Shown here: one piece after another, positions 1 through 64,000 of the stretch
Numbering within the stretch: position 1 is the stretch's first letter
Layout of the letters: each line of letters opens with the position of its first letter
NCBI GenBank assembly: GCA_041159245.1
Contig: JBEAZV010000078.1
Location: 15,304-79,303, forward strand
Origin: Pseudomonadota bacterium
GTDB lineage: Bacteria > Pseudomonadota > Gammaproteobacteria > Burkholderiales > Burkholderiaceae_C
Length of the DNA stretch: 64,000 bases
Direction: 5' to 3'
Notes under the pieces: generated by a model
Database searches by the model: none
The model's input: the letters and a program-made list of their open reading frames with translations, nothing else
What the model was told of the DNA's origin: nothing
Made by a program: the position numbers and the translations under genes

Positions 1-2
1 GC

Positions 3-488
3 TCGGGCAGCAAGGCCGCCGCCATCGTCACCCTGCTGCTCGATGCCGCCAAGGGCCTGGTGCCGGTGCTGCTGGTGAAGGCCTGGGGGCCTGCCTTCGG
101 GCTGGCGGAGGGCACGATCGGGCTGGTGGCGCTGGCCGCTTTCCTCGGTCACCTGTATCCGGTGTTTTTCCGGTTCCAGGGGGGCAAGGGTGTGGCAACC
201 TTCCTGGGGGCGGTGTTCGGGATCGACCTGCTCCTCGGGGTGGCAACCGGGGCGACGTGGCTGATCATCGCGTACTTCTTTCGCTATTCCTCGCTGGCGT
301 CGCTGGTGTCGGCGGTGTTCGTACCGGTGTACTTTCTCATGGGCGACGGTATCGCCTGGTCGGCCGACCGACCGGTGGTCGGTGCCCTGTGCGTGATGGC
401 GCTGCTGCTGGTGTGGCGGCACCGCGAGAACATCAATCGGCTGGTCGCGGGCACCGAGTCGCGGCTGGGAGCGAAGAAGCCGCTCTAG
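3..488 (+). CDS. plsY: Glycerol-3-phosphate 1-O-acyltransferase PlsY (5' partial, begins before the window)
   Basis: Frame is open from the window start (SGSKAAAIVTLLLDAAKG); motifs GHLYPVFFRFQGGKGVAT and HRENINRLVAGTE; hydrophobic. Confidence 0.93.
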   Translation, partial: SGSKAAAIVTLLLDAAKGLVPVLLVKAWGPAFGLAEGTIGLVALAAFLGHLYPVFFRFQGGKGVATFLGAVFGIDLLLGVATGATWLIIAYFFRYSSLASLVSAVFVPVYFLMGDGIAWSADRPVVGALCVMALLLVWRHRENINRLVAGTESRLGAKKPL

Positions 489-2074
489 AGGTGCTCGATC
501 AGGAAGCGCGTCACCCGCGGTGGCTGCTCCCCGATATGAAATGCCATGCGCTGCTCCCGTAGGTGGGCGTCTGCTGCGCTGATGCGGTCAAAGCGCCGCA
601 GGTGTTCGGTCCACGACTCGTCGATGATCTGCTCCACGTAGCGTCCCGGTTCGGACAGATCGTGCAGCAACTCCCACGACAGCGCCCCCTGCCGCAGCCG
701 GCTGCTGCGACTGGCTTCCATCAGTGCCAGGAATTCGGGCGCATGGGCCGGATCGATCAGGTATTCGATGCGCGTTTGCACGCGTCCGTCGTTCTCGGGC
801 GGGCGGATGTCCGGTACCTGTAGCACCTGCGAGGGTGAGAGGTCTTCCTCGGTGTCACGGTCCGGTGTGAAGCGCTGCACCAGCAGCATCACCACCAGCA
901 TCGACACCGAGGCGGTCACCACCGCCTGGTGGATATTTCCGAGCGTGGCGATCTGCCCCCACAGGGCCGCACCGGAGGCACTCGCTCCCATGATCGCCAT
1001 CTGGTAGATCGACATGCCGCGCGCCCGCACCCAGTCGGGTAGCGCCATCTGCGCCGCCACGGTAATGGCGTTGGCCACCGAGATCCAGGCGATGCCGCAG
1101 GCGAACATGGCCGGCACCGCCACCCAGAGGTTGGGGGCGTAGGCGACGACCGCGGCACCGGTTGCATGCAGCACGGTCCCGGCGGTCACCAGCTGCTCCC
1201 GCCGCATCCAGCGCCGGACACGGTGCATCAGCAGCACCGTCATGATCGCCCCCGAGCCCATAGCCGCCAGCAACACAGTGAAGCTGCCCGCGCCGCCCTC
1301 CGGCAGGGCCCGCGCGATCAGTGGCAACAACGCCAGAGACGCGGTGGAGTGCAAGAAGAACACGCCGATGCGCAGCACCAGCGAGCGCATGCGGTAGGAC
1401 TGGCTCACGAACTGCACGCCCACGCGCATGGCGCTGCCCAGACGCTCGCGGCCCAGGGGGCTTTCCTTGTGCACGCGGCGCCAGCGGAAGATGGCGAACG
1501 CCGCGGCCAGCGAGAGGCAGGCGTTGAGGGTGAACACCCACGCGCTGCCCGCCCCGGCAATCAAGGCGCCCGCCACCAGCGGGCCCAGGATCCGCGATGC
1601 GTTCATGGCGATGCCATTGAGGGCCAGACCCTGCGCCAGCTGGTCGCGAGGCAGCACCTCGGGCATCACCGCTGAAAACACCGGCCAGCGCATGGCCAAG
1701 CCGATGCCATTGGCAAAGGTCAGCACCAGCAGCAGGGCCGGACTCATCCAACCGGCCAGCACCACGAGGCACAACACCGAAGCCGTACCAGCCAGCCACA
1801 ACTGCGTCACCAGCAGGTAGCGCCGTCGGTCCACGATGTCGGCCAGCGCACCACTGGGTAGGCCCAGGAGGAACACGGGCAGGGTGGAGGCCGCCTGGAC
1901 CAGGGCCACCCACAGCGGCGAGGGCGCCAGCGAGGTCATGAGCCACGCGGCGGCCACGTCGTTCATCCACATCGTGGTGTTCGCTGCGAACCAGGTGAAC
2001 CACAGCAGACGAAAAACGGGCAGCGACAGCGGCCCGAAGGGGGAGGAAGATGCCGAAGACGCCTGCACCACCAA
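485..2074 (-). CDS. MFS transporter (MFS_3/DUF894 type) with C-terminal soluble domain
   Basis: About 12 TM segments; GALADIVDRRRYLL motif; C-terminal IEYLIDP...WELLHDLSEPGRYVE...WTEHLRRFDR domain typical of this family. Confidence 0.88.
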   Translation of the reverse strand: MVVQASSASSSPFGPLSLPVFRLLWFTWFAANTTMWMNDVAAAWLMTSLAPSPLWVALVQAASTLPVFLLGLPSGALADIVDRRRYLLVTQLWLAGTASVLCLVVLAGWMSPALLLVLTFANGIGLAMRWPVFSAVMPEVLPRDQLAQGLALNGIAMNASRILGPLVAGALIAGAGSAWVFTLNACLSLAAAFAIFRWRRVHKESPLGRERLGSAMRVGVQFVSQSYRMRSLVLRIGVFFLHSTASLALLPLIARALPEGGAGSFTVLLAAMGSGAIMTVLLMHRVRRWMRREQLVTAGTVLHATGAAVVAYAPNLWVAVPAMFACGIAWISVANAITVAAQMALPDWVRARGMSIYQMAIMGASASGAALWGQIATLGNIHQAVVTASVSMLVVMLLVQRFTPDRDTEEDLSPSQVLQVPDIRPPENDGRVQTRIEYLIDPAHAPEFLALMEASRSSRLRQGALSWELLHDLSEPGRYVEQIIDESWTEHLRRFDRISAADAHLREQRMAFHIGEQPPRVTRFLIEHL

Positions 2075-2083
2075 GGGCGGGAC

Positions 2084-2569
2084 TTAGTCGCGGAAGTTGT
2101 TGAACGACAGCGGCAGATCGGCCATCTCTTTGCGGATCAAGGCCATGGCCGATTGCAGATCGTCACGCTTGGCGCCGGTCACGCGCACCGCGTCGCCCTG
2201 GATGGCGGCCTGCACCTTGAGCTTGCTGTCCTTGATCAGGCGTTGCAGTTTCTTGGCGGATTCGGACTCGATGCCGCTGCGCACCTTGATCACCTGCTTG
2301 ACCTTGTCGCCGCCGGCCTTCTGGATGTCGCCGCGATCGAGAAAGCGCACGTCGACATTGCGCTTGGCGAGCTTGGCGGTGAGGATGTCTTCCACCTGTT
2401 GCAGTTGGAAGTCGGCGTCGCCCCAGAGGGTGATCTCCTTGTCCTTGACCTCGATGGCGGCCGAGGTGCCCTTGAAGTCAAAGCGCGTGCCGATCTCTTT
2501 GGCGGCATTGTCGACGGCGTTCTTGACTTCGACCATATTGGGTTCGCAGACGGTGTCGAAAGAGGGCAT
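2084..2569 (-). CDS. yajQ: YajQ family nucleotide/c-di-GMP-binding protein
   Basis: MPSFDTV...[14 protein letters not shown]...[12 protein letters not shown]...LSFNNFRD. Confidence 0.95.
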
Positions 2570-2613
2570 GCAGGGGCTCCCGGGGCTCGGTTCTCGGATG
2601 CGACAATTCTCCC

Positions 2614-3669
2614 ATGATCGTCGAGCACAACGTCCCGCTGCAGGCGTACAACAGCTTCGGCATCGTTGCTAAGGCGCGCGAGCTGGTACGGGTGCGCTCG
2701 CAGGACGACCTGTCCGCGCTCCTGGCCGACCCGGCGCGTGCGGCAGCACCCAAGTTCATCCTGGGTGGGGGCAGCAACATCGTGCTGACAGGCGACGTGA
2801 AGCCTATCGTTCTCAAGGTGGAGGTCCTGGGGCGACGGGTGGTCGACGACGGACCCCGCGGCACGGTCGTCGAGGCCGGTGCCGGCGAGAGCTGGCACGA
2901 CTTCGTCACCTGGACGCTGGACCAGGGGCTGCCCGGGTTGGAGAACCTGGCCCTGATCCCGGGCAGCGTGGGCGCCTCGCCGGTGCAGAACGTGGGCGCC
3001 TATGGCGTGGAGGTGCAGGACCGCTTTGAGTCGCTGGACGCGGTGGACCTCACGAGCGGGCAGGCGTTCACCTTGGACGCCGCGCAGTGCGCCTTCGGTT
3101 ACCGCGATTCGGTGTTCAAGCATGCCGCGCCCGAGGGCGGGCAAGGGGGTGCTGCCGGTTTCGGCCTAGCGGGGCGGGCCCTGATCCTGCGGGTGCGTTT
3201 TCGCCTGCCCAAACCCTGGAAGCCCGAGCTCTCCTACCTGGACCTGCAACGCAAGATGGCGGAGGCCGAGGTGACACAGCCCACGCCGCGGCAGGTGTAC
3301 GACTGGGTCTGCGCCATTCGCAGCGCCAAGCTGCCCGACCCGCGCGTGATCGGCAATGCCGGCAGCTTCTTCAAGAACCCCACGGTGACGCCGGAGCAGT
3401 GCCAGGACATCATCGCCCGCGAACCGAACATCGTGCACTACCCTATGCCCGATGGCTCCGTGAAGCTCGCAGCCGGCTGGCTGATTGACGCCTGCGGCTG
3501 GAAAGGCAAGTCGGTGGGGCAGGCCGGCGTGTACGAAAAGCAGGCCCTGGTCTTGGTCAATCGTGGGGGGGCCACCGGGGGCGAGGTGGTCACGCTGGCG
3601 CGGGCGATCCAGACCAGCGTGTACGAGCGGTTTGGCATCCGGCTGGAGCCGGAGCCTGTGGTGGTCTAG
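2614..3669 (+). CDS. murB: UDP-N-acetylenolpyruvoylglucosamine reductase
   Basis: [50 protein letters not shown] motifs. Confidence 0.96.
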
Positions 3670-5338
<1,669 letters not shown>

Positions 5339-5465
5339 GGCAGGTCCGGTTGGGGGCCGCGGGCGCGGCGCCAGGAGCTTAAGGGGCGCCGCAGGGTGCA
5401 GCGCCTCGGAAAACCCGACATTTTAGGCGGTGGCGCCAAAGCCCCCGCCAGACCGCCCGGCGCGT

Positions 5466-6182
5466 TCAGCGCCAGTGAAAGTGTGAGTGGGCGCCGAACT
5501 GACCGTGCCCGCGGTGACCCGGGCGCCAGGTCGACCCGTACAGGCCGTAGGTGGCATAGACCTGCACCACCGGGGGCGGGGCGACCACGACCCGATGGAC
5601 CGGCGCAGGCCCGGTGGCATACACCACGGCAGGACCGTAATCGGGCGCCTGCATGATCTGCACGGCGGGCGCGGCGGGTACCGGGGCTGCAGCGGGCATG
5701 GGCGTGACCTGCACGCGCAGCGTCGGGCCCGGGTCTTGCGGCAGCTGTACCTGGTACTGGCGGCCAGCGTACTCGTAGGTCACCTGGTAGCCACTGGTGC
5801 GGTTCTCGTAGAAGGTCTGCGTGGTGCAGACGGTCTGGTCCTGCATGCGGGTGCCGGGCGAGCCTTCGATCTTGTTGCCCAGGATGGCACCGCCCACGAT
5901 GCCGATCACGGTGGCGGCGGCCCGGCCCGAGCCGTCGCCAATCGCGTTGCCGGCGGCACCGCCCGCCACTGCGCCGAGCAGGGCGCCGGCGCCGCTGCGG
6001 GGTTGTTCGACCGCGACCTGCTGGGTGGTGCACACCTGGCGCGGCACCGCGACCTGCTGGATCACGGGAATGCTGGAGACGACGCGGGCGACCTCCTGGC
6101 CGTGGGCGGCGCTGGCGACCAGCCCCATGCCCAGGGGGACGGCAAGGGCCAGGGCGCGAAGGGGGGTGCGAACAACGGTCAT
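5466..6182 (-). CDS. Glycine-zipper 2TM domain exported protein
   Basis: Signal peptide; GALLGAVAGGAAGNAIGDGSGRAAATVIGIVGGAILGN zipper; GYQVTYEYAG; GAGGAGG RBS upstream. Confidence 0.85.
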   Translation of the reverse strand: MTVVRTPLRALALAVPLGMGLVASAAHGQEVARVVSSIPVIQQVAVPRQVCTTQQVAVEQPRSGAGALLGAVAGGAAGNAIGDGSGRAAATVIGIVGGAILGNKIEGSPGTRMQDQTVCTTQTFYENRTSGYQVTYEYAGRQYQVQLPQDPGPTLRVQVTPMPAAAPVPAAPAVQIMQAPDYGPAVVYATGPAPVHRVVVAPPPVVQVYATYGLYGSTWRPGHRGHGQFGAHSHFHWR

Positions 6183-6262
6183 GGGGTGGCCTCCTCACTC
6201 ATCAACGTGCTCACGGTACTGCCCGTTGACGCCGGCCGTCGAGGGCGGTGCGGTCACTGCGG

Positions 6263-6625
6263 TCAAGGGCCACGCCGGGCCAGCAGGGCCTCCCAGGCGG
6301 CCGGCTCGAAGCCCACGGTGGTGATGTCGCCGCCCCAGTCCACCACCGGCCGCTTGATCACGCTGGGCTCGCGACGCATCAGGGCGCCGGCACTGGCCGC
6401 GTCGGTGACGGCGGCCTGGGCGGCGGGATCGAGCTGGCGCCAGGTCGTCCCCTTGCGATTCACAAGCTGGGCCCAGTCCAGGCGCGCCAGCCATAGTCCC
6501 AGGCGGTCGGCGGGTACGCCATCCTTCTTGAAGTCGTGGAAGCGGTAGTCAAGGCCGTGCGCCTGCAGCCAGGTACGGGCCTTTTTCACGGTGTCGCAGT
6601 TGGGGATGCCATGCAGAACGATCAT
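6263..6625 (-). CDS. ArsC/Spx/MgsR family reductase
   Basis: MIVLHGIPNCDTVKKARTWL...FHDFKKDG...LVNRKGTTWRQL...PSVIKRPVV. Start trimmed from the 260-aa ORF to the ATG at 6625. Confidence 0.9.
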   Translation of the reverse strand: MIVLHGIPNCDTVKKARTWLQAHGLDYRFHDFKKDGVPADRLGLWLARLDWAQLVNRKGTTWRQLDPAAQAAVTDAASAGALMRREPSVIKRPVVDWGGDITTVGFEPAAWEALLARRGP

Positions 6626-6658
6626 GTGCGCCATGGTAGTGCGTGACAATCGCGTCCC

Positions 6659-7948
6659 ATGGAGACCCTGCAAGACTGGCTGGCGCACTGCGAGCGCCTG
6701 CATCCCAAGACCATCGAGATGGGCCTGGAGCGCGTGCGCGAGGTGGCGCAGCGCATGGGCCTGCGCTTTGCCTGCCCCGTCATCACCGTCGCGGGCACCA
6801 ACGGCAAGGGATCGACCTGCGCCATGCTGGAGGCCATTGCCCTGGAAGCGGGCTGGCGCACTGGGGTCTACACCTCGCCGCACCTGGTGCATTTTCAGGA
6901 GCGATGCCGGATTCGCGGCGAGTCGGCTGCGCCCGAGGCGCTGGTGCCGCATTTCGCACGGGTCGAGGCGGCGCGCCAGGGCGTGACGCTCACCTACTTC
7001 GAATTCACTACGCTGGCGATCCTGGACCTGATGGCGTCGAGCCACCTGGATGTCGCGATCCTCGAGGTCGGACTGGGAGGACGGCTGGACGCGGTGAACG
7101 TGGTCGACGCCGATTGTTCGGTGATCACCAGCATCGACCTAGACCACATGGAGTTCCTCGGACCGGACCGCGAGTCCATCGGCCGCGAGAAGGCGGGCAT
7201 CCTGCGCGCTGGGCGTCCCGCGGTGGTGAGCGACCCGGTCCCCCCGCAAAGCGTGATCGACCACGCCCAGGCCCTGGGCGCCGATCTGTGGCTGCTGGGG
7301 CGCGATTTCAATTTCTCAGGCGACAAGCAGCAATGGGCCTGGGCGGGGCGCGGGAGGCGTTATGCGGGACTGGCGTATCCGGCGCTGCGCGGGGCCAACC
7401 AGCTGGTGAACGCCTCGGGGGTGCTGGCGGCTTTCACGGCCTTGCGCGAGCGCCTGCCGGTGACGGCGCAGGCTGTGCGCAATGGCCTGGCCCTGGTTGA
7501 ACTGCCCGGGCGCTTTCAGATCGTGCCGGGCGAGCCCGCCCTGGTGCTGGATGTGGCGCACAACCCGCATTCAGTGTCGGCCCTGGTGGCCAACCTCGAT
7601 GCCATGGGCTTTTACCCCGCCACCCACCTGGTGTTTGGGGCCATGGGCGACAAGGACCTGGACACCATGCTGCGGCGCGTGGCGCCCCTGGCCGACCGCT
7701 GGTACTTCTGCGACCTGCCCACGCCTCGGGCCGAAACGGCCGCAGGCCTGCAAGCGCGTTGGGAGGCGCTACAGGCTCGCCCGGGCGTACCGGCCAGCAC
7801 CCATGCCGGCCCCCGAGAAGCCCTGGAAGCGGCGGTCGCCGCAGCGAACCCCACTGATAGAATCGTCGTCTTTGGCTCCTTCTTCACGGTGGGTGGCGTC
7901 CTGGTGGAGGGCACGCCCCGGCTGCAGGCCCGGCACCTGCACTCCTGA
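6659..7948 (+). CDS. folC: Bifunctional folylpolyglutamate synthase/dihydrofolate synthase
   Basis: VAGTNGKGST, YTSPHLVHFQER, EVGLGGRLDAVN, LDVAHNP. Confidence 0.96.
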   Translation: METLQDWLAHCERLHPKTIEMGLERVREVAQRMGLRFACPVITVAGTNGKGSTCAMLEAIALEAGWRTGVYTSPHLVHFQERCRIRGESAAPEALVPHFARVEAARQGVTLTYFEFTTLAILDLMASSHLDVAILEVGLGGRLDAVNVVDADCSVITSIDLDHMEFLGPDRESIGREKAGILRAGRPAVVSDPVPPQSVIDHAQALGADLWLLGRDFNFSGDKQQWAWAGRGRRYAGLAYPALRGANQLVNASGVLAAFTALRERLPVTAQAVRNGLALVELPGRFQIVPGEPALVLDVAHNPHSVSALVANLDAMGFYPATHLVFGAMGDKDLDTMLRRVAPLADRWYFCDLPTPRAETAAGLQARWEALQARPGVPASTHAGPREALEAAVAAANPTDRIVVFGSFFTVGGVLVEGTPRLQARHLHS

Positions 7949-7971
7949 ATACCTGCGGGCACGACGCGTTC

Positions 7972-8736
7972 ATGGCTTTTTTCAAGTTCCGAAAGACGGG
8001 CGCCGACTCCGACGCCCTTGCCGCGCAGCCCGAAAGCATCGAGGCCCTGCGCAAACGCGCCAAGCAGCGGCTGATCGGCGCATCCATCCTCGTGCTGGTG
8101 GGCGTGATCGGCTTCCCCCTGGTGTTCGACACCCAGCCGCGTCCCATCCCGGTGGACATCCCCATCGACATCCCCGACCGCGGCAAGACCCCGGGCGTGA
8201 CCAACAGCGCGGTAGGTGCGGTGAGCGTTGCCGGTGTGGCTGCTTCGGCGCCGGCGGCCCCTGCGCCTGCCCCAGCCTTCGTCCCGCCGGTGGCCGAGCC
8301 TGCTACGGCCAAAGCTTCGACGCCGGCAGCCCCAGCGGCTGCCGCCCCTGCCCCAGCCTCCGCCGCCAAGCCCGCGGCCTCGCCCGCGACGGCCTCTGCC
8401 CCGGCAGCGGCGAACGCGGCTTCTGCCGCCACCCGCGCTGCATCGGCGGCGGACGGTGACCGTGCCAAGGCCCTCCTGGAGGGCAAGCCTGCGTCTGCCG
8501 CGGCGAGCGGTCGCTTTGTGGTGCAGGTCGGCGCTTTCGCCGACGTGGCCCGGGCCCGCGAGGCGCGCCAGAAACTGGAAAAGGCCGGTCTCAAGACCTA
8601 CACGCAGGTGGCCGAGACCAAGGAAGGCAAACGTATCCGCGTGCGCGTCGGTCCCTTCGAGTCCCGAGACGAGGCCGAAAAGGCCGCGACCAAGGTCAAG
8701 GGGCTGGAGCTGCCAGCCACGGTGCTGACCCTCTGA
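7972..8736 (+). CDS. dedD: SPOR-domain cell division protein (DedD-like)
   Basis: RKRAKQRLIGASILVL TM anchor, Ala/Pro-rich linker, C-terminal VVQVGAF...RVRVGPF SPOR domain; folC-dedD-cvpA-purF order. Confidence 0.85.
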   Translation: MAFFKFRKTGADSDALAAQPESIEALRKRAKQRLIGASILVLVGVIGFPLVFDTQPRPIPVDIPIDIPDRGKTPGVTNSAVGAVSVAGVAASAPAAPAPAPAFVPPVAEPATAKASTPAAPAAAAPAPASAAKPAASPATASAPAAANAASAATRAASAADGDRAKALLEGKPASAAASGRFVVQVGAFADVARAREARQKLEKAGLKTYTQVAETKEGKRIRVRVGPFESRDEAEKAATKVKGLELPATVLTL

Positions 8737-8757
8737 CCCGGGCGCTGAGCGAACCGC

Positions 8758-9246
8758 ATGGCCACGCTCGACTGGGTCTTCGCTGCAGTCCTGGTGCTGT
8801 CCCTGGCGGTGGGCGCCTGGCGCGGCCTGGTGTTCGAGGTGCTGTCAGTGACCGGATGGATTGCGGCCTTCGTGCTGGCCCAGTGGTGGGCGCCCGCCGT
8901 GGCCAACTGGCTGCCGATGGGGCAATGGTCGCCCACCTTGCGTTACGCCGTGGGTTTCGTCGTGGTGCTGGTCGGGTCGCTGTTCGCGGCAGCCCTGTTG
9001 GCCATGCTCGCCAAGAAGCTGATCGAGGCCGTGGGCCTGCGGCCGGTGGACCGCATCCTCGGTGCGGCATTTGGCCTGCTGCGCGGGTGTGTGATCGTGC
9101 TGGCGGTGACCGTGGTGGCCGAAATGACGCCGCTCAAGGACACGCAGTTGTGGAACGAGTCGGCCGGCGCGCAGGCGTCGGCCAAGGCGCTCAAGGGATT
9201 GAAACCGATACTGCCCGAACGCTTCGGGCAGTACCTACCGGGGTGA
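8758..9246 (+). CDS. cvpA: CvpA family membrane protein
   Basis: GAWRGLVFEVLS, DRILGAAFGLLRG; lies between dedD and purF. Confidence 0.92.
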   Translation: MATLDWVFAAVLVLSLAVGAWRGLVFEVLSVTGWIAAFVLAQWWAPAVANWLPMGQWSPTLRYAVGFVVVLVGSLFAAALLAMLAKKLIEAVGLRPVDRILGAAFGLLRGCVIVLAVTVVAEMTPLKDTQLWNESAGAQASAKALKGLKPILPERFGQYLPG

Positions 9247-9253
9247 CACAGGC

Positions 9254-10774
9254 ATGTGCGGAATCGTCGGCGTTGTCAGCAACGCCCCAGTGAACCAGCT
9301 GATTTATGACGCCTTGCTGCTGTTGCAGCACCGCGGCCAGGACGCGGCGGGCATCGTGACGCAACAGGAACGCAAGTTCTTCATGCACAAGGCCAAGGGC
9401 ATGGTGCGTGACGTCTTTCGCACCCGCAATATGCGCGCGTTGCCGGGGCATTGCGGACTGGGCCAGGTGCGTTATCCCACGGCGGGCAACGCCTATAGCG
9501 AGGAAGAGGCGCAGCCCTTCTACGTGAACGCGCCCTTTGGCATCGTGCTGGTGCACAACGGCAACCTGACCAACGCGCAGGCGCTGAAGCTGGAGCTTTT
9601 TTCCTCTGATCACCGCCATATCAACACCGAGAGCGACTCCGAGGTGTTGTTGAACGTCTTTGCGCACGAGCTCGATCGCGCCAGCCGCGGCGTACCGCTC
9701 AAGCCCGAGGACATCTTCACCGCGGTGAGCCACGTGCATCAGCGCGTGCGCGGCTCCTATGCGGTGATCGCGCTCATCGCCGGCTATGGCGTGATCGCCT
9801 TCCGCGACCCGCATGGCATCCGGCCGCTGTCTCTGGGTCGATCGGCCGAGGGCTCGGTCATGGTGGCCAGCGAGACGGTCACGCTCGAGGGCACCGGTCA
9901 CCAGTTCGAGCGCCATGTGGCGCCGGGCGAGGCGGTGTTCATCGACCTGCAGGGGCAGGTGCATGCCAAGCAGTGCGCCAGCGCGCCGCGCTTGACGCCT
10001 TGCATCTTCGAGTACGTCTATCTGGCCCGTCCGGATTCGGTGCTCGATGGCATCTCGGTCTACCAGGCCCGCCTGAATCTGGGCGAGACGCTGGCCCAGC
10101 GCGTGGTGTCCACCGTGCCGCCCAATGAGATCGATGTGATCATCCCCATCCCCGAGTCCAGCCGTCCCAGCGCCACGCAGCTGGCGCACCTGCTGGGGGT
10201 GCCGTACCGCGAGGGCTTCGTCAAGAACCGATACGTGGGCCGCACCTTCATCATGCCGGGGCAGGGTGTGCGCAAGAAGTCGGTGCGCCAGAAGCTCAAT
10301 GTGATCGCCAGCGAGTTCAAGGGCCGCAACGTGCTGCTGGTGGACGACTCCATCGTGCGTGGCACGACCAGCCGCGAGATCGTGCAGATGGCGCGCGACG
10401 CCGGTGCCAGGAAGGTCTACCTGGCCAGCGCCGCGCCGCCGGTGCGCTACCCCAATGTGTATGGCATCGACATGCCCACGTCCACCGAGCTGGTGGCCCA
10501 CGGCCGCACGATCGAAGAGGTGCGCCAGATCATTGGCTGTGACGCCCTGATCTACCAGGAGGTGGAGGGCATGAAGCGCGCCATCCTGGCGGCAGCCCCG
10601 AAGGACGGGCTGAAGTTCGACGGCTTTGACGCCTCGTGCTTTGATGGCGTGTACGTGACCGGCGACATCAGCGCCGAAGACATCGCCCGCCTGAACGCCG
10701 GGCGGGTGGGGCAGGAGGAGGGGGCGGATTCCGACACTTCCCGCCTGGCCTTGCCGAACGCAGAGGAAGCCTGA
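9254..10774 (+). CDS. purF: Amidophosphoribosyltransferase
   Basis: MCGIVG N-terminal nucleophile Cys, LQHRGQDAAG, VLLVDDSIVRGTTS. Confidence 0.97.
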   Translation: MCGIVGVVSNAPVNQLIYDALLLLQHRGQDAAGIVTQQERKFFMHKAKGMVRDVFRTRNMRALPGHCGLGQVRYPTAGNAYSEEEAQPFYVNAPFGIVLVHNGNLTNAQALKLELFSSDHRHINTESDSEVLLNVFAHELDRASRGVPLKPEDIFTAVSHVHQRVRGSYAVIALIAGYGVIAFRDPHGIRPLSLGRSAEGSVMVASETVTLEGTGHQFERHVAPGEAVFIDLQGQVHAKQCASAPRLTPCIFEYVYLARPDSVLDGISVYQARLNLGETLAQRVVSTVPPNEIDVIIPIPESSRPSATQLAHLLGVPYREGFVKNRYVGRTFIMPGQGVRKKSVRQKLNVIASEFKGRNVLLVDDSIVRGTTSREIVQMARDAGARKVYLASAAPPVRYPNVYGIDMPTSTELVAHGRTIEEVRQIIGCDALIYQEVEGMKRAILAAAPKDGLKFDGFDASCFDGVYVTGDISAEDIARLNAGRVGQEEGADSDTSRLALPNAEEA

Positions 10775-10778
10775 ACCC

Positions 10779-11993
10779 ATGGCCACCAAGAAACTCCCCG
10801 AAGGCCTGCACCTGGACACCCTGGCGGTGCGCGCCGCCGTCGACAAAAGCCAGTACGGTGAGAACGCCGAGGCCCTGTTTCTCACCTCCAGCTTCACCCA
10901 GCCCGATAGCGAGACGGCGGCCCGCCGCTTTGCGGGAGAGGAAGACGGCTACATCTATTCGCGCTTTACCAACCCCACGGTGGCCAGCATGGAGATGCGA
11001 CTGGCGGCCCTGGAAGGTACCGAGGCCTGCATCGGTGCGGCCAGCGGCATGGGCGCCATCTTGCTGCTTTGCATGGGGCTGCTCAAGGCCGGCGACCATG
11101 TGGTGTGCTCGCGCTCGGTGTTCGGCTCCACCATCAAGCTCATAGGCAGCGAATTCGGCAAGTTCGGCGTGCAAAGCACCTTCGTGTCGCAGACCGATCT
11201 GGCCGAATGGAAGGCCGCGATCCGCCCCAACACCAAGCTACTGTTTGCCGAGACGCCCACCAACCCGCTGACCGAGGTGTGCGACATCCGCGCGCTGGCC
11301 GACTTGGCGCACAACGCCGGCGCGCTGCTGGCGGTGGACAACTGCTTTTGCACGCCCGCGCTGCAAAAGCCCGCCGCCTTGGGCGCGGACATCATCACCC
11401 ACTCGGGCACCAAGTACCTGGACGGCCAGGGCCGCGTGATTGCCGGTGCGATTTGCGCGAGCGAAGCCCTCATTCGCGAGAAGCTGATCCCCGTGCAACG
11501 CAGTGGCGGCATCACGCTGTCGCCGTTTAACGCCTGGGTGGTGCTCAAGGGTCTGGAGACGCTGGGCATCCGAATGGAGGCGCAATCCAAGCGCGCGCTC
11601 GAACTCGCGCGCTGGCTCGAATCGCACCCCGGCGTGGAGCGCGTGTACTACCCCGGCCTGGCCAGCCACCCCCAGCACGCGCTGGCGATGGCGCAGCAAT
11701 CGGGCATGGGCGGCGCGGTGGTGTCCTTTGACGTGAAGGGCGCGACGCCCGCACAGGGCCGCGCCAACGCCTTCCAGGTGATCGACTCCACCCAGTGGCT
11801 GTCCATCACCGCCAATCTGGGCGATGTGAAGACCATCATCACCCAGCCGGCCAGCACCTCGCATGGGCGCCTCACCGAGGACCAGCGCCTGGCCGCTGGC
11901 ATCCGCCAGAACCTGGTGCGCGTGGCCGTGGGCCTGGAGCATCTGGGGGATATCCAGGCCGACCTGGCCCGTGGGCTCGACCTTCTGACCTGA
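10779..11993 (+). CDS. metZ: O-succinylhomoserine sulfhydrylase
   Basis: YSRFTNPTV, ETPTNP, HSGTKYLDGQGR PLP lysine, SITANLGDVKT; located downstream of purF. Confidence 0.92.
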   Translation: MATKKLPEGLHLDTLAVRAAVDKSQYGENAEALFLTSSFTQPDSETAARRFAGEEDGYIYSRFTNPTVASMEMRLAALEGTEACIGAASGMGAILLLCMGLLKAGDHVVCSRSVFGSTIKLIGSEFGKFGVQSTFVSQTDLAEWKAAIRPNTKLLFAETPTNPLTEVCDIRALADLAHNAGALLAVDNCFCTPALQKPAALGADIITHSGTKYLDGQGRVIAGAICASEALIREKLIPVQRSGGITLSPFNAWVVLKGLETLGIRMEAQSKRALELARWLESHPGVERVYYPGLASHPQHALAMAQQSGMGGAVVSFDVKGATPAQGRANAFQVIDSTQWLSITANLGDVKTIITQPASTSHGRLTEDQRLAAGIRQNLVRVAVGLEHLGDIQADLARGLDLLT

Positions 11994-13430
11994 TTGTTTG
12001 CCGTGACTTCCGAGACTTCCAAGCACACTGGCGGCGCGCGCGTGCGCACCCGCTTCGCGCCGTCGCCTACCGGCTTCATTCACCTGGGCAACATCCGCTC
12101 GGCGCTGTACCCCTGGGCCTTCGCGCGCTCGCAGGGCGGCGACTTCATCCTGCGCATCGAGGACACCGACCTGGAGCGCTCCTCGCAGGCGGCGGTGGAC
12201 GTGATCATCGAGGGCTTGGCCTGGCTGGGCCTCACGCACGATGAAGGCCCGTTCTACCAAATGCAGCGGATGGACCGCTACCGCGAGGTGCTGGCCCGTA
12301 TGCAGGCGCAAGGCCTGGTGTACCCCTGCTACATGAGCGTGGCCGAACTGGACGCCCTGCGCGAGCGCCAGATGGCCGCCAAGGAAAAACCCCGCTACGA
12401 CGGCACCTGGCGACCCGAGCCGGGCAAGGTGCTGCCGCCGGTGCCGGAAGGCGTGAAGCCGGTGCTGCGCTTTCGCAACCCGCAGGGCGGGGTGGTGGCC
12501 TGGGACGACAAGGTCAAGGGCCGCATCGAGATCGCCAACGCCGAACTTGACGACCTGGTGATCGCGCGCCCCGACGGCACGCCCACCTACAACTTCTGTG
12601 TGGTGGTCGACGACATCGACATGCGCATCACCCATGTGATCCGTGGTGACGACCACGTGAACAACACGCCGCGGCAGATCAACATCTTTCGTGCACTGGG
12701 GCAGGAGCCGCCGGTGTATGCGCACTTGCCCACCGTGCTCAATGAGCAGGGCGAGAAGATGTCCAAGCGCAATGGCGCCAAGCCGGTGACGCAGTTTCGC
12801 GACGAAGGCTTTCTGGCGGACGCGGTGGTCAATTACCTGGCGCGTCTGGGCTGGTCGCATGGCGACGACGAGATTTTTTCGCGCGAGCAGTTCCTCGCGT
12901 GGTTTGACCTGGACCATCTGGGTCGCAGCGCCGCGCAGTTTGACGAAGCCAAGCTGCGTTGGGTGAACGCGCAGCACATGAAGACCACGTCCGACGAGGC
13001 CCTCGCGGCCCTGGTCGAACCGCAGCTGAAGGCGATGGGCCTGGCCCCCGATGCTCGCCTGCCCGCGATCTGCGGCCTGTTCAAAGACCGCTGCGAGACC
13101 ACGGTGGCTCTGGCCGCCTGGGCCGCGAAGTTCTACCAGCCGGTGCAGCCCGATGCCGGGGAGCTCGCGCAGTACGTCACGCAGGCGGTGCGCCCCGCCA
13201 TCGCGCAGCTTGCCAGCGCGCTAGCGGCGAGCGCCTGGGACAAGGCCGCCATCGCCGAGGCGATCAAGGAAACCCTGCGTGCCAGCGGGCTGAAGATGCC
13301 CCAATTGGCCATGCCGGTGCGCGTGCTGGTGCTGGGAACCCCCCAGACGCCGTCCCTGGATGCGGTCCTGGCCCTCTTCTCCCGGGAGGAGGTTTTGGGC
13401 CGATTGTCGAGCGGCCAAAAAACGTTGTAG
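11994..13430 (+). CDS. gltX: Glutamate--tRNA ligase (start may be the GTG at 12003)
   Basis: [15 protein letters not shown] (HIGH-like), LRIEDTD, KMSKR; followed by tRNA-Ala, Glu and Asp. Confidence 0.96.
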
Positions 13431-13452
13431 AATCTTGGTCTCGACGCCAGAG

Positions 13453-13528
<76 letters not shown>

Positions 13529-13561
13529 AAAAGGCGTCGGGCGGAGTAGTCCAAAGGTTTT

Positions 13562-13637
13562 GACCCTATCGTCTAGAGGCCTAGGACATCACCCTTTCAC
13601 GGTGAGTACCGGGGTTCGAATCCCCGTAGGGTCGCCA
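13562..13637 (+). tRNA. tRNA-Glu(TTC)
   Basis: Acceptor GACCCTA/TAGGGTC; anticodon arm TCACC-CTTTCAC-GGTGA; GGTTCGAATCC T-loop; CCA end. Confidence 0.96.
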
Positions 13638-13707
13638 AATTGTTTTGGCACAAGAAGGTTGCTCTTGGCACGCGGGCTCTGGCCCGCAGCGAAATGCAAC
13701 ACTGCCT

Positions 13708-13784
13708 GGAGCGGTAGTTCAGTTGGTTAGAATACCGGCCTGTCACGCCGGGGGTCGCGGGTTCGAGTCCCGTCCGCTCCGCCA
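13708..13784 (+). tRNA. tRNA-Asp(GTC)
   Basis: Acceptor GGAGCGG/CCGCTCC; anticodon arm CCGGC-CTGTCAC-GCCGG; GGTTCGAGTCC; CCA end. Confidence 0.96.
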
Positions 13785-13801
13785 GAATTCAGAAGTTCAA
13801 T

Positions 13802-13836
13802 GGGCTGCAGCCGAGAGGTTGCGGCCCGTTTTGTTT
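13802..13836 (+). terminator. Intrinsic terminator after the tRNA cluster
   Basis: Stem GGGCTGCAGCC-GAGA-GGTTGCGGCCC (with G-U pairs) followed by GTTTTGTTT. Confidence 0.75.
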
Positions 13837-13871
13837 GGGTCTGCGTACGTGTGGGCTCGGTCAGAACCGTT

Positions 13872-14261
13872 TCACACGCCAGCCCGCTGGATCAACTCGA
13901 TCTTGTAGCCGTCCGGGTCAGTGACAAAGGCAATCACCGTGGCGCCGCCTTGCACCGGGCCGGGCTCGCGGGTGATCTTGCCGCCAGCGGCGCGGATCTT
14001 GTCGCAGGCGGCATAGGCGTCTTCCACGCCCAGTGCGATATGGCCGTAGGCCGTCCCCAGCTCGTATTGGCTGACCCCGTGGTTGTAGGTCAGCTCGATC
14101 TCGGCGTGGTCGGGGTTGCTTCCATAGCCCACGAAGGCCAGCGAGTACTTCTGCTCGGGCCGCTCGGTGGTGCGAAGCAGCTTCATGCCCAGCACGCGGG
14201 TGTAGAAATCAATGGAGCGTTGCAGGTCACCAACGCGCAGCATGGTGTGGAGAAGTCGCAT
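13872..14261 (-). CDS. gloA: Lactoylglutathione lyase (glyoxalase I)
   Basis: [45 protein letters not shown]. Confidence 0.96.
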
Positions 14262-14285
14262 GCACCAATTATCCTGCCAGGCGGT

Positions 14286-15350
14286 TCACCCCACGGGCAG
14301 GGTCGGATGTGGCCATGCAGGGGCGGCCAAGGTCGGGCCTCGTCGCCCCTCGGCCAGGGCCTGGGCGTAGGCAGGCACCACCCTCGCCGGGTCGTCGCCC
14401 AGTGCGCGCACCAGGCACAGGCCGTCGGCGCCGCAGGCGGCTGCCTGACGCGCCTGATCGGGGGCCAGGATGCCGCCGATCGCGACCACCGGGGCGTCGG
14501 CGTGTTGGCACCACCAAGCCAGGTTGTCCAGGCCCTGCGGCAGCCAGGGCATGTCCTTGGTGGTTGTGGGCCACACCGGGCCGCAGGCGATGTAGCGCGG
14601 TGAAAGGGCCCGCGCGCGGCACAACTCCCATACGCTGTGCGAGCTGATGCCCAGGGCCACGCCGCTGGCCAGCAGCGCGCGGCGGCCGTCCTCGCCCAGG
14701 GCCATCAGGTCTTCCTGTCCCAGGTGCACGGCGTCAGCGCCAAGCTCGGCGGCCAGCGCCCAGTGGTCGTTCACGAAGCACTGCGCGCCCGCGGCGCGCG
14801 CAGCGGCGATGGCGCGGGCCAGATCCTCGCGCAGACCCGCCTGCCAGAGCGCATCGGGTTGCGCCGGACGCTTGATGCGAATCTGCACGGTCTTGACGCC
14901 AGCGGCGAGGGCGCGCTCAAGCCGCTCGACATGGTCGGTGATGGCGTACAGGTCCAGGCGCGGCGCGGCGTGAGTCTTCTCGGGCGCGAACACCGTTGCC
15001 TCGCCCCACGACAGGCGCGGCAGGGCCCCGTGTAAACGCAGGAAGGCCAGTAGCACCGCGTCGGCGCCCACGTAGCCTGCAGCCAGGGCCTCCTGTGCGT
15101 GCGCTGCAAGCGTGCGGTCGTCCCCGCTTTGAGCCTGCGGCTCCTTGGCCTGGATCCAGCCGCGGGCATGCGCGCTTTCCAGCCAATGCAGGCGCGTGCC
15201 GTCGATCGCCTGCTGGTGCAGGACGCAGACGACGGCGCCGGTCTGCGCGCGCTGCGTCGCGGCCCAGGCCGGAATGGCCTCGAGGGCCATTCCGTCGGGT
15301 GGTGCCGGGAGCATCAGGCGGGACTCACGCGGGGGAAAAGGGGCGGCCAT
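14286..15350 (-). CDS. thiE: Thiamine-phosphate synthase with an extra N-terminal domain
   Basis: LYAITD...GVKTVQIRIK...FVNDHW...VHLGQED...GISSHS...YIACGPVWPTTTKDM...VVAIGGI; about 130 extra N-terminal residues; AAGGA RBS before the ATG. Confidence 0.9.
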   Translation of the reverse strand: MAAPFPPRESRLMLPAPPDGMALEAIPAWAATQRAQTGAVVCVLHQQAIDGTRLHWLESAHARGWIQAKEPQAQSGDDRTLAAHAQEALAAGYVGADAVLLAFLRLHGALPRLSWGEATVFAPEKTHAAPRLDLYAITDHVERLERALAAGVKTVQIRIKRPAQPDALWQAGLREDLARAIAAARAAGAQCFVNDHWALAAELGADAVHLGQEDLMALGEDGRRALLASGVALGISSHSVWELCRARALSPRYIACGPVWPTTTKDMPWLPQGLDNLAWWCQHADAPVVAIGGILAPDQARQAAACGADGLCLVRALGDDPARVVPAYAQALAEGRRGPTLAAPAWPHPTLPVG

Positions 15351-15368
15351 GTTCAGGTCCTTGGAAAA

Positions 15369-16136
15369 TCAACCCATTACCAGTCCACCGTCGACGAACA
15401 GCACCTGTCCGGTGACGAAAGCGCTGTGCGTGCTGGCCAGGAACAGTACCGGGCCGGCCACATCCTCGGGGCTTGCCAGGCGGCGTAGCGGCGTGGCGGC
15501 CGCGATCGCATCCCGAAAGCCGGCTCGCGTGCCGGCGCTGGCCTGCGTGGGGTAGACCAGGCCCGGCGCCACGCAGTTCACGCGCACGCCCTGCGGCCCG
15601 AGTTCGGCCGCCAGGTTGCGGGTGAAGCCCACCAGCGCCGACTTGGCGGTGGCGTAGTCGTGATACGGCACCACAGGGTGGTCGACGAGGTTGGTCGCGA
15701 TGTTCACGATGGCCCCCCGGGCGTGGCGCGCCAGCTGGGGCAGGGCGGCCCTACACACATGGTGGGCAGCGCCCACCGCACCTTCGAACTGCGCGCGGTA
15801 GGCGTCCCAGCCTACCTGGCCAAAGCGCTGGCGCTGCTCGGGGTCAAAGGCGTAGGGCGCGAAGGCGTTGTTCACCACGACGTCCAAGCGGCCGAACTCG
15901 GCGACCACAGCCTCCACCAGTCGCGACGCCTGATCCGCCTCGCGTACATCGGCCTGCAGGGCCAGCCCGTCGCCGCCGGCCTCGCGGCATTGCGTGGTGA
16001 CGGTCTCGGCCGCGGCCGTGTCACGCAAGTAGTTGACCGCCACCGCGGCGCCGTGCGCGGCGAAAGCCCGTGCGATCGCAGCGCCGATGCCGCGGCCTGC
16101 ACCGGTTACCAAGACGACTTGTCCCTGAAAGTTCAT
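15369..16136 (-). CDS. Short-chain dehydrogenase/reductase (FabG-like) in the thiamine operon
   Basis: TGAGRGIG Rossmann motif, VNNA, catalytic YATAK (YxxxK), VRVNCVAPG. Confidence 0.92.
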   Translation of the reverse strand: MNFQGQVVLVTGAGRGIGAAIARAFAAHGAAVAVNYLRDTAAAETVTTQCREAGGDGLALQADVREADQASRLVEAVVAEFGRLDVVVNNAFAPYAFDPEQRQRFGQVGWDAYRAQFEGAVGAAHHVCRAALPQLARHARGAIVNIATNLVDHPVVPYHDYATAKSALVGFTRNLAAELGPQGVRVNCVAPGLVYPTQASAGTRAGFRDAIAAATPLRRLASPEDVAGPVLFLASTHSAFVTGQVLFVDGGLVMG

Positions 16137-16138
16137 GC

Positions 16139-16195
16139 TTATTTCCCTGGCAGCAGGACGCTGGCGACGACATCATCGCGACCCGCCCGGTTCAC
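16139..16195 (-). pseudogene. Possible 18-codon remnant of an internally deleted gene (VNRAGRDDVVASVLLPGK)
   Basis: GTG overlaps the luxC-like TGA by 4 nt (GTGA), matching the ATGA overlaps at the two upstream junctions; TAA lies 2 nt before the SDR ATG. Confidence 0.35.
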
Positions 16196-17682
16196 TGGCC
16201 GTCCTCCTGCGCGTAGGGCGCGAGGCGGTCGGCTGCGCGTTCGGCACCCGCCTCGATCTCGGCGAAGCGCACCAGGTCCCGCAGGTTGCAGCCGCCATCG
16301 TGGTGCCATCCGGCCTCGGGCGAGGTCATCGTGCCCAGCGCGCACACGCGGGTCATGCCCGCCTGCGCCAGTCGCAGGGAGAGCGTGTAGAGGCGCTCCG
16401 GCGCGACCGCCACGCCTGCGGTCTGCAGGTAGGGTGCGTGCGCGGTGAGCGCGTCGGCGGCCGCCTCCAGCGTGTCCACCGCGACCACCTGAATGCAGCG
16501 CCAGCCAGCGGTGGGCGCCAGGGGCAGGGCGCGATCGCTGTAGGCGACGGCCCAGGGCGAGGCTTCGTCCCCCAGCAAGATCGGGTTGCTCGCCGCTTGC
16601 TGGCCTGAGTCGCTCCATTCCACCGCGTGCCGCCACTGGGCGATGGCCGCAGCGTCAGCCAGCCCCAGCGCCGGGCGCGGATGGCGGCGAGCCAGCGCTG
16701 CGAGCTCGCCTGCGAGGTGCTGTGCGAAATCGCGCGGGCTCAGGCGCGCGCCGCGCTCGACATAGAACACATGAGGGGAGTAGCAGCCTTGCTGCTCGTA
16801 GCGCGCGACATCCAGGGCGGCCAGGCGCGCCATCGCCGGCCCGCGCTGCGTGTCCAGCGCCTCGCGGCCTACCAGCGCCACGCCCAGCTTGTGGCCATAG
16901 GCCAGGAAGCGTGCGGTCGATGGCACCTGGGTGCGGATCTCCTGCACCGTATCCTGCCCGCCATACGCTAGCACGGTGTCGGCCTGCGCATGCAGCGTGG
17001 TGGCGGGCTCGGCTTCGCCGCCTTTCCACCACACGATGGCGAAGCAGTCGGCCAGTGCCGGGTCAACCTGCACCAGCGCGCGCGCAAACAATGTGGCGAA
17101 GACGGGCTCGGCGCTGGGCAGCTTGCCGATGTTGCCGGCCTTCACCAGCAGGCCACAGGCCAGGCTCCACAGCGGCAGCCCGGGCACGTTGCCAGCCCAG
17201 TGGTGCACCAGCAGGCGGGGTCCGAAGGCGCGCACCATGCCGCCCTTGGTCGCGGGTTGAAATTCGTCGAGCACCTTGGGGTTGGAAAAATCCTCGCTCA
17301 CGAAGCGATGCAGCTGCGGCGCGCGGAAGGTCTGCAGGTAGCGGGTGAGGCCCAGACGGACCATGGCGGCGTCATAGCCGGTGACGCGAGGCAGCAGCGC
17401 GTCGGCCTGCTGCCGCAGCGGATCGTGCGGATCCAGCAGGTGGGCCACAGCCCGGTCGATGCGGTCGATCAGGGCCGACACCGGCAAGGCCTGCAGCACC
17501 GCGCGCGCCGACTGCCGCACGCGCTGCGCAAGGGCTTGTGCCTGGGCCGGCGTGAGCACCGGCACCGCGATCTCCTGGGGTTGGTCCGGGATGGCTTCAA
17601 AGCGCAGCGTCTGCCAGGCCACCTCGGTGTCAGACAGTCCAGGCAGGTGGCCGGCTTTCCAGGGGGTGCTGGCTGCGGTCAT
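16192..17682 (-). CDS. LuxC-like acyl-CoA/acyl-protein reductase (ALDH-like fold)
   Basis: HHWAGNVPGL, GKLPSAEP, AYGGQD, YGHKLG, YEQQGCYSPH (position of the LuxC catalytic Cys); ATGA overlap with the upstream gene. Confidence 0.85.
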   Translation of the reverse strand: MTAASTPWKAGHLPGLSDTEVAWQTLRFEAIPDQPQEIAVPVLTPAQAQALAQRVRQSARAVLQALPVSALIDRIDRAVAHLLDPHDPLRQQADALLPRVTGYDAAMVRLGLTRYLQTFRAPQLHRFVSEDFSNPKVLDEFQPATKGGMVRAFGPRLLVHHWAGNVPGLPLWSLACGLLVKAGNIGKLPSAEPVFATLFARALVQVDPALADCFAIVWWKGGEAEPATTLHAQADTVLAYGGQDTVQEIRTQVPSTARFLAYGHKLGVALVGREALDTQRGPAMARLAALDVARYEQQGCYSPHVFYVERGARLSPRDFAQHLAGELAALARRHPRPALGLADAAAIAQWRHAVEWSDSGQQAASNPILLGDEASPWAVAYSDRALPLAPTAGWRCIQVVAVDTLEAAADALTAHAPYLQTAGVAVAPERLYTLSLRLAQAGMTRVCALGTMTSPEAGWHHDGGCNLRDLVRFAEIEAGAERAADRLAPYAQEDGQ

Positions 17683-18782
17683 GCCGTCCCCAGAAATTCG
17701 GCGACTGCGAGCGAGCAGCCCCGGGCTTGCGCGCCCTGCGCACGACCGAGCAAGAGGAAGCCGCCGCCCCGGGCTACACCCACGTCCTCGGTGAGGATGG
17801 TGGTGGTGGAATTGAAGCTGGCCAGGTCGCAGTGCACCAGCACGCCTGCTTCGCCCGGGGACATCTCGCGGCCCGTGAGCGGGTCCACCACGCGGCTGCG
17901 GACCCAGTGTGGTCCGCGTTTGACGGCGGGCGTGACCGCATTGCCCTCGTCATAGAACTGGCTGCTCAACTCGGTCATGCCGTACATGTTGATGCACTGA
18001 TCCCGCGCAACGCCCAGGCGGTGCGAGAGCTCGCTGTAGAAGTCCTCGGGCGCCAGCTCGCGGGACTGGCGCTTGTAGCCGCCGGTGTCCAGCAGGCGGC
18101 TGCCGGTGGGCAGCCGTACGCGCTCGCCGTCCTGCGCCATGGCGTCCAGCAGGTGCACAAAGCCGTAGCTGGCCCCCAGGACGGCCAGGGGCTGCCCGCT
18201 GCGTTCGGCCTCGTGCAGGCGGGCGCGCAGGCCGGCCAGGTCCATGCCGGCGGCTGAGAGGTACCCGGCGCTGTCTGGCGTGCCGAATTCGCGCACCGCC
18301 TGGGCCAGGTAGCGGGCGAGCGAGGAGTTGCCCAGCTCGGTCTCGGGCGGAAACAGGATGGCCATGGGCAGGCGCGGCCCACCCCGCATGAAGCACGCCG
18401 CGAAGTGGCGCCGCATCGAGAGATCCCACACCGCGATCGTCGGATGGTGGTGGCAGCCTTTGACTTCGGCGCGGGTGGTGCCACTGGTCATGAAGACGCG
18501 TTCGCAGGCCCCGATCGGCTCGCAGCTGAGGGTGGTTTCCTTGAAGGCGTTGATCGGAACGGCGGGAATGTCGCGCCAGGTCTGCACCCGCCGCGGGGTG
18601 AGGCCGCGGCGCTGACAAAAACGGCGCAGGGGCTCGTTGTGCTCGTACTGGTGCGCGAAGAGTCGTCGCGCCATGGCGTCGAAGGCCGCGTCGTCGCAGC
18701 CGTCCTGCGCCAGGAATGCGATCAGCTCGGGCACCAGGGCCCGCGTCGCGGCCGAGAGCCCTTGTGGGGTCCAGTCGCTCAT
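17679..18782 (-). CDS. LuxE/PaaK-like acyl-protein synthetase (adenylate-forming)
   Basis: DIPAVPINAFK, FMTSGTT P-loop, LDTGGYK, NMYGMTELSSQFYD, ILTEDVG, C-terminal GRAQGAQARGCS with the LuxE-type acylated Cys. Confidence 0.87.
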   Translation of the reverse strand: MSDWTPQGLSAATRALVPELIAFLAQDGCDDAAFDAMARRLFAHQYEHNEPLRRFCQRRGLTPRRVQTWRDIPAVPINAFKETTLSCEPIGACERVFMTSGTTRAEVKGCHHHPTIAVWDLSMRRHFAACFMRGGPRLPMAILFPPETELGNSSLARYLAQAVREFGTPDSAGYLSAAGMDLAGLRARLHEAERSGQPLAVLGASYGFVHLLDAMAQDGERVRLPTGSRLLDTGGYKRQSRELAPEDFYSELSHRLGVARDQCINMYGMTELSSQFYDEGNAVTPAVKRGPHWVRSRVVDPLTGREMSPGEAGVLVHCDLASFNSTTTILTEDVGVARGGGFLLLGRAQGAQARGCSLAVAEFLGTA

Positions 18783-19669
18783 CGCAAGGGCACCGTGTGC
18801 ATCGCCTGCGGCTGCCAGGCGTGATTGAGCGGCCCGCTGCCCTCGCCGGTACGCACCGGCGCGCCGGCTTGGAGCGCACCGCGCACGTAGTCACGTGCGG
18901 CCCGCACCGCGTCTGGCAAGGCCATGCCGCGTGCAAGATGGGCTGCGATGGCGCTGGATAGCGTGCACCCGGTGCCATGCGTGTTCGCGCTCGGGATACG
19001 CGGGCCGCGTAGCCACAGCCGCGCGCCATCGCGCGTCAGCAGCAGGTCGCTCACCGAGTTGCCGGCCAAGTGGCCGCCCTTGACCAGCACGGCCCGGGCT
19101 CCGCGCGCGATCAGCTCGCGTCCCGCGGCGTCCATATCGGCTTCATTTGTCAGGGGGCGGCCCACCAGCAGGGCCGCCTCGTCGAGGTTGGGGGTGACCA
19201 GCGTTGCGCGCGGGAACATCTGCGCCACCAGCACCTCGATGGCCTCGCGGTCGATCAGCGTCGCGCCGCTGGTGGCCACCATCACCGGGTCCAGTACGAC
19301 CTGCTGCAGGCGGTGGCGATCGATGGCGGTGGCCACCGCCGCCACGGTGGCCGAGGAATGCAGCATGCCCACCTTCACGGCGTCAACACCGATGTCCTCC
19401 ACGACCGCGTCGATCTGCGCGTGCAGCATGTCCAGCGGCACCGCGTGGATGGCGCGCACACCGGTGGTGTTCTGGGCGGTGAGGGCGGTGATCGCCGTCA
19501 TGCCAAAGCAGCCTAGGGCTGCGAAGGTCTTGAGGTCGGCCTGCAGGCCGGCGCCGCCGCCGCTGTCCGAGCCGGCGATGGAGAGCACGCGCGAATAGCG
19601 CAGCGTCCGCGCGATCGGCGCGGCGCCCGGGGCGGCCTGGGGGCCATCAGCAGGAGGGGACGAGGTCAC
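18779..19669 (-). CDS. thiD: Hydroxymethylpyrimidine/phosphomethylpyrimidine kinase
   Basis: VLSIAGSDSGGGAGLQADLKT, VKVGML, LDPVMVATSG, TPNLDEA, THGTGCTLSSAIAA. GTG start at 19669 chosen from the AAGGAG RBS at 19675-19680. Confidence 0.95.
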   Translation of the reverse strand: MTSSPPADGPQAAPGAAPIARTLRYSRVLSIAGSDSGGGAGLQADLKTFAALGCFGMTAITALTAQNTTGVRAIHAVPLDMLHAQIDAVVEDIGVDAVKVGMLHSSATVAAVATAIDRHRLQQVVLDPVMVATSGATLIDREAIEVLVAQMFPRATLVTPNLDEAALLVGRPLTNEADMDAAGRELIARGARAVLVKGGHLAGNSVSDLLLTRDGARLWLRGPRIPSANTHGTGCTLSSAIAAHLARGMALPDAVRAARDYVRGALQAGAPVRTGEGSGPLNHAWQPQAMHTVPLR

Positions 19670-19674
19670 TGCAA

Positions 19675-19712
19675 CTCCTTCGCAAGGGCATGAACGCAAT
19701 GCTCCGAAGGAG
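19675..19712 (-). promoter_or_regulatory. Anti-SD/SD hairpin (expression platform of the minus-strand TPP riboswitch)
   Basis: In mRNA sense CTCCTTCG (19712-19705) is a perfect 8-bp complement of the SD-containing CGAAGGAG (19682-19675). Confidence 0.7.
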
Positions 19713-19750
19713 GGACCCGCGAGGGACCGCGTGGGCGGCCAGGCGGGAGG

Positions 19751-19826
19751 GCTCTTCTTACGCCGGCATGAACCGGATCAAGTTCGCGGGTCTGCATCTC
19801 AGCACGCTAGGCGTGCACCCCGGAGC
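19751..19826 (-). ncRNA. TPP riboswitch (THI element) upstream of thiD
   Basis: Minus strand reads GCTCCGGGGTGC-ACGCCTAGCGT-GCTGAGA-TGCAG-ACCCGCGAACTTGATCCGGTTCATGCCGGCGTAAGAAGAGC, matching the GGGGTGC...CTGAGA...ACCC...GAACyTGATCnGG...CCnGCG consensus. Confidence 0.93.
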
Positions 19827-19833
19827 GAGGGAA

Positions 19834-19876
19834 ATTGTCTCATGGCCCGCGTCACGGCGCGCGCTGGGCCTAAAAT
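19834..19876. promoter_or_regulatory. Overlapping divergent sigma70-like promoters
   Basis: -10-like TAAAAT (+, 19871-19876) and GACAAT (-, 19839-19834), each exactly 7 nt before its aptamer; -35 elements are not consensus. Confidence 0.5.
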
Positions 19877-19883
19877 CGCCCCT

Positions 19884-19974
19884 GCTCCGGGGTGCGGACG
19901 GCATGAAGCCGGTCGCTGAGATGGCCCAGCCAAACCCGTGAACTTGAACCGGTTCGCACCGGCGGAAGGAGAGC
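19884..19974 (+). ncRNA. TPP riboswitch (THI element) upstream of thiO
   Basis: GCTCCGGGGTGC...GCTGAGATGG...AAACCCGTGAACTTGAACCGGTTCGCACCGGCGGAAGGAGAGC; downstream CTTCTTCC (19989-19996) can pair with the thiO SD GGAAGAA (20030-20036). Confidence 0.93.
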
Positions 19975-20043
19975 CCCACCCCGCGGCCCTTCTTCCGACG
20001 CGTGCCACCCCCGCGCAACGCAACTTCGAGGAAGAAAGTCGGC

Positions 20044-21120
20044 ATGTCCCCCTCCACCGGCTCCACGTCGCTTCCGGCGACCAAGAGCCCCCTGCGGATC
20101 GCCATCGCCGGCGCCGGCCTGCTGGGGCGCCTGCTGGCGCTGCAGCTGGCCCGGGCCGGCCATGCGGTGCAGGTGTTCGACCCCGCGCCCGACGCCGGTG
20201 GCCGTGGTGCGGCGGGCTGGACGGCCGCCGGCATGCTCTCCCCGGTGGCCGAACTCGAATCGGCCGACGACAACGTCTTTGCCCTCGGGCTGCGGTCTCT
20301 GGTCCTGTGGCCCAAGCTGGTCGCTGACTTGCCCCGGTCGGTCGATGTGCACCAGCGCGGCTCGCTGTTGCTGGCGCACCGCGGCGACGAGGGCGCCGCC
20401 AGCCGGGTGGTGGACCTCGTGCGCGCCAAGGCGCCGGCGGATCATGCGCCGCAAACCCTGGGCGCCTCGGCGCTGGCCGAACTGGAGCCCGAGGTGCGCG
20501 GCGCACCCCATGCCTGGCTGCTGCCGCAGGAAGGTCAGATCGACACGGTGCAGGCCATGGGCGCGCTGGCCGAAGGCGCAGCGGCGGCCGGTACGCAATT
20601 TCACTGGGGGCAGGCGGTAGACGCCGTCTCCTCACGCCAGCTGCAGCTCGCAGGGCGGCGCCTGGAGTTCGACTGGGTGTTCGATGTGCGTGGCACCGGC
20701 GCCCGCCCGCAGCTGTCGGTGCGGGGTGTGCGCGGCGAGATCCTGCACCTGCATGCGCCCGGCGTGCGCCTCTCGCGCCCCATCCGTCTGCTGCACCCGC
20801 GCCATCGTGTCTACATCGTGCCGCGCGCGGGTGACCGGGTGCTGGTGGGCGCCAGCGAGATCGAGAGCGAAGACCGCTCGCCTATCTCCTTGCGCAGTAC
20901 CGTCGAACTCCTGGCCGCGGCCCACAGCGTGCTCCCCGCCCTGGCCGAGGCGCGTGTGGTGCACACCGAGACCAATCTGCGTCCCGCTTTGCCCGACAAC
21001 CTGCCCGTCCTGTCCACCGAGCCGGGGCTCACGCAGGTCAACGGCCTGTTTCGCCATGGCTGGCTGATCGCGCCAGCGCTGGTGGAGCAGGCCCTGCAAT
21101 CCCTGGAGATATCCGCATGA
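20044..21120 (+). CDS. thiO: Glycine oxidase ThiO
   Basis: IAIAGAGLLG FAD motif, AAGMLSP, VRGVRGEI, NLRP, NGLFRHGWLIAP; ATG at 20044 follows the riboswitch-sequestered SD. Confidence 0.92.
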   Translation: MSPSTGSTSLPATKSPLRIAIAGAGLLGRLLALQLARAGHAVQVFDPAPDAGGRGAAGWTAAGMLSPVAELESADDNVFALGLRSLVLWPKLVADLPRSVDVHQRGSLLLAHRGDEGAASRVVDLVRAKAPADHAPQTLGASALAELEPEVRGAPHAWLLPQEGQIDTVQAMGALAEGAAAAGTQFHWGQAVDAVSSRQLQLAGRRLEFDWVFDVRGTGARPQLSVRGVRGEILHLHAPGVRLSRPIRLLHPRHRVYIVPRAGDRVLVGASEIESEDRSPISLRSTVELLAAAHSVLPALAEARVVHTETNLRPALPDNLPVLSTEPGLTQVNGLFRHGWLIAPALVEQALQSLEISA

Positions 21121-21320
21121 TGTCCATCATCGTCAACGGTCAGCCGCGTGAGGTGCCGCAGGGGAGCACGCTGGCCGACCTCGTGGCCCAGCTGGCCGAT
21201 TCGCCTCAGGCGCTCGCCACCGCCGTGAACCAGGAGTTCGTGGCACGGGACGCTCGCGCCGCGCGGACCCTGCAGGCAGGCGACCAGGTCTTCACCTTCC
21301 AACCCATCACCGGAGGCTGA
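21117..21320 (+). CDS. thiS: Sulfur carrier protein ThiS
   Basis: IIVNGQPR...AVNQEFV...C-terminal ITGG. Confidence 0.95.
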
Positions 21321-21324
21321 TCCC

Positions 21325-22107
21325 ATGCCCTTGCCCCTCGACATCGGCGGCGCCCGCCTGGAAAGCCGCTTCTTCCTCGGCACGGCCGGTTATCCCTCGC
21401 CCAAGGTGCTGCAGGATGCCATCGCGGCTTCTGGCACGCAGGTGGTGACCGTAGGCCTCAAGCGCCAGCTGGCGGGCGATGGCCAGCCCAATGACTTCCT
21501 GGCCATGGTGCGTGCCACCGGCGCGCGCCTGCTGCCCAATACCGCGGGCTGCCGCACCGCGAACGAGGCGGTGACGCTCTCGCGCATGGCGCGTGAGTTG
21601 TTCGGCACGCACTGGATCAAGCTGGAGGTGGTGGGCGACGAGCACACCCTGCAGCCCGATCCCTTCGAGCTGGTGGAAGCGGCGCGCACCCTGGTGCGGG
21701 ACGGCTTCGAGGTCTTCCCCTATTGCACCGACGACCTCGTGAGCTGCCAGCGCTTGCTGGACGTCGGCTGCAAGATCCTGATGCCCTGGGGCGCCCCGAT
21801 CGGTTCAGGGCAGGGGCTGCTCAATCCCACTGCGCTGCGCACGCTGCGCGCTCGCCTGCCCGATGTGCCCCTGGTGGTGGATGCAGGCATCGGCTCGCCG
21901 CGGGACGCGGTGCAGGCCATGGAGCTGGGGTTCGATGCCATCTTGCTCAATAGCGCGGTGGCCCAGGCGCGCGACCCGGTGACGATGGCGCGCGCCTTCC
22001 GCCTCGCCGTGGAGTCGGGTCGGCTGGCGTGGGAGGCGGGCATCATGGCCCGCCAGGACATGGCGGTCCCGACCACACCGGTGACCGGCCGTCCCTTCGT
22101 GCTCTGA
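21325..22107 (+). CDS. thiG: Thiazole synthase ThiG
   Basis: [49 protein letters not shown]. Confidence 0.96.
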
Positions 22108-22121
22108 CCCTGACGGGCGGG

Positions 22122-22652
22122 TCAGTGGGTGCGGGCGTTCTGCTCGCGCCCCTCGCGCCGGAACGACCAGGGCGGCACAGGCTGTGCGTCCTGCCATAGC
22201 CCGACGCGTTGCTGCCGCGCCGCGGTCTCAGCCTCGGCGTAGGCCATGCGGTCCTGGGGCGACTGGTCGCGCGCGTACTGCTTGTAGTGCCAGGCCATCC
22301 CGCGCCGGACCTGCTCCAGGTTGATGTCCTGACCATCCAGCACGATCTTGCCCAGCGCGCGGCCATAGCGGTCTTGCTTGCCGCCTTCCACGCTGACTTG
22401 CTTGTCATAGACCAGGTCGCTCAGCGACTGCTTGGCGCGTTCGCCAAAGGGCTGCTTCTTTTCGGGGGAGTCGATGCCGAGCAGGCGGATCTTGTGGGTG
22501 CGCTTGTTGGCGTCCAGCACGGTGACGGTATCGCCATCGGAGACGCCCACGACCCGTCCTGCGAGGGTGTCGGCTGCCGCGCCGGCAATGGCCAGGGCGG
22601 CGAGGGTGACGGCGGCGAGGGTGGAGCGAAGGGTGTGGAGGGTGGGGTGCAC
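22122..22652 (-). CDS. Thermonuclease (SNase-like) family protein with a Sec signal peptide
   Basis: VVGVSDGDT, IRLLGIDSPE, DRYGRALG, GMAWHY, ARQQRVGLW; N-terminal LAAVTLAALAIAGAAA signal. Confidence 0.92.
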   Translation of the reverse strand: MHPTLHTLRSTLAAVTLAALAIAGAAADTLAGRVVGVSDGDTVTVLDANKRTHKIRLLGIDSPEKKQPFGERAKQSLSDLVYDKQVSVEGGKQDRYGRALGKIVLDGQDINLEQVRRGMAWHYKQYARDQSPQDRMAYAEAETAARQQRVGLWQDAQPVPPWSFRREGREQNARTH

Positions 22653-22710
22653 AGCGCGGTCCTGAAGGGAGACCGCGGGATCATAGAACGGAAGAGCTGT
22701 TAAGGATGAG

Positions 22711-25434
22711 TTAGGACCACGCCTGCACCTCGGATGCCAACCAGGACAGGGGCTGGCAGGCCTGAAGGCGCCGCTGCTGGGTTCGTGCTTGCCAGCACAG
22801 GAAGCCGATGCCTGCCCAGTCTGTTTCGGGGGCGTATCGGTTCATGTAGAGCACATCGTAGAGATGGGTGGCGATCGAGGCGGGGTACTTCTGGGAGAGT
22901 TCCAGCAGCCCGGTGTGGCTGTCCTCGCCCTGGAGTTCGCGCATGGCCAGCAGGACGCTGCGGGCGGACACCCGGTTGTGCTCCTCGATCTCGCCAGTGA
23001 CCTCGGCGCCCCGGCCCGACGCGTCGGCGGTTGCGGGGCTGGCGGCGGATGCCAGGAAACAGATCAGGAGCAATTCTTCGTCATCGAGCCGGTTATGCCG
23101 GTTCACGTTCAAAAGGAAGTCCATCGCCACCTGGTGGGCCTGGTCCCACTGGCCGTTTTCAGCCAGCACCGACACCCGCAGCCGATTGGCAAAGACGGTC
23201 TTCCACAGCCCCTTGTCGTCGAAGTCATTCATCATGATCCCGGTCGTCTGCTCGTAGATCTTGATTGAATTGAGAAACTCCTCCCGGAAGGACTTGAGGT
23301 CGCCAGAGGCCTGCAGCGACAGGCTCCACAGCAGGATCGCCACCTCGTCGATGACCTTCCAGTCCTCGATCAGCAGGTCAAGGTCCATCCTCCAGCAGTC
23401 GTCCCAGAGGTCGATAAAGCATCCGCCCAGTGCGCGCCGCAGCCATGACGGCGCAAAGCCATAGGCGCCCACCACCGTGGCATGCAGGGTTTCGAGTTGG
23501 GCCAGATCGCCGAAGGAGTCATACAGCATCATGGCGCCGGGATCTTCCACACAGGCGAAACGCGCTTGCGACAGCTGATCGCCGGTGCGCCGGAAGTGTT
23601 CCCAGTAGGCCCGGGCAATCCCCGGCCTGGACGAGGGAGGACCGGCGATGGCGCCTTCGGGCTCTTCATCGGGTAGCAATTGGAGAAAGCCGTTGCGCGC
23701 CAGCGCATGCTCGAAGCGCCAGTGACCGCCACGTCCCTGCGTGAGGTCGGCACGCAGGAGCATCCGCAGGTTCACGATGTCGACGGCGGAAATACCCTCT
23801 TCGACCTGCTTGCGCACCACCTCCAGGATGTCGCGCTCGGCGACGCCGACATCACTGAGGGCCACACCACCGATCGCGATCCGCACCAGGTCTTCGCCGA
23901 AAAGATCTTGCAGCTTGCGGAACTTGCGTGCGTACAGCGCTTGCACATGGTCGGGTAGCCCCAGCACGGTGTCCCTGAGCATGGCCGAGACCCGGGCTTC
24001 CGGGGACAGATCTGGATAGCGCTGGTCGGTCAGCACGTACTCGCTGGCATCGATGAGGTTCAATTCTTCGGTGGCCAGGGCCAGCCACAAGGGGTTGGAG
24101 GCGCACCGAACGCCGTCGGCCCCCGTGCGGGAGACCAGCAGGTCGACGATGTCCCGGGGCAGCGTCCGGTGGTAGGTCTGGCAGACCTTGTCGATCAGCC
24201 CGTGGGCCTGGTCGACGTCAAGGCGTTCGAGCTCGAGGCACGCCACGTCGAAGCGGCGTTGCAGGCGTTGTGCGCTCAGGCCCGCGGCGTCGTCAAAGAG
24301 CACGATATGCACCCCGGGGATCGGGGCGGGCGGGATCCAGCCCAGATGCTCGCCCAGCGCAGACTCGTGCGAGTGCTCCACGCCGTCAACCAGGATCAGG
24401 ACCGGCCCCTGTGCCGCGCCCTCGCGTAGCAGCTGCCAGAACCGCTCCACCAGGGGCGTCTGGGCAACATCGGCTACCTGCTGCGGCGTGTGACGCAGGT
24501 GGCGTTCCAGCTCCGAGCTCCATCGCGTGAGCATGGCTTCGATGCTGGCGCCCGCCGTGGTCACGCCGAAGGCGTGTGACAGCAGCAGCCGGTCGGTGTA
24601 CTGGGCTGCCTGGCGGTGCGTGAGCGCAAAGACCGTGCTGCGTCCGCTGCCGGAGGGTCCCCGCACCACGCAACACCACTGCGATGTGCCGGCCAGCTGC
24701 TCGCTCAGGGACTCCCCCATGACCGCCCGCCGTGACCGCTGTTCAACAAAGCGCTCGATCTCATGCCGCGCGAGCTGCTCGCGATCGCGGATCTCGTCCT
24801 GACTTTCTTCAGGGAAGGCCTCGGTGAACTCCTTCCTCAGATCCTCCTTGACCAATTCGCCCAGGCCCGCGAGGTTCGAGCGTTTGTAGTAGCGGACCCG
24901 GTCTGGGAACCGCTGCATGATCAAGGCTCGCAGTTGCGCGGTCTTCTCCGCTTGCGCCTGGGCGGCGGCCGCATTGAGGGCGTTGTCCTCCTCGGCTTGC
25001 TCCTGCTCTAGGTAGAAGTAGGGTGTGACCGCCGGGCTGTTGAAGACGCCATGGTCGATCTCGAGATGGGTGACGGACTTGCCCTCGACATCGTGATCGG
25101 GGAGGCCCATTTCGCTGAAGACCCGCTGCGCCAGCGCCGGGGGCGGCACCCAGCCATAGCGCTGGCCCAGGAGCACGATGATGAAGGGCTTGCTGCGGTT
25201 GATCTCACTGAGGCAGACGCGCAGGATGTGCCGCTCCTTGAGCTCGGCATGCTCGAGGCCAGCGCTGTCGACCCCCCAGCGCAGGTCGATCGGCTCGAGG
25301 TGCACACGGCGCTGGGCGAGGAATTCGCCGAGCCAGGGAAAGACGAAGCGCCACAGGTGGTCGCGCTCCAAGTGCATGTCGCGGAAGGTGGAGGAGACGA
25401 ATACCGGTTGGTTGCGCCAGGTCAGTCCTGTCAT
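22711..25434 (-). CDS. DUF4062 + STAND/NACHT-like P-loop ATPase (907 aa)
   Basis: N-terminal VFVSSTFRDMHLER...DLRWGV...CLSEINRSKPFIIVLLGQRYGWVP...SVTHLEI (DUF4062/TEP1-like); Walker A-like GPSGSGRST; Walker B-like LILVDGVE; NPLWL motif; RFEH winged-helix-like motif. Confidence 0.8.
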   Translation of the reverse strand: MTGLTWRNQPVFVSSTFRDMHLERDHLWRFVFPWLGEFLAQRRVHLEPIDLRWGVDSAGLEHAELKERHILRVCLSEINRSKPFIIVLLGQRYGWVPPPALAQRVFSEMGLPDHDVEGKSVTHLEIDHGVFNSPAVTPYFYLEQEQAEEDNALNAAAAQAQAEKTAQLRALIMQRFPDRVRYYKRSNLAGLGELVKEDLRKEFTEAFPEESQDEIRDREQLARHEIERFVEQRSRRAVMGESLSEQLAGTSQWCCVVRGPSGSGRSTVFALTHRQAAQYTDRLLLSHAFGVTTAGASIEAMLTRWSSELERHLRHTPQQVADVAQTPLVERFWQLLREGAAQGPVLILVDGVEHSHESALGEHLGWIPPAPIPGVHIVLFDDAAGLSAQRLQRRFDVACLELERLDVDQAHGLIDKVCQTYHRTLPRDIVDLLVSRTGADGVRCASNPLWLALATEELNLIDASEYVLTDQRYPDLSPEARVSAMLRDTVLGLPDHVQALYARKFRKLQDLFGEDLVRIAIGGVALSDVGVAERDILEVVRKQVEEGISAVDIVNLRMLLRADLTQGRGGHWRFEHALARNGFLQLLPDEEPEGAIAGPPSSRPGIARAYWEHFRRTGDQLSQARFACVEDPGAMMLYDSFGDLAQLETLHATVVGAYGFAPSWLRRALGGCFIDLWDDCWRMDLDLLIEDWKVIDEVAILLWSLSLQASGDLKSFREEFLNSIKIYEQTTGIMMNDFDDKGLWKTVFANRLRVSVLAENGQWDQAHQVAMDFLLNVNRHNRLDDEELLLICFLASAASPATADASGRGAEVTGEIEEHNRVSARSVLLAMRELQGEDSHTGLLELSQKYPASIATHLYDVLYMNRYAPETDWAGIGFLCWQARTQQRRLQACQPLSWLASEVQAWS

Positions 25435-25470
25435 AGCGATTCCCTGCGTGCCCCGGCGTCCCGCCTGTCC

Positions 25471-25950
25471 TCAAATCGGATAGATCAGCGAATTCGGAAT
25501 CATCTCGCTGTCATACACCACCAGCCGGCTCTTGAACCGCAGGCCCTCGGGCGTGGAGACGATGTCATCGAGCGTGCGTCCCACGTTGAACACCGTCGTG
25601 AGCTGCGACAGCTTGGTGCGAAACACCGCGTAGTTCGCCTCGCAGGCGTACGATCCCTCGGCCACCTTGCGGATCAGGGGTGCGCCCACCACATGCCGCT
25701 GGTAGTAGGGGTCATGAAATAGCGTCTCGCTGATGCCATAGGCCCGGTCCTTGAGCATGCCCTTGCTGTCGAACGACAGCGTCGCCAGCGGAAACCCGCG
25801 CTCATGGTTCTCCCGGGGCTGGATGCGATAAATACAGTCGTCCACGAACAGGTCTACCCACCGGTCCCAGTCGGCGCTGTCCACCGCACGGGCATAGTCG
25901 GCATACAGCTGCTGGATCCCCAGGTACTCCTCAAAGCTCAGAGTGCTCAT
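25471..25950 (-). CDS. nagH: Salicylate 5-hydroxylase small subunit
   Basis: YRIQPRENHE, ETLFHDPYYQRH, YAVFRTK, YDSEMIPNSLIYPI; ATGA overlap with nagG. Confidence 0.9.
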   Translation of the reverse strand: MSTLSFEEYLGIQQLYADYARAVDSADWDRWVDLFVDDCIYRIQPRENHERGFPLATLSFDSKGMLKDRAYGISETLFHDPYYQRHVVGAPLIRKVAEGSYACEANYAVFRTKLSQLTTVFNVGRTLDDIVSTPEGLRFKSRLVVYDSEMIPNSLIYPI

Positions 25951-27218
25951 GCTTCCATCACCTCCCGCCAATAGCGGTACATCCCGCGTATCAGCGTCTC
26001 GGTCACCATGTGGTCGGTGTGCGCCTCCGCGGTCCGTCCGCCCAGTTCGGCCAGCGCGCGGTGATCCGGCTTGCTCTCGAAGCCTTCCTGCGAGAACTCG
26101 ATCACCTCGCCATCATCGGCCGACACGAAGCCCGCAGGGCCGAACAAATTGGCCTGGCGCAGGCGCCGATCACGCATCTCGGGGGTGTCGTCCGCAAAGC
26201 CGAAATGCGTCCACACAAAATCAAATGTCCCATGGCCATTGGGCTGGATATGGCGGGTGGACAGGCTATTGACCTGCTGCTGCACGATCACGCTGGGAAA
26301 GATCGTGGTCATGGCCGCCGTCGGGCCGCCCCACCAGGCTTCTGGCGCGATATCGAGGAAACGCGGGTCATGCAGCTGCATGCTTTGCTTGAAGCTCGAG
26401 ACCTGCGTGACCTGCTCGCCGGAGCCCGAGGCGTCGCCGGTGCCGCGGGTGGAGATCATGCTGCCGTGGCGGTGGTGAGCGTCCGTGATCAGCTCTGACT
26501 TGTTGTCTGCGCGCCAGAGTCCGAAGGTGACGAACCAGGTGTGCAGCAGGCCCGGGTGGTAAGGATCTTTGATGTTTTCCTGCATCAGCTTCCAGTTGCC
26601 TGGAATGCGCTGGCGGTTGTAGCCCAGGATCTGCAGCTCGCGGCCGTTGAACACGCGGTCAAAGTGCCCCAGCACGGCGGGACCCAGGTAATCCTCGAAG
26701 GACTCCACCGATTCGTCAAAGGAGGCAAACACCACGCCACCTCGGCGCGCCACTTTCAGTCGGGTGAGGTTGTGGTCCTCGGTCTTGAAATCGGCTGGCA
26801 TGCCGCCGTTGACCTTGCCCTCCTGACGAACGCCGCGGCGAAAGGGGACGCCCTGAAGTTGGCCCTCGAGCGTGTAGCTCCATTGGTGATAGGGACACAC
26901 CAGTTCCTTGCGATTGCCATGGCGCTCGCGGCAAAAACGCATGCCGCGGTGCGCACAGACGTTTTCGATCACGTGGATCGCGTCGGGCGCGCTGCGCACC
27001 ATGATCACCGAGCGCTCGCCGACCACCGTGCGTTTGAAATCGCCGACCTGCGGCACTTCGGCCTCCAGGCCGATGTAGTTCCAATGTCCGCGGTAGAAGA
27101 AGCGCTCGAGCTCCTTGCGATAAAGCGCCTCGTCGGTGTAGGTACGAAACGGAATGCGGCTGATGCCGTCGTTTTCCCAGCGCAGATCGCCGTGCTGGGC
27201 CTGTGCGTCTGTGGTCAT
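25947..27218 (-). CDS. nagG: Salicylate 5-hydroxylase large subunit (Rieske oxygenase alpha)
   Basis: Rieske motif CAH...CPYH, Fe ligands DPYHPGLLH and VSADDGE; closely matches NagG as recalled (ENVCAHRGMRFCRERHGN, QANLFGPAGFVSADDGE, DHMVTETLIRGMY). Confidence 0.92.
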   Translation of the reverse strand: MTTDAQAQHGDLRWENDGISRIPFRTYTDEALYRKELERFFYRGHWNYIGLEAEVPQVGDFKRTVVGERSVIMVRSAPDAIHVIENVCAHRGMRFCRERHGNRKELVCPYHQWSYTLEGQLQGVPFRRGVRQEGKVNGGMPADFKTEDHNLTRLKVARRGGVVFASFDESVESFEDYLGPAVLGHFDRVFNGRELQILGYNRQRIPGNWKLMQENIKDPYHPGLLHTWFVTFGLWRADNKSELITDAHHRHGSMISTRGTGDASGSGEQVTQVSSFKQSMQLHDPRFLDIAPEAWWGGPTAAMTTIFPSVIVQQQVNSLSTRHIQPNGHGTFDFVWTHFGFADDTPEMRDRRLRQANLFGPAGFVSADDGEVIEFSQEGFESKPDHRALAELGGRTAEAHTDHMVTETLIRGMYRYWREVMEA

Positions 27219-27426
27219 GCCTGTCTCCTGGTGCGCCGCAGGTGCGGTGCGCGGTATTGTTCTTTCCGGGGTGAGCCGTGAGGCCCGGGTGGGATCCTAG
27301 CAGCGGCGTGATCCATGGCCCGGGCTCCATGCGACCAATGTTGCAGCCGCCTCACAATTTCCCGCTCCAGCGCGGGTAGGGCGCTGCCTAGCATGAGGCC
27401 TTGTCTGGATTGACAGGATCCCGCCC

Positions 27427-27762
27427 GTGGCCACCCGAGAACTTCCGGAAACCCGCCTGCAGCCCGAGCGCAACGAACGGACCGAGCGCCTGGTGCGCAC
27501 CGAATATGCCCGCCCGTCGACTGCCAGCCAACACGAGATCACCCGCGCCGAGGCCGACTATCAGCGCTTTCGGGCCGCCTACCTGGAAGTCGCGCGCAAC
27601 GAGCCCGGGCACGAGGTAGCCCTGGCCATGATCGGCGCCGACATGGACCGGGCCCACGCCCGCCTGCAGGCGCTCATGGGGCTGCCGCGCCTGCCCTTCA
27701 CCCACGAACCCAGTGTGGTGATGCGGCGCGAGGCTCGCCGCATCGCCGATGAAAACAGCTGA
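27427..27762 (+). CDS. Hypothetical helical protein (111 aa)
   Basis: Only plausible ORF in the gap; AGGA before the GTG; high-GC codon usage; no recognisable motif. Confidence 0.55.
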   Translation: MATRELPETRLQPERNERTERLVRTEYARPSTASQHEITRAEADYQRFRAAYLEVARNEPGHEVALAMIGADMDRAHARLQALMGLPRLPFTHEPSVVMRREARRIADENS

Positions 27763-27811
27763 GGCCGCCCGCCTCCAGTCGGAGCCGCCCTGCGCGGCCA
27801 CCGCGACGCCG

Positions 27812-27848
27812 GGCACCGACAGGGGGCCACGACCGGCACCTACAGGGG
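27812..27848 (+). repeat. 14-bp direct repeat upstream of epsA (GGCACC[G/T]ACAGGGG x2)
   Basis: Copies at 27812-27825 and 27835-27848, 13/14 identical, 23-bp period. Confidence 0.5.
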
Positions 27849-27905
27849 CTTCCTGTCCTGCTCGCGCACGATCCACGCCACCCCAGACTGAGCAAGGCCC
27901 TTCCC

Positions 27906-28664
27906 ATGCTGTTACCCGTCCACGACCACGAGGTCCGTGCCGCGCAGTTCCTGCGCGTGGCCCAATCGGGCGCGCTGCTGGCCAGCACCGACGACCTGCG
28001 ATGCTGGCTTGCAGGTGAGGTGCAGGCGCTGCTCCCGCATGACGCGGTGCTGGTGGCCTGCGGCGACTTTCGTCGTGGCGAGGGTCGCCTCGAATTCGCC
28101 GCGGGCCTGCCGCAAGGGTCGGCCTACGCGCCAAGCCTGGCCCCGCTCCTGCACTCGATGCGCGATTGCTGGGTGGCCGCGCGCCACGCGCCTTGCCCGG
28201 TAGACCTGGCGGCCTTTCCGGGCCCGGCCGTCTTGCCCGGCTTGCGCGACGCGCTCGTGCATGGCACGCGCGATTGCGTGCCTACTGGCGAGCGCACCGT
28301 CGCTGTGCTGCATGCGCGGTCTGACCCGGTCCGTGCCGAGGCCGATGCACTGGCCTTGCGCCTGCTGGTGCCCTTCATCGACGCCGCGCTGCGCCGCCTG
28401 TCTCTGGCGCCGGCGAGTCCCTTGCCGTCCATTCCAAGGCCTCGCCCTGTGCCGGTCGGCGCTGGGGCCTCCGCCCTGAGCGAACGCGAGCGCCAGATCA
28501 TGGCGTGGGTGGCGATGGGTAAAACCAACCCGGAGATTGGCTGCATCCTGTGCATCAGTGAGTTCACGGTGAAGAATCACCTGAAAAGTATCTTCGCCAA
28601 GCTTGACGTGACCAACCGCGCGCAGGCGGTGGCCAAGCTCACACGTCTCACGGTCCATGCCTGA
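27906..28664 (+). CDS. epsA: LuxR-family regulator, EpsA-like (XrtB/PEP-CTERM-associated type)
   Basis: C-terminal LSERERQIMAWVAMGKTNPEIGCILCISEFTVKNHLKSIFAKLDVTNRAQAV HTH; N-terminal WLAGEVQALLPHD; heads the eps arm. Confidence 0.8.
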   Translation: MLLPVHDHEVRAAQFLRVAQSGALLASTDDLRCWLAGEVQALLPHDAVLVACGDFRRGEGRLEFAAGLPQGSAYAPSLAPLLHSMRDCWVAARHAPCPVDLAAFPGPAVLPGLRDALVHGTRDCVPTGERTVAVLHARSDPVRAEADALALRLLVPFIDAALRRLSLAPASPLPSIPRPRPVPVGAGASALSERERQIMAWVAMGKTNPEIGCILCISEFTVKNHLKSIFAKLDVTNRAQAVAKLTRLTVHA

Positions 28665-30087
28665 GTCCGGCTCGCTTCCTTCCGCTGTCGGCGCCCTCCC
28701 GGGCGGCCTGCGAGATCGAGTGCCCTCGCAAGGGGCCAGCGGCTTGCTGCGAGCCGTGTACGAACTGATCGATCCAGTGGCTGTGGCGGCCTCGCTGTGG
28801 CTGCTGGTGTGGTGGCTGGAAGGTCAGCTCACGCCCGAGTGGCTGCTCGTCTCGGTGCTGGCCTTTGCTCTGGCCTTCCCGGGGCGCGAGCTCGTGCCCG
28901 CGGGCGGGTCCCTGCAGGTGGCCCGCCTGCTGGCCAGCTGGCTCTGGGTGGTGTTGCTGTTGCTCCTGGCGGGCCAGGTGACGGGCCAGTTGACTCGCCT
29001 TTCCCCGCGTGTGCTGTGGCACTGGCTGTGGTTCGCGCCGACCTTGCAGTTGGCGGTGCATGGCGCGCTGCGTCAGGTCGCACCTTGGCTCCAGCGTCTG
29101 CAAGGCGCGCCGTTGCGCGCGGTGGTGGTGGGCCTCAATACCCAAGGCCGGGCACTGGCCAGTCGCCTGCGCCAGGGCACGCAGGCCGGCATCACCCTGG
29201 TGGGGTGTTTCGACGACCGCGATGCGTCACGCCTTTCCACCGATGGCGACGGTACTTGCTTGGGTGCGCTGGCTGATGTGGCCGCCTTCATCAAGTCCAA
29301 CCGAGTGCACCTGGTGTACCTGTCCCTGCCCATGGCCTCGCAACCTCGCATTCGCGCGCTGCTGGACGACCTCAAGGACACCACCGCCTCCGTGTATTTT
29401 GTGCCCGACCTGTTTGTGACGGACCTGATCCAGGGGCGCGCGGACACGGTGTGCGGGCTGCCGGTGATCAGTGTGTGCGACACGCCATTTCGTGGGCCGG
29501 CAGGCCTGGTCAAGCGCGCCTCGGACCTGGTACTGGCCAGCGCCATCTTGCTGCTGGTGTCGCCGGTGATGGCGGTGCTGGCCGTGGCGATCAAGCTCAC
29601 GTCGCCCGGCCCGGTGATCTTCCGCCAGCGGCGCTACGGCCTGGAGGGCGAGGAGATCATCGTCTACAAGTTCCGTTCGATGACGGTGGTCGAGGACGGA
29701 CCCACTATCGTGCAGGCGCAGCGCGGCGATGCGCGCATCACGCCCCTGGGTGCGTTCATGCGCCGTACTTCCCTGGACGAACTGCCCCAATTCATCAACG
29801 TGCTGCAAGGCCGTATGAGCGTCGTGGGCCCCCGTCCGCATGCGGTGGCTCACAACGAGCTGTATCGAGGAAAGATCAAGAGCTATATGGTGCGGCACAA
29901 GGTGCGTCCGGGCATCACGGGCTGGGCCCAGGTGCACGGCATGCGCGGGGAGACGCAGTCGCTGGACCTGATGCAAGCGCGTGTGCGGCTCGACCTGGAC
30001 TACCTGCGGCACTGGTCACTGGCCCTGGACATGGTCATCATCGCGCGCACCGTGCGCCTGGTGTTCCGGGATTCATCGGCTTACTAA
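28657..30087 (+). CDS. Undecaprenyl-phosphate glucose phosphotransferase (EpsB/WcaJ/GumD-like priming GT)
   Basis: KRASDLV, SPGPVIFRQRRYG, YKFRSM, RRTSLDELPQFINVLQGRMSVVGPRP, VRPGITGWAQV. Confidence 0.95.
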   Translation: MPESGSLPSAVGALPGGLRDRVPSQGASGLLRAVYELIDPVAVAASLWLLVWWLEGQLTPEWLLVSVLAFALAFPGRELVPAGGSLQVARLLASWLWVVLLLLLAGQVTGQLTRLSPRVLWHWLWFAPTLQLAVHGALRQVAPWLQRLQGAPLRAVVVGLNTQGRALASRLRQGTQAGITLVGCFDDRDASRLSTDGDGTCLGALADVAAFIKSNRVHLVYLSLPMASQPRIRALLDDLKDTTASVYFVPDLFVTDLIQGRADTVCGLPVISVCDTPFRGPAGLVKRASDLVLASAILLLVSPVMAVLAVAIKLTSPGPVIFRQRRYGLEGEEIIVYKFRSMTVVEDGPTIVQAQRGDARITPLGAFMRRTSLDELPQFINVLQGRMSVVGPRPHAVAHNELYRGKIKSYMVRHKVRPGITGWAQVHGMRGETQSLDLMQARVRLDLDYLRHWSLALDMVIIARTVRLVFRDSSAY

Positions 30088-30188
30088 GACTCGATGGAGT
30101 CCCCTCGCGTCTGGCTCGATTGGACCATTGCGGGTGTCCTGCCTCATCACCCACCATGCGGGTGTACGCACAGCGAAAAGGACCCGGC

Positions 30189-31370
30189 GTGAAGACTCTC
30201 CCCAAGGCCTGCGCCTGCATGTCGGTGCTCTCCGCGCTGTTCCCCGTGGTGTCGGTCCCGGCGCGTGCCCAGGGCCCTGACGAGGTGCCAGGCCCGGTGC
30301 TGGTGCTGCATGCCGATGTGGCGCTGGAGCACGACTCCAACATCCTGCGCGCCGAAAACGCGGTCTCCGACGAGATCGGCGTCTTCAGCGCCGGCCTGCG
30401 GCTGGACAAGCGCTACAGCCTGCAACGCGTCACCTTGCAGGCGCAGGCTAACCGCTTTCGCTTTCGTGACTTTTCAAACCTGGACTACTCTACTCTCACG
30501 TACGACGGCGCCTGGAACTTCCAGGTCACGCCCTCGGTGCGAGGCGTGCTGAGCGCGGACCGGCGCCAGTATCGCGACATCACCAATGCGTCAACCAGCA
30601 CCGGCGATGTGCGCCTGCGGACCGAACGGCGTGAGCTGGCCGAGGTGACCCTGCTGGGGCGGGGCGGCTGGCGCACGCTGGCAGGTCTAGACCGCTACAG
30701 CAGCCGCAGCGATGACCCGCGCGCGCTAGAGGCCAGTCCGACCGTCTCGAGCCTCCACATCGGTGGCGGCTACGAGTCTGCCGCGGGCGCGCTGCTCACC
30801 GCGCAGGTGCGCCGTGGCGATGGCGATTACGGTGGCAGCGCCAGTGGCATCGGCTTTCGGGAGACGGAGCCTTCCGTCTCGCTGCTGTGGCCCGCTACCG
30901 CCAAGACTGCACTGGAGGCGCGTATCGGCTACCTGGATCGCTCGCATGATGAGGACCGTGCGCGCGACTTCAAGGGCCTGGTGGCGCGCGGCGCCGTGCG
31001 CTGGACCTATTCGCCCCGTACCTCGGTCGAGGCTGGTTTCGCGCGCGACCTGGGTAGCTACGAATTCAATGGCGGCGGACGGATTCACGGCTGGCGCCTG
31101 TACCTCGCGCCCGCCTGGAGGCCTTCGGAGAAGACCGCACTGCGTCTACGCCACACCCTGGAGCGCCGCGACTGGTCGGTGCTGTCTTCCGCCTCGCCCG
31201 ACCTGGGTCGCGAGGACCGCACCCGCTGGAGCGCGCTGACCCTCGAGTGGACGCCGCGTCGTCTGTTGGAGCTCACGCTGTCCGCGCGCCAGGAGCATCG
31301 TCACTCCAACCTGCCCGGGCTGGGCTTTCGCGCCAACGTCGTGGCCCTCGGTGCCCGCCTGAATTTCTGA
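30189..31370 (+). CDS. Outer-membrane beta-barrel, EpsL-like (start 30189 or 30156)
   Basis: Signal peptide ending PARA-Q; EHDSNILR; alternating beta-strand pattern; C-terminal Phe (GARLNF); position in the eps arm. Confidence 0.78.
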   Translation: MKTLPKACACMSVLSALFPVVSVPARAQGPDEVPGPVLVLHADVALEHDSNILRAENAVSDEIGVFSAGLRLDKRYSLQRVTLQAQANRFRFRDFSNLDYSTLTYDGAWNFQVTPSVRGVLSADRRQYRDITNASTSTGDVRLRTERRELAEVTLLGRGGWRTLAGLDRYSSRSDDPRALEASPTVSSLHIGGGYESAAGALLTAQVRRGDGDYGGSASGIGFRETEPSVSLLWPATAKTALEARIGYLDRSHDEDRARDFKGLVARGAVRWTYSPRTSVEAGFARDLGSYEFNGGGRIHGWRLYLAPAWRPSEKTALRLRHTLERRDWSVLSSASPDLGREDRTRWSALTLEWTPRRLLELTLSARQEHRHSNLPGLGFRANVVALGARLNF

Positions 31371-31399
31371 ATCCCTCTCCCATCCTCGGAGGTTCCCCC

Positions 31400-32230
31400 A
31401 TGGTTTCTGTTCCTGAATCTCCCCGCCGGCGGCTGCGCGTCGCTGCGCTGGCGATCGGGCTTGCGGGCTTGCTCACCGCATCCCTGCGCGCCTGGAGCGC
31501 CGATACCGAGTACCGCCTGGGCCCGGGCGACTCCATCCGCGTGCACGTCTTTCAAAACCCCGACCTCACCGTCGAGGCCCGTGTCTCCGAAAACGGCGCC
31601 ATCAGTTATCCGCTTGTGGGCAGCGTGAAGCTGGGCGGTCTGGCACTGGGCGAGGCCGAGCGGCGCATTGCCGACGCCTTGCGCGAGGGCCGCTTCCTGA
31701 AATCCCCTCAGGTGAACATCAACCTGCTGCAGGTGCGGGGTAGCCAGGTGGCGGTGCTGGGCCAGGTAGCACGGCCTGGCCGTTTCACGCTGGAGACCTC
31801 CAACGTCCGGGCCAGCGAGATGATCGCCGCCGCCGGGGGGGTCACGCCACTGGGGGATGAGGCGGTGGTGGTCACCGGCGTACGCGAAGGCGTGCCGTTT
31901 CGACGCGTGATCGACATCCCGCGTCTGTTCACTGGCGAGTCCGCGCAGGACGACGTGGTGCTGCAGGCGGGCGACGCGCTGTTCATTCCGCGCGCGCCCG
32001 TCTACTACCTGTACGGCGAGGCGCAAAAGCCGGGCCCCTATCGCATTGAGCGGGGCATGACGGTCATGCAGGCCCTGGCTGCCGGCGGCGGCATCACCCC
32101 CCGCGGCAGCCAGAACCGCTTGCGCCTGCACCGCACCAGTCCCGACGGAGGCGTGGTGCAGTCCACGCCACAACTGACCGACCCCGTACAGCCCAACGAC
32201 GTGCTGTTCGTGCGTGAGAGCCTGTTCTGA
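31400..32230 (+). CDS. epsE: Polysaccharide export protein EpsE (Wza-like, SLBB domains)
   Basis: EYRLGPGDSIRVHVF, GAISYPLVG, VAVLGQVARPG, YLYGEAQKPG, MTVMQALAAGGG; GGAGG RBS. Confidence 0.9.
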   Translation: MVSVPESPRRRLRVAALAIGLAGLLTASLRAWSADTEYRLGPGDSIRVHVFQNPDLTVEARVSENGAISYPLVGSVKLGGLALGEAERRIADALREGRFLKSPQVNINLLQVRGSQVAVLGQVARPGRFTLETSNVRASEMIAAAGGVTPLGDEAVVVTGVREGVPFRRVIDIPRLFTGESAQDDVVLQAGDALFIPRAPVYYLYGEAQKPGPYRIERGMTVMQALAAGGGITPRGSQNRLRLHRTSPDGGVVQSTPQLTDPVQPNDVLFVRESLF

Positions 32231-32253
32231 AACCCTACGTTGATGGTGCCGAC

Positions 32254-33609
32254 ATGAGTCTCCTGCAGTTCCTCTCCATCCTGCGAGCGCGCCGTGTCAT
32301 GGCCGCCTTGATCCTGCTGGCCACGCTGGCCCTGGCCCTGGCGTGGGCCTTGCTGCGCCCCGATCGCTACACCGCTGACGCGCCGGTCATGGTCGACGTG
32401 CAGTCCGAGAAGGTGGGCGGCGGTTTTGCGCCGACACTCGTGGCCAGTTACATGGCCACGCAGCTGGACATCGCGCGTAGCGACCGTGTGGTGCAGCGTG
32501 CGCTGGACCTGATGCAGGCCGCCGGCCACACGGATGCCGCGCGTCGCGGCGCGATGTGGCGCGAGATGCGCGAGCGCATGCAGGTGCGGCCCGCGCGCGA
32601 GAGCAACATCCTCCATATCGGCTGGACCGCGCCGTCCGCCGCCGAAGCGGCGCTCGGCGCCAATGCGCTGGCCCGCGCCTTTGTCGAAGTGGCCCTGGAG
32701 ATCCAGACCGCACCGGCCAAGCAGGGCTCTAGCTGGTACGACACGCAGGTGGAGGACAGTCGTCGCAAGCTCGAGGCGGCCCAGGCTCGCCTCTCGGAGT
32801 TCCAGCAACGCGCGGGCATCATTGGCAACGAGCAGGTCGACCACGAGATCGCCCGGCTACGCGAACTCTCCCTCCAGCTGGCGCAGGTGCAGGCGCTGAC
32901 CACGGACAGTCAGAGCAAGCGCGGTGCCGCCAGCGAGACGGTGGCCGAGGTGATGCAAAGCCCCCTGGTCAATGCGCTCAAGGCCGACCTGGCGCGGGTC
33001 GAAGCCCGTCTGCAAGAAAGCGCCGCCACGCTGGGCCCGCGTCACCCTCAGCTGCTGCGCCTGCAGGCCGAGCGCGACGCCTTGCAGGGGCGCCTGACCA
33101 CCGAGACGCGGCGCATCTCCGGCGGCATCGAGGCTGCCTATCGCGCCGGTCGCAGCCGCGAGCAAGAGCTGGGCGCTGCGCTCCAGAGCCAACGCCAGCA
33201 GGTACTGGCCCTGAACCGGCAGCGCGGGCAGCTGGCCCTGCTGCAGCAGGATGTGGACGCTGCGCGGCGCACCTTCGAGACGGTCAGCACCAACGCCAGC
33301 AAGACCCGCCTGGAGAGCCTGGCCACCCAGACCTATCTGACCCAGATCGCGCCCGCGACCGAGCCCCTGGAGCCGGCAGGCCCCAGCCTGGGCCAGGTGT
33401 TGGCGGTGGCGTTGGTATCCGGCGGCCTGCTGGCTGTGGCGGGCGCGCTGATGCTCGAACTGGCAAACCGGCGCGTGCGCTCGGAGGATGACATCGCCCT
33501 GGGTGCCGGCGTGCCGGTGCTCGCCAGCCTGCCAGCGGCGTATACCGGCCTGGCGGCGCTCTCCGGCCCGCGCCGCCGCCTGGGCTACTCCGGGGGGGCT
33601 GCCGCATGA
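32254..33609 (+). CDS. epsF: Chain-length determinant EpsF (Wzc N-terminal/co-polymerase)
   Basis: MSLLQFLSILRAR, ATQLDIARS, coiled coil, LGPRHPQ, two TM helices, RRVRSEDDI. Confidence 0.88.
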   Translation: MSLLQFLSILRARRVMAALILLATLALALAWALLRPDRYTADAPVMVDVQSEKVGGGFAPTLVASYMATQLDIARSDRVVQRALDLMQAAGHTDAARRGAMWREMRERMQVRPARESNILHIGWTAPSAAEAALGANALARAFVEVALEIQTAPAKQGSSWYDTQVEDSRRKLEAAQARLSEFQQRAGIIGNEQVDHEIARLRELSLQLAQVQALTTDSQSKRGAASETVAEVMQSPLVNALKADLARVEARLQESAATLGPRHPQLLRLQAERDALQGRLTTETRRISGGIEAAYRAGRSREQELGAALQSQRQQVLALNRQRGQLALLQQDVDAARRTFETVSTNASKTRLESLATQTYLTQIAPATEPLEPAGPSLGQVLAVALVSGGLLAVAGALMLELANRRVRSEDDIALGAGVPVLASLPAAYTGLAALSGPRRRLGYSGGAAA

Positions 33610-34508
33610 ACCACCCCGCTCTGCCCCGGGCGTTCGATCCCGAAATCCCGCTGCCGCTGGCGAATCAAGCCAGTCAGCCCATGGGCGCCCTGCTCGTGGA
33701 ACTGGGCCGCCTCTCGGCGCAGGATGCCGACCGCATTCACGCCCGCCAGCAGATCACCGGCCAGCTGTATGGCGAGGCCGGCCTCGAGCTGGGTCTGCTG
33801 GATGCGCAGGACATCCGCCTCGCGCTCTCGCTGCAGTTCGGCCAGGCCTGTCTACCGCGTGACTGTCCCCTGGCCAGCGAGCTGGTTGCGGCCTGGGAGC
33901 CCGAGAGCCCTGCGGTCGAACACCTGCGGTCCTTGCGCAGCCAGCTGATGCTGCGGTGGTTCGAGAACGATGCGCGCCACGCGGCGCTGGCCATCGTCAG
34001 CCCAGGACGGGCTGAGGGGCGCAGCTACATCACGGCCAATCTTGCGGCCCTGCTGTCGCAACTGGGCAAGCGCACGCTGGTGATCGATGCCGACCTGCGC
34101 CATCCGCGCCAGCACCGCCTGTTCGGCGTGCCGGGGCGGGTGGGCTTGTCCAGCGTGCTGGCCGGACGCGCCGGTATCGACGCCGCGGTGGAGATCAGCG
34201 CCTTGCCCGGTCTGTCGCTGCTGCCAGCGGGCACGCTGCCGCCCAACCCACAGGAACTGCTCGCACGCCAGGCCTTCCCGCGTGTCTTGTCGGCGCTGCG
34301 TTCAAGCTATGAGGTGATCCTCGTGGACACGCCCGCCTTCCACGGCACGGCCGATGCGGCGACGGTGGCGGCCCGTGCCGGAGCCGCCCTGGTCGTGGCC
34401 TCGCGCGACGCCAGTTCGGTGCCGCGTCTGTCGGCGGTGACCTCGGGACTGCGTGAGTTCGGCGTCACCCTGGTGGGCGCGGTCCTCAATCGCACGGGTC
34501 GGCAGTGA
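33606..34508 (+). CDS. epsG: EpsG-like tyrosine-kinase-family ATPase
   Basis: LRSLRSQLMLRWF, SPGRAEGRS, ANLA, VIDADLRHP, PPNPQELL, ILVDTP. Confidence 0.88.
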   Translation: MNHPALPRAFDPEIPLPLANQASQPMGALLVELGRLSAQDADRIHARQQITGQLYGEAGLELGLLDAQDIRLALSLQFGQACLPRDCPLASELVAAWEPESPAVEHLRSLRSQLMLRWFENDARHAALAIVSPGRAEGRSYITANLAALLSQLGKRTLVIDADLRHPRQHRLFGVPGRVGLSSVLAGRAGIDAAVEISALPGLSLLPAGTLPPNPQELLARQAFPRVLSALRSSYEVILVDTPAFHGTADAATVAARAGAALVVASRDASSVPRLSAVTSGLREFGVTLVGAVLNRTGRQ

Positions 34509-35278
34509 GCGCGCTTGCCTGGCCGCTCCGGTGGCAGGCGCTGGTGCGGTCCGCGGTGCGGGTCCACGGACCGCGCGGCCAGGCCCAGCTGCTGGACTGG
34601 CTGGCACAGACGGATAGGCCGCGCATACTGGCCTTCATCAATGCCCACGCCATGAATTGCGCCGCCGAGGACGCGCGGTTCTTTGAGTCACTGGCCGGTG
34701 CGGACATCGTGCTGCGCGATGGCGTCGGCATGGCCCTGCTCATGACGCTCGTGAACCAGCGACCGGGCCTGAATCTCAATGGCACCGACCTCATTCCCCG
34801 CATCCTGCGGCGGTATGCGGGCGCACCCCTGGCTCTCTTTGGGACGCAGCAGCCTTGGCTCTCGCGCGCCCGGGACGCCATCGTCCGGGACCTGGCGCCC
34901 GGTTCGCCCTGTATCACCGCACATGGCTTCCTGCCCACCGAGGACTACGTGGAGCTGGCGCGCTCGCATGGACCAGCGCTCATCATCCTGGGCATGGGTA
35001 TGCCCCGACAGGAGGAGGTGGCGTTGGCGCTGCGCGCGCGACTCTCGCGCCCGGGGTTGATTGTGTGTGGCGGGGCGATCCTCGATTTCCTCGGTGAGCG
35101 CACCACGCGTGCGCCGCGTGTGGTGCGTCACGCCAGCCTGGAGTGGGCCTGGCGCCTTGGACGCGAACCGCGTCGCTTGTTCCGTCGCTATGTGGTGGGC
35201 AACCCGGTGTTCATCGCGCGCGCGCTGTCTCTGGCGGCTCGTGGCCTGCGCCCGATACCGTCGCAGGGCTTGTCGTGA
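34505..35278 (+). CDS. WecB/TagA/CpsF (WecG/GumM-like) glycosyltransferase
   Basis: FINAH, DGVG, NLNGTDL, HGF, LGMGMPRQE, GAILDF, RAPRVVRHASLEWAWRL..EPRRLFRRY. Confidence 0.92.
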   Translation: MSALAWPLRWQALVRSAVRVHGPRGQAQLLDWLAQTDRPRILAFINAHAMNCAAEDARFFESLAGADIVLRDGVGMALLMTLVNQRPGLNLNGTDLIPRILRRYAGAPLALFGTQQPWLSRARDAIVRDLAPGSPCITAHGFLPTEDYVELARSHGPALIILGMGMPRQEEVALALRARLSRPGLIVCGGAILDFLGERTTRAPRVVRHASLEWAWRLGREPRRLFRRYVVGNPVFIARALSLAARGLRPIPSQGLS

Positions 35279-36272
35279 GACCGGCCACGCACAGCTGCAG
35301 CGCCCGTGGGTAGGGCGTCCAGGCCAGGTCCAGCATGTGCGTGGCGGCGCTCGCGTCCATCTTCAGCTGTCGCCGCCACAGGCGCAGCAAACCGGGCGTG
35401 ATCGGCTCGGGCAGCGCTTGTGGCGGCAGGACCGGCGCATAGCGCGCCAACCAGCGCATGGCCTGGCCTGTCGCGTGCAGCGGTGGCCCCAGCAGGCAGG
35501 CGTCGGCCCGCAGTTGGCTGGGGCGGATGCGGCGCAGCGGCGTGGCGCCCATGGCCAGTGCCAGGTCAGTGAACCAGGTGTTCCAGCGCGGGCTGTCGGG
35601 GGCTGCCAGGTTCAGGACCCGTGGCACACCGATCGCCGCGGGTCGTCGCAGGGCCTGCAGCACGGCCTGGCAGACATCGTCCACCAGCACCCCATGCGTC
35701 CAGCCGTCGCCGTCCTCACCCAGGTCGCCCAGTCGGCCCTGGCGCAACCAGCGCACGATGCGTCCGACCCACAGGGCGCTGCCCGGGCCCCAGACGCAGC
35801 CCGGTCGCAAGACGGTCACACGCGGCAGTGGCGCCTGCGCGCTCGTGCTGCGCGCCAACGCCAGCATCTGCCGTTCTGCGGTCTGTTTGGCGCGTGCATA
35901 CCAGCCGCGGGGCGTGCCCAGGGGCGAGGCTTCGTCCACCACGTGCTGCTGTTCGCCGTACACGACCATGCTGCTCAGATGCACCAGCGCCGTCACACGG
36001 GCGGCGCGCGCCGCGCGGGCCAGGGCGTAGGCCCCGCCGACGATGGCCGACGCGCTGCCGGTTACGCAGTTCACCACCGCGTCCATTCCGTATAGCGCGT
36101 CGGTCAGAGCGGCCTCATCGCGCGTGTCCAGGCGCAGTGCGTCCGAGCCGGACTGTGTGCGCGCGTCGGTGTGGCGTGATGCGCATACCGGTGTGTCGCG
36201 ACCGTCGGCGCGCATCAGGGCCACGAGGCGCGAACCGATATAGCCGCTGCCGCCGAGCACCAGCACGTTCAT
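35211..36272 (-). CDS. NAD-dependent epimerase/dehydratase family protein
   Basis: VLGGSGYIG, HLSSMVVYG, YARAK, LRPGCVWGPGS. Confidence 0.88.
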   Translation of the reverse strand: MNVLVLGGSGYIGSRLVALMRADGRDTPVCASRHTDARTQSGSDALRLDTRDEAALTDALYGMDAVVNCVTGSASAIVGGAYALARAARAARVTALVHLSSMVVYGEQQHVVDEASPLGTPRGWYARAKQTAERQMLALARSTSAQAPLPRVTVLRPGCVWGPGSALWVGRIVRWLRQGRLGDLGEDGDGWTHGVLVDDVCQAVLQALRRPAAIGVPRVLNLAAPDSPRWNTWFTDLALAMGATPLRRIRPSQLRADACLLGPPLHATGQAMRWLARYAPVLPPQALPEPITPGLLRLWRRQLKMDASAATHMLDLAWTPYPRALQLCVAGLTTSPATVSGAGHEPPETARAR

Positions 36273-37978
36273 GAGAACCCCTCCAGGACGGAAATCGCCC
36301 GAGGCGGTGCCTGCGGACGCAGCGCCTGCACCAGATGGTCGGCCAGGCGCAGCGACAGGGCCAGCAGAGTCAACGTCGGGTTGGCCTGGCCGCTGGTAGG
36401 AAACACCGCGCTGCCGGCGACGTACAGGTTGGCCACGTCATGCACCCGTGCATTCACATCGACCACGCTGGTGCGGGGGTCCAGGCCCATGCGGGCAGTG
36501 CCGATGTGGTGGCCGCCGTAGGCGCCGTATCGCAGCAGGTCCTCCTCGAGCGTCGCGTGGTCGATGCGCAGGTGGCCGAGACCGCTGGCCTGTATCTCCC
36601 GGGCGATCAGGTCCAGTGTGCGGCGCAGGGAGTCGATGTCCTCTTGCTGGTAGCGCCAGTCGACGCGCAGCCGCGGCAGGCCCAGGGCGTCACGGCGCTC
36701 CGACAGCGTGACCCGGCTGTCCGGGTGCGGCTGCTGCTCGCCTTGGACTTCAAGGCTGAAGCGGTTGGTGGTGTTGGCCAGGATCACCGAGGGGAACTTG
36801 CGCAGCGCGAGGGTGCGGCGTGACAGCCAGTGGCCCAGAAAGGCAGCCGTCTGTCCCGCATCACACACCACATTACGCGCATGGCGCGCCAACAGCGCTA
36901 GGGACAGAGCGCTCCCGTCATGCAGGCGGCGGCCGTATTCATAGCGGATGAAGCGACGGGCCAGGAACAGACCCGAGAGCACGCCGCTGCGATGACAGGG
37001 GTCTGCGATGCGCGGGAAGTGCAGTCGCGCCACTGCATTGAGCAGACGCTCACGACGCTGGCAGGCTTGCGTAACGGTCAGGCGACGACGGCAGTACACG
37101 CCATCGGGCGCGATCTCGTAACCATGGCGTACCGCAGCGGTGGGGCCGTGCAGCGTCAGCGTGCCCAGGTTGCCGGCCAGGTGGCACATGTAGTAGCGGC
37201 CCACCACGTCGTGGCGGTTGCCTACGCCGCACGGATGGATGTCGCGGGACGCCAGGAGAAGCCGCACAGTCTCCAGCCCTCCAGCCGCGAGCACGAAGGC
37301 ACGTGCCTGGGCCTCTAGCCTGTTGCCCTCCAGCGTGGCGATATCCAGGGCCTGCACCGGCGCTGGCCGGTCCGGGGATGTGTCCGGTGCCAGGCGGATG
37401 CCGGTGCACACCGCGCCGCGCAGCACGCGGATCGCGGCCGACAGGCGCAGGCGTCGCGCATAGCGCCGACCAAAGTCCGTGGGGCAGGAGAACCGCTCCA
37501 GTCCCTGTGTGCTCACCGTTTCGCTGTGCCAGCCCCGCACCAGGGGCGGCGCGTCCGGCAGCGCTTCTTGCGCGTCGTAGGCATAGCGTCCGGCTTCGGC
37601 CAAGGCATTGGCCGCGACATAGTAAGGATGCAGGTCTGCATACGTCAGCGGCCAGCCGCTGTGGGGTACCCAGGGCCGTGCCTCGAAGTCAATCGGGTCC
37701 AGGGGCATGCAGCGTCCGCCCCAGATCGCGCTGGAGCCACCCAGGCCGCGTAGGCGGTAGCGGTGGGGTGGGCTGTGCATCGCGTTGGCCAAGTCGCCCT
37801 CATACAAGGTCTGCGCTGCGGCGTCGTGCGTCTCGCGGCCAGCTTCCAGCAGCAGCACCCGAATACCGTGCTCGCCCAAGGCCAGGGCCAGCGCGATGCC
37901 CGCCGGCCCGGCGCCGACGACGCACACGTCGGCCCGCAGCACGGTATGCCGCGGGACATGATCGGCTTCCTCGATCAT
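36269..37978 (-). CDS. GMC family FAD oxidoreductase
   Basis: DVCVVGAGPAG, LLLEAG, GLGGSSAIWGG, VLAAGGLETVRLLL, HHIGTARMG, NLYVAGSAVFPTSGQANPTLT. Confidence 0.92.
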   Translation of the reverse strand: MIEEADHVPRHTVLRADVCVVGAGPAGIALALALGEHGIRVLLLEAGRETHDAAAQTLYEGDLANAMHSPPHRYRLRGLGGSSAIWGGRCMPLDPIDFEARPWVPHSGWPLTYADLHPYYVAANALAEAGRYAYDAQEALPDAPPLVRGWHSETVSTQGLERFSCPTDFGRRYARRLRLSAAIRVLRGAVCTGIRLAPDTSPDRPAPVQALDIATLEGNRLEAQARAFVLAAGGLETVRLLLASRDIHPCGVGNRHDVVGRYYMCHLAGNLGTLTLHGPTAAVRHGYEIAPDGVYCRRRLTVTQACQRRERLLNAVARLHFPRIADPCHRSGVLSGLFLARRFIRYEYGRRLHDGSALSLALLARHARNVVCDAGQTAAFLGHWLSRRTLALRKFPSVILANTTNRFSLEVQGEQQPHPDSRVTLSERRDALGLPRLRVDWRYQQEDIDSLRRTLDLIAREIQASGLGHLRIDHATLEEDLLRYGAYGGHHIGTARMGLDPRTSVVDVNARVHDVANLYVAGSAVFPTSGQANPTLTLLALSLRLADHLVQALRPQAPPRAISVLEGFS

Positions 37979-39189
37979 GCGGTGGCCTCCTGCGCAAGGT
38001 CTGCTGCACGATGCGGCGGGTGGCCGGGGGCGCGCAGGCCGGCCACGCCGAAATGGCGCATATGCAGGGCTGCGATATGGTCAAAGAAGCGAGGCAAGGA
38101 GAAAGCGGCCTGATAGAGGGCGCGCCCATTGCGCGCGAGCGTCTCACGCTGCGCACGGTCGGCCAGCAGGTCCGCCAGCGTGCGGGCCAGGCCGATGACG
38201 TCGCCCGGCGCCACGAAGCGCGCATGCACACCTTCTTGCAGCGCGTGCGGAATCTCGCCGACCGGCGTGCACACCACCGGTACCCCGCAGGCCAGGGCTT
38301 CCAGGATCACCAGGGGCAGGCCCTCGTCATGCGAGGGCAGGACGAGCACGTCGGATTCGGCCATGAGCTGGGCCACGCGCGTTTGTTCGGCCCAACCTTC
38401 AAAGCGCACACGCTCGCCCAGTCCCATGGCCATGGCGATAGCCCGGAACGTCTGTGCATCGCCGCCGCCCGCCAGCGTCAAGTGCACAGGCAGCGACGCC
38501 AGCGGTGCGAGGGCCAGAGCCCGCAGCAGCTCCGGCACGCCCTTGCGTGCGGACAGGTTTCCCACGAACAGCAGGCGTGGTGGTGCGTGCCGCTTGCACG
38601 GGCGAGGCGCAGGTGCACGTCGCGCGGGCTCGGGCACACCGTTGATCACCACCTCGATGCGGTCGGCTGGCACGCGCAGCTCGCGGTGTACGAAGTCGGC
38701 CGATTCGCGTCCGAGCACGATGCAGCACGCGGGCAGGGAGAACACCCACCGCACCAGGGCGCGGGCTGGCGTCGGGAAGCGGGGCCAGGCCCGGTGCAGT
38801 TGCGCCGCGTGCAGGTGCAGGACCACGGGCACGCCCAGCGCATGGCAAGCGGCCACCACCAGGCTTTTGCGCACCAGGCTCAGGCGCTCGGCCATGTTCA
38901 CATGCACCCCCGCGAGGCGGCCTCCCAGTCGACCCTGCACGAGGCGGCCCAGGGCCAGGACCAGGACCGCCAGGGACCAGGCCGCCCCGCGCGCACCGCG
39001 GGTGTCCAGAGGCCGCAAGCGAGCGCGGGTGGGGGCAGGCCAGGGACCGTCGTCTGCCTGCGATTGAATCAGGTAGTCGGCCACTTTGAACATGCCGCCG
39101 CCTACGGGTGTCCAAGGACAGGCGATGTAGATGTAGGGCCGCGGCGGCGTGGGGTGTGGCATGGACTGCCTTGCTCCGAGTGGGGTCAT
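37975..39189 (-). CDS. GT4 family glycosyltransferase
   Basis: LFVGNLSARKG, VLVLPSHDEGLPLVILEALACGVPVVCTPVG (EX7E). Start trimmed to the ATG 5 nt after the upstream stop. Confidence 0.9.
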   Translation of the reverse strand: MTPLGARQSMPHPTPPRPYIYIACPWTPVGGGMFKVADYLIQSQADDGPWPAPTRARLRPLDTRGARGAAWSLAVLVLALGRLVQGRLGGRLAGVHVNMAERLSLVRKSLVVAACHALGVPVVLHLHAAQLHRAWPRFPTPARALVRWVFSLPACCIVLGRESADFVHRELRVPADRIEVVINGVPEPARRAPAPRPCKRHAPPRLLFVGNLSARKGVPELLRALALAPLASLPVHLTLAGGGDAQTFRAIAMAMGLGERVRFEGWAEQTRVAQLMAESDVLVLPSHDEGLPLVILEALACGVPVVCTPVGEIPHALQEGVHARFVAPGDVIGLARTLADLLADRAQRETLARNGRALYQAAFSLPRFFDHIAALHMRHFGVAGLRAPGHPPHRAADLAQEATA

Positions 39190-39194
39190 GGGAT

Positions 39195-40340
39195 TCAGGT
39201 GGCCTGTGCCGAGGGCGGCGCCGGGCGCGCCGCAGCCGTGGTGGCGTCCGTCACGGGGGCTGGGGCCTCGTGCGGCTCGCGCACGATGCGGCTGGCGATG
39301 GCGCGCTGTGGCGGCCGTCGCCGTCGCGCCAGTCCGCGCAGCAGGCCAGCGGCCTGGACGTTCCAGGACAGCACGGCGTAGGCACCGCGCGCCAGCGAAC
39401 GCTTGCGCACGGCCATCGCCAGCACGGGCAGCATCACCAGCATCCCGAGCAAGGCGGTCCGCCCGAAAGCGGGCCAGGATGACGGCCAGGGCGCCAGGGC
39501 CGTGAGGGCCAGCAAGAGCCACCCGACCAGCACCGCGCCGTAAAGGCGCAGCTCCTGCAGATCGCGCAGCACCAGGCGGCACCAGGGCTGCCCGAAGGAC
39601 GCGCGCAACAACTCACCAGTGCCACAGGCATACCCGGTCTGCCATCGCCGCCACAGCAGCCGCAGCGCGTGCGCGGTGTGGCCGTGGTGGCTGACCGCAT
39701 CAGCCGGCAGGCGCCACAGCTTCCAGCCCTGCGCGCGCAGGCGGGCGGCCAGGTCGAACTCTTCGTAACTGTGCAGGTTGCGGTCCGAGAGATAGCCCAC
39801 TTCCGCAATGGCGCGACGCCGGTACAACGCGCCGCCATCGAGCCGGTCCACCGGGCCGGGCACGCGATGCGGTTCGCGCTGCGCCATGCGCTGGGTACGC
39901 TCGCGGTACTCGAGGTTGGAGTGGTTACGCTCGATGAGACCACCGCCCACCCCCGCGACCTCGGGATGCTGCGCCAGGAAGGACAGGGCCTGGGGCAGGA
40001 AGCCGGACTGCAGCTGCATGTCACCATCCATCAGGTACAGATAGTCGCCCTGCGAATGCTGAAATCCCAACTGCGAGCCGATGCCGCAACTGCGCTCCAG
40101 CGGATCTAGCAGTTGCACGATCCGGATCGGGTAGGCGCTGGCAATCTCCAGCGTGCGGTCGCCGGAGCCCGAGTCGGCCAGCACCACCTCGCCGGTCAGG
40201 CCCACGATCGCAGCGAGCGCACTCTCGATCGCCGCGGCGATCCGGGCCTGTTCATTGAGCGCCTTGATGATCACCGTCACCGTGCAGGCGACATGCTCCG
40301 GACCCGCCGGGCCCGAGCACGGGTGGGCGGGAACCCTCAT
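39195..40340 (-). CDS. GT2 family glycosyltransferase with C-terminal TM helices
   Basis: VIIKALNE, VVLADSGSGDRT, LMDGD, EEFDLAARL; ATGA overlap at 40337-40340. Confidence 0.9.
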   Translation of the reverse strand: MRVPAHPCSGPAGPEHVACTVTVIIKALNEQARIAAAIESALAAIVGLTGEVVLADSGSGDRTLEIASAYPIRIVQLLDPLERSCGIGSQLGFQHSQGDYLYLMDGDMQLQSGFLPQALSFLAQHPEVAGVGGGLIERNHSNLEYRERTQRMAQREPHRVPGPVDRLDGGALYRRRAIAEVGYLSDRNLHSYEEFDLAARLRAQGWKLWRLPADAVSHHGHTAHALRLLWRRWQTGYACGTGELLRASFGQPWCRLVLRDLQELRLYGAVLVGWLLLALTALAPWPSSWPAFGRTALLGMLVMLPVLAMAVRKRSLARGAYAVLSWNVQAAGLLRGLARRRRPPQRAIASRIVREPHEAPAPVTDATTAAARPAPPSAQAT

Positions 40341-41308
40341 CGCCAGGCTCCCTGTGAAAAGGCGTCGGCGTTGCGCAGGCGCCAGCGTTGCCAGCGGTCG
40401 GCCAGGTGCACCGGCATGAACAAGGCCATGGCCAGTGTCAGCTGCCAGCGCCGGCTCCAAAGGCCGTGACGGGCCTTCAAGAGCCATGAAAGCGCCATCG
40501 CGCGTTCCCCCGCCGCCAGGGCCTCGCGCGCCAGCGTCACCTGCTGCTGCGCCACGAACCACAGCGCCGAGTCTCGGTGGTGTGGGGGCAGTGTGCCGTC
40601 CAGTGCCTGCGCCTGCATGCGCGCGAGAAAGGGGGCGAAGCGCCGGCGGTAGTTCGCGGTCAGGCTGCCGGGTACGTTACTGCGCACCGTGGAATAGGGC
40701 GCGTTGACCAGTGCCACCGGCGTCTGGTCGGCGATGCGAAACCACATGTCCAGATCCTCTCCCCAGGATTCACCCTCGACGAAACGTGGCTGCATGGACC
40801 GCAGACGGCGGGCGCGTATCGCCACGCTACTGCTGCACAGGGGCGCGTTCTTCATCCACCGCAGGCGCAGGTCCTCGATCAGTTCGACCTCGCAAAAGCC
40901 CTTGGGTACAGGCCAGGGTACGAACGGTCGGCCCGTGGGTTCCTGCACGATGCGAAAGCGTGTGGCCAGCATGTCGGCCTCCGGGCACAGGGCCTGTGCG
41001 CGCGCCAGCGCCTGCAGGAACTGCGGGTGGTAGGCGTCGTCGGCATCGAGCAGTGCCACCCACTCCCCGCGGGCCAGGTCAATGCCGCGGTTACGGGCTG
41101 CCGAGACGCCCGCATTGGACTGGCGCACCAGCCGCAAGCGCTCGTCGTGCAGGCCGGCCAGCGACTTGAGACTGCCGTCGCTGGAGCCGTCGTCGATCAC
41201 GATCACCTCCAGCGGCGACAGGGTCTGGTCCAGGGCCGAGGCTACTGTCGCCGCGATGAAGCGCGCCTTGTTGTAAAGCGGGATGACGACCGAGAAACGC
41301 AGGGTCAT
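40337..41308 (-). CDS. GT2 family glycosyltransferase
   Basis: SVVIPLYNK, VIDDGSSD, NAGVSAARNRG, LLDADD, GEDLDMW. Confidence 0.93.
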   Translation of the reverse strand: MTLRFSVVIPLYNKARFIAATVASALDQTLSPLEVIVIDDGSSDGSLKSLAGLHDERLRLVRQSNAGVSAARNRGIDLARGEWVALLDADDAYHPQFLQALARAQALCPEADMLATRFRIVQEPTGRPFVPWPVPKGFCEVELIEDLRLRWMKNAPLCSSSVAIRARRLRSMQPRFVEGESWGEDLDMWFRIADQTPVALVNAPYSTVRSNVPGSLTANYRRRFAPFLARMQAQALDGTLPPHHRDSALWFVAQQQVTLAREALAAGERAMALSWLLKARHGLWSRRWQLTLAMALFMPVHLADRWQRWRLRNADAFSQGAWR

Positions 41309-42639
41309 GGCACCACTCCGTAGCGCAGCGTGCGGGCGCGGTGCGCAGGCAACGGCTGACGCGCTGCGGCCGAGGCCAAGGCCACCAGCAGCACCAGATG
41401 CACCATGAGCTCCGAGCCATACCCCAGGAGCGACAGCGGCACCTCGCTGATGGCACGCAGGGCCAACGACAGGAACAGCGCGATCGACAGGCCCGCCGTG
41501 GCCCGCGCATGGCGCACCGACAGCACCGCCAGGGTCAGGGCGTACACCCCCAGCGCCAGGACTCCTACCGTGCCCGTGCGTGCGGCGTCGTCCATCAACT
41601 GGTTATGGGCATGCGTCGCATGCGGCAGGTCGATGCGCGCGCGGTACAGGGCATCCCACAGCGTCAGGCCGTAGCCGAAGACCGGATGGCTGCGCCACTC
41701 CTCGGCCGCGATGGCCCAGATGCGGTCTCGTCCTGTCATCGTCGCCAGCTGCGCGCCTTCGGGGCTCTGAAGGAACTGGCCCATACGCCCCGTCGCGTCA
41801 CCCACGATCAGGGCTACCGCCACCGCCGCGATTCCCGACGCGACGACGCCCAGCACCAGCAGACCCAGGACGCCGTGGCGCGGATCGCCCAGGCGCCGCC
41901 ACAGTGCCGGGCCATATCGCACGATCGCCATTGCCCCCAGACAGACCACGAAGGCGATCCAGGCCGTCTTCGATTGCGCGACGACCAGCACGCCCAAGGC
42001 GACCGACCATGCGGCCCGGTTCACCCAGGGGCGAGGGTAGGGAAAGGCCCACAGCAGCAGCGTGGCGACCTGCGCCAGCGACCCCTGCGTGACCGGGTGC
42101 GGAGTCAGGCCCGCGAAACGGGGCAGGGCCTGCAGCAGTCCTGCGGTGTAGGTCGGGTCCATGACCAGCGTGGGCCGCAGGGGCCACAGGGCCAGGCCGG
42201 CGAGCATCAGCGCCATCAGCGCGTCGCGCGCGGCGCGCAGGATGCGATCGCTGCCCTCGGGCTGCACCAGGCAGCACGCCGTCCCCATGGCCAGGGCGTA
42301 CAGCAGTTCGTGGCTCACGCGGGGATGCGCCCCGAACAGCGCGGGCGCTCCGATGGTGCCGGCCCAGAAAATGAGGAAGGCAGTCAGCAGCGCGAACGAG
42401 GGCACGCGCCGCTGCAGGGCGAGGTGGTTGATCACCTGTTCCAGCGCCGCCACCAGCAGCAGCAGCGACACCGCACGCTGCAGCCAGACCACCGCGGGCA
42501 GTCTTAGAGGCTGGTCGAGCGCCTGCAGGTCGGAGAAGCTGTGGGTCAGGTCGCGACCGCTGGTCAGCACGCTCACCGCACCCACCAGCAGCATGGCCGG
42601 AAAGGCCCATTGCAGGAGGCCATGGGCGGGCGCCTTCAT
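41305..42639 (-). CDS. O-antigen ligase/Wzy-like polymerase
   Basis: Polytopic membrane protein; AQSKTAW, MTGRDRIW, HPVFGYG, HAHNQ (Wzy_C-type). Confidence 0.85.
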   Translation of the reverse strand: MKAPAHGLLQWAFPAMLLVGAVSVLTSGRDLTHSFSDLQALDQPLRLPAVVWLQRAVSLLLLVAALEQVINHLALQRRVPSFALLTAFLIFWAGTIGAPALFGAHPRVSHELLYALAMGTACCLVQPEGSDRILRAARDALMALMLAGLALWPLRPTLVMDPTYTAGLLQALPRFAGLTPHPVTQGSLAQVATLLLWAFPYPRPWVNRAAWSVALGVLVVAQSKTAWIAFVVCLGAMAIVRYGPALWRRLGDPRHGVLGLLVLGVVASGIAAVAVALIVGDATGRMGQFLQSPEGAQLATMTGRDRIWAIAAEEWRSHPVFGYGLTLWDALYRARIDLPHATHAHNQLMDDAARTGTVGVLALGVYALTLAVLSVRHARATAGLSIALFLSLALRAISEVPLSLLGYGSELMVHLVLLVALASAAARQPLPAHRARTLRYGVVP

Positions 42640-44180
42640 GCATCCCCCACGATGGAGGCGGGCCGCGCGCCGTCCGCGCGGGCCAGGCCCGGCATCACGC
42701 GTGCGAGCAGCTCACGTGCTTCGGACCCGAGCAGGTCGGGCCAGGTCCAGGCCAAGACCAGGCCGGTCGCAGCGGCGGCGGCGCTACCGATCATGAGGGC
42801 CATCGCCGCTGCGCCAGCGGGTGGCAGTGCCAGCAGACTCGCGCTCCAGTGCGCCGTACCCTGCGCGGTCCACGCGGCCAGCCCGCACAGGCCCGAGAGT
42901 AGGGCCCCGCGTGCCAGCAAAGGCAGCAGGCGATGCGCCCGCAGGTCCAGGGCCCGCATAGCGGCGCCGACGATCACGACCGCTCGCGCATGGATCGCCA
43001 GGATCGACACGGCCGCCGCCACCTCCAGGCCCTGGGGCGCCAGCCACCACCAGGCGGGTACGGCAACCAGCAGCAGGGGCCATTGCAGCCCCGCTTCCTG
43101 CCAGCGGCGTCCCGTGTTCCACAACACCGGCGTGGACAGACCCCAGGCCGTCCAGGCGGGCAGGCACAGGAACAGCAGCGACAGCACCCACCCAGCGGCC
43201 TCCCAGCGCGGGCCATAGGCCAGGGCCACCAGGTCTGGCGCCAGCAGCGCCAGCGACACGGCTGCCGGCATCACCAGCACCAGCACGCAGGCCAGCACCC
43301 GCAGCCAGGCCCGAGCCAGGCGAGGCCGTTCACCAGCCAGTTGCGCGCCGGCCGAGAGGAAGGCTGGCTGCAGTGCACCCACCAGCAGGGTCACGGGGAT
43401 CTGGGCCAGGTTCCAGGCCAGCGTGTACAGCCCCACCGCCTGCGTGTGCAGCACGCGTGCGATCACGAGGCGGTCCAGGTTCGTCAGCAGCCAGTTCACG
43501 AGGTTGGTGATGAAGACCGTGCGTCCCGTGCCCAGTGCCTGGCTGCGGGGCGGCTCGCGCAGCAGCGGCCGCAGCGCGTGGGGGCGGCGCCACCAGCAAC
43601 CGGCCAGCACCACGGCCGCCTGCACCACGCAGGCCAGCGCCAGCGCGTCGGCCCCCCAGCCCGCCAGCGCCAGGGGCACGCCAGTGCCTAGGTAACCGAC
43701 GGCATAGGCCGTCACCTGGATCAGGCCCAGCGCGCGGAAATCGAGCTCGCGTTGCAGCAGGCACAGCGCCGTTGCGCTGGCCGCAGTGAGCACGCAGGCC
43801 AGCGCCAGCCACCGCAGCATCGAGGCCACGCCGGGCTCATGGAACCACGCGGCCAGCACCGGCGCCAGCAACACCATGACCAAGGCGCAGGCCATACCCG
43901 CCAACAGCTGCCAGGTGAAGGCAAAGCGGATGTCGGACAGGCCCACCTGAGGCTGCAGCAGCAGGCTGTAGCTAAAGCCCGTGCCCGCTAGAAAGGTCGC
44001 GAAAGTGAGTACCGCGATGCCGATGCCGTAGACGCCGTAGGGTCCCGGCCCGAGCAGACGCGCCAGTGTCACTTGTGCGCCCAGTTGCAGCGCGAATCGC
44101 GCGGCGGTGGTGCAGGTGCTCCAGGTCACGGCGCGGCGCGCGCGCACGGACAAGGGCAGTGCCGCCTGTGTGGCGCTCAT
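42636..44180 (-). CDS. Wzx-like oligosaccharide flippase
   Basis: LARLLGPGPYG, LLQRELDF, NLDRLVIAR, VGLYTLAW. Start trimmed to the ATG overlapping the upstream TGA (44177-44180). Confidence 0.88.
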   Translation of the reverse strand: MSATQAALPLSVRARRAVTWSTCTTAARFALQLGAQVTLARLLGPGPYGVYGIGIAVLTFATFLAGTGFSYSLLLQPQVGLSDIRFAFTWQLLAGMACALVMVLLAPVLAAWFHEPGVASMLRWLALACVLTAASATALCLLQRELDFRALGLIQVTAYAVGYLGTGVPLALAGWGADALALACVVQAAVVLAGCWWRRPHALRPLLREPPRSQALGTGRTVFITNLVNWLLTNLDRLVIARVLHTQAVGLYTLAWNLAQIPVTLLVGALQPAFLSAGAQLAGERPRLARAWLRVLACVLVLVMPAAVSLALLAPDLVALAYGPRWEAAGWVLSLLFLCLPAWTAWGLSTPVLWNTGRRWQEAGLQWPLLLVAVPAWWWLAPQGLEVAAAVSILAIHARAVVIVGAAMRALDLRAHRLLPLLARGALLSGLCGLAAWTAQGTAHWSASLLALPPAGAAAMALMIGSAAAAATGLVLAWTWPDLLGSEARELLARVMPGLARADGARPASIVGDA

Positions 44181-44530
44181 GGCGCGCCGCCACCCAGACG
44201 CCGCAGCGCGATGCCCACCATCAGTGCGATGCCAGCCAGTACCAGGCCGCGCTCGCGCGGCGACGTCTGTGCCGGCGCGGGTGTGGGGGCTGGGGTTGGG
44301 GTTGGGGTTGGGGCGCGCGCGGTGTCTGTTGCGTTTTGCGAAGACGGGCCCGCGGTCTGCGGCGCCTCGCGTGTCGCGCCGCCCGTCAAAACCTGTGGTG
44401 TGGCATCGGCTTTGGCGTGGGGCACCGCGTGGGTGAAGGCGGATGACGGGCCGTGTGGTGCGTCGTCCGCAGAGGCTGCCATCGCCTGGCCGCACAGGCA
44501 CATCAGCGTGGCGGCGACTCGAGGGTCCAT
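44177..44530 (-). CDS. Small exported Pro/Thr/Ala-rich protein with a PEP-CTERM-like C-terminal TM + RR tail
   Basis: GGAGGA RBS; N-terminal VAATLMCLCGQAMAA; low-complexity PTPTPTPAPTPAP; SPRERGLVLAGIALMVGIALRR tail; ATGA coupling to wzx. Confidence 0.7.
   Translation of the reverse strand: MDPRVAATLMCLCGQAMAASADDAPHGPSSAFTHAVPHAKADATPQVLTGGATREAPQTAGPSSQNATDTARAPTPTPTPAPTPAPAQTSPRERGLVLAGIALMVGIALRRLGGGAP
44285..44313 (+). repeat. (GGGGTT)n hexamer repeat with five G-tracts, encoding the Pro-Thr linker on the minus strand
   Basis: GGGGGCTGGGGTTGGGGTTGGGGTTGGGG read directly from the sequence. Confidence 0.8.
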
Positions 44531-44636
44531 GGCGTCCGTCCTCCTGGCAGTGAAGTCAGGGCGGATTCTGGAAGTGGCACTCGAGCTAGGGCGTCAGATA
44601 ACGCCGACGGCTGATGGCTCCTTCAGGCCAAGGGAT

Positions 44637-45533
44637 TCAACGAGGCCGCGTGGCGCCGGGCAGCACCATCATTCCGGTGGCCAGGGCGGTGCCAAAGAGG
44701 ATGATGGCGCCGCAGCCCACCATCCAGGCGGTCAGGGTCTCGCCCAGGAAAATCACCCCATAGCTCATGGCCGCGACCGGGATCACAAAGGTCACGGCCA
44801 ATGCGCGTGCGGGCCCCGCCCGCTCGATCAGGCGGAAATACAGCACATAGGCCACGCCACTGCAGGCGACGCCCAGCACCGCGGCGGCAGCCCAGGCCTG
44901 CAGACCTGGCATTCGGTCTGGCCACTCCCACGCAGCGGGCAGCGCCAGGGCCAGCGTCGCCCCGATCTGGCTGCCGGTGGCGGTCACCAGCGAAGGGATG
45001 CCGGTTAGGTAGCGCTTGGTGTAGCTGGCCGCGATGCCGTAGCACAGGCAGGCCGCCAAGCAAGCCGCCATTGACCAGCTCGCCAAGGTCGCATCGGCAC
45101 CCGGACGGATGCCTGCACCATGGCCCGCGAGCAGCGCCACGCCGAGAAAGCCGATCAACAGGCCGACGGTGCGCGATCCGGTCGGCGAGTCCTTCAGCCA
45201 GATCCAGGCCACGATCGCACCGAACATCGGTGTGGTCGCATTCAGGATGGAGGCCAGACCCGTGTCCAGGTGGGCGAGCGCGAAGGCATACAGCGCGAAG
45301 GGGATGCCCGAATTGAAGACCCCGACCAGGAAGGTGGCGCGCCAATGTCGGCGCAGGTCTCCCAGCAGGCCACGCCGCGCCAAGAGGGGCAGCAGGAAAA
45401 GCGCGGCGATCCCGACTCGCAGGGCGGCAGTGGGCATCACGCCCAGATCTGGCACCGCCATTTGAATGAACAGGAACGAAGCGCCCCAGATGGCGGCCAG
45501 TGCCAGGAAATCGATCAGGTCTTTCAGCGGCAT
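44637..45533 (-). CDS. DMT/EamA family transporter
   Basis: IWGASFLF, ILNATTPMFG, two EamA repeats, VTFVIPV. Confidence 0.92.
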   Translation of the reverse strand: MPLKDLIDFLALAAIWGASFLFIQMAVPDLGVMPTAALRVGIAALFLLPLLARRGLLGDLRRHWRATFLVGVFNSGIPFALYAFALAHLDTGLASILNATTPMFGAIVAWIWLKDSPTGSRTVGLLIGFLGVALLAGHGAGIRPGADATLASWSMAACLAACLCYGIAASYTKRYLTGIPSLVTATGSQIGATLALALPAAWEWPDRMPGLQAWAAAAVLGVACSGVAYVLYFRLIERAGPARALAVTFVIPVAAMSYGVIFLGETLTAWMVGCGAIILFGTALATGMMVLPGATRPR

Positions 45534-45570
45534 GCCGGGGTGTTCACCGCAGATCGGGTGGGTCCTGGGG

Positions 45571-46080
45571 TCACGCGATCGCGCCTTCCAGCTGCAACAG
45601 GGCGGTCTTGCGTGTCAGGCCCCCGGCGTAGCCGGTGAGCGCGCCGGCCGCCCCCACCACGCGGTGACAAGGCACCACGATGCTCACCGGATTGCGGCCC
45701 ACCGCTGCGCCCACGGCACGCACTGCACGCGGCGCGCCCACGCGAGTGGCCAGCGCCGTGTAGCTCTCGGTGATGCCGGCAGGAATGCTGCGCAGGGCCT
45801 GCCATACGCGGCTCTGGAAGTCGGTGCCGCCGGACAGGTCCAGGGGCAGGTCGAAGCGATCGCGTTCGCTGGCGAAATAGGCGTCCAGCTGTCGGCATGC
45901 CTCGATCAGCACCGGGTGCGCGGGCGCGGCACGCCATCCCGACGTGTCCTGCGGCCCGTGACGCTGGCCCTCGAACCACAGACCGGCCAAGCCTTGCGCG
46001 CTGGCCGCCAGCAGGATCGGACCTAGGGGGCTGCCATGCGTGACGGTGACCAGTTCTCGGGCGGGGCGGGCTGCGGGCAT
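45571..46080 (-). CDS. ogt: Methylated-DNA--protein-cysteine methyltransferase
   Basis: GTDFQSRVW, RAVGAAVGRNP, VVPCHRV, LTGYAGG. Confidence 0.95.
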   Translation of the reverse strand: MPAARPARELVTVTHGSPLGPILLAASAQGLAGLWFEGQRHGPQDTSGWRAAPAHPVLIEACRQLDAYFASERDRFDLPLDLSGGTDFQSRVWQALRSIPAGITESYTALATRVGAPRAVRAVGAAVGRNPVSIVVPCHRVVGAAGALTGYAGGLTRKTALLQLEGAIA

Positions 46081-46201
46081 ACGGGGATGATACGCACGGC
46101 TGGCTGGGTGACGGCCTGTTTCCGCTGGGCTCGGGCCCGCGCCGTCCCTGCCACAATGCGCCTGGCCGGTGCGTCACGCGGCCTCTAGCTTCTACCCGCC
46201 C

Positions 46202-47584
46202 ATGAACTTTCCTGCCTCCATCTTCAAGGCCTACGACATCCGCGGCATCGTGCCGTCCACCCTGACTGAGGACACCGCACAGGCCCTGGGTCTGGCCTTT
46301 GGCACCGCGGCCGTGCGTGCCGGAGAGCGCACGGTGGCCGTGGGACGCGACGGCCGTTTGAGCGGCCCGGCCCTCTCGGCGGCCCTGGTGCGTGGCCTGC
46401 TCGCCTCGGGCGTCGACGTGATCGACATCGGCATGGCCACGACCCCCATGCTGTATTTCGCGGCCAGCACCCTGTGCACCAGCGGCATCCAAGTCACCGG
46501 CAGCCACAACCCGCGCGACTACAACGGCTTCAAGATGGTCCTGGCGGGCCGTGCGATCCACGGCGAGGAGATCCAGTCCCTGCGACGCGCCATGGAGCAG
46601 GGCGGCGCCCCGGCGGCCACGCCCGGGCGCGTACGCAACGTCAATGTGCTGCTGCCTTACCGGGACCGCATCGTCTCGGACGTGAAGCTCGCGCGGCCCC
46701 TGCGCATCGTGGTGGACTGCGGCAACGGCGTGGCGGGTGCCTCGGCGCCCGCCATCTTGCGTGCGCTCGGATGCGAGGTCACCGAGCTGTATTCCGAGGT
46801 AGATGGCAATTTCCCGAACCACCACCCTGACCCGAGCAAGCCCGAGAACCTGCGTGATCTCATCGCCGCCCTGCAATCTACCGGTGCCGAGCTCGGTCTG
46901 GCCTTCGACGGCGATGGTGACCGCCTTGGCATCGTCACGCCGGCGGGCCACACCATCTACCCCGACCGCCAGATGATGCTGTTCGCGCGCGACGTCCTCT
47001 CGCGCGTGCCGGGCGGCACCATCGTTTTTGACGTCAAGTGCTCGCAGCGTCTGGCCCCCGCCATTCGCGAGGCGGGCGGCGTGCCCCTGATGTTCCGTAC
47101 CGGCCACTCCCTGATCAAGGCCCGCATGAAGGAAGTCGACTCGCCCCTGGGCGGCGAGATGAGTGGCCACATCTTTTTCAAGGAACGCTGGTACGGCTTC
47201 GATGACGGCACCTATGCTGCCGCGCGTCTGCTGGAAATCCTCTCGCGCCATGCCGATGCCGGCGCAGTACTCGAGGGCTTGCCCACCAGCTTTTCTACCC
47301 CTGAGCTCAACGTGCGTTGCGCCGAAGGCGAGCCGCACGCGCTGGTCGAGCGCCTCGTCGCCTCGGCCCGATTTCCCGCGCCGGCCGAGGTCAACACCAT
47401 CGACGGCGTGCGCGTGGACTGGCCGGACGGCTTCGGCCTGATCCGCGCCTCCAACACGACGCCAGTGCTGGTGCTGCGCTTTGAGGGGCACACGCCCGAG
47501 GCCCTGCACCGCATCGAGGCCGAGATGCTCGCCCTGCTGCGTAGCGTCAAGCCCGACGCGTCGTTCTCCGAGGCGGCGCATTGA
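46202..47584 (+). CDS. Phosphomannomutase/phosphoglucomutase (AlgC-like)
   Basis: FKAYDIRG, VTGSHNP, AFDGDGDR, GEMSGH, RASNTTP. Confidence 0.95.
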   Translation: MNFPASIFKAYDIRGIVPSTLTEDTAQALGLAFGTAAVRAGERTVAVGRDGRLSGPALSAALVRGLLASGVDVIDIGMATTPMLYFAASTLCTSGIQVTGSHNPRDYNGFKMVLAGRAIHGEEIQSLRRAMEQGGAPAATPGRVRNVNVLLPYRDRIVSDVKLARPLRIVVDCGNGVAGASAPAILRALGCEVTELYSEVDGNFPNHHPDPSKPENLRDLIAALQSTGAELGLAFDGDGDRLGIVTPAGHTIYPDRQMMLFARDVLSRVPGGTIVFDVKCSQRLAPAIREAGGVPLMFRTGHSLIKARMKEVDSPLGGEMSGHIFFKERWYGFDDGTYAAARLLEILSRHADAGAVLEGLPTSFSTPELNVRCAEGEPHALVERLVASARFPAPAEVNTIDGVRVDWPDGFGLIRASNTTPVLVLRFEGHTPEALHRIEAEMLALLRSVKPDASFSEAAH

Positions 47585-48900
47585 CGGGGCTGGCGCGTTG
47601 GCTCTACTCCGGGTTGCTGGCTGCGGTCCAGCCCCTGCTTCTGCGCAAGCTGCGACGACGCGGCCGCCAGGAACCCGGTTACCTGCTCGCCATCGGTGAG
47701 CGCTTCGGGCGCTACGAGACTCCCGCCACACCGGGTGCGCTCTGGATTCATGCGGTCTCCCTGGGTGAGACTCGTGCTGCCGCCATCCTGGTGCAAGCCC
47801 TGCGCGCGCGTGATCCTTCCTTGCGCCTTTTGCTCACGCACGGCACCGCCACCGGCCGCGACGAGGGTCAGAGGCTCTTGCAAGCCGGCGATCAGCAGGC
47901 CTGGTTGCCCTGGGACACTCCCGGCGCGGTAGCCCGTTTCCTTGACCACTTCCGTCCTTGCGCCGGCGTGCTGATGGAAACCGAGGTCTGGCCCAATCTT
48001 GCTGCCGCCTGCGAGACACGCGGGTTGCCCCTGGCCCTGGCCAACGCGCGGCTGTCCGACAAGTCCTATCGCCAGACGATGCGCCTGCGCATGTTGTCCC
48101 GTCCCGCCTATTCCTCGCTTGCTGCGGTGTGGGCGCAGACCGAGGACGATGCTCAGCGCCTCACCGCGGTTGGCGCACGCGTGACGGCCGTCGTCGGCAA
48201 CCTGAAGTTCGATGCCGACCCAGACGCTGGCCAGCGCGTCACGGGCGAGGCTTGGCGCGCGCGCTTGGGGGGGCCGGTCTTGATGTTCGCGAGCTCGCGC
48301 GAGGGCGAGGAGCTTGAATTTTTGCGCGAGGTTGCGGCGCACCGCGGCCGGGGCCTGCGCTGGCTGCTGGTGCCGCGCCATCCGCAGCGCTTTGAGGAGG
48401 TGGCTCGCCAGGCAACGCAGGCGGGCCTCACGGTCTCGCGGCGCAGCCAGTGGGGCAACGCGGGTCCCGATACAGACGCCCTCCAGGCTGACCTCTGGCT
48501 GGGGGACACCCTGGGCGAGATGACCCTGTACTACAGCCTTTCAGATGCCGCCCTGCTCGGGGGCAGCTTCGCGCCCCTGGGCGGCCAGAACCTTATCGAG
48601 GCGGCGGCCTGCGGCTGTCCGATTCTCATGGGGCCGCACACCTTCAATTTCGCGCGGGCCAGCGAGCATGCGGTGCAGGCGGGAGCGGCACTGCGCGTGG
48701 AGGGGATGTCCCAGGCGGTGGCGCAAGCCGTCTTGCTGGTATCCGAGGCGCCCCGACGTGCCGCCATGGTGCAGGCTGCAGCCCGCTTCGCGCAGGCGCA
48801 TCGCGGCGCGGCGGACCGGACGGCACAGGCGATCTTCGCCCTGATGGAGCGCACGCCGCAGGCGTCGCCCGCGGCGGTCAGCGCGCCAGCAGCGCGTTGA
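47581..48900 (+). CDS. waaA: 3-deoxy-D-manno-octulosonic acid transferase
   Basis: WIHAVSLGE, METEVWPN, NARLS, GNLKFD, LVPRHPQRF, GGQNLIEAA. Confidence 0.95.
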   Translation: MTGLARWLYSGLLAAVQPLLLRKLRRRGRQEPGYLLAIGERFGRYETPATPGALWIHAVSLGETRAAAILVQALRARDPSLRLLLTHGTATGRDEGQRLLQAGDQQAWLPWDTPGAVARFLDHFRPCAGVLMETEVWPNLAAACETRGLPLALANARLSDKSYRQTMRLRMLSRPAYSSLAAVWAQTEDDAQRLTAVGARVTAVVGNLKFDADPDAGQRVTGEAWRARLGGPVLMFASSREGEELEFLREVAAHRGRGLRWLLVPRHPQRFEEVARQATQAGLTVSRRSQWGNAGPDTDALQADLWLGDTLGEMTLYYSLSDAALLGGSFAPLGGQNLIEAAACGCPILMGPHTFNFARASEHAVQAGAALRVEGMSQAVAQAVLLVSEAPRRAAMVQAAARFAQAHRGAADRTAQAIFALMERTPQASPAAVSAPAAR

Positions 48901-50215
48901 TCTGGGTCACGTCTTCCGGCTTGAGCGAGCCATTGGCCTGGCGCAGCTTCAGCTGCCCCATCAACACGTTGTAGCGCGCCACCGCCAGATCGCGCTTGGT
49001 CTGGAACAACTGGCTCTGCGAGTTCAGCACGTCGATGTTGATACGCACGCCCACCTGGTAGCCCAGGCGGTTGGCGTCCAGCGCGCTCTGGCTGGAGGCC
49101 TCGGCCGCCTCCAGCGCGCGCACCTGGCCAGCACCCGACACTAGGCCGAAGTAGGCGGTACGCGTGGCCTGGGCCACCGTGCGGCGTGCGTTGTCCAGGT
49201 CGGCTTGAGCCTTTTCCTCCAGGGACAGCGTTTCGCGGATGCGGTTTTGCGTCGAGAAGCCGGCGAAGAGGGGAATGTTCAGGGTCACGCCCACTTGCGT
49301 GGCTGCGAAACGCGAATTGGCGTTGACCGTGGTCGACCCCCCGAGGTTGTGCGTCACGCCGCGGCTGGCGCTCAGATCCAGGGTGGGCAGGTGGCCGGCT
49401 TTGGCCTTGTCGGTTTCCAGACGCGCCACCTCCAGGCCCAGACGGGCCTGGGCAATGGTGGGACTGGCTTCTTCCGCTTGCTGCACCCACGTATTCACGT
49501 CCGCGGGTGCGGGCTCGGGCAGGGTCAGCGGCGAGGCCAGAGGTTGCGGCTTGGCGTTCGTACGGCCGGTCACGGTATCCAGTGCCAGCTTGCGCACACG
49601 CAGGTCGTTCTCGGCAGCGATTTCCTGCGCCTGTACCAGGTCAAAGCGTGCCTGCGCTTCTCGGGTGTCGGTGATGGTGGCCGTACCGACCTCGAAGTTG
49701 CGGCGGGCCGAGGCCAGCTGCTCGCCTACTGCGACCTTCTGGGCCTGCACAAAGGCCAGCGTGTCCTGCGCAGACAGCACGTCGAAATACGCTTGGCTCA
49801 CGCGGATGATCAGGTCCTGGCTGGCGGTGGTGAGCTGTGCCTGTGCGGCGTCCGCCTGGCGCTTGCCTTGCTCGAAGGCGGCGAGGTTGGCGGGTCGGTA
49901 GAGCGGCTGGGAGAGGGTCACAGACCCGTTTGCAGTGCCGAACTCACGCCGACTGGGGGTGGAGGCCGTGTTGCCTTGCATGGTCTCGCTGCGCGTGGCC
50001 GATACGCCCGCCGTCGGCAGCAGACCCGCACGGGCCTGCTCCGCGCGGTACTTCGCCGCGTCGTTTTGCGCGCGTGCCGATTGATAGGCCGCATCGTGGT
50101 CGCGCGCTGCCTGATAGAGCTCGAGCAGGCTCTGGGCCTGAGCGGGGGCGGCCGCGAAGGCTGCCGCCAGCGACAGGGGCAACAGGCGCAACGTGGGGCG
50201 CATCAACGATTTCAT
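48878..50215 (-). CDS. tolC: TolC family outer membrane protein
   Basis: Signal peptide, QARAGLLP, RVSQAYFDVL, NFEVGTATITD, GYQVGVRINIDVLNSQ; conserved pcm-rhodanese-tolC order. Confidence 0.92.
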   Translation of the reverse strand: MKSLMRPTLRLLPLSLAAAFAAAPAQAQSLLELYQAARDHDAAYQSARAQNDAAKYRAEQARAGLLPTAGVSATRSETMQGNTASTPSRREFGTANGSVTLSQPLYRPANLAAFEQGKRQADAAQAQLTTASQDLIIRVSQAYFDVLSAQDTLAFVQAQKVAVGEQLASARRNFEVGTATITDTREAQARFDLVQAQEIAAENDLRVRKLALDTVTGRTNAKPQPLASPLTLPEPAPADVNTWVQQAEEASPTIAQARLGLEVARLETDKAKAGHLPTLDLSASRGVTHNLGGSTTVNANSRFAATQVGVTLNIPLFAGFSTQNRIRETLSLEEKAQADLDNARRTVAQATRTAYFGLVSGAGQVRALEAAEASSQSALDANRLGYQVGVRINIDVLNSQSQLFQTKRDLAVARYNVLMGQLKLRQANGSLKPEDVTQINALLAR

Positions 50216-50259
50216 GGTCCGTCCTTCTACTTCTAAGCCTGATTCGGGGGGGGCTGGAT

Positions 50260-50598
50260 TTAGTACTGCGCGACGCTGGCGTCACGCTCGATCGACCAGG
50301 CGTCAATCCCGCCCGCGATATTGACGACGTGCTCGAAACCCTGGCGGGCCAGAAACATCGCCACCTGCTGGCTGCGCACGCCATGGTGGCACAAGCAGGC
50401 CAGGGGGCGCTCGGGGTCAAGTTCTGCCAGGCGCTCGGGAATCTCGTACATCGGGATGTGCACCAGCTCGAACGACTCCGGCTGCACCCGGGCAATCGCC
50501 AGCTCCATCGGCTCGCGCACGTCCAGCACCATCGGCTGTTGGTCCGCGTGTTGCTGCAGCCAGTCGGTCAGCTGCGAGGGACGGATCTGGTCGATCAT
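50260..50598 (-). CDS. Rhodanese-like domain protein
   Basis: VLDVREP, CLCHHGVRS, NIAGGIDAW. Confidence 0.93.
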   Translation of the reverse strand: MIDQIRPSQLTDWLQQHADQQPMVLDVREPMELAIARVQPESFELVHIPMYEIPERLAELDPERPLACLCHHGVRSQQVAMFLARQGFEHVVNIAGGIDAWSIERDASVAQY

Positions 50599-50618
50599 GG
50601 GGTTGCCGTACGCGGGTC

Positions 50619-51308
50619 TCAGAAGGCGAAGCGCGAGGGTTCAGGAAAATTTTGCAGCCGCGGCGCCAGGGTGTCCCAGCGCTGCACGGTGGTCCAGGCG
50701 GCATCACCGGTACGGGTCACCAGCGTGGCTCGCATCACCGGGTCAGCGCCGACGATGGCGGCCAGGCGTCCGCCCACCTTCAGCTGCGACAGCAGGGCCT
50801 GGGGAATCTCGGCCACCGAGCCACTGAGCACGATCACATCGAAGGGGCCTTCGCGGGGCAGGCCTTTCGAACCGTCGCCCTCGCACACCTGTGCGTTGGT
50901 CACGCCGGCGCGGGACAGGTTTTTGCGGGCCATGCCGGCCAGGGCGGGGTCGATCTCCATCGTGATCACCGAGGCCGCGCGGGCCGCCAGCAGGGCGGCC
51001 ATGTAGCCGCTGCCGGCGCCGACTTCCAGCACCTTCTCATGGGGCTGGGGGCTGACCTCCTGCAGCATGCGCGCCTCCACCTTGGGCGCCAGCATGCAGC
51101 GGCCGCTGGTCAGGGCCTCGTGGGCGCTGCCCACCAGCGGGATCTCCATGTCCACGAAGGCCAGGGCCTTGTGCGCCTCGGGTACGAAATCCTCTCGGTG
51201 CAGGACCGAGAGCAGCTCCAGCACCTGGGGATCGAGCACGTCCCAGGGGCGGATCTGCTGTTCGATCATATTGAAGCGGGCTTGTTCGATGGAGGCGGGC
51301 AGATTCAT
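50619..51308 (-). CDS. pcm: Protein-L-isoaspartate O-methyltransferase family protein
   Basis: ARFNMIEQQIRPWDV, VLEVGAGSGY, GPFDVIVLSG, QLKVGGRL. Confidence 0.9.
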   Translation of the reverse strand: MNLPASIEQARFNMIEQQIRPWDVLDPQVLELLSVLHREDFVPEAHKALAFVDMEIPLVGSAHEALTSGRCMLAPKVEARMLQEVSPQPHEKVLEVGAGSGYMAALLAARAASVITMEIDPALAGMARKNLSRAGVTNAQVCEGDGSKGLPREGPFDVIVLSGSVAEIPQALLSQLKVGGRLAAIVGADPVMRATLVTRTGDAAWTTVQRWDTLAPRLQNFPEPSRFAF

Positions 51309-51362
51309 GGCTTGAGTCAAAGGATCACGAAAACACGTCGGCTACGGGGCAAACCGCCCATT

Positions 51363-54300
51363 TTAGGCAGCGCGGCCGCCCCCCATCTTGCGGCGCGCCC
51401 AGGCGGCCAGATCGTCAAGATAGCAATAGACCACCGGCACGACGACCAGTGTTAAGAGCGAGGAGGTGATCACCCCCCCGATCACGGCCTGGCCCATGGG
51501 GGCCCGCTGCTCCGATCCTTCGGTCAGGGCGAAGGCCAGCGGCACCATGCCGAAGATCATCGCCAGGGTGGTCATGAGAATGGGGCGCAGGCGCACCTGG
51601 GCCGCCAGCAGCAGGGCCTCGGCGCGGGCAAGCCCTGGGATCCGCTCGCCTTTTTCATCGGTGCGGTCTTCTCGGGCCCGAATGGCGAAGTCCACCAGCA
51701 GGATGGCGTTCTTGGTCACCAGCCCCATCAGCATCACGACTCCGATCACCGAGAACATCGACAGCGTGGACCGGAACGCCAAGAGTGCCAGCACCACCCC
51801 GATCAGGGTCAGGGGCAGCGAGGTCATGAGGGCCAGCGGCTGCAGGAAGCTCTTGAACTGGCTGGCCAGAATCATGTAGATGAAGATCACCGCCAGGGCC
51901 AGCGCCGACATCGCGTAAGCGAAGGACTCGCCCATGTTCTTGACCGACCCGCCAAACTGCCAGCGGTAGCCCGGGGGCAGTGCAATGCCATCCAGGGCCT
52001 TGCGCACGTCGGCGGAGACTTCACCCGCCGAGCGGCCATAGACGTTGGCGTTGATTGCGACCTCGCGGGCCAGGTCGCGCCGGTTGATCTGGTTCGGGCC
52101 AGTGGACTCGCGCACCTGGGCCACCTGTGTCAAGCGCACGGTGCGGGGCGTGCCGTCGGCCTGCGAGCCGGTGGCGAACGACAGGCGCTCAAGCTGCTGC
52201 GACACGTTGCGCGCCTCCGGCGCCAGCCTCACGTTCACGTCATAGGTCTGGCCGTCGCCTGCACGCCAGTTCCCCACGGTCTGGCCGGCTACCAAGGTAC
52301 GCAGGGGCGCAGCGATCTGCGCGACTGACAGGCCCAGGTCGCTGGCGGCTTCTCTCTTGACCTCAATATCCACCACCGGCTTGTTCGGCTTCACGCTCGA
52401 ATCGAGGTCGACCAGCCCGGGAATGGGCCGCAGGCGTTCTAGCATCAGCTGCGACAGCCGCTCCAACTCCTGCAGGTCTGGGCCGATCAGCGACAGCTCC
52501 ACTTGTTTATTGCCGCCCACGCTATCGAGCAAGCCAGCATGCGTCACCGTGATGCCGGGCACCTGCTTGAGACGTTCGCGCAGGATCGCCGCCATCTGGT
52601 CCACGCTGCGACTGCGATCCTTGCGGTCCACCAGGCGCACATACAGGCTCGCGTAGATTTTGCCTGCGGCGTTGCCGGTGTTGATGGTGGTGAGCGTGTA
52701 CCGAGTCTCGGGAAACTCGCGCACGATAGCCTCGACCTGACGCGCCTTGGCTTCGGTCAGCTCCAGCGAGGAGCCCACTGGCGTGTTGAAGCTCACCGTC
52801 ACCTCGGAGAAGTCGGCCTTGGGCACGAATTCGGTCCCGAGCAACGGCACCATCGCCACGCTGGTCACGAAGATGGCGATCGCTGCGACCACGGTGGCCA
52901 GGCGGTGCGCCAGCGACCAGCGAAGCAGCCGTTGGTAGCCCTCGGAGAGGCTCTCGGTGGCCCGGTCAAACCAGGCGGTCACGCGCCCGATCGTGCGGTC
53001 ATACCAGGAGACGGGCGCGCCGGCCGGGCGCCCTGCGCCATGCGCCTGGGGGTCATGCCAGACCGAGGACAGCATCGGGTCCAGGGTGAAGCTCACGAAC
53101 ATGGAAATCATCACCGCCGCCACGATGGTCAAGCCGAACTCGTGGAAGAACTTGCCGATGATCCCGCCCATGAACCCGATCGGCAGGAACACCGCCACGA
53201 TGGACAAGGTGGTGGCCAGCACCGCCAGTCCGATCTCCTGCGTGCCGTCCATCGCCGCCTGGAAGGGGCCCTTGCCCATGTGCAGGTGCCGCACGATGTT
53301 TTCTCGCACCACGATTGCATCGTCGATCAGCAAGCCCACGCAGAGGGACAGTGCCATCAGGGTCACCATGTTGATGGTGAACCCGAGCAGGTGCATGAAG
53401 AGGAAGGTGCCAATCAAGGCGATCGGCAGGGTCAGTCCGGTGATCACCGTGGACCGCCAAGAGTTGAGGAACAGGAACACGATCAACACGGTGAGCACTG
53501 CGCCCTCGATCAGGGTGCTGCGCACGTTGGCCACCGACACGCGGATCGGCCGTGACGCGTCCAGAATCGGTTCTAGACGGACGCCGGGAGGCAGCTGTGC
53601 GTTCATCTGGCGCAGTGTGGCGTTGAGGCCGTCGATCACCTGGATCGTGTTCTCGTCCTGCGACTTCTGCACTGTGAGCAGCAGCGTGCGCTGGCCGTTG
53701 TAGAGCGCCAGGCTGTCCAATTCCTGCGCGCCATCGGCGACGCGCGCCACCTGCTCCAGGCGCACCGGTACCCCGTTCTTGCGCGCCACGATCAGGCGGC
53801 CGAAGTCCTCGGGTCGTTCCAGCCGTGCGTCGATCTGCACCACCAGCTCGCGGTCCGCCGATCGGACGGTGCCTATGGGCTGCTCCTGGTTCTCGCCGCG
53901 GACTGCGGTCACCACTTGCTCCGGGGTCACCCCCAGGGCTTCCAGGGCGGCAGGCTGCAGGTACAGGTTGACCTCACGGCGCGTGCCCCCTACGAGCGTG
54001 ACCGATCCCACGCCGCGCACATTTTCCAGTCGCTTCTTCAGAGTCTGGTCGGCCCAGTTGGTCAGTTCCACCGGCGACATCGCCGTGCCGCGGGAGGGGT
54101 CGGGCAGCACCGCCACGGACCACACCGAACGGCTGGCGGGGTCGAAGCGCAGCACCCGCGGCTCCTTGACCTCGGTGCGCAAGAGGGGCCGCACCGCTGC
54201 GATCCGCTCGCGCACGTCGTCCGCTGCCGAGCGGCCGTTCACATGCAACGCGAATTCGACGATCACCACCGACTGGCCTTCGTAGCTGCGCGAGAAGATC

Positions 54301-54536
54301 GCATTGATGCCGGCGATGGCGTTGACGCCCTCCTCGATCTTGCGCGTCACCTCCACCTCCACCACCTCGGGGGAGGCGCCGGGGTATTCGGTGGTGACCA
54401 CCACCACCGGAAAGTCGATATTGGGAAACTGGTCGACTTGCAGGCGCTGCAGGGAGAACATCCCCAGCACCACCAGGGCCAGCATGACCATGGTGGCCAG
54501 GACGGGATTGCGCAGGCTGACGCGAGTGAACCACAT
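51363..54536 (-). CDS. RND efflux permease (AcrB/AcrD/AcrF family)
   Basis: DQFPNIDFP, GLLIDDAIVVREN, SFTLDPML, GLVTKNAILLVD, RLRPILMTT. Confidence 0.95.
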   Translation of the reverse strand: MWFTRVSLRNPVLATMVMLALVVLGMFSLQRLQVDQFPNIDFPVVVVTTEYPGASPEVVEVEVTRKIEEGVNAIAGINAIFSRSYEGQSVVIVEFALHVNGRSAADDVRERIAAVRPLLRTEVKEPRVLRFDPASRSVWSVAVLPDPSRGTAMSPVELTNWADQTLKKRLENVRGVGSVTLVGGTRREVNLYLQPAALEALGVTPEQVVTAVRGENQEQPIGTVRSADRELVVQIDARLERPEDFGRLIVARKNGVPVRLEQVARVADGAQELDSLALYNGQRTLLLTVQKSQDENTIQVIDGLNATLRQMNAQLPPGVRLEPILDASRPIRVSVANVRSTLIEGAVLTVLIVFLFLNSWRSTVITGLTLPIALIGTFLFMHLLGFTINMVTLMALSLCVGLLIDDAIVVRENIVRHLHMGKGPFQAAMDGTQEIGLAVLATTLSIVAVFLPIGFMGGIIGKFFHEFGLTIVAAVMISMFVSFTLDPMLSSVWHDPQAHGAGRPAGAPVSWYDRTIGRVTAWFDRATESLSEGYQRLLRWSLAHRLATVVAAIAIFVTSVAMVPLLGTEFVPKADFSEVTVSFNTPVGSSLELTEAKARQVEAIVREFPETRYTLTTINTGNAAGKIYASLYVRLVDRKDRSRSVDQMAAILRERLKQVPGITVTHAGLLDSVGGNKQVELSLIGPDLQELERLSQLMLERLRPIPGLVDLDSSVKPNKPVVDIEVKREAASDLGLSVAQIAAPLRTLVAGQTVGNWRAGDGQTYDVNVRLAPEARNVSQQLERLSFATGSQADGTPRTVRLTQVAQVRESTGPNQINRRDLAREVAINANVYGRSAGEVSADVRKALDGIALPPGYRWQFGGSVKNMGESFAYAMSALALAVIFIYMILASQFKSFLQPLALMTSLPLTLIGVVLALLAFRSTLSMFSVIGVVMLMGLVTKNAILLVDFAIRAREDRTDEKGERIPGLARAEALLLAAQVRLRPILMTTLAMIFGMVPLAFALTEGSEQRAPMGQAVIGGVITSSLLTLVVVPVVYCYLDDLAAWARRKMGGGRAA

Positions 54537-54549
54537 GCTGGCGCGAGCC

Positions 54550-55695
54550 TCAGGGCGCGGTGCGAGCCGGGGCGGTCGAGGCCGGCGGGGTGGTGAACTT
54601 CACCGCAGTCCCCTCGCGCAACGCACCCACATGGCCCAGGATCACGACCGCACCATCATCCAGTCCGGTCACGGCGACCAGCACCTTGCCATCACGTTCT
54701 GCGCGCGCGCCGGGCTGCACCGGCTTGTGGCGCACGCGGTCGCCGTCGACCACCTGCACATAGGGTGCGGGCCGGTCTGTGCGTACCGCCTGCAGCGGCA
54801 CCGCCAGCGAGTGTGTGCGCCCGGTGACCAGCACGCCTTGCGCGAACAGCCCTTGGCGCAGGCCCGGGACCGCCGGGACCTGCAGGTACACCGTGACGCC
54901 ACGGCTGCCTGCCTGGGCGCTCGGATTGATCCGAGTCACGGTGGCTGCCACGGGCTGCGTCGCGCCTTCCACCGACAGCCGGGCCGTCTGCCCGGGGCGC
55001 ACCTGCACCGAGTCGGCTGCGGTCAGTGTGGCCTCCAGCTCCAGCCGTCCCGTGTCGACGATCTCGACCACGCGTGCGTCCACGCTCAGGCGCTCACCGG
55101 GCTGCGCGAGGCGTTGCGACACGACCCCCGCGATCGGCGTGCGCAGCGCGGTGTCGTCCAGCGTCTTGCCCGCCACGTCCACCGCGGCCAGTGCCGCCTT
55201 GTGGTTGGCCTCGGCGGCCGCCAGGCTGCTTTGCGAGCTTTCCAGCGCGGTGCGCGAGATGAAGCCCTTGTCCACCAGGGCCTGATTGTTCTCGTACTGC
55301 CGGCGGGCGATGTCCACCTGCGCCCGAGCGGCGTCGGCTTGCTCGCGCGCCTGCAGCAGCCGTGCGCGGTACTCGGTGGGGTCGATCGTGGCGATCACCT
55401 GTCCAGCCCGCACTGCATCGCCCTCACGCACGGAGAGCCCTTGCAACTCGCCAGCCACGCGCGCCTTCACCAGGGCCGAATTGACCGCCCGCAGCGTGCC
55501 GGTAATGGACAGGCCCTGCTCCAGGTCGGTGGCTTGCGCGCGCACGACATCCGTGGCGGCCAGTTCAACCATCGCCTCGGTGGGGGCGGAGGCGGCCGGA
55601 GCGGCGGTTCGCGGCGCGCCGCCACGCAGGGCCAGGCCCACGCCCACGGCCGCCACCAGCGCCACCGCGATGGTGATCAAAATGCGCTTGTTCAT
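54550..55695 (-). CDS. RND periplasmic adaptor (MFP)
   Basis: N-terminal TM, VKARVAGEL, VREGDAVRAGQVIA, RTPIAGVV; ATGA overlap with tetR. Confidence 0.92.
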   Translation of the reverse strand: MNKRILITIAVALVAAVGVGLALRGGAPRTAAPAASAPTEAMVELAATDVVRAQATDLEQGLSITGTLRAVNSALVKARVAGELQGLSVREGDAVRAGQVIATIDPTEYRARLLQAREQADAARAQVDIARRQYENNQALVDKGFISRTALESSQSSLAAAEANHKAALAAVDVAGKTLDDTALRTPIAGVVSQRLAQPGERLSVDARVVEIVDTGRLELEATLTAADSVQVRPGQTARLSVEGATQPVAATVTRINPSAQAGSRGVTVYLQVPAVPGLRQGLFAQGVLVTGRTHSLAVPLQAVRTDRPAPYVQVVDGDRVRHKPVQPGARAERDGKVLVAVTGLDDGAVVILGHVGALREGTAVKFTTPPASTAPARTAP

Positions 55696-56360
55696 GCCCG
55701 TCTCCTGGGGGCTGGCCCGCGCACGCACAGGCCCTCCAGCAGGATGCTGGTTTGCATCGTGATGAAGCGACGGGGATCCAGTGCCTGGTGGACCGGCACG
55801 CAGGTGCCAAGGGAGTGCTTGTTCATCATCAGAAAGATCATCGGGGCGATGACGCTGTAGATGGCGTAGTCCATGTCATCCACGTGGAACTCGCTGCGGT
55901 CTACGCCCCGCTGCAGGATGCGTCGGATCAGCGCCTTGCCCGGTTCCATCACCTCGGTCTGGTAGTAGGTGGCCAGCTCGGGGAAGTTCTGCGACTCGCT
56001 GATCATCAGCTTGGTGATGCCCGAGGCCGGGCTGGCCCCGATCCGCTCCCACCACGCGGTCAGGCAGGCGCGCAGCATGTCGGCGCTGCTGCCCTCGAAG
56101 CGCTCGAATTCCTCGTTCCACTCCACGAAGCGACCGGCCAGGTTCTCGTGGACCACCGCCTTGAGCAGTTCTTCCTTGCTTTCGAAGTAAAGGAACAGCG
56201 TGCCTTTGGAAACGCCCGCCCGCGCTGCCACTTCCTCGACGCGGGTCGCGGCAAAGCCCTTTTCCACGAACAGGGCGAGCGCGGCATCCAGCAGTTCGCC
56301 CGGACGGGCCTGCTTGCGGCGCTCGCGCTTGACGTGGCTGTCTTCGGCCTTGGCTTCCAT
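55692..56360 (-). CDS. TetR/AcrR family regulator
   Basis: LLDAALALFVEKGFAATRVEEVAARAGVSKGTLFLYFESKEEL HTH. Confidence 0.95.
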   Translation of the reverse strand: MEAKAEDSHVKRERRKQARPGELLDAALALFVEKGFAATRVEEVAARAGVSKGTLFLYFESKEELLKAVVHENLAGRFVEWNEEFERFEGSSADMLRACLTAWWERIGASPASGITKLMISESQNFPELATYYQTEVMEPGKALIRRILQRGVDRSEFHVDDMDYAIYSVIAPMIFLMMNKHSLGTCVPVHQALDPRRFITMQTSILLEGLCVRGPAPRRRA

Positions 56361-56376
56361 GGGAGAGGATGAATTA

Positions 56377-56396
56377 ATGACTGACTGGTTAGTAAT
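56377..56396. promoter_or_regulatory. Probable TetR operator (imperfect palindrome)
   Basis: ATGACTGACTGGTTAGTAAT, 14/20 self-complementary, AT-rich, 16 nt upstream of the tetR start and overlapping a -10-like TACATT on the minus strand. Confidence 0.65.
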
Positions 56397-56468
56397 GTAT
56401 CGCTCCGGCACTGCGCGGTCAAGAAATGCAAGCGAACCGACCGCTGGCCGGTCCCTTGCGCGCAAGTC

Positions 56469-57248
56469 TCAGCGGCCAGCGAGGTGGGCGGCGCGCAGCG
56501 CGAGCCATTCGCGCAGCACGTGGCGCGAGAGGGTCAGTCCCTCGCTCGAGGGCAGCCACTCCAGCGCCGGGCGTGCCGCCGGCAGGGGCAGCCGGGTGGG
56601 GGCCGGCAGCACCGTGAAGCCCGCGCGTTCGAACTCCAGCGCGGCGCGGGGCAGATGCCAGGCGTCGGAGACCAGGGCGATGCGCCGCATACCTTGCGGC
56701 AACATCAGGGCTGCCAGTTTCTGCGCGTTCTCGCGGGTTTCGCGTGACTGGTCGTCCAGCCAGCGCGGCTCGAAGCCGAAGTCCTCGCGTGCGGACTGGG
56801 CCACCGCCTGGGCCTCGCTGGCATCGCCGCGCCCGCCCCAGCCCAGACCTCCGGCAAAAGCCAAGGGCAGCCGCTGGGCCCGCGCCAACCGGATGCCGTA
56901 GCGAAGCCGCGCCAGCGTGGCGCTCGCAGGTTGCGCCGCGCCGTATTCGGGCGCCTCGGCCAGCACCCCGCCCCCCAGCACCACGACCGCCTGTGTGCCT
57001 GCGTCGGGCAGGGCACGGTCTGCCAGCGGCTGCGGCAGGGGCAGCAGGGCGCCTGCCAGCCAGATCGCGATCGCGTGGCAGGACAGCGCCCACAGCGCCG
57101 CCACGCCGGCGAAAGCCACGGGCAGGACCGCTTGCCGGCGCTTGGGCCAGAGGGCCAGGGCGATCAATGCCACGAGCACCAGCAGCAGCGGGCCCGCCGG
57201 CGGCAGTACCAGCGGCGCGACCAAGGCCTTGATGTCCCCCCATTGCAT
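56469..57248 (-). CDS. YdcF/ElyC/SanA (DUF218) family protein
   Basis: N-terminal TM, VVVLGGG, RLRYG, SRETRENA, LVSDAWHLPRA, REWLA. Confidence 0.9.
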   Translation of the reverse strand: MQWGDIKALVAPLVLPPAGPLLLVLVALIALALWPKRRQAVLPVAFAGVAALWALSCHAIAIWLAGALLPLPQPLADRALPDAGTQAVVVLGGGVLAEAPEYGAAQPASATLARLRYGIRLARAQRLPLAFAGGLGWGGRGDASEAQAVAQSAREDFGFEPRWLDDQSRETRENAQKLAALMLPQGMRRIALVSDAWHLPRAALEFERAGFTVLPAPTRLPLPAARPALEWLPSSEGLTLSRHVLREWLALRAAHLAGR

Positions 57249-57322
57249 AGGACTGCGATGGTAGCGGTCCGCCGCCCGCGAGGGCCGCGGCTACAGTGTC
57301 CTTCTTGCAAGGAGAACAAACG

Positions 57323-57865
57323 ATGAGTGAAGTGCAGACCCTGGTCCTGGGCGGCGGATGTTTCTGGTGCACGGAAGCGGTCTATGTACAGGTGCGCGGT
57401 GTGACGGACGTGGAGTCCGGTTACGCCAATGGCCACACCGGACAGCCCACCTACCAGCACGTGTGCACCGGCACCACCGGCTACAACGAAGTGGTGCGCC
57501 TGACCTACGACCCTGCCGTCGTCACCACGCGCCAGTTGCTGGAAATCTTTTTCGTGGTTCACGACCCTACCCAGCTCAACGCCCAAGGCCATGACGTCGG
57601 TACCCAGTACCGCAGCGGCATTTACTACACCACCCCCGAGCAAAAGCAGGTGGCCGACGACCTCCTGCGCGAAATGAGCCAGGACAAGGTGTACGGCGGC
57701 GCCCCCATCGTCACCGAGGTCCGGCCACTTGGGCCCTACTGGCCCGCCGAGGCCTACCACCAGGACTTCTTCGAGCGCAATCCCACCCAGGGCTATTGCC
57801 TTGCCGTGGCCGCCCCCAAGGTGGCCAAGTTCCGCAAGACCTTCGCGGCCCTGGTTCGGGCCTGA
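57323..57865 (+). CDS. msrA: Peptide-methionine (S)-S-oxide reductase
   Basis: GGGCFWCTE, HDPTQLNAQGHDVGTQYRSGIY, AEAYHQDF, GYC; AAGGAG RBS. Confidence 0.96.
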   Translation: MSEVQTLVLGGGCFWCTEAVYVQVRGVTDVESGYANGHTGQPTYQHVCTGTTGYNEVVRLTYDPAVVTTRQLLEIFFVVHDPTQLNAQGHDVGTQYRSGIYYTTPEQKQVADDLLREMSQDKVYGGAPIVTEVRPLGPYWPAEAYHQDFFERNPTQGYCLAVAAPKVAKFRKTFAALVRA

Positions 57866-57974
57866 CCCCCGCGGCCCACCACCCCCGGCTACTGCCTGAA
57901 ACCGAGCATTTGTGCCTCGCCTTGGGCGACACAGCCGCCTATAACCCGGGCACTACACAAGACGGGAGGGTGCT

Positions 57975-58352
57975 ATGTCGAACTTGCCTTTGTCGTCCCG
58001 AGGACTCGCCGCGCGCCTGGGCCGCGTCGCTTGCCTCGGGTTTCCCTTGCTTGTGCTCGCGGGTGACGCCGCGATGGCACAGACCCCAGTAGCGTGTCCC
58101 CAGGAGCTGCCCGCCACCACCGCTTGGTCGGACCGCGAGGCCAGCCTCAGCGCGCAGACACACCTATCCGACGCGTGCCTCAAGCAGCTGGTGCGCCAGT
58201 GTGATGTGGAGGCCGATGCCGGTTTCCTGGATGGCGCCAGCGCCGCCGCCTGCTCCCTGCGTTACGAGGCTCTGCTTCGAGAGGGCTTTCGCGGCGACTT
58301 CAATTCTTTCCTGCGCTGGTGGCAGTCGGAGCCGCCTGTGGCCTCGCAGTAA
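57975..58352 (+). CDS. Hypothetical exported protein with four Cys in the mature part
   Basis: GGGAGGG RBS; signal-like LGFPLLVLAGDAAMA; CSLRYEALLREGFRGDFNSFLRWW tail. Confidence 0.6.
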   Translation: MSNLPLSSRGLAARLGRVACLGFPLLVLAGDAAMAQTPVACPQELPATTAWSDREASLSAQTHLSDACLKQLVRQCDVEADAGFLDGASAAACSLRYEALLREGFRGDFNSFLRWWQSEPPVASQ

Positions 58353-58383
58353 CTCCGTGTAGGCGACGGTCACAGCCCCGCGT

Positions 58384-59031
58384 TCAGGGGGCTAGGCGCA
58401 CGCGTTGCCAGCCTTCGGGGCTTGGCGTGTAGCGCAGGCGGTCATGCAGCCGGCTCTTGCGCCCTTGCCAGAACTCCCAGCGTTCTGGCACCAGCCGGTA
58501 GCCGCCCCAATGCGGTGGACGCGGTGGCTGCAGCAGAAATTGTGCGCCGTACTTGGCGGCGTTGGCCACCAGCACGCTGCGGTCGGCGATCACTTCGCTT
58601 TGCGGGCTGGCCCAGGCGCCGATACGCGAGTCCAGGGGGCGGCTATGGAAGTAGGCGTCGCTTTCTTCGTCGCTGGCCTTTTCCACCCGGCCCTCGATGC
58701 GCACCACCCGCTCGAGCTCGACCCAGTGGAACTGGAGTGCCGCGTACGGATTGCCCGCGAGCTCGCGGCCCTTGCGGCTTTCGTAGTTGGTGTACCAGAC
58801 GATGCCGCGCGCGTCGTATCCCTTGATCAACACCACGCGCGTACTGGGGCGCAGATCGCTGCCCACGGTGGCCAGCGTCATCGCATTCGGCTCAGGCACC
58901 TGGCCATCGATGGCTTCCTTGAGCCACTGCTCGAACTGTCGCAGCGGGTCGGCGTGGCTCGCGTCTTCACTGAGTTCAGCGCGCTCGTAGCTTTTGCGCA
59001 AGTCGGCGATATCGCGGGGGAGGGTGCTCAT
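58384..59031 (-). CDS. pdxH: Pyridoxamine 5'-phosphate oxidase
   Basis: [45 protein letters not shown]. Confidence 0.96.
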
Positions 59032-59154
59032 GGCGCCCGATTGTGGCATCGGCCCGCCTGCGCTGGCAGGCAGCGCACAAATCAGCACACCCGCTCGACG
59101 ACCCGTCGGGTGCTCATTGCCCGGGCGTACAGGGTGCGGCCCGGGTCTTGCGGC

Positions 59155-60897
<1,743 letters not shown>

Positions 60898-61232
60898 GAA
60901 AAGTCCGCGCCAAATCCTGGGCGCCTGGGATCGGCCTGTACGGTGCCGGGGCACCGAGCCAGTCAAAGGCCGGTCAGTTCGGGGGTGGGAGGTGGCGGCC
61001 GCAGGTAAAGCGTGAGGGCGGGCCGCTGGTCCCCAGCAGGAGTGCTGGTGCCGCGCCAACTGGATGCGCGGGCAGGGCGGATTGTCGCACGTTTGGCCGG
61101 GCCCGGGTTCGAGGCTCCCCGTCCCGGCCGCATCCACCGATAATCACGGGTTGCGCCAAGCGAGGCCCCGGTTTCGAACCCACGGGCCTCGGCACCCCTT
61201 TTCCAGCATCCCAGACAGGCACACAGACCCCC

Positions 61233-62894
61233 ATGGCCCAATACGTCTTCACCATGAACCGCGTCGGCAAGATCGTTCCGCCGAAGCGACAAATCCTCAA
61301 GGACATCTCCCTGTCCTTCTTCCCCGGCGCCAAGATCGGCGTGCTGGGCCTCAATGGCTCGGGCAAGTCCACGCTCCTGAAAATCATGGCCGGCATCGAC
61401 AAGGAGATCGAGGGCGAGGCCATGCCCATGCCGGGCCTGAACATCGGCTACCTGCCCCAGGAGCCCAAGGTCAACCCCGATAACTCCGTGCGCCAGGAAG
61501 TCGAAGAGGCTCTGGGCGAGGTCAATGCCGCCAAGGCCCGCCTCGAAGAGGTCTACGCCGCCTACGCCGAAGAAAATGCCGACTTCGACGCCCTGGCCGC
61601 CGAACAGGCCAAGCTCGAAGCCATCATCGCCACCTCCGGTACCGACTCCGAGCACCAGCTGGAAATCGCCGCTGACGCCCTGCGTCTGCCCCCCTGGGAC
61701 GCCAAGATCGGTCTGCTCTCGGGCGGCGAGAAACGCCGCGTGGCCCTGTGCAAGCTGCTGCTGTCCAAACCCGACATGCTGCTGCTGGACGAACCCACCA
61801 ACCATCTGGACGCCGAGTCGGTCGACTGGCTCGAGGTGTTCCTCCAGCGCTACCCGGGCACCGTCGTGGCCATCACCCACGACCGCTACTTCCTGGACAA
61901 CGCCGCCGAATGGATCCTTGAACTGGACCGCGGCCACGGCATTCCCTACAAGGGCAACTACAGCACCTGGCTGGAGCAGAAAGAAGCGCGCCTGGAGCAA
62001 GAACAGCGCACCGAAGACGCCCGCACCAAGGCCATGAAGAAGGAACTGGAGTGGGCACGCCAGAACCCGAAAGGGCGCCAGGCCAAGAGCAAGGCCCGCC
62101 TGGCCCGCTTTGAAGAACTCTCCGACTACGAATACCAGCGCCGCAACGAGACCCAGGAAATCTTCATCCCGGTGGCCGAGCGCCTGGGCACTCAGGTCAT
62201 CGAGTTCAAGAATGTCTCCAAGTCCTTTGGTGACCGCGTCCTGATCGACAACCTGTCCTTCAATGTTCCCGCGGGCGCCATTGTCGGCATCATCGGCCCC
62301 AACGGCGCGGGTAAGTCCACGCTGTTCAAGCTGATTGCGGGCAAGGAGCAACCCGATTCTGGCGAGGTGGTGATCGGCTCCACGGTCAAGATGGCCTTCG
62401 TCGACCAGAACCGCGACGTCCTCTCCAACGACAAGACCGTGTGGGAAGATGTCTCGGGCGGCCTGGACATCATCAACGTCGGCAAGTTCCAGATGGCCAG
62501 TCGCGCTTACTGCGGCCGCTTTAACTTCAACGGCGGCGACCAGCAAAAGAAGGTCGGCATGCTCTCAGGCGGTGAGCGCGGACGCCTGCACCTGGCCAAG
62601 ACCTTGATCGCTGGCGGCAACGTGCTGCTGCTGGACGAGCCCTCCAACGACCTGGACGTCGAAACCCTGCGCGCGCTGGAAGACGCCCTGCTGGAATACG
62701 CGGGCAGCGTGCTCGTGATCAGCCACGACCGCTGGTTCCTGGACCGCATCGCCACCCACATCCTGGCCGCCGAAGGCGACAGCCAGTGGGTGTTCTTCGA
62801 CGGCAACTATCAGGAGTACGAAGCCGACAAGAAAAAGCGTCTGGGTGAAGAGGGCGCCAAGCCCAAGCGCGTGCGCTACAAAGCTTTGAAATAG
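61233..62894 (+). CDS. ettA: Energy-dependent translational throttle protein (ABC-F)
   Basis: MAQYVFTMNRVGKIVPPKRQILKDISLSFFPGAKIG; two ABC domains with LSGGE; no TM segments. Confidence 0.96.
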   Translation: MAQYVFTMNRVGKIVPPKRQILKDISLSFFPGAKIGVLGLNGSGKSTLLKIMAGIDKEIEGEAMPMPGLNIGYLPQEPKVNPDNSVRQEVEEALGEVNAAKARLEEVYAAYAEENADFDALAAEQAKLEAIIATSGTDSEHQLEIAADALRLPPWDAKIGLLSGGEKRRVALCKLLLSKPDMLLLDEPTNHLDAESVDWLEVFLQRYPGTVVAITHDRYFLDNAAEWILELDRGHGIPYKGNYSTWLEQKEARLEQEQRTEDARTKAMKKELEWARQNPKGRQAKSKARLARFEELSDYEYQRRNETQEIFIPVAERLGTQVIEFKNVSKSFGDRVLIDNLSFNVPAGAIVGIIGPNGAGKSTLFKLIAGKEQPDSGEVVIGSTVKMAFVDQNRDVLSNDKTVWEDVSGGLDIINVGKFQMASRAYCGRFNFNGGDQQKKVGMLSGGERGRLHLAKTLIAGGNVLLLDEPSNDLDVETLRALEDALLEYAGSVLVISHDRWFLDRIATHILAAEGDSQWVFFDGNYQEYEADKKKRLGEEGAKPKRVRYKALK

Positions 62895-62899
62895 GACCA

Positions 62900-62997
62900 C
62901 CCCCGAGGGGCCTTTGGCCCCTCCCCCCTCAAGGGGGCGCCTCCTGCGGACTGGCAAAGCCAGATCCGCGGCGGCCACTGGAGGGGGCTTTGCCCCT
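62900..62997. repeat. REP/BIME-like cluster of tandem GC hairpins between convergent genes
   Basis: CCCCC-GA-GGGGG, CCCCC-TCAA-GGGGG, GCGGACTGGC-AAA-GCCAG(A)TCCGC, GGGGGC-TTT-GCCCCT. Confidence 0.6.
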
Positions 62998-63019
62998 GCG
63001 GGGCTCGCCGGGTCGTCGC

Positions 63020-64000
63020 TCAGACGTCTTTCGCTGCGGGGAATCTCTGGCCTGCGATCTCTAGTGTCTTTGCCGCCAATACCGCGCGTACTGTGGCTCT
63101 TGCCACGGCCTCGGCGGCCATCGTGGCGAGCACCATCATGCCTGGATGCTCCTTCGACTTGCCCGTCGCCAGGGCGAAGAGGGTGTCGCCGTCGGCCACG
63201 GTGTGCACCGGATTGATCGCCCGCGCCAAGCCGTCATGCGCGCCTTGCGCGAGGCGGGTGGCTTGCGCCTTGGTTAAGGCCGCATCCGTGGCGATCACAC
63301 CGATCGTGGTGTTGGTACCGGCCAGGATCGGAATCGGGGGTTCGCCGGCGAGCAGGGCGCGGCGTGTGTCGAACATCCGCGCCCCATCTTCGCTGCGCGC
63401 GCCTGCGATCACCGCGCCCGTATCCGGGTCGATCACATCGCCCAAGGCATTGCATGCCACCAGCGCACCCACCGTCACACCGCCCACGCGTACCGACGCG
63501 GTGCCGATGCCGCCCTTCATCGCGCGTTCATGGCCGAAGACCTTGCCCACCAAGGCGCCTGCGCCCGCGCCCACACTGCCTTCGGCAGGCGCTTGCGCGC
63601 GGGCCGCTTCGCAGGCGGCATAGCCCGCGTCGGCACCGGGGCGGATGCGGGCATCGCCCACCATCAGGTCAAACAACACCGCCGCCGGCACGATGGGCAC
63701 ACGCGCGGGGCCTACCGGCAGACCGAAGCCCCGTTCCTCCAGCCAGCGCATCACACCTCCCGCCGCATCCAGCCCGAAGGCACTGCCTCCTGACAGCAAC
63801 ACCGCATGCACGCGGTCGACGGTGTTCGTCGGCGAGAGCAGATCGGTCTCGCGCGTGCCCGGGGCGGCGCCGCGCACGTCGACCCCCGCGACCGCACCCT
63901 CGGGCACCAGGACGACCGAGCAGCCGGTGGGGCGACGGGTGTCGGTGGAGTGACCGACCGAGAGGCCGGTCACATCGGTGATGGCGCCGCAGGGCGTGTC
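63020..64000 (-). CDS. DmpA-like P1/S58 family peptidase (L-aminopeptidase/D-esterase), 5' partial
   Basis: Frame is open to the window end (DTPCGAITDVTGLSVGH); RGAAPGTRETDLL, LSGGSAFGL, GSVGAGAG, NTTIGVIATD, DGDTLFALAT. Confidence 0.92.
   Translation of the reverse strand, partial: DTPCGAITDVTGLSVGHSTDTRRPTGCSVVLVPEGAVAGVDVRGAAPGTRETDLLSPTNTVDRVHAVLLSGGSAFGLDAAGGVMRWLEERGFGLPVGPARVPIVPAAVLFDLMVGDARIRPGADAGYAACEAARAQAPAEGSVGAGAGALVGKVFGHERAMKGGIGTASVRVGGVTVGALVACNALGDVIDPDTGAVIAGARSEDGARMFDTRRALLAGEPPIPILAGTNTTIGVIATDAALTKAQATRLAQGAHDGLARAINPVHTVADGDTLFALATGKSKEHPGMMVLATMAAEAVARATVRAVLAAKTLEIAGQRFPAAKDV

Follow-up and report, generated by a model that had tools for sequence, protein, structure and literature searches.

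TPP riboswitches are OFF switches, and in thiamine synthesis ThiD phosphorylates HMP while ThiE couples it to thiazole phosphate. SDRs reduce carbonyls, and one gene of this kind, oarX, was reportedly placed in TPP regulons by Rodionov in 2002. The known pyrimidine salvage by ThiXYZ, YlmB, TenA and ThiD is TPP-regulated, uses ABC uptake with an NMT1/THI5-family binding protein, and is hydrolytic, the YlmB/TenA route converting formylaminopyrimidine to HMP, which is passed to ThiD.

OarX has been described as a TPP-regulon reductase of unknown function, which in its classical form clusters with thiM and thiazole genes (PMC11223231). Oliveira-Filho, Rodionov and Hanson proposed in 2024 that it reduces activated carboxyl derivatives, i.e., 4-amino-2-methylpyrimidine-5-carboxylate (PCA), MTA and thiamin acetic acid; Corynebacterium glutamicum, which carries oarX-fmnO, made no growth use of PCA, MTA, thiamin acetic acid, oxo-HET or oxo-thiamin, and further-modified derivatives were suggested as substrates (PMC11223231). 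The same study reports no LuxE/LuxC genes adjoining the C. glutamicum oarX, and notes an occasional 'acyl-CoA synthetase' neighbour of oarX (PMC11223231). 'Acyl-CoA synthetase' is also how RefSeq names LuxE-like genes.

For the LuxE/LuxC pair of luminous bacteria (PDB 7xc6) an acyl relay is established, the catalytic cysteine of LuxC being Cys296 in the numbering of that paper; the characterised homologues reduce myristate, and the closest structural relative of LuxE is PaaK, which acts on aryl-acetate (PMC9157457). Carboxylic acid reductases (CAR) of Nocardia and Mycobacterium perform the same net reaction, from acid, ATP and NADPH to aldehyde, followed by an alcohol dehydrogenase/reductase. 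Here, we compare these systems with a thiamine operon in a 64-kb window, the whole stretch of DNA that was analysed, in which LuxE-like, LuxC-like and SDR genes occur together. No LuxE/LuxC link turned up in the literature searched.

Results

Gene content and regulation of the operon

Behind a TPP riboswitch the operon runs thiD, LuxE-like, LuxC-like, SDR and thiE. Its features, and those of the divergent neighbouring operon, are as follows.

14286..15350, minus strand: thiE, long-form thiamine-phosphate synthase, 354 aa (PF02581 (TMP-TENI) 144 bits at aa 136-317; NF008933 160 bits)
15369..16136, minus strand: SDR, 255 aa, putatively OarX family, LuxCE-linked subclade (adh_short_C2 196 bits)
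16139..16180, minus strand: deletion scar holding the remains of the final 13 codons of an ABC substrate-binding-protein gene (RDDVVASVLLPGK*; window sequence against related locus L001)
16192..17682, minus strand: LuxC-like acyl-thioester reductase, 496 aa, ALDH-like fold, catalytic Cys300 (PF05893 283 bits)
17679..18782, minus strand: LuxE-like acyl-protein synthetase, 367 aa (PF04443 69.2 bits against 24.9, covering 44-388 of 391)
18779..19669, minus strand: thiD, HMP/HMP-P kinase, 296 aa from GTG 19669 (PF08543 317 bits; TIGR00097 322.4 bits, cutoff 204.95)
19675..19712, minus strand: expression platform of thiD, anti-SD and SD-covering complement
19738..19832, minus strand: TPP riboswitch aptamer (RF00059), head of the thiD operon (62.2 bits, gathering score 54.3, full model 1-105)
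19878..19987, plus strand: second TPP aptamer, divergent, upstream of thiO (local search, 48.5 bits, E 1.9e-8, below the gathering score of 54.3)
20044..22107, plus strand: thiO-thiS-thiG, the de novo thiazole arm, divergent from the thiD operon (ORFs; PF01266, PF02597 and PF05690 genes on the identical JGI contig L081)

In the leader, the anti-SD CTCCTTCG (19712..19705) is exactly complementary over 8 bp to CGAAGGAG (19682..19675), a stretch that includes the thiD SD, 5 nt 5' of the GTG start at 19669. This GTG is most likely the thiD start, rather than a TTG farther upstream. The 8-bp helix forms in the MFE as well as the centroid fold, and it was called on exact complementarity, not energy, because the fold z-score is only -1.69. 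An intrinsic-terminator check of the thiD operon leader found none. Direct reading of the sequence gave ATGA stop/start overlaps between thiD and the LuxE-like gene and between the LuxE-like and LuxC-like genes. When TPP is low, the riboswitch would leave the thiD ribosome-binding site open, and the translationally coupled genes would be expressed.

The thiE gene has AAGGA 7 nt 5' of its ATG at 15350. Its product scored 125-160 bits against ThiE models and 30.8 against TenI, and the ThiE equivalog cut-offs were not reached, probably on account of the N-terminal extension (~135 aa, with no Pfam match) that makes it a long form. The dN/dS of luxE, luxC and the SDR gene was 0.11-0.19, the same as for thiD, and the three genes are under purifying selection.

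The first-pass annotation of this DNA had described five co-oriented genes with ATGA overlaps, headed by a TPP riboswitch with a perfect 8-bp anti-SD over the thiD RBS, and had seen no luxA, luxB, luxD, thiC or thiM. All of the listed elements were recovered by profile matches and direct reading; luxA, luxB and luxD were absent from the window and from related loci, and neither ThiC nor ThiM was found within the window.

The LuxE-like and LuxC-like pair

The two proteins belong to the same Pfam families as the luminous LuxC-LuxE pair of 7xc6 (PMC9157457), but at ~20% identity. The LuxE-like protein is an ANL-type adenylating enzyme. As in luminous LuxE, the C-terminal subdomain of ANL enzymes is missing, and the lysine and the C-terminal cysteine motif are retained. 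Against LuxE 7xc6_E, its sole solved homologue, GGYK237 aligns with GGWK238, and Cys356 lies within AQARGC356SLA, a [KR]GCxL motif resembling the LuxE TRxxKGCxLS. With luminous LuxC, the LuxC-like protein shares the catalytic cysteine, YEQQGCYSPH being aligned to YDQQACFSTQ of 7xc6_A, and the ALDH-like fold; 7xc6_A was the best PDB match of its AlphaFold model (pLDDT 71.7; E 4.6e-19, TM 0.54-0.56). Retention of TSGTT, YGMTE and the RGCS cysteine in the former, and of the QGCYSP cysteine in the latter, had been noted at first pass. Across 76-78 homologues, FMTSGT, GGYK, NMYGMTELS and the C-terminal RGCSLA of the LuxE-like proteins and QQGCYS of the LuxC-like proteins vary little or not at all; GCSLA is invariant in 76 LuxE-like and QQGC300YS in 78 LuxC-like sequences. 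The catalytic residues that a LuxE-to-LuxC acyl relay requires are conserved.

Orthology to the bioluminescence enzymes was considered and rejected. The LuxE-like protein scored 65.3 bits against the NCBIfam equivalog NF052244 (cutoff 550) and has no lux context, and the LuxC-like protein scored 73.4 bits against NF052251 (cutoff 750). Unlike the luminous pair, the window pair is far under these cut-offs, is without luxA, luxB and luxD, and is TPP-regulated. Its partners are an SDR and, in relatives, nucleobase or THI5-type transporters, from which we presume a small heteroaromatic acid, not myristate, as substrate. In comparison with CAR, which consists of adenylation, carrier and reductase domains, the window system divides the work between two proteins, carries the acyl group on a cysteine of the flexible LuxE tail instead of a phosphopantetheinyl arm, and has an ALDH-like rather than an SDR-like reductase.

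The SDR and the OarX family

The SDR contains TGxxRGIGA and YxxxK, in line with the TGxxxGIG and YxxxK read earlier. It matched NF006393/PRK08642, the model that also matches Rhodococcus OarX, with 286.7 bits, just below the cutoff of 292, the next-best family scoring 199. On this model, module SDRs elsewhere scored 276-299 bits, classical OarX 421-435 and Rhodococcus OarX 435. The window SDR is 42% identical to the Rhodococcus OarX from a TPP-oarX-fmnO operon, and the LuxCE-linked SDRs form a clade of their own (47-68% identity among themselves, 40-46% to classical OarX), separate from the oarX-fmnO and oarX-thiM genes. Judged by its sequence, the window SDR is probably an OarX-family member in a separate subclade, with an NF006393 score just under the cutoff. 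An SDR, oarX, in THI regulons had been mentioned at first pass, and OarX in TPP regulons is published.

Classical OarX shares with the window SDR the TPP-riboswitch control and the clustering with thi genes, and the published hypothesis of activated-carboxyl reduction is the same idea as the one we propose for the module, although neither a LuxE/LuxC pair nor the transporter of the module is reported for those systems (PMC11223231). Since no LuxE/LuxC is reported beside its oarX, the C. glutamicum growth tests do not bear directly on the LuxCE module. They do lend some weight to a rather unlikely alternative, in which the operon acts on another thiamine-derived or antivitamin compound, e.g., a modified carboxylate or one to be detoxified, or in which the aldehyde is the useful product: five obvious oxidation products were excluded for that OarX and further-modified derivatives suggested (PMC11223231). 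In addition, an actinobacterial locus (L084) pairs OarX with a luciferase-family flavin monooxygenase, which hints that the aldehyde is a shared intermediate of different precursors. However, TPP-OFF control and the company of thiD and thiE are more in keeping with precursor supply than with detoxification, and the three-enzyme logic from acid through aldehyde to alcohol is chemically complete.

A conserved module across bacteria

Relatives are encoded in at least 541 GTDB species genomes, and our detailed comparison covers the best 80 Burkholderiales loci. There luxE, luxC, three ABC-transporter genes and the SDR gene are collinear, and a TPP aptamer lies directly 5' of thiD or luxE at 75/75 loci retaining upstream sequence (73 by pattern and 2 by Rfam; the other 5 contigs end before this region), at a median of 62-67 nt from the first gene (73 loci, pattern search). 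The gene thiD is directly upstream in 44/80 loci and thiOSG adjoins the module in many; thiM occurs within 10 kb in 0/80, and at none of the plasmid loci either.

Outside the Burkholderiales, modules with a TPP aptamer were found on replicons of Azospirillum (59.6 bits), Pantoea (66.6), Priestia (49), Lactiplantibacillus plantarum (67.6), Pseudomonas silvicola (63.8) and Niallia (85 and 72.9, in tandem), so that the linkage spans four bacterial classes: Alpha-, Beta- and Gammaproteobacteria and Bacillota. Whether such trios are generally tied to TPP riboswitches or thi genes had been posed as a check at first pass, and the 75/75 Burkholderiales loci and six other genera answer it in the affirmative. 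Stand-alone modules are flanked by unrelated genes, which indicates a self-contained unit; the module is conserved and mobile.

Transporter genes and a deletion scar

The usual module includes a transporter. It is either an ABC system whose binding protein is of the NMT1/THI5 family, or an NCS2 nucleobase permease encoded by a gene that overlaps luxE. The three ABC genes lie between luxC and the SDR gene in 80/80 related Burkholderiales loci, and the system (ATPase, permease, NMT1/THI5-family binding protein) recurs in the Azospirillum and Priestia modules. The binding protein scored 171-177 bits for the NMT1/THI5 family, is 62% identical between Ramlibacter and Priestia, and resembles ThiY of ThiXYZ only distantly (23.5 bits). 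The Niallia operon also encodes ThiW, a separate Pfam 'thiamine-precursor transporter'.

The ABC genes are absent from the window module, and likewise from that of Pantoea. In the window, the 55-nt spacer between luxC and the SDR gene is a deletion scar: its relic matches the C-terminus of the L001 binding protein (...RMADVVASDLLPGK), and blastn placed 2524 bp of L001 as missing at this point. The same junction occurs in independent metagenome contigs. The common and apparently ancestral form encodes a transporter, which was lost in the window. The three inserted enzymes that the first-pass annotation described are indeed present, but the unit was understated.

The transporters also bear on an interpretation that would agree with RefSeq naming ('long-chain fatty acid--CoA ligase', 'acyl-CoA reductase' with GO: bioluminescence, '3-oxoacyl-ACP reductase') and with myristate reduction by the only characterised homologues (PMC9157457), namely that the trio makes fatty aldehydes or alcohols in ordinary lipid metabolism and its riboswitch linkage is incidental. 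We regard this as highly improbable, given that the co-transcribed transporters are nucleobase- or THI5-type and not lipid-related, thiD and thiE enclose the module, a TPP aptamer is 5' of the module at every examined locus with upstream sequence in Alpha-, Beta- and Gammaproteobacteria and Bacillota, and the pair scores 65 bits where the true LuxE equivalog demands 550, and 73 where true LuxC demands 750.

Discussion

On balance, we favour by a modest degree of confidence a TPP-repressed salvage operon in which a thiamine-derived carboxylate, most likely PCA, is reduced to its alcohol at the expense of ATP and NADPH. The three enzymes would act in series. The LuxE-like protein would adenylate a carboxylic acid from thiamine breakdown and load the acyl group onto the cysteine near its own C-terminus; the LuxC-like protein would take it onto Cys300 and reduce the thioester with NADPH to an aldehyde; and the OarX-type SDR would convert this to a primary alcohol. 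The likeliest route would lead from PCA through the 5-formyl pyrimidine to HMP, to be phosphorylated by ThiD, the product of the gene immediately upstream, and joined by ThiE to thiazole phosphate. As in ThiXYZ-YlmB-TenA-ThiD salvage, the product is proposed to pass to ThiD under TPP regulation, after ABC uptake in module relatives, but by reductive instead of hydrolytic chemistry.

The identity of the substrate is inferred from context, in which transporter types (NMT1/THI5 ABC, NCS2) and the coupling to thiD favour PCA over thiazole acetate, as do the 0/80 loci with thiM within 10 kb, thiD upstream in 44/80 and the Niallia ThiW. The same chemistry on the thiazole side, from 4-methylthiazole-5-acetic acid (or thiamin acetic acid) through the aldehyde to HET (or thiamin), seems unlikely to us. 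It draws on classical OarX, which clusters with thiazole genes (PMC11223231) and is co-transcribed with thiM under a TPP riboswitch (79.7 bits, riboswitch-oarX-thiM, L087), and which, were specificity shared throughout the family, would point to a product on the thiazole side; on PaaK, whose aryl-acetate substrate would suit thiazole acetate (PMC9157457); on thiOSG beside the module in many loci; and on ThiW in the Niallia operon. Yet the recruited kinase is thiD, thiM is lacking near the Burkholderiales and plasmid loci, and the transporters are nucleobase- or pyrimidine-type. Specificity may also differ, since the LuxCE-linked SDR clade stands apart from the thiM/fmnO-linked OarX at 40-46% identity, and if thiamin were the product, a thiamin kinase or pyrophosphokinase would be required, neither of which was seen at the locus.

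With respect to PCA, the window and Pantoea modules are without a dedicated transporter, which leaves substrate uptake there unexplained and counts against it. The distant ThiY likeness of the binding protein (23.5 bits) and the negative C. glutamicum growth tests (PMC11223231), which have no direct bearing on the module, were also counted against PCA.

Reductive salvage as claimed at first pass is supported in part, by the linkage and the catalytic residues; its substrate rests on context, and classical OarX is tied to thiM and thiazole genes. The preference for a pyrimidine carboxylate gains support from the NMT1/THI5/ThiY-family ABC system or NCS2 permease of the relatives. The pathway had been called a candidate undescribed one, which holds for the LuxE/LuxC link in the literature searched but not for OarX and the carboxyl-reduction idea, published in 2024 (PMC11223231). 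The conserved mobile TPP module, its transporter and the OarX link are new relative to that annotation.

We tentatively suggest, as a possibility short of an even chance, that non-luminous LuxE/LuxC form a dedicated two-protein carboxylic-acid reductase which, with an OarX-type aldehyde reductase and a nucleobase or THI5-type transporter, recycles PCA, until now a dead-end thiamine catabolite, to HMP. The recurrence of the module under a TPP riboswitch in hundreds of bacteria makes the 20-year-old orphan gene oarX directly testable. If true, the OarX family would function as reductases of thiamine-moiety aldehydes fed by different front ends, which would be LuxCE in this module and FmnO, a monooxygenase of the luciferase family, in Actinobacteria, and a new vitamer would be added to environmental B1 cycling.

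Operon structure and riboswitch control

The operon studied here is real and is not an ordinary one: judged from sequence, it is a putative TPP-regulon salvage system organised around an OarX-type reductase. Five genes lie behind a TPP riboswitch, and a second aptamer stands divergently beside it.

Features of the operon and its leader region
19878..19987, plus strand: second, weaker TPP aptamer, divergent, upstream of thiO and the thiOSG genes (48.5 bits, E 1.9e-8)
19738..19832, minus strand: TPP aptamer, full length (Rfam 62.2 bits; gathering score 54.3)
18779..19669, minus strand: thiD (PF08543; TIGR00097, 322 bits)
17679..18782, minus strand: LuxE-like gene (PF04443, 69 bits)
16192..17682, minus strand: LuxC-like gene (PF05893, 283 bits)
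15369..16136, minus strand: SDR (adh_short_C2, 196 bits)
14286..15350, minus strand: thiE (TMP-TENI domain, aa 136-317)

The first-pass annotation had described a TPP riboswitch with an anti-SD over the thiD RBS, and ATGA overlaps at the thiD/luxE and luxE/luxC junctions, and these features withstood re-examination. The overlaps were confirmed by reading the sequence directly, the riboswitch by its Rfam match, and the anti-SD CTCCTTCG (19712..19705) is an exact complement of CGAAGGAG (19682..19675), 5 nt ahead of the GTG start, in a helix recovered by leader folding in the MFE and centroid structures alike. A search of the thiD-operon leader found no terminator, and riboswitch control is most likely translational. 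The second aptamer has a longer P3 insert and was missed by the default scan because its score lies under the Rfam gathering score.

The SDR and thiE are separated by 18 nt, with thiE having its own AAGGA. ThiE carries an N-terminal extension of ~135 aa (14946..15350, minus strand) that matches nothing in Pfam, its length being kept in related loci (ThiE matches of 310-350 aa). The absence of thiC and thiM noted previously also stood, as the window contains no ThiC signature and no homologue of ThiM. The glyoxalase I gene that follows thiE (13872..14261, minus strand) was considered as a further member and rejected, since it is a housekeeping GloA whose synteny is limited to close relatives; a cluster of three tRNA genes (13453..13781, plus strand) lies just past it.

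Lux-like enzymes

Among solved structures, the two Lux-like proteins have homologues only in the Photobacterium fatty-acid reductase (7xc6), namely its LuxE and LuxC. The working parts of LuxE are the Lys238/Arg355 pair and a flexible C-terminal TRxxKGCxLS, which bears the acyl group on its cysteine, and that of LuxC is a catalytic cysteine (PMC9157457). The window proteins retain GGYK237 and a C-terminal AQARGC356SLA (LuxE-like) and QQGC300YS (LuxC-like). Across 76-78 homologues GGYK237, RGC356SLA and QQGC300YS are invariant or nearly so, which bears out the motif conservation first seen in the window alone. Modelled with AlphaFold (pLDDT 71.7), the LuxC-like protein has 7xc6_A as its top match, followed by ALDH-superfamily enzymes. 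Against the NCBIfam equivalogs, the models for true Lux orthologues, the LuxE-like protein scores 65 (cutoff 550) and the LuxC-like protein 73 (cutoff 750). The pair are not Lux orthologues, and would work in the LuxE/LuxC manner as members of a separate clade.

In RefSeq, LuxE-like genes are named 'long-chain fatty acid--CoA ligase' or 'acyl-CoA synthetase', and LuxC-like genes are given the GO term 'bioluminescence' (loci L090, L091, L092 and L093). For members of this clade, such names probably mislead.

Distribution and linkage to thiamine

Relatives of the LuxC-like gene were present in at least 541 genomes when GTDB was scanned with a single genome for each species, and the best 80 of these were taken for locus comparison. 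These 80 are all from Burkholderiales (Ramlibacter, Variovorax, Achromobacter, Bordetella, Comamonas, Acidovorax, Polaromonas and Janthinobacterium), and every one has the order luxE-luxC, three ABC-transporter genes, SDR, hereafter the six-gene module. In 44 of the 80, thiD is directly upstream, and many of these also have thiE and thiOSG on the downstream side; the remaining loci are free-standing sets of six genes. Around stand-alone modules the flanking genes are unrelated, as determined by targeted Pfam scans, which were used since ORF clustering was swamped by spurious high-GC ORFs. Once five contigs truncated upstream of the module are set aside, 75 of 75 loci have a TPP aptamer close ahead of the first gene (73 found by pattern, and two more, missed by the pattern, by Rfam). 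One Acidovorax locus also has an ALIL pseudoknot, a frameshift element of insertion sequences (L065 2490..2606, minus strand), some hundreds of bases ahead of the module riboswitch.

Beyond Betaproteobacteria, tblastn of PLSDB retrieved the module on further replicons, with altered or absent transporters in some.

Modules on PLSDB replicons
Azospirillum chromid: six-gene module; TPP aptamer 59.6 bits
Pantoea megaplasmids: luxE-luxC-SDR, transporter absent; TPP aptamer 66.6 bits
Priestia megaterium plasmid: six-gene module; TPP aptamer 49 bits
Lactiplantibacillus plantarum 10-kb plasmid: NCS2 permease-luxE-luxC-SDR; TPP aptamer 67.6 bits
Niallia taxi megaplasmid (L094 2465..2761): ThiW-NCS2-luxE-luxC-SDR; tandem TPP aptamers, 85 and 72.9 bits
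Pseudomonas silvicola plasmid p1 (L095 4961..8218): frameshifted trio; TPP aptamer 63.8 bits

Each gene of the P. silvicola trio is split into two or three tblastn pieces and the trio is unannotated in the record; it is either a decaying copy or the product of assembly frameshifts. Module hosts also include Comamonas testosteroni, Variovorax, Achromobacter, Pantoea dispersa and Azospirillum brasilense. The first-pass annotation had read the operon as thiamine-precursor salvage, from which such trios should mostly be linked to TPP riboswitches or thi genes, and the linkage held both in Burkholderiales and on the PLSDB replicons. For all the kinship with a fatty-acid reductase, a role in unrelated lipid metabolism is thus highly improbable.

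Loss of the transporter in the window

Compared with the closest relative, a Ramlibacter locus (L001; 83% DNA identity), the window is collinear through the luxC stop and resumes 35 nt ahead of the SDR start, lacking 2524 bp that hold the ATPase, permease and binding-protein genes. Within the 55-nt luxC-SDR spacer a 13-codon relic (16139..16180, minus strand) still reads RDDVVASVLLPGK*, the C-terminal end of the binding protein, which marks the gap as a deletion in the lineage of the window and not an insertion elsewhere. Contigs from three other, independent freshwater metagenomes cross the junction, differing by SNPs and, at 16171, by an indel of 3 nt, and a JGI contig carries it as well. 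In the window luxE, luxC and the SDR are intact, with dN/dS of 0.11-0.19, equal to that of thiD, and the Pantoea example indicates that the trio is viable with no transporter beside it. In metatranscriptome run X9, two small contigs fall on the luxC 3' end, one extending into the deletion scar; they show that RNA is present and are uninformative on regulation.

Where the transporter is kept, the binding protein is 62% identical between Priestia (L092 9000..9956) and Ramlibacter (L001 5928..6917), with LuxC at 45%, which suggests horizontal spread together with tight constraint on ligand binding.

Relationship of the SDR to OarX

The window SDR scores best on the NCBIfam model NF006393/PRK08642, with 286.7 bits against a cutoff of 292; the next family reaches 199. 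Classical OarX was reached by a search of 1.84 billion representatives, followed through cluster names to the encoding contigs. One of the nearest relatives found outside the module, 42% identical, is a Rhodococcus protein whose gene stands between a 69.8-bit TPP riboswitch and the gene of a luciferase-family monooxygenase, the arrangement described in 2024 as the oarX-fmnO operon (PMC11223231); another relative has a 79.7-bit riboswitch upstream and thiM downstream. On the NF006393 model classical OarX scores 421-435 bits, and module SDRs of five other genera 276-299. In a distance tree the LuxCE-linked SDRs of Proteobacteria and Bacillota cluster, and the classical OarX pair stands apart.

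In Rhodococcus sp. OK302 (L084 7917..10132), the gene after classical OarX encodes FmnO, a monooxygenase of the Bac_luciferase family, so OarX-family reductases pair with either LuxA/B-family or LuxC/E-family proteins. Both of these families handle aldehydes in the lux system.

Discussion

The gene oarX has reportedly been flagged as a member of the thiamine regulon since 2002. Oliveira-Filho, Rodionov and Hanson found it under TPP regulation in 87 genomes and proposed that OarX reduces a thiazolone or an activated carboxyl derivative, i.e., of 4-amino-2-methylpyrimidine-5-carboxylate, 4-methylthiazole-5-acetate or thiamin acetic acid (PMC11223231). They noted occasional 'acyl-CoA synthetase' neighbours of oarX, which, given the RefSeq names, may be the LuxE-like gene; LuxE and LuxC themselves go unmentioned (PMC11223231). 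Corynebacterium glutamicum was unable to use any of the five compounds tested, and its oarX is paired with fmnO in one operon, beside which no LuxE/LuxC genes are reported (PMC11223231). The 2013 riboswitch-regulon survey covered only Burkholderia and Ralstonia among Betaproteobacteria, and the module is listed in neither TPP regulon. In the literature searched we found no tie between LuxE/LuxC and thiamine. The pathway had been called a candidate undescribed one in the first-pass annotation; within the literature searched, this stands for the LuxE/LuxC front end and the swapping of transporters, whereas the concept was partly anticipated in 2024.

An acid-to-alcohol relay is the chemistry that fits all the parts. 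The carboxylic acid would be converted to acyl-AMP and then acyl-S-LuxE, the acyl group would pass to LuxC and be released as aldehyde with NADPH, the SDR would reduce the aldehyde to the alcohol, and this product would be handed to ThiD/ThiE or ThiM/ThiE. We lean modestly towards a thiamine-derived carboxylate as the compound reduced, with the pyrimidine as favoured substrate: the transporter of the module is either an ABC system of the NMT1/THI5/ThiY family or an NCS2 nucleobase permease, thiD has joined the operon, and no thiM lies close by. A different thiamine-related reaction is unlikely. Action on the thiazole or thiamin acids, which would accord with the linkage of classical OarX to thiM and thiazole genes and with the resemblance of LuxE to PaaK, is unlikely too when set beside these pyrimidine-directed features. 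More speculatively, all OarX-family enzymes may reduce a thiamine-moiety aldehyde from varied precursors, with LuxCE as the front end in this module and, in Actinobacteria, a flavin monooxygenase.

The module would supply the activation and first reduction steps for OarX, a TPP-regulon gene still without an assigned function, and its presence in tractable organisms makes the OarX question directly testable. If the salvage reading is true, it would give the widespread LuxE/LuxC homologues of non-luminous bacteria their first physiological role, correct the ligase and bioluminescence labels they now carry, and add a reductive route to thiamine salvage, which matters to how communities in freshwater, in soil and on plants exchange B1.

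Follow-up and report, generated by a model that had tools for sequence, protein, structure and literature searches.

A predicted NIR (DUF4062)-STAND NTPase with a clade-specific Walker A arginine and an orphan helical C-terminus in a Burkholderiales genome

We analyzed a window of 64,000 nucleotides from contig JBEAZV010000078.1 (assembly GCA_041159245.1, Burkholderiaceae_C), and all coordinates given here refer to this window. An initial annotation, made from the sequence alone, had placed an open reading frame at 22711-25434. This frame was recovered with exactly these coordinates on the minus strand, running from ATG to stop codon (stop included) in both the open reading frame list and the translation, and encodes a 907-residue protein, P0001. 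Its five full-length homologs (54-70% identity) share the start and the architecture of P0001 and form with it a clade of only six proteins, hereafter R-type. The proposed effector-ATPase-sensor layout is real and consists of an N-terminal DUF4062 (NIR) domain, a STAND NTPase and a helical C-terminus.

The flanking genes are metabolic or unrelated, as had been described: thiOSG, an SNase nuclease, the alpha and beta subunits of a Rieske dioxygenase, LuxR, EPS, thiamine and LuxC/E genes. Rieske alpha, Rieske beta, the STAND gene and the SNase gene form a co-oriented run with gaps of 36 bp and 58 bp and without a terminator. The 36-bp gap, which follows the stop codon of the Rieske beta subunit, contains a Shine-Dalgarno-like AGGGAA (25440-25445, minus strand) 5 nt upstream of the P0001 ATG, and scanning it for a terminator or a sigma-70 consensus returned neither. 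A position 36 bp behind dioxygenase genes, with no terminator and no recognizable promoter of its own, is unusual for a defence gene. The initial annotation had also pointed to AT-richer stretches; one of them, 23221-23280, indeed has 26 G or C in 60 positions, but does not serve as an indicator of recent transfer, given a third-position GC of 0.83 for the gene (host range 0.80-0.89). The lower total GC results from amino-acid composition (GC2 = 0.42) and is not evidence of foreign origin; codon usage is host-like and therefore gives no sign of recent transfer.

The N-terminal domain (residues ~6-215; 24790-25419, minus strand), with a beta-alpha core and a helical stalk, is predicted to be a TIR-like NADase. 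Pfam DUF4062 (PF13271) scored 46 bits (E = 6e-12) over residues 11-127, exceeding its curated cutoff of 24.7 bits, and the motifs previously listed for this family were all found (SSTFRD at 14-19, DLRWG at 50-54, KPFIIVLLGQRYGWVP at 82-97 and SVTHLEI at 120-126). DUF4062 has been renamed NIR, and three 2026 preprints show it to be a TIR-like NADase, the effector with which Avs and other NLR-like antiphage proteins destroy NAD+ during phage infection; the TIR-like nature predicted for DUF4062 has thus been demonstrated experimentally, for Avs2 among others (10.64898/2026.09.04.749371, 10.64898/2026.05.01.722283). The suggested resemblance to TEP1/NWD proteins held as well. The crystallized NIR domain of TEP1 (chain 11gz_A, TEP1 895-1113) aligned with residues 6-126 of P0001 at E = 2e-17 using the single sequence, and a family profile reached E = 3e-49 and covered chain residues 3-216; judged from these alignments, the P0001 domain is clearly homologous to the solved TEP1 structure over its whole length. 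AlphaFold2 (AF2) modeled the region with a pLDDT of 77-93 and a beta-alpha-beta topology.

The predicted catalytic glutamate of the NADase, Glu125 within SVTHLEI (codon 25060-25062, minus strand), is invariant in 25/25 aligned relatives, as are the SSTF, DLRWG, RYGW and SVT motifs. It aligns with the second glutamate of TEP1 'SVTEMEV', which is E1008 by the construct numbering 895-1113. The catalytic glutamate of NIR domains is E108 in PsAvs2, E97 in KpSwz and E1008 in hTEP1, and E1008 has been shown to be catalytic, NIR NADase activity requiring this residue (10.64898/2026.05.01.722283). An intact E125 is nevertheless not proof of NADase activity, because full-length human NWD1, NWD2 and NPHP3 were inactive as NADases in the assay of Osinski et al. 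(10.64898/2026.05.01.722283).

The nucleotide-binding domain of a STAND NTPase follows at residues ~253-400 (24235-24678, minus strand), assigned from sub-cutoff Pfam matches, Foldseek and hhalign. AAA_22 and AAA_16 matched the P-loop region below their Pfam cutoffs; Pfam NACHT (PF05729) did not match P0001 at E <= 1, but it does match many of its distant relatives as well as P0032, which we used as a certified NACHT reference (35 bits, cutoff 26.7 bits). Aligning the clade profile to P0032 with hhalign gave a probability of 99.2% (E = 3e-19) over residues 9-458. With the full P0001 model as query, the best Foldseek hit was Avs3 (8dgc, 2.4e-7), followed by RPP1, SAMD9, MalT, NLRP3 and NLRP9. 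The annotated Walker B pattern hhhhDG.E was borne out as LILVDGVE (residues 346-353) within VLILVDGVEH (345-354; 24373-24402, minus strand), D350 being invariant in 25/25 sequences and E353 within the clade. Of the NACHT signature D[GAS]hDE, which Kibby et al. (10.1101/2022.07.19.500537) cite from Koonin and Aravind 2000, D-G-V-E-H shows the small residue and one of the acidic residues, and the second acidic position is occupied by His, Gln, Lys or Phe in the R-type clade. Helical domain 1 and the winged-helix domain occupy residues ~401-590 (23665-24234, minus strand), and the whole STAND region was modeled with a pLDDT of 80-93. It carries YHR (421-423), the NPLWL motif seen earlier (447-451; 24082-24096) and the histidine of WRFEH (H575), all on the minus strand and common to canonical relatives. 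Matches of distant relatives to P0001 stop at about residue 590.

The Walker A lysine is regarded as essential to switches of the NLR type. In P0001, the motif reads GPSGSGRST (residues 259-267; 24634-24660, minus strand), with Arg265 (24640-24642, CGC) instead of Lys, and this oddity, already remarked on in the initial annotation, is both genuine and clade-specific. GxxGxGRST is invariant in all six clade members, none of which fits the canonical GxxxxGK[ST], whereas GK[ST] is kept in 18 of the 19 more distant aligned relatives (the exception, P0025, has GAGSS) and in both paralogs encoded by G000, the genome of P0001. A column-by-column comparison of the six R-type proteins with the 19 canonical relatives revealed, in addition, a VLFD segment after beta-4 (residues 377-381, D381 invariant; 24292-24306, minus strand) where canonical proteins have IATAxPG or LSTLPG, and a Thr in place of Ala after the P-loop Ser. 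The VLFD segment may contact the nucleotide pocket. The P-loop glycines, Ser266, D350, NPLWL, YHR and the winged-helix His are retained. We read the pocket as rebuilt by Arg, Thr and VLFD such that it may bind nucleotide and hydrolyse it poorly or not at all, in which case activation would depend on nucleotide binding or exchange, not hydrolysis.

Since the Walker A exchange K115R abolishes defence by bNACHT01 (Kibby et al., 10.1101/2022.07.19.500537), the arginine could mean that the NTPase switch of P0001 is no longer canonical. The same inactivation, together with the very small size of the clade, would also fit a P-loop arginine marking a decaying, non-functional relic. We regard decay as highly improbable: six lineages at 54-70% identity have kept the 907-codon frame open, and their catalytic and structural residues are invariant; the arginine is fixed, specified by CGN codons (CGC, CGA and CGA in the three DNAs read) that lie two base changes from a Lys codon; and other conserved, clade-specific pocket changes accompany it. 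Open frames, a fixed arginine and correlated pocket changes argue for selection for a modified function, unlike decay, and the 71% mean column identity shared by the six intact orthologs points to purifying selection.

Residues ~600-907 (22714-23637, minus strand) form an orphan, all-helical domain that we presume to be the sensor. The helical C-terminus of about 300 residues anticipated from the sequence was predicted by AF2, run on the domain alone, as some 15 helices (pLDDT 74.5, pTM 0.72), and Pfam contained no WD40 or TPR family matching it, again as anticipated. An exhaustive phmmer search against 1.84 billion representative proteins returned four matches, three of them clade members or fragments and the fourth a weak 85-residue match to P0031. 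The structural search found no PDB or BFVD match at E < 0.001, only a weak TPR/SNAP-like resemblance (TM ~0.3), and neither search gave a hint of the target that the domain would bind. At the level of sequence and fold, the suggestion of a possibly novel C-terminal sensor was therefore borne out by both searches.

The P0001 gene is accessory, belonging to a rare lineage with a patchy distribution, and not a vertically conserved core gene: its type occurs in 1/25 congeners, and synteny around R-type genes is not conserved among homolog loci. Any DUF4062 gene was found in 6/81 genomes of the genus and 23/201 of the family (about 7-11%). G000 has three such genes, the two paralogs being of the WD40 type (contig C18) and the TPR type (contig C70). 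No recognizable defence island surrounds the gene. Within about ten genes on either side in the window, known defence genes were absent, and PADLOC assigned only trivial SNase-domain and HTH matches to the neighbours; in the four other homolog loci, neighbours were mostly metabolic or of unknown function, with no consistent defence genes and no PADLOC match except a weak TIR-like neighbour in L047. For comparison, the share of NIR genes located close to defence genes is about 20%, where chance alone would give 3.9%. P0001 itself, for which a PADLOC search had been proposed, was matched by no PADLOC model (version 2.0.0, 2023; 0 families at E <= 1), and NCBIfam does not recognize it. As PADLOC also left the TPR-type and WD40-type paralogs, P0007 and P0021 unmatched, its library does not cover the NIR-STAND class. 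Conflict-type genes do adjoin the R-type gene in two loci, namely an NIR-NACHT-WD40 gene in L007 and a TrkA_N(-RyR) gene plus the weak TIR-like gene in L047.

This genomic setting could suggest that P0001 is a STAND-regulated NADase serving host physiology, for example stress dormancy or regulation of the dioxygenase operon, or conflicts other than with phages. The co-oriented dioxygenase-SNase run, host-like codon usage and missing defence island all fit such a role, as do eukaryotic NIR-NACHT proteins such as TEP1, NWD1 and NPHP3, whose functions cannot clearly be called immune. However, 0/4 other loci have a dioxygenase or SNase neighbour, so the association with these genes is not conserved; the gene is patchily distributed in a very rare lineage, and the bacterial NIR proteins tested so far all act in phage defence. 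Overall, we consider a non-immune or non-phage function unlikely.

The idea put forward in the initial annotation matches a published class, the combination of a DUF4062/NIR NADase with a STAND NTPase. Specific to the lineage of P0001 are the invariant Walker A arginine, the other pocket changes and the orphan C-terminal domain. With a probability of roughly 0.6, P0001 is an NLR-like protein of the NIR(DUF4062)-STAND class that works in abortive infection as a single polypeptide and depletes NAD+, an immune role that homology would predict. This reading draws on the DUF4062 match above cutoff, the homology to the TEP1 chain, the invariant E125 and the literature on the class, as well as on the STAND core matches, purifying selection, the accessory distribution and the conflict genes at L007 and L047. 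Against it stand the lack of a PADLOC or NCBIfam match, the absence of nearby defence genes, the host-like codon usage, the position behind dioxygenase genes without a terminator or a recognizable promoter of its own, the effect of the K-to-R exchange in bNACHT01 and the inactive NWD1, NWD2 and NPHP3. In the resting cell, the C-terminal helical domain would hold the STAND module closed. A phage-derived trigger, most likely a protein, would bind this domain and free the STAND module, which would oligomerize in its nucleotide-bound form, and the ensuing NAD+ depletion would arrest the infected cell before the phage cycle completes.

Among known systems, PsAvs2 from Pseudomonas chlororaphis and other NLR-like NIR proteins (Le Mouellic et al., 10.64898/2026.09.04.749371) likewise combine an NIR NADase, a STAND module and a C-terminal helical sensor in one gene; by analogy, NAD+ depletion and abortive infection would be the expected outcome for P0001. 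P0001 differs in that the PADLOC Avs/AVAST models do not match it, its C-terminal domain has no recognizable TPR array and is orphan beyond the six-member clade, and its Walker A motif has Arg for Lys, accompanied by correlated changes in the pocket. Outside the clade, P0001 is closest in sequence to NPHP3-type DUF4062-NACHT-TPR proteins (P0007-P0025) and to the C70 paralog. These share 28-35% identity over residues 1-590 of P0001 and have the NIR motifs, YHR, NPLWL and the winged-helix His in common with it, but are 1000-1500 residues long with extended, Pfam-recognizable TPR arrays, compared with the 907 residues and short orphan helical tail of P0001; their GK[ST] (P0025 excepted), DALNQFE and IATAxPG contrast with GRST, DGVE and VLFD. 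Human TEP1, like NWD1, NWD2 and NPHP3, has the NIR domain directly N-terminal to a STAND/NACHT NTPase, as in P0001 (Osinski et al., 10.64898/2026.05.01.722283); TEP1 additionally carries TROVE and WD40 domains and functions within the vault particle, whereas P0001 lacks both domains and has an arginine P-loop. Bacterial NACHT defence proteins such as bNACHT01 (Kibby et al., 10.1101/2022.07.19.500537) confer phage defence from a single gene with an N-terminal effector, a STAND/NACHT-type core and a C-terminal sensor. In contrast to bNACHT01, which needs its Walker A Lys, the R-type clade has Arg fixed, and P0001 fits D[GAS]hDE only in part (DGVEH), without a Pfam NACHT match. Finally, Swarozyc, Evangelion and Vulcan use the same NADase effector domain and similarly fuse a variable sensory region to the conserved NIR core. 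They carry non-STAND auxiliary or HEAT domains, with no STAND NTPase between effector and sensor, and Swarozyc becomes active when it assembles directly with the phage portal.

The neighbours in L007 and L047 raise the question of partner proteins. Plant sensor NLRs with degenerate P-loops work together with helper NLRs, as in RRS1/RPS4 and RGA5/RGA4. The R-type proteins resemble them in having a non-canonical P-loop in an otherwise intact NLR, and could correspondingly be hydrolysis-dead sensors needing a canonical NIR-NACHT-WD40 helper of the P0032 type (on contig C18 in G000). On the contig of the closest homolog, an NIR-NACHT-WD40 gene in the same orientation and with the canonical P-loop GGGGSGKSA lies 215 bp behind the R-type gene. 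G000 encodes an ortholog of this P0032-type gene (68% identity), as does the Rubrivivax metagenome-assembled genome (MAG) G042 (59%). The helper-type gene, adjacent in one locus, is co-present in three of four genomes; the R-type gene is found in 0/24 other congeners (searched with P0001), and K-to-R abolishes function of a stand-alone bNACHT. However, the two genes are adjacent in only 1/5 loci and lie on different contigs in G000, and the R-type gene is the sole DUF4062 gene in the Limnohabitans MAG G041, which may be incomplete. Moreover, R-type proteins keep an intact predicted NADase effector with its catalytic Glu, which would be superfluous in a pure sensor, and co-occurrence may stem simply from common ancestry or from NLR-like genes accumulating in general, as G000 has a third, TPR-type paralog too. 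With R-type/helper adjacency in one locus and one genome that is R-type only, the plant pairs offer an analogy, not a homology of pairing, and we regard obligate helper dependence as quite unlikely.

The second neighbour suggests a Thoeris-like scheme, in which the NIR domain would make ADP-ribose or a derivative read by a TM-TrkA_N-RyR membrane effector, instead of depleting NAD+ in bulk. The TrkA_N gene of L047 lies divergently beside the P0006 gene, is truncated at the contig edge where its RyR motif starts, and is homologous (E = 6e-35, 420 aa) to the TrkA_N-RyR gene of L033, 7 kb from the P0005 gene; both RyR-domain genes of G042 are within 5-10 kb of DUF4062 genes. Conversely, the single RyR-domain gene of G000 (contig C58) is unlinked to its three DUF4062 genes and resembles the others in the RyR region only, G041 has no RyR domain, and published NIR systems deplete NAD+ without a RyR partner. 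We regard such signaling, too, as quite unlikely. A broader proposal is that the R-type clade is a selected class whose pocket (Walker A Arg plus the post-beta-4 Asp) is locked in a nucleotide-bound state without hydrolysis, acting as dedicated sensors that trigger the NIR-NACHT-WD40 helper or signal via ADP-ribose to TrkA_N-RyR. This, too, appears quite unlikely; if true, bacteria would have an equivalent of the sensor-helper NLR pairs of plants.

P0001 does not add a new kind to the known immune proteins, as its class has already been described in the three 2026 preprints. Under the favoured reading of P0001 as a single-polypeptide NIR-STAND abortive-infection protein, its interest lies elsewhere. 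The genes that recur as neighbours, namely a second NIR-NACHT-WD40 gene and those of the TrkA_N-RyR type, may point the way to variants with several components. The C-terminal domain, a presumed sensor, comes from freshwater Burkholderiales, a group beyond the Enterobacteriaceae-centred sets used in screens to date. The R-type clade is a natural P-loop experiment, in which an arginine has been fixed and conserved alongside other pocket changes, and it bears on whether nucleotide binding alone can drive NLR-like switches and on how the pocket may compensate.

The DUF4062-STAND protein P0001 (907 aa) is encoded by a single long frame on the minus strand, at exactly 22711-25434 in the list of open reading frames, and its sequence confirmed the observations of the initial annotation as a whole. 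The N-terminal motifs quoted there (SSTFRD, DLRWG, KPFIIVLLGQRYGWVP and SVTHLEI) all fall within the first 130 residues, the P-loop GPSGSGRST occupies residues 259-267, the Walker B motif LILVDGVE residues 346-353 and NPLWL residues 447-451. Pfam placed DUF4062 (PF13271), now renamed NIR, above its curated cutoff (E = 6e-12, residues 11-127). The suggested resemblance to TEP1 was likewise borne out, as homology to the human TEP1 DUF4062 domain (PDB crystal structure 11gz_A) extends over the ~215 N-terminal residues, with E = 2e-17 for P0001 alone and E = 3e-49 for a 25-sequence profile that covers residues 3-216 of the chain. In TEP1, for which residues 895-1113 were crystallised, E1008 is catalytic (Osinski et al., 10.64898/2026.05.01.722283). 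Glu125 of P0001, located in SVTHLEI, aligns with the second Glu of the TEP1 motif SVTEMEV, which corresponds to E1008 by the numbering of the 895-1113 construct. Both this residue and the SVT, DLR and G-x-x-YG motifs are invariant in 25/25 aligned relatives.

An AlphaFold2 model of full-length P0001 (pLDDT 74, pTM 0.73; confident to about residue 590) returned STAND/NLR proteins as its top PDB matches, the first being Avs3 bound to terminase (8dgc, 2.4e-7), followed by the plant TIR-NLR RPP1, SAMD9, MalT, NLRP3 and NLRP9. Complementarily, a profile of P0001 and its close homologs aligned with a Pfam-certified NACHT protein (P0032, see below) at 99.2% probability over residues 9-458. Together, these matches identify the core as a STAND NTPase near the NACHT clade. 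Pfam reported AAA_22 and AAA_16 in the P-loop region below threshold and no match to NACHT; the NACHT signature D[GAS]hDE is half present, as DGVEH, and a PDB profile search for NACHT structures was dominated by TPR matches from the tails of relatives.

The atypical Walker A motif, with Arg in place of Lys, proved genuine and clade-specific. Searching 5.8 billion clusters recovered only five full-length homologs of P0001 (54-70% identity, ~900 aa), and G-x-x-G-x-G-R-S-T is present in P0001 and in all five (6/6 members of what we term the R-type clade). The Arg codons in the three DNAs read (CGC, CGA and CGA) lie two base changes from a Lys codon, so the substitution is old and fixed rather than erroneous. 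The next relatives, 28-35% identical over residues 1-590 and 1000-1500 aa long with TPR arrays, carry GK[ST] with a single exception (P0025, GAGSS). So do both other DUF4062-STAND paralogs of the same genome (G000): a 1283-aa ortholog of P0032 with a GKS P-loop at C18:11779-15630 (L045), whose GC3 of 0.71 is under the host norm, and a TPR-type protein with a GKS P-loop at C70:1-3194 (L046), which runs off the contig end. A column-by-column comparison of the R-type clade with these relatives revealed Thr versus Ala after the P-loop Ser and DGVE versus DALNQFE in Walker B; the segment after strand beta-4 reads VLFD, with an invariant Asp381, versus IATAxPG or LSTLPG. Retained throughout are the P-loop glycines, Ser266, Asp350, YHR and NPLWL and, in every clade member but P0005, where it is Lys, also the winged-helix His. 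We read this pattern as a nucleotide pocket that is remodelled yet still functional, in which Asp381 may contact Arg265 and which probably permits nucleotide binding with little hydrolysis. In bNACHT01, K115R led to loss of phage defence (Kibby et al., 10.1101/2022.07.19.500537), and inactive STAND domains in predicted conflict systems were found computationally by Kaur et al. (as noted in 10.1101/2022.07.19.500537). That the gene is simply decaying is highly improbable, as the conservation pattern of the clade contradicts it.

The C-terminal domain is an orphan and the presumed sensor. As initially annotated, Pfam found no WD40 or TPR family match in P0001. Residues 585-907, queried exhaustively with phmmer against 1.84 billion representative proteins, matched four proteins, three of them clade members or their fragments and the fourth a 359-aa metagenomic protein (P0031) with a weak match of 85 residues. 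With the stand-alone AlphaFold2 model (pLDDT 74.5, pTM 0.72, ~15 helices), Foldseek searches of the PDB and of BFVD (viral predicted structures) gave no match under E = 0.001, only a weak TPR/alpha-SNAP-like resemblance with a TM of ~0.3. With nothing significant from exhaustive sequence search, Foldseek on PDB and BFVD, or Pfam, the novelty suggested for the sensor held up. The NTPase region alone (residues 240-600) retrieved the same five homologs and no fusion to other effectors or sensors, indicating that the clade is closed and its architecture fixed. In P0031, the last 85 residues resemble residues ~667-752 of P0001 (34% identity, E = 7.5e-7), the N-terminal 260 aa being unrelated to P0001 and unannotated; it is the sole trace of the C-terminal module outside the R-type clade.

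In Pseudomonas chlororaphis Avs2 (PsAvs2), DUF4062 has been shown to act as the NADase effector; PsAvs2 is activated by phage terminase and displays E108-dependent NAD+ depletion, a rise in ADP-ribose and an abortive-infection pattern (Le Mouellic et al., 10.64898/2026.09.04.749371). Swarozyc is activated by phage portal, and TEP1 is itself an NADase (Osinski et al., 10.64898/2026.05.01.722283); Evangelion was described by Ibarra-Chavez et al. (2026 preprint). As these three 2026 preprints describe the class, the kind of protein initially inferred matches a published one. P0001 resembles PsAvs2 in architecture but differs in P-loop and sensor, and fits none of the Avs families catalogued in PADLOC. 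We propose, with a probability of roughly 0.6, a four-step mechanism in which a trigger would bind the orphan helical domain and free the STAND module, which would then oligomerise while bound to nucleotide; the NIR domains thereby clustered would hydrolyse NAD+ via Glu125, and the infected cell would arrest.

The flanking genes (thiD, thiO, thiG, an SNase-family nuclease, Rieske dioxygenase alpha and beta, LuxR and EPS genes) are unrelated, in agreement with the annotation. The ten or so genes to each side in the window include no known defence gene, and neighbours vary among the homolog loci. The architecture and class proposed for P0001 stood; a defence-island setting was not supported, the immune role is one we infer, and a non-immune physiological role appears unlikely. 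PADLOC and NCBIfam gave no matches to P0001; PADLOC also misses canonical NIR-STAND relatives, so its negative says little. No integrase was seen near the gene, and the only tRNAs, a tRNA-Ala(GGC), tRNA-Glu(UUC) and tRNA-Asp(GUC) cluster just past the glutamyl-tRNA synthetase gene (13453-13784, plus strand), lie 9 kb off. The AT-richer stretches (26/60 GC in 23221-23280, as annotated) are no sign of recent foreign origin, since the GC3 of 0.83 lies inside the host range (0.80-0.89); amino-acid composition (GC2 = 0.42) accounts for the total GC of 0.65, which is below that of the flanks. Across the whole 22.5-27.5 kb stretch, GC is 0.61-0.66, also below the flanks.

The Rieske dioxygenase alpha and beta genes (25471-27218, minus strand) overlap by 25 bp, and 36 bp with an AGGGAA ribosome-binding site separate the beta subunit from the P0001 gene. 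Neither a terminator nor a sigma-70 consensus was found upstream, nor any promoter or terminator signal around the gene, making co-transcription with the dioxygenase genes possible; alpha, beta, STAND and SNase may form one transcription unit. The SNase gene (22122-22652, minus strand; PF00565, E = 3e-27) starts 58 bp downstream of the STAND gene. We rejected it as an operon partner or effector, as it occurs in no homolog locus and its hydrophobic N-terminus resembles a secretion signal. Congener copies lie elsewhere, are 35-57% identical and in some cases contain in-frame stops. The SNase also partially matches the PADLOC candidate family 'SNc+LTD' (2.9e-14).

No neighbour is common to all homolog loci, so the R-type unit is a single gene. 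In the Limnohabitans loci L032 and L004, the R-type gene is flanked by zinc-homeostasis genes and, on the opposite side, by ApbA/APH/enolase genes. In L032 (598-9115), the R-type gene sits just behind an apparent zinc-starvation cluster (two COG0523-like GTPases, DUF1826, FolE2, a ZIP transporter and ZrgA), separated from it by a 0.9-kb AT-rich gap (GC 0.44). In L007, which encodes the closest homolog of P0001 (P0002, 70% identity), the next gene, 215 bp downstream and in the same orientation, encodes a NIR-NACHT-WD40 protein with a canonical P-loop (P0032; L007:4195-7965, plus strand; at least 1257 aa, truncated by the contig end; TEP1 beta-propeller family matches), which is 68% identical to the C18 paralog. 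This adjacency, together with WD40-type orthologs in G000 and the Rubrivivax MAG, would suit an R-type sensor paired with a WD40-type NIR-NACHT helper, but the R-type gene is the only DUF4062 gene in the Limnohabitans MAG, and we consider such pairing rather unlikely. Alternatively, ADP-ribose produced by NIR could signal to RyR-domain membrane proteins. TM-TrkA_N(-RyR) genes lie near the R-type gene in two of five loci. In Rubrivivax L005 (same contig as L033), a TrkA_N-RyR gene (L033:9993-11726, plus strand) is 7 kb off, and the surroundings include an IS fragment and unannotated genes; in L047, a divergent TrkA_N gene (L047:1-1560, minus strand) stands beside the R-type gene. The two are homologous (28% identity, 420 aa, E = 6e-35). 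However, the sole RyR gene of G000 is unlinked (C58:42175-43953), which speaks against such a partner there, and we consider this signalling route improbable. Both RyR-domain genes of the Rubrivivax MAG lie within 5-10 kb of DUF4062 genes. Downstream of the L047 R-type gene (product P0006), a 385-aa protein (L047:5028-6185, plus strand) has no Pfam match and weakly matches the PADLOC 'TIR effector' over residues 33-116 (E = 2e-6). Among distant relatives, Anaerococcus sp. 9403502 (HG326663.1, ~798-821 kb; L034/L035) carries three long, tandem, co-oriented ORFs (1292-1350 aa), two or more of which are DUF4062-STAND relatives (24-25% identity).

With P0001 as query, the R-type gene was absent from 24/24 congeners, and 75 of 80 congeners lack any DUF4062 gene. 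The domain occurs in 6/81 genomes of the genus and 23/201 of the family, in agreement with published prevalences of 8.7% and 1-15%. Since thiG is far from the Rieske genes in congeners, the local gene order in the window is not ancestral; the related genomes are too distant (Rieske alpha ~66% identical) for an empty site or insertion boundaries to be defined. The named carriers are one Limnohabitans and one Rubrivivax MAG, placing the clade in freshwater-type Burkholderiales. The NIR-STAND class as such is already described; the interest of P0001, and what sets it apart, lies in a Walker A Arg fixed with correlated pocket changes, together with its orphan sensor.
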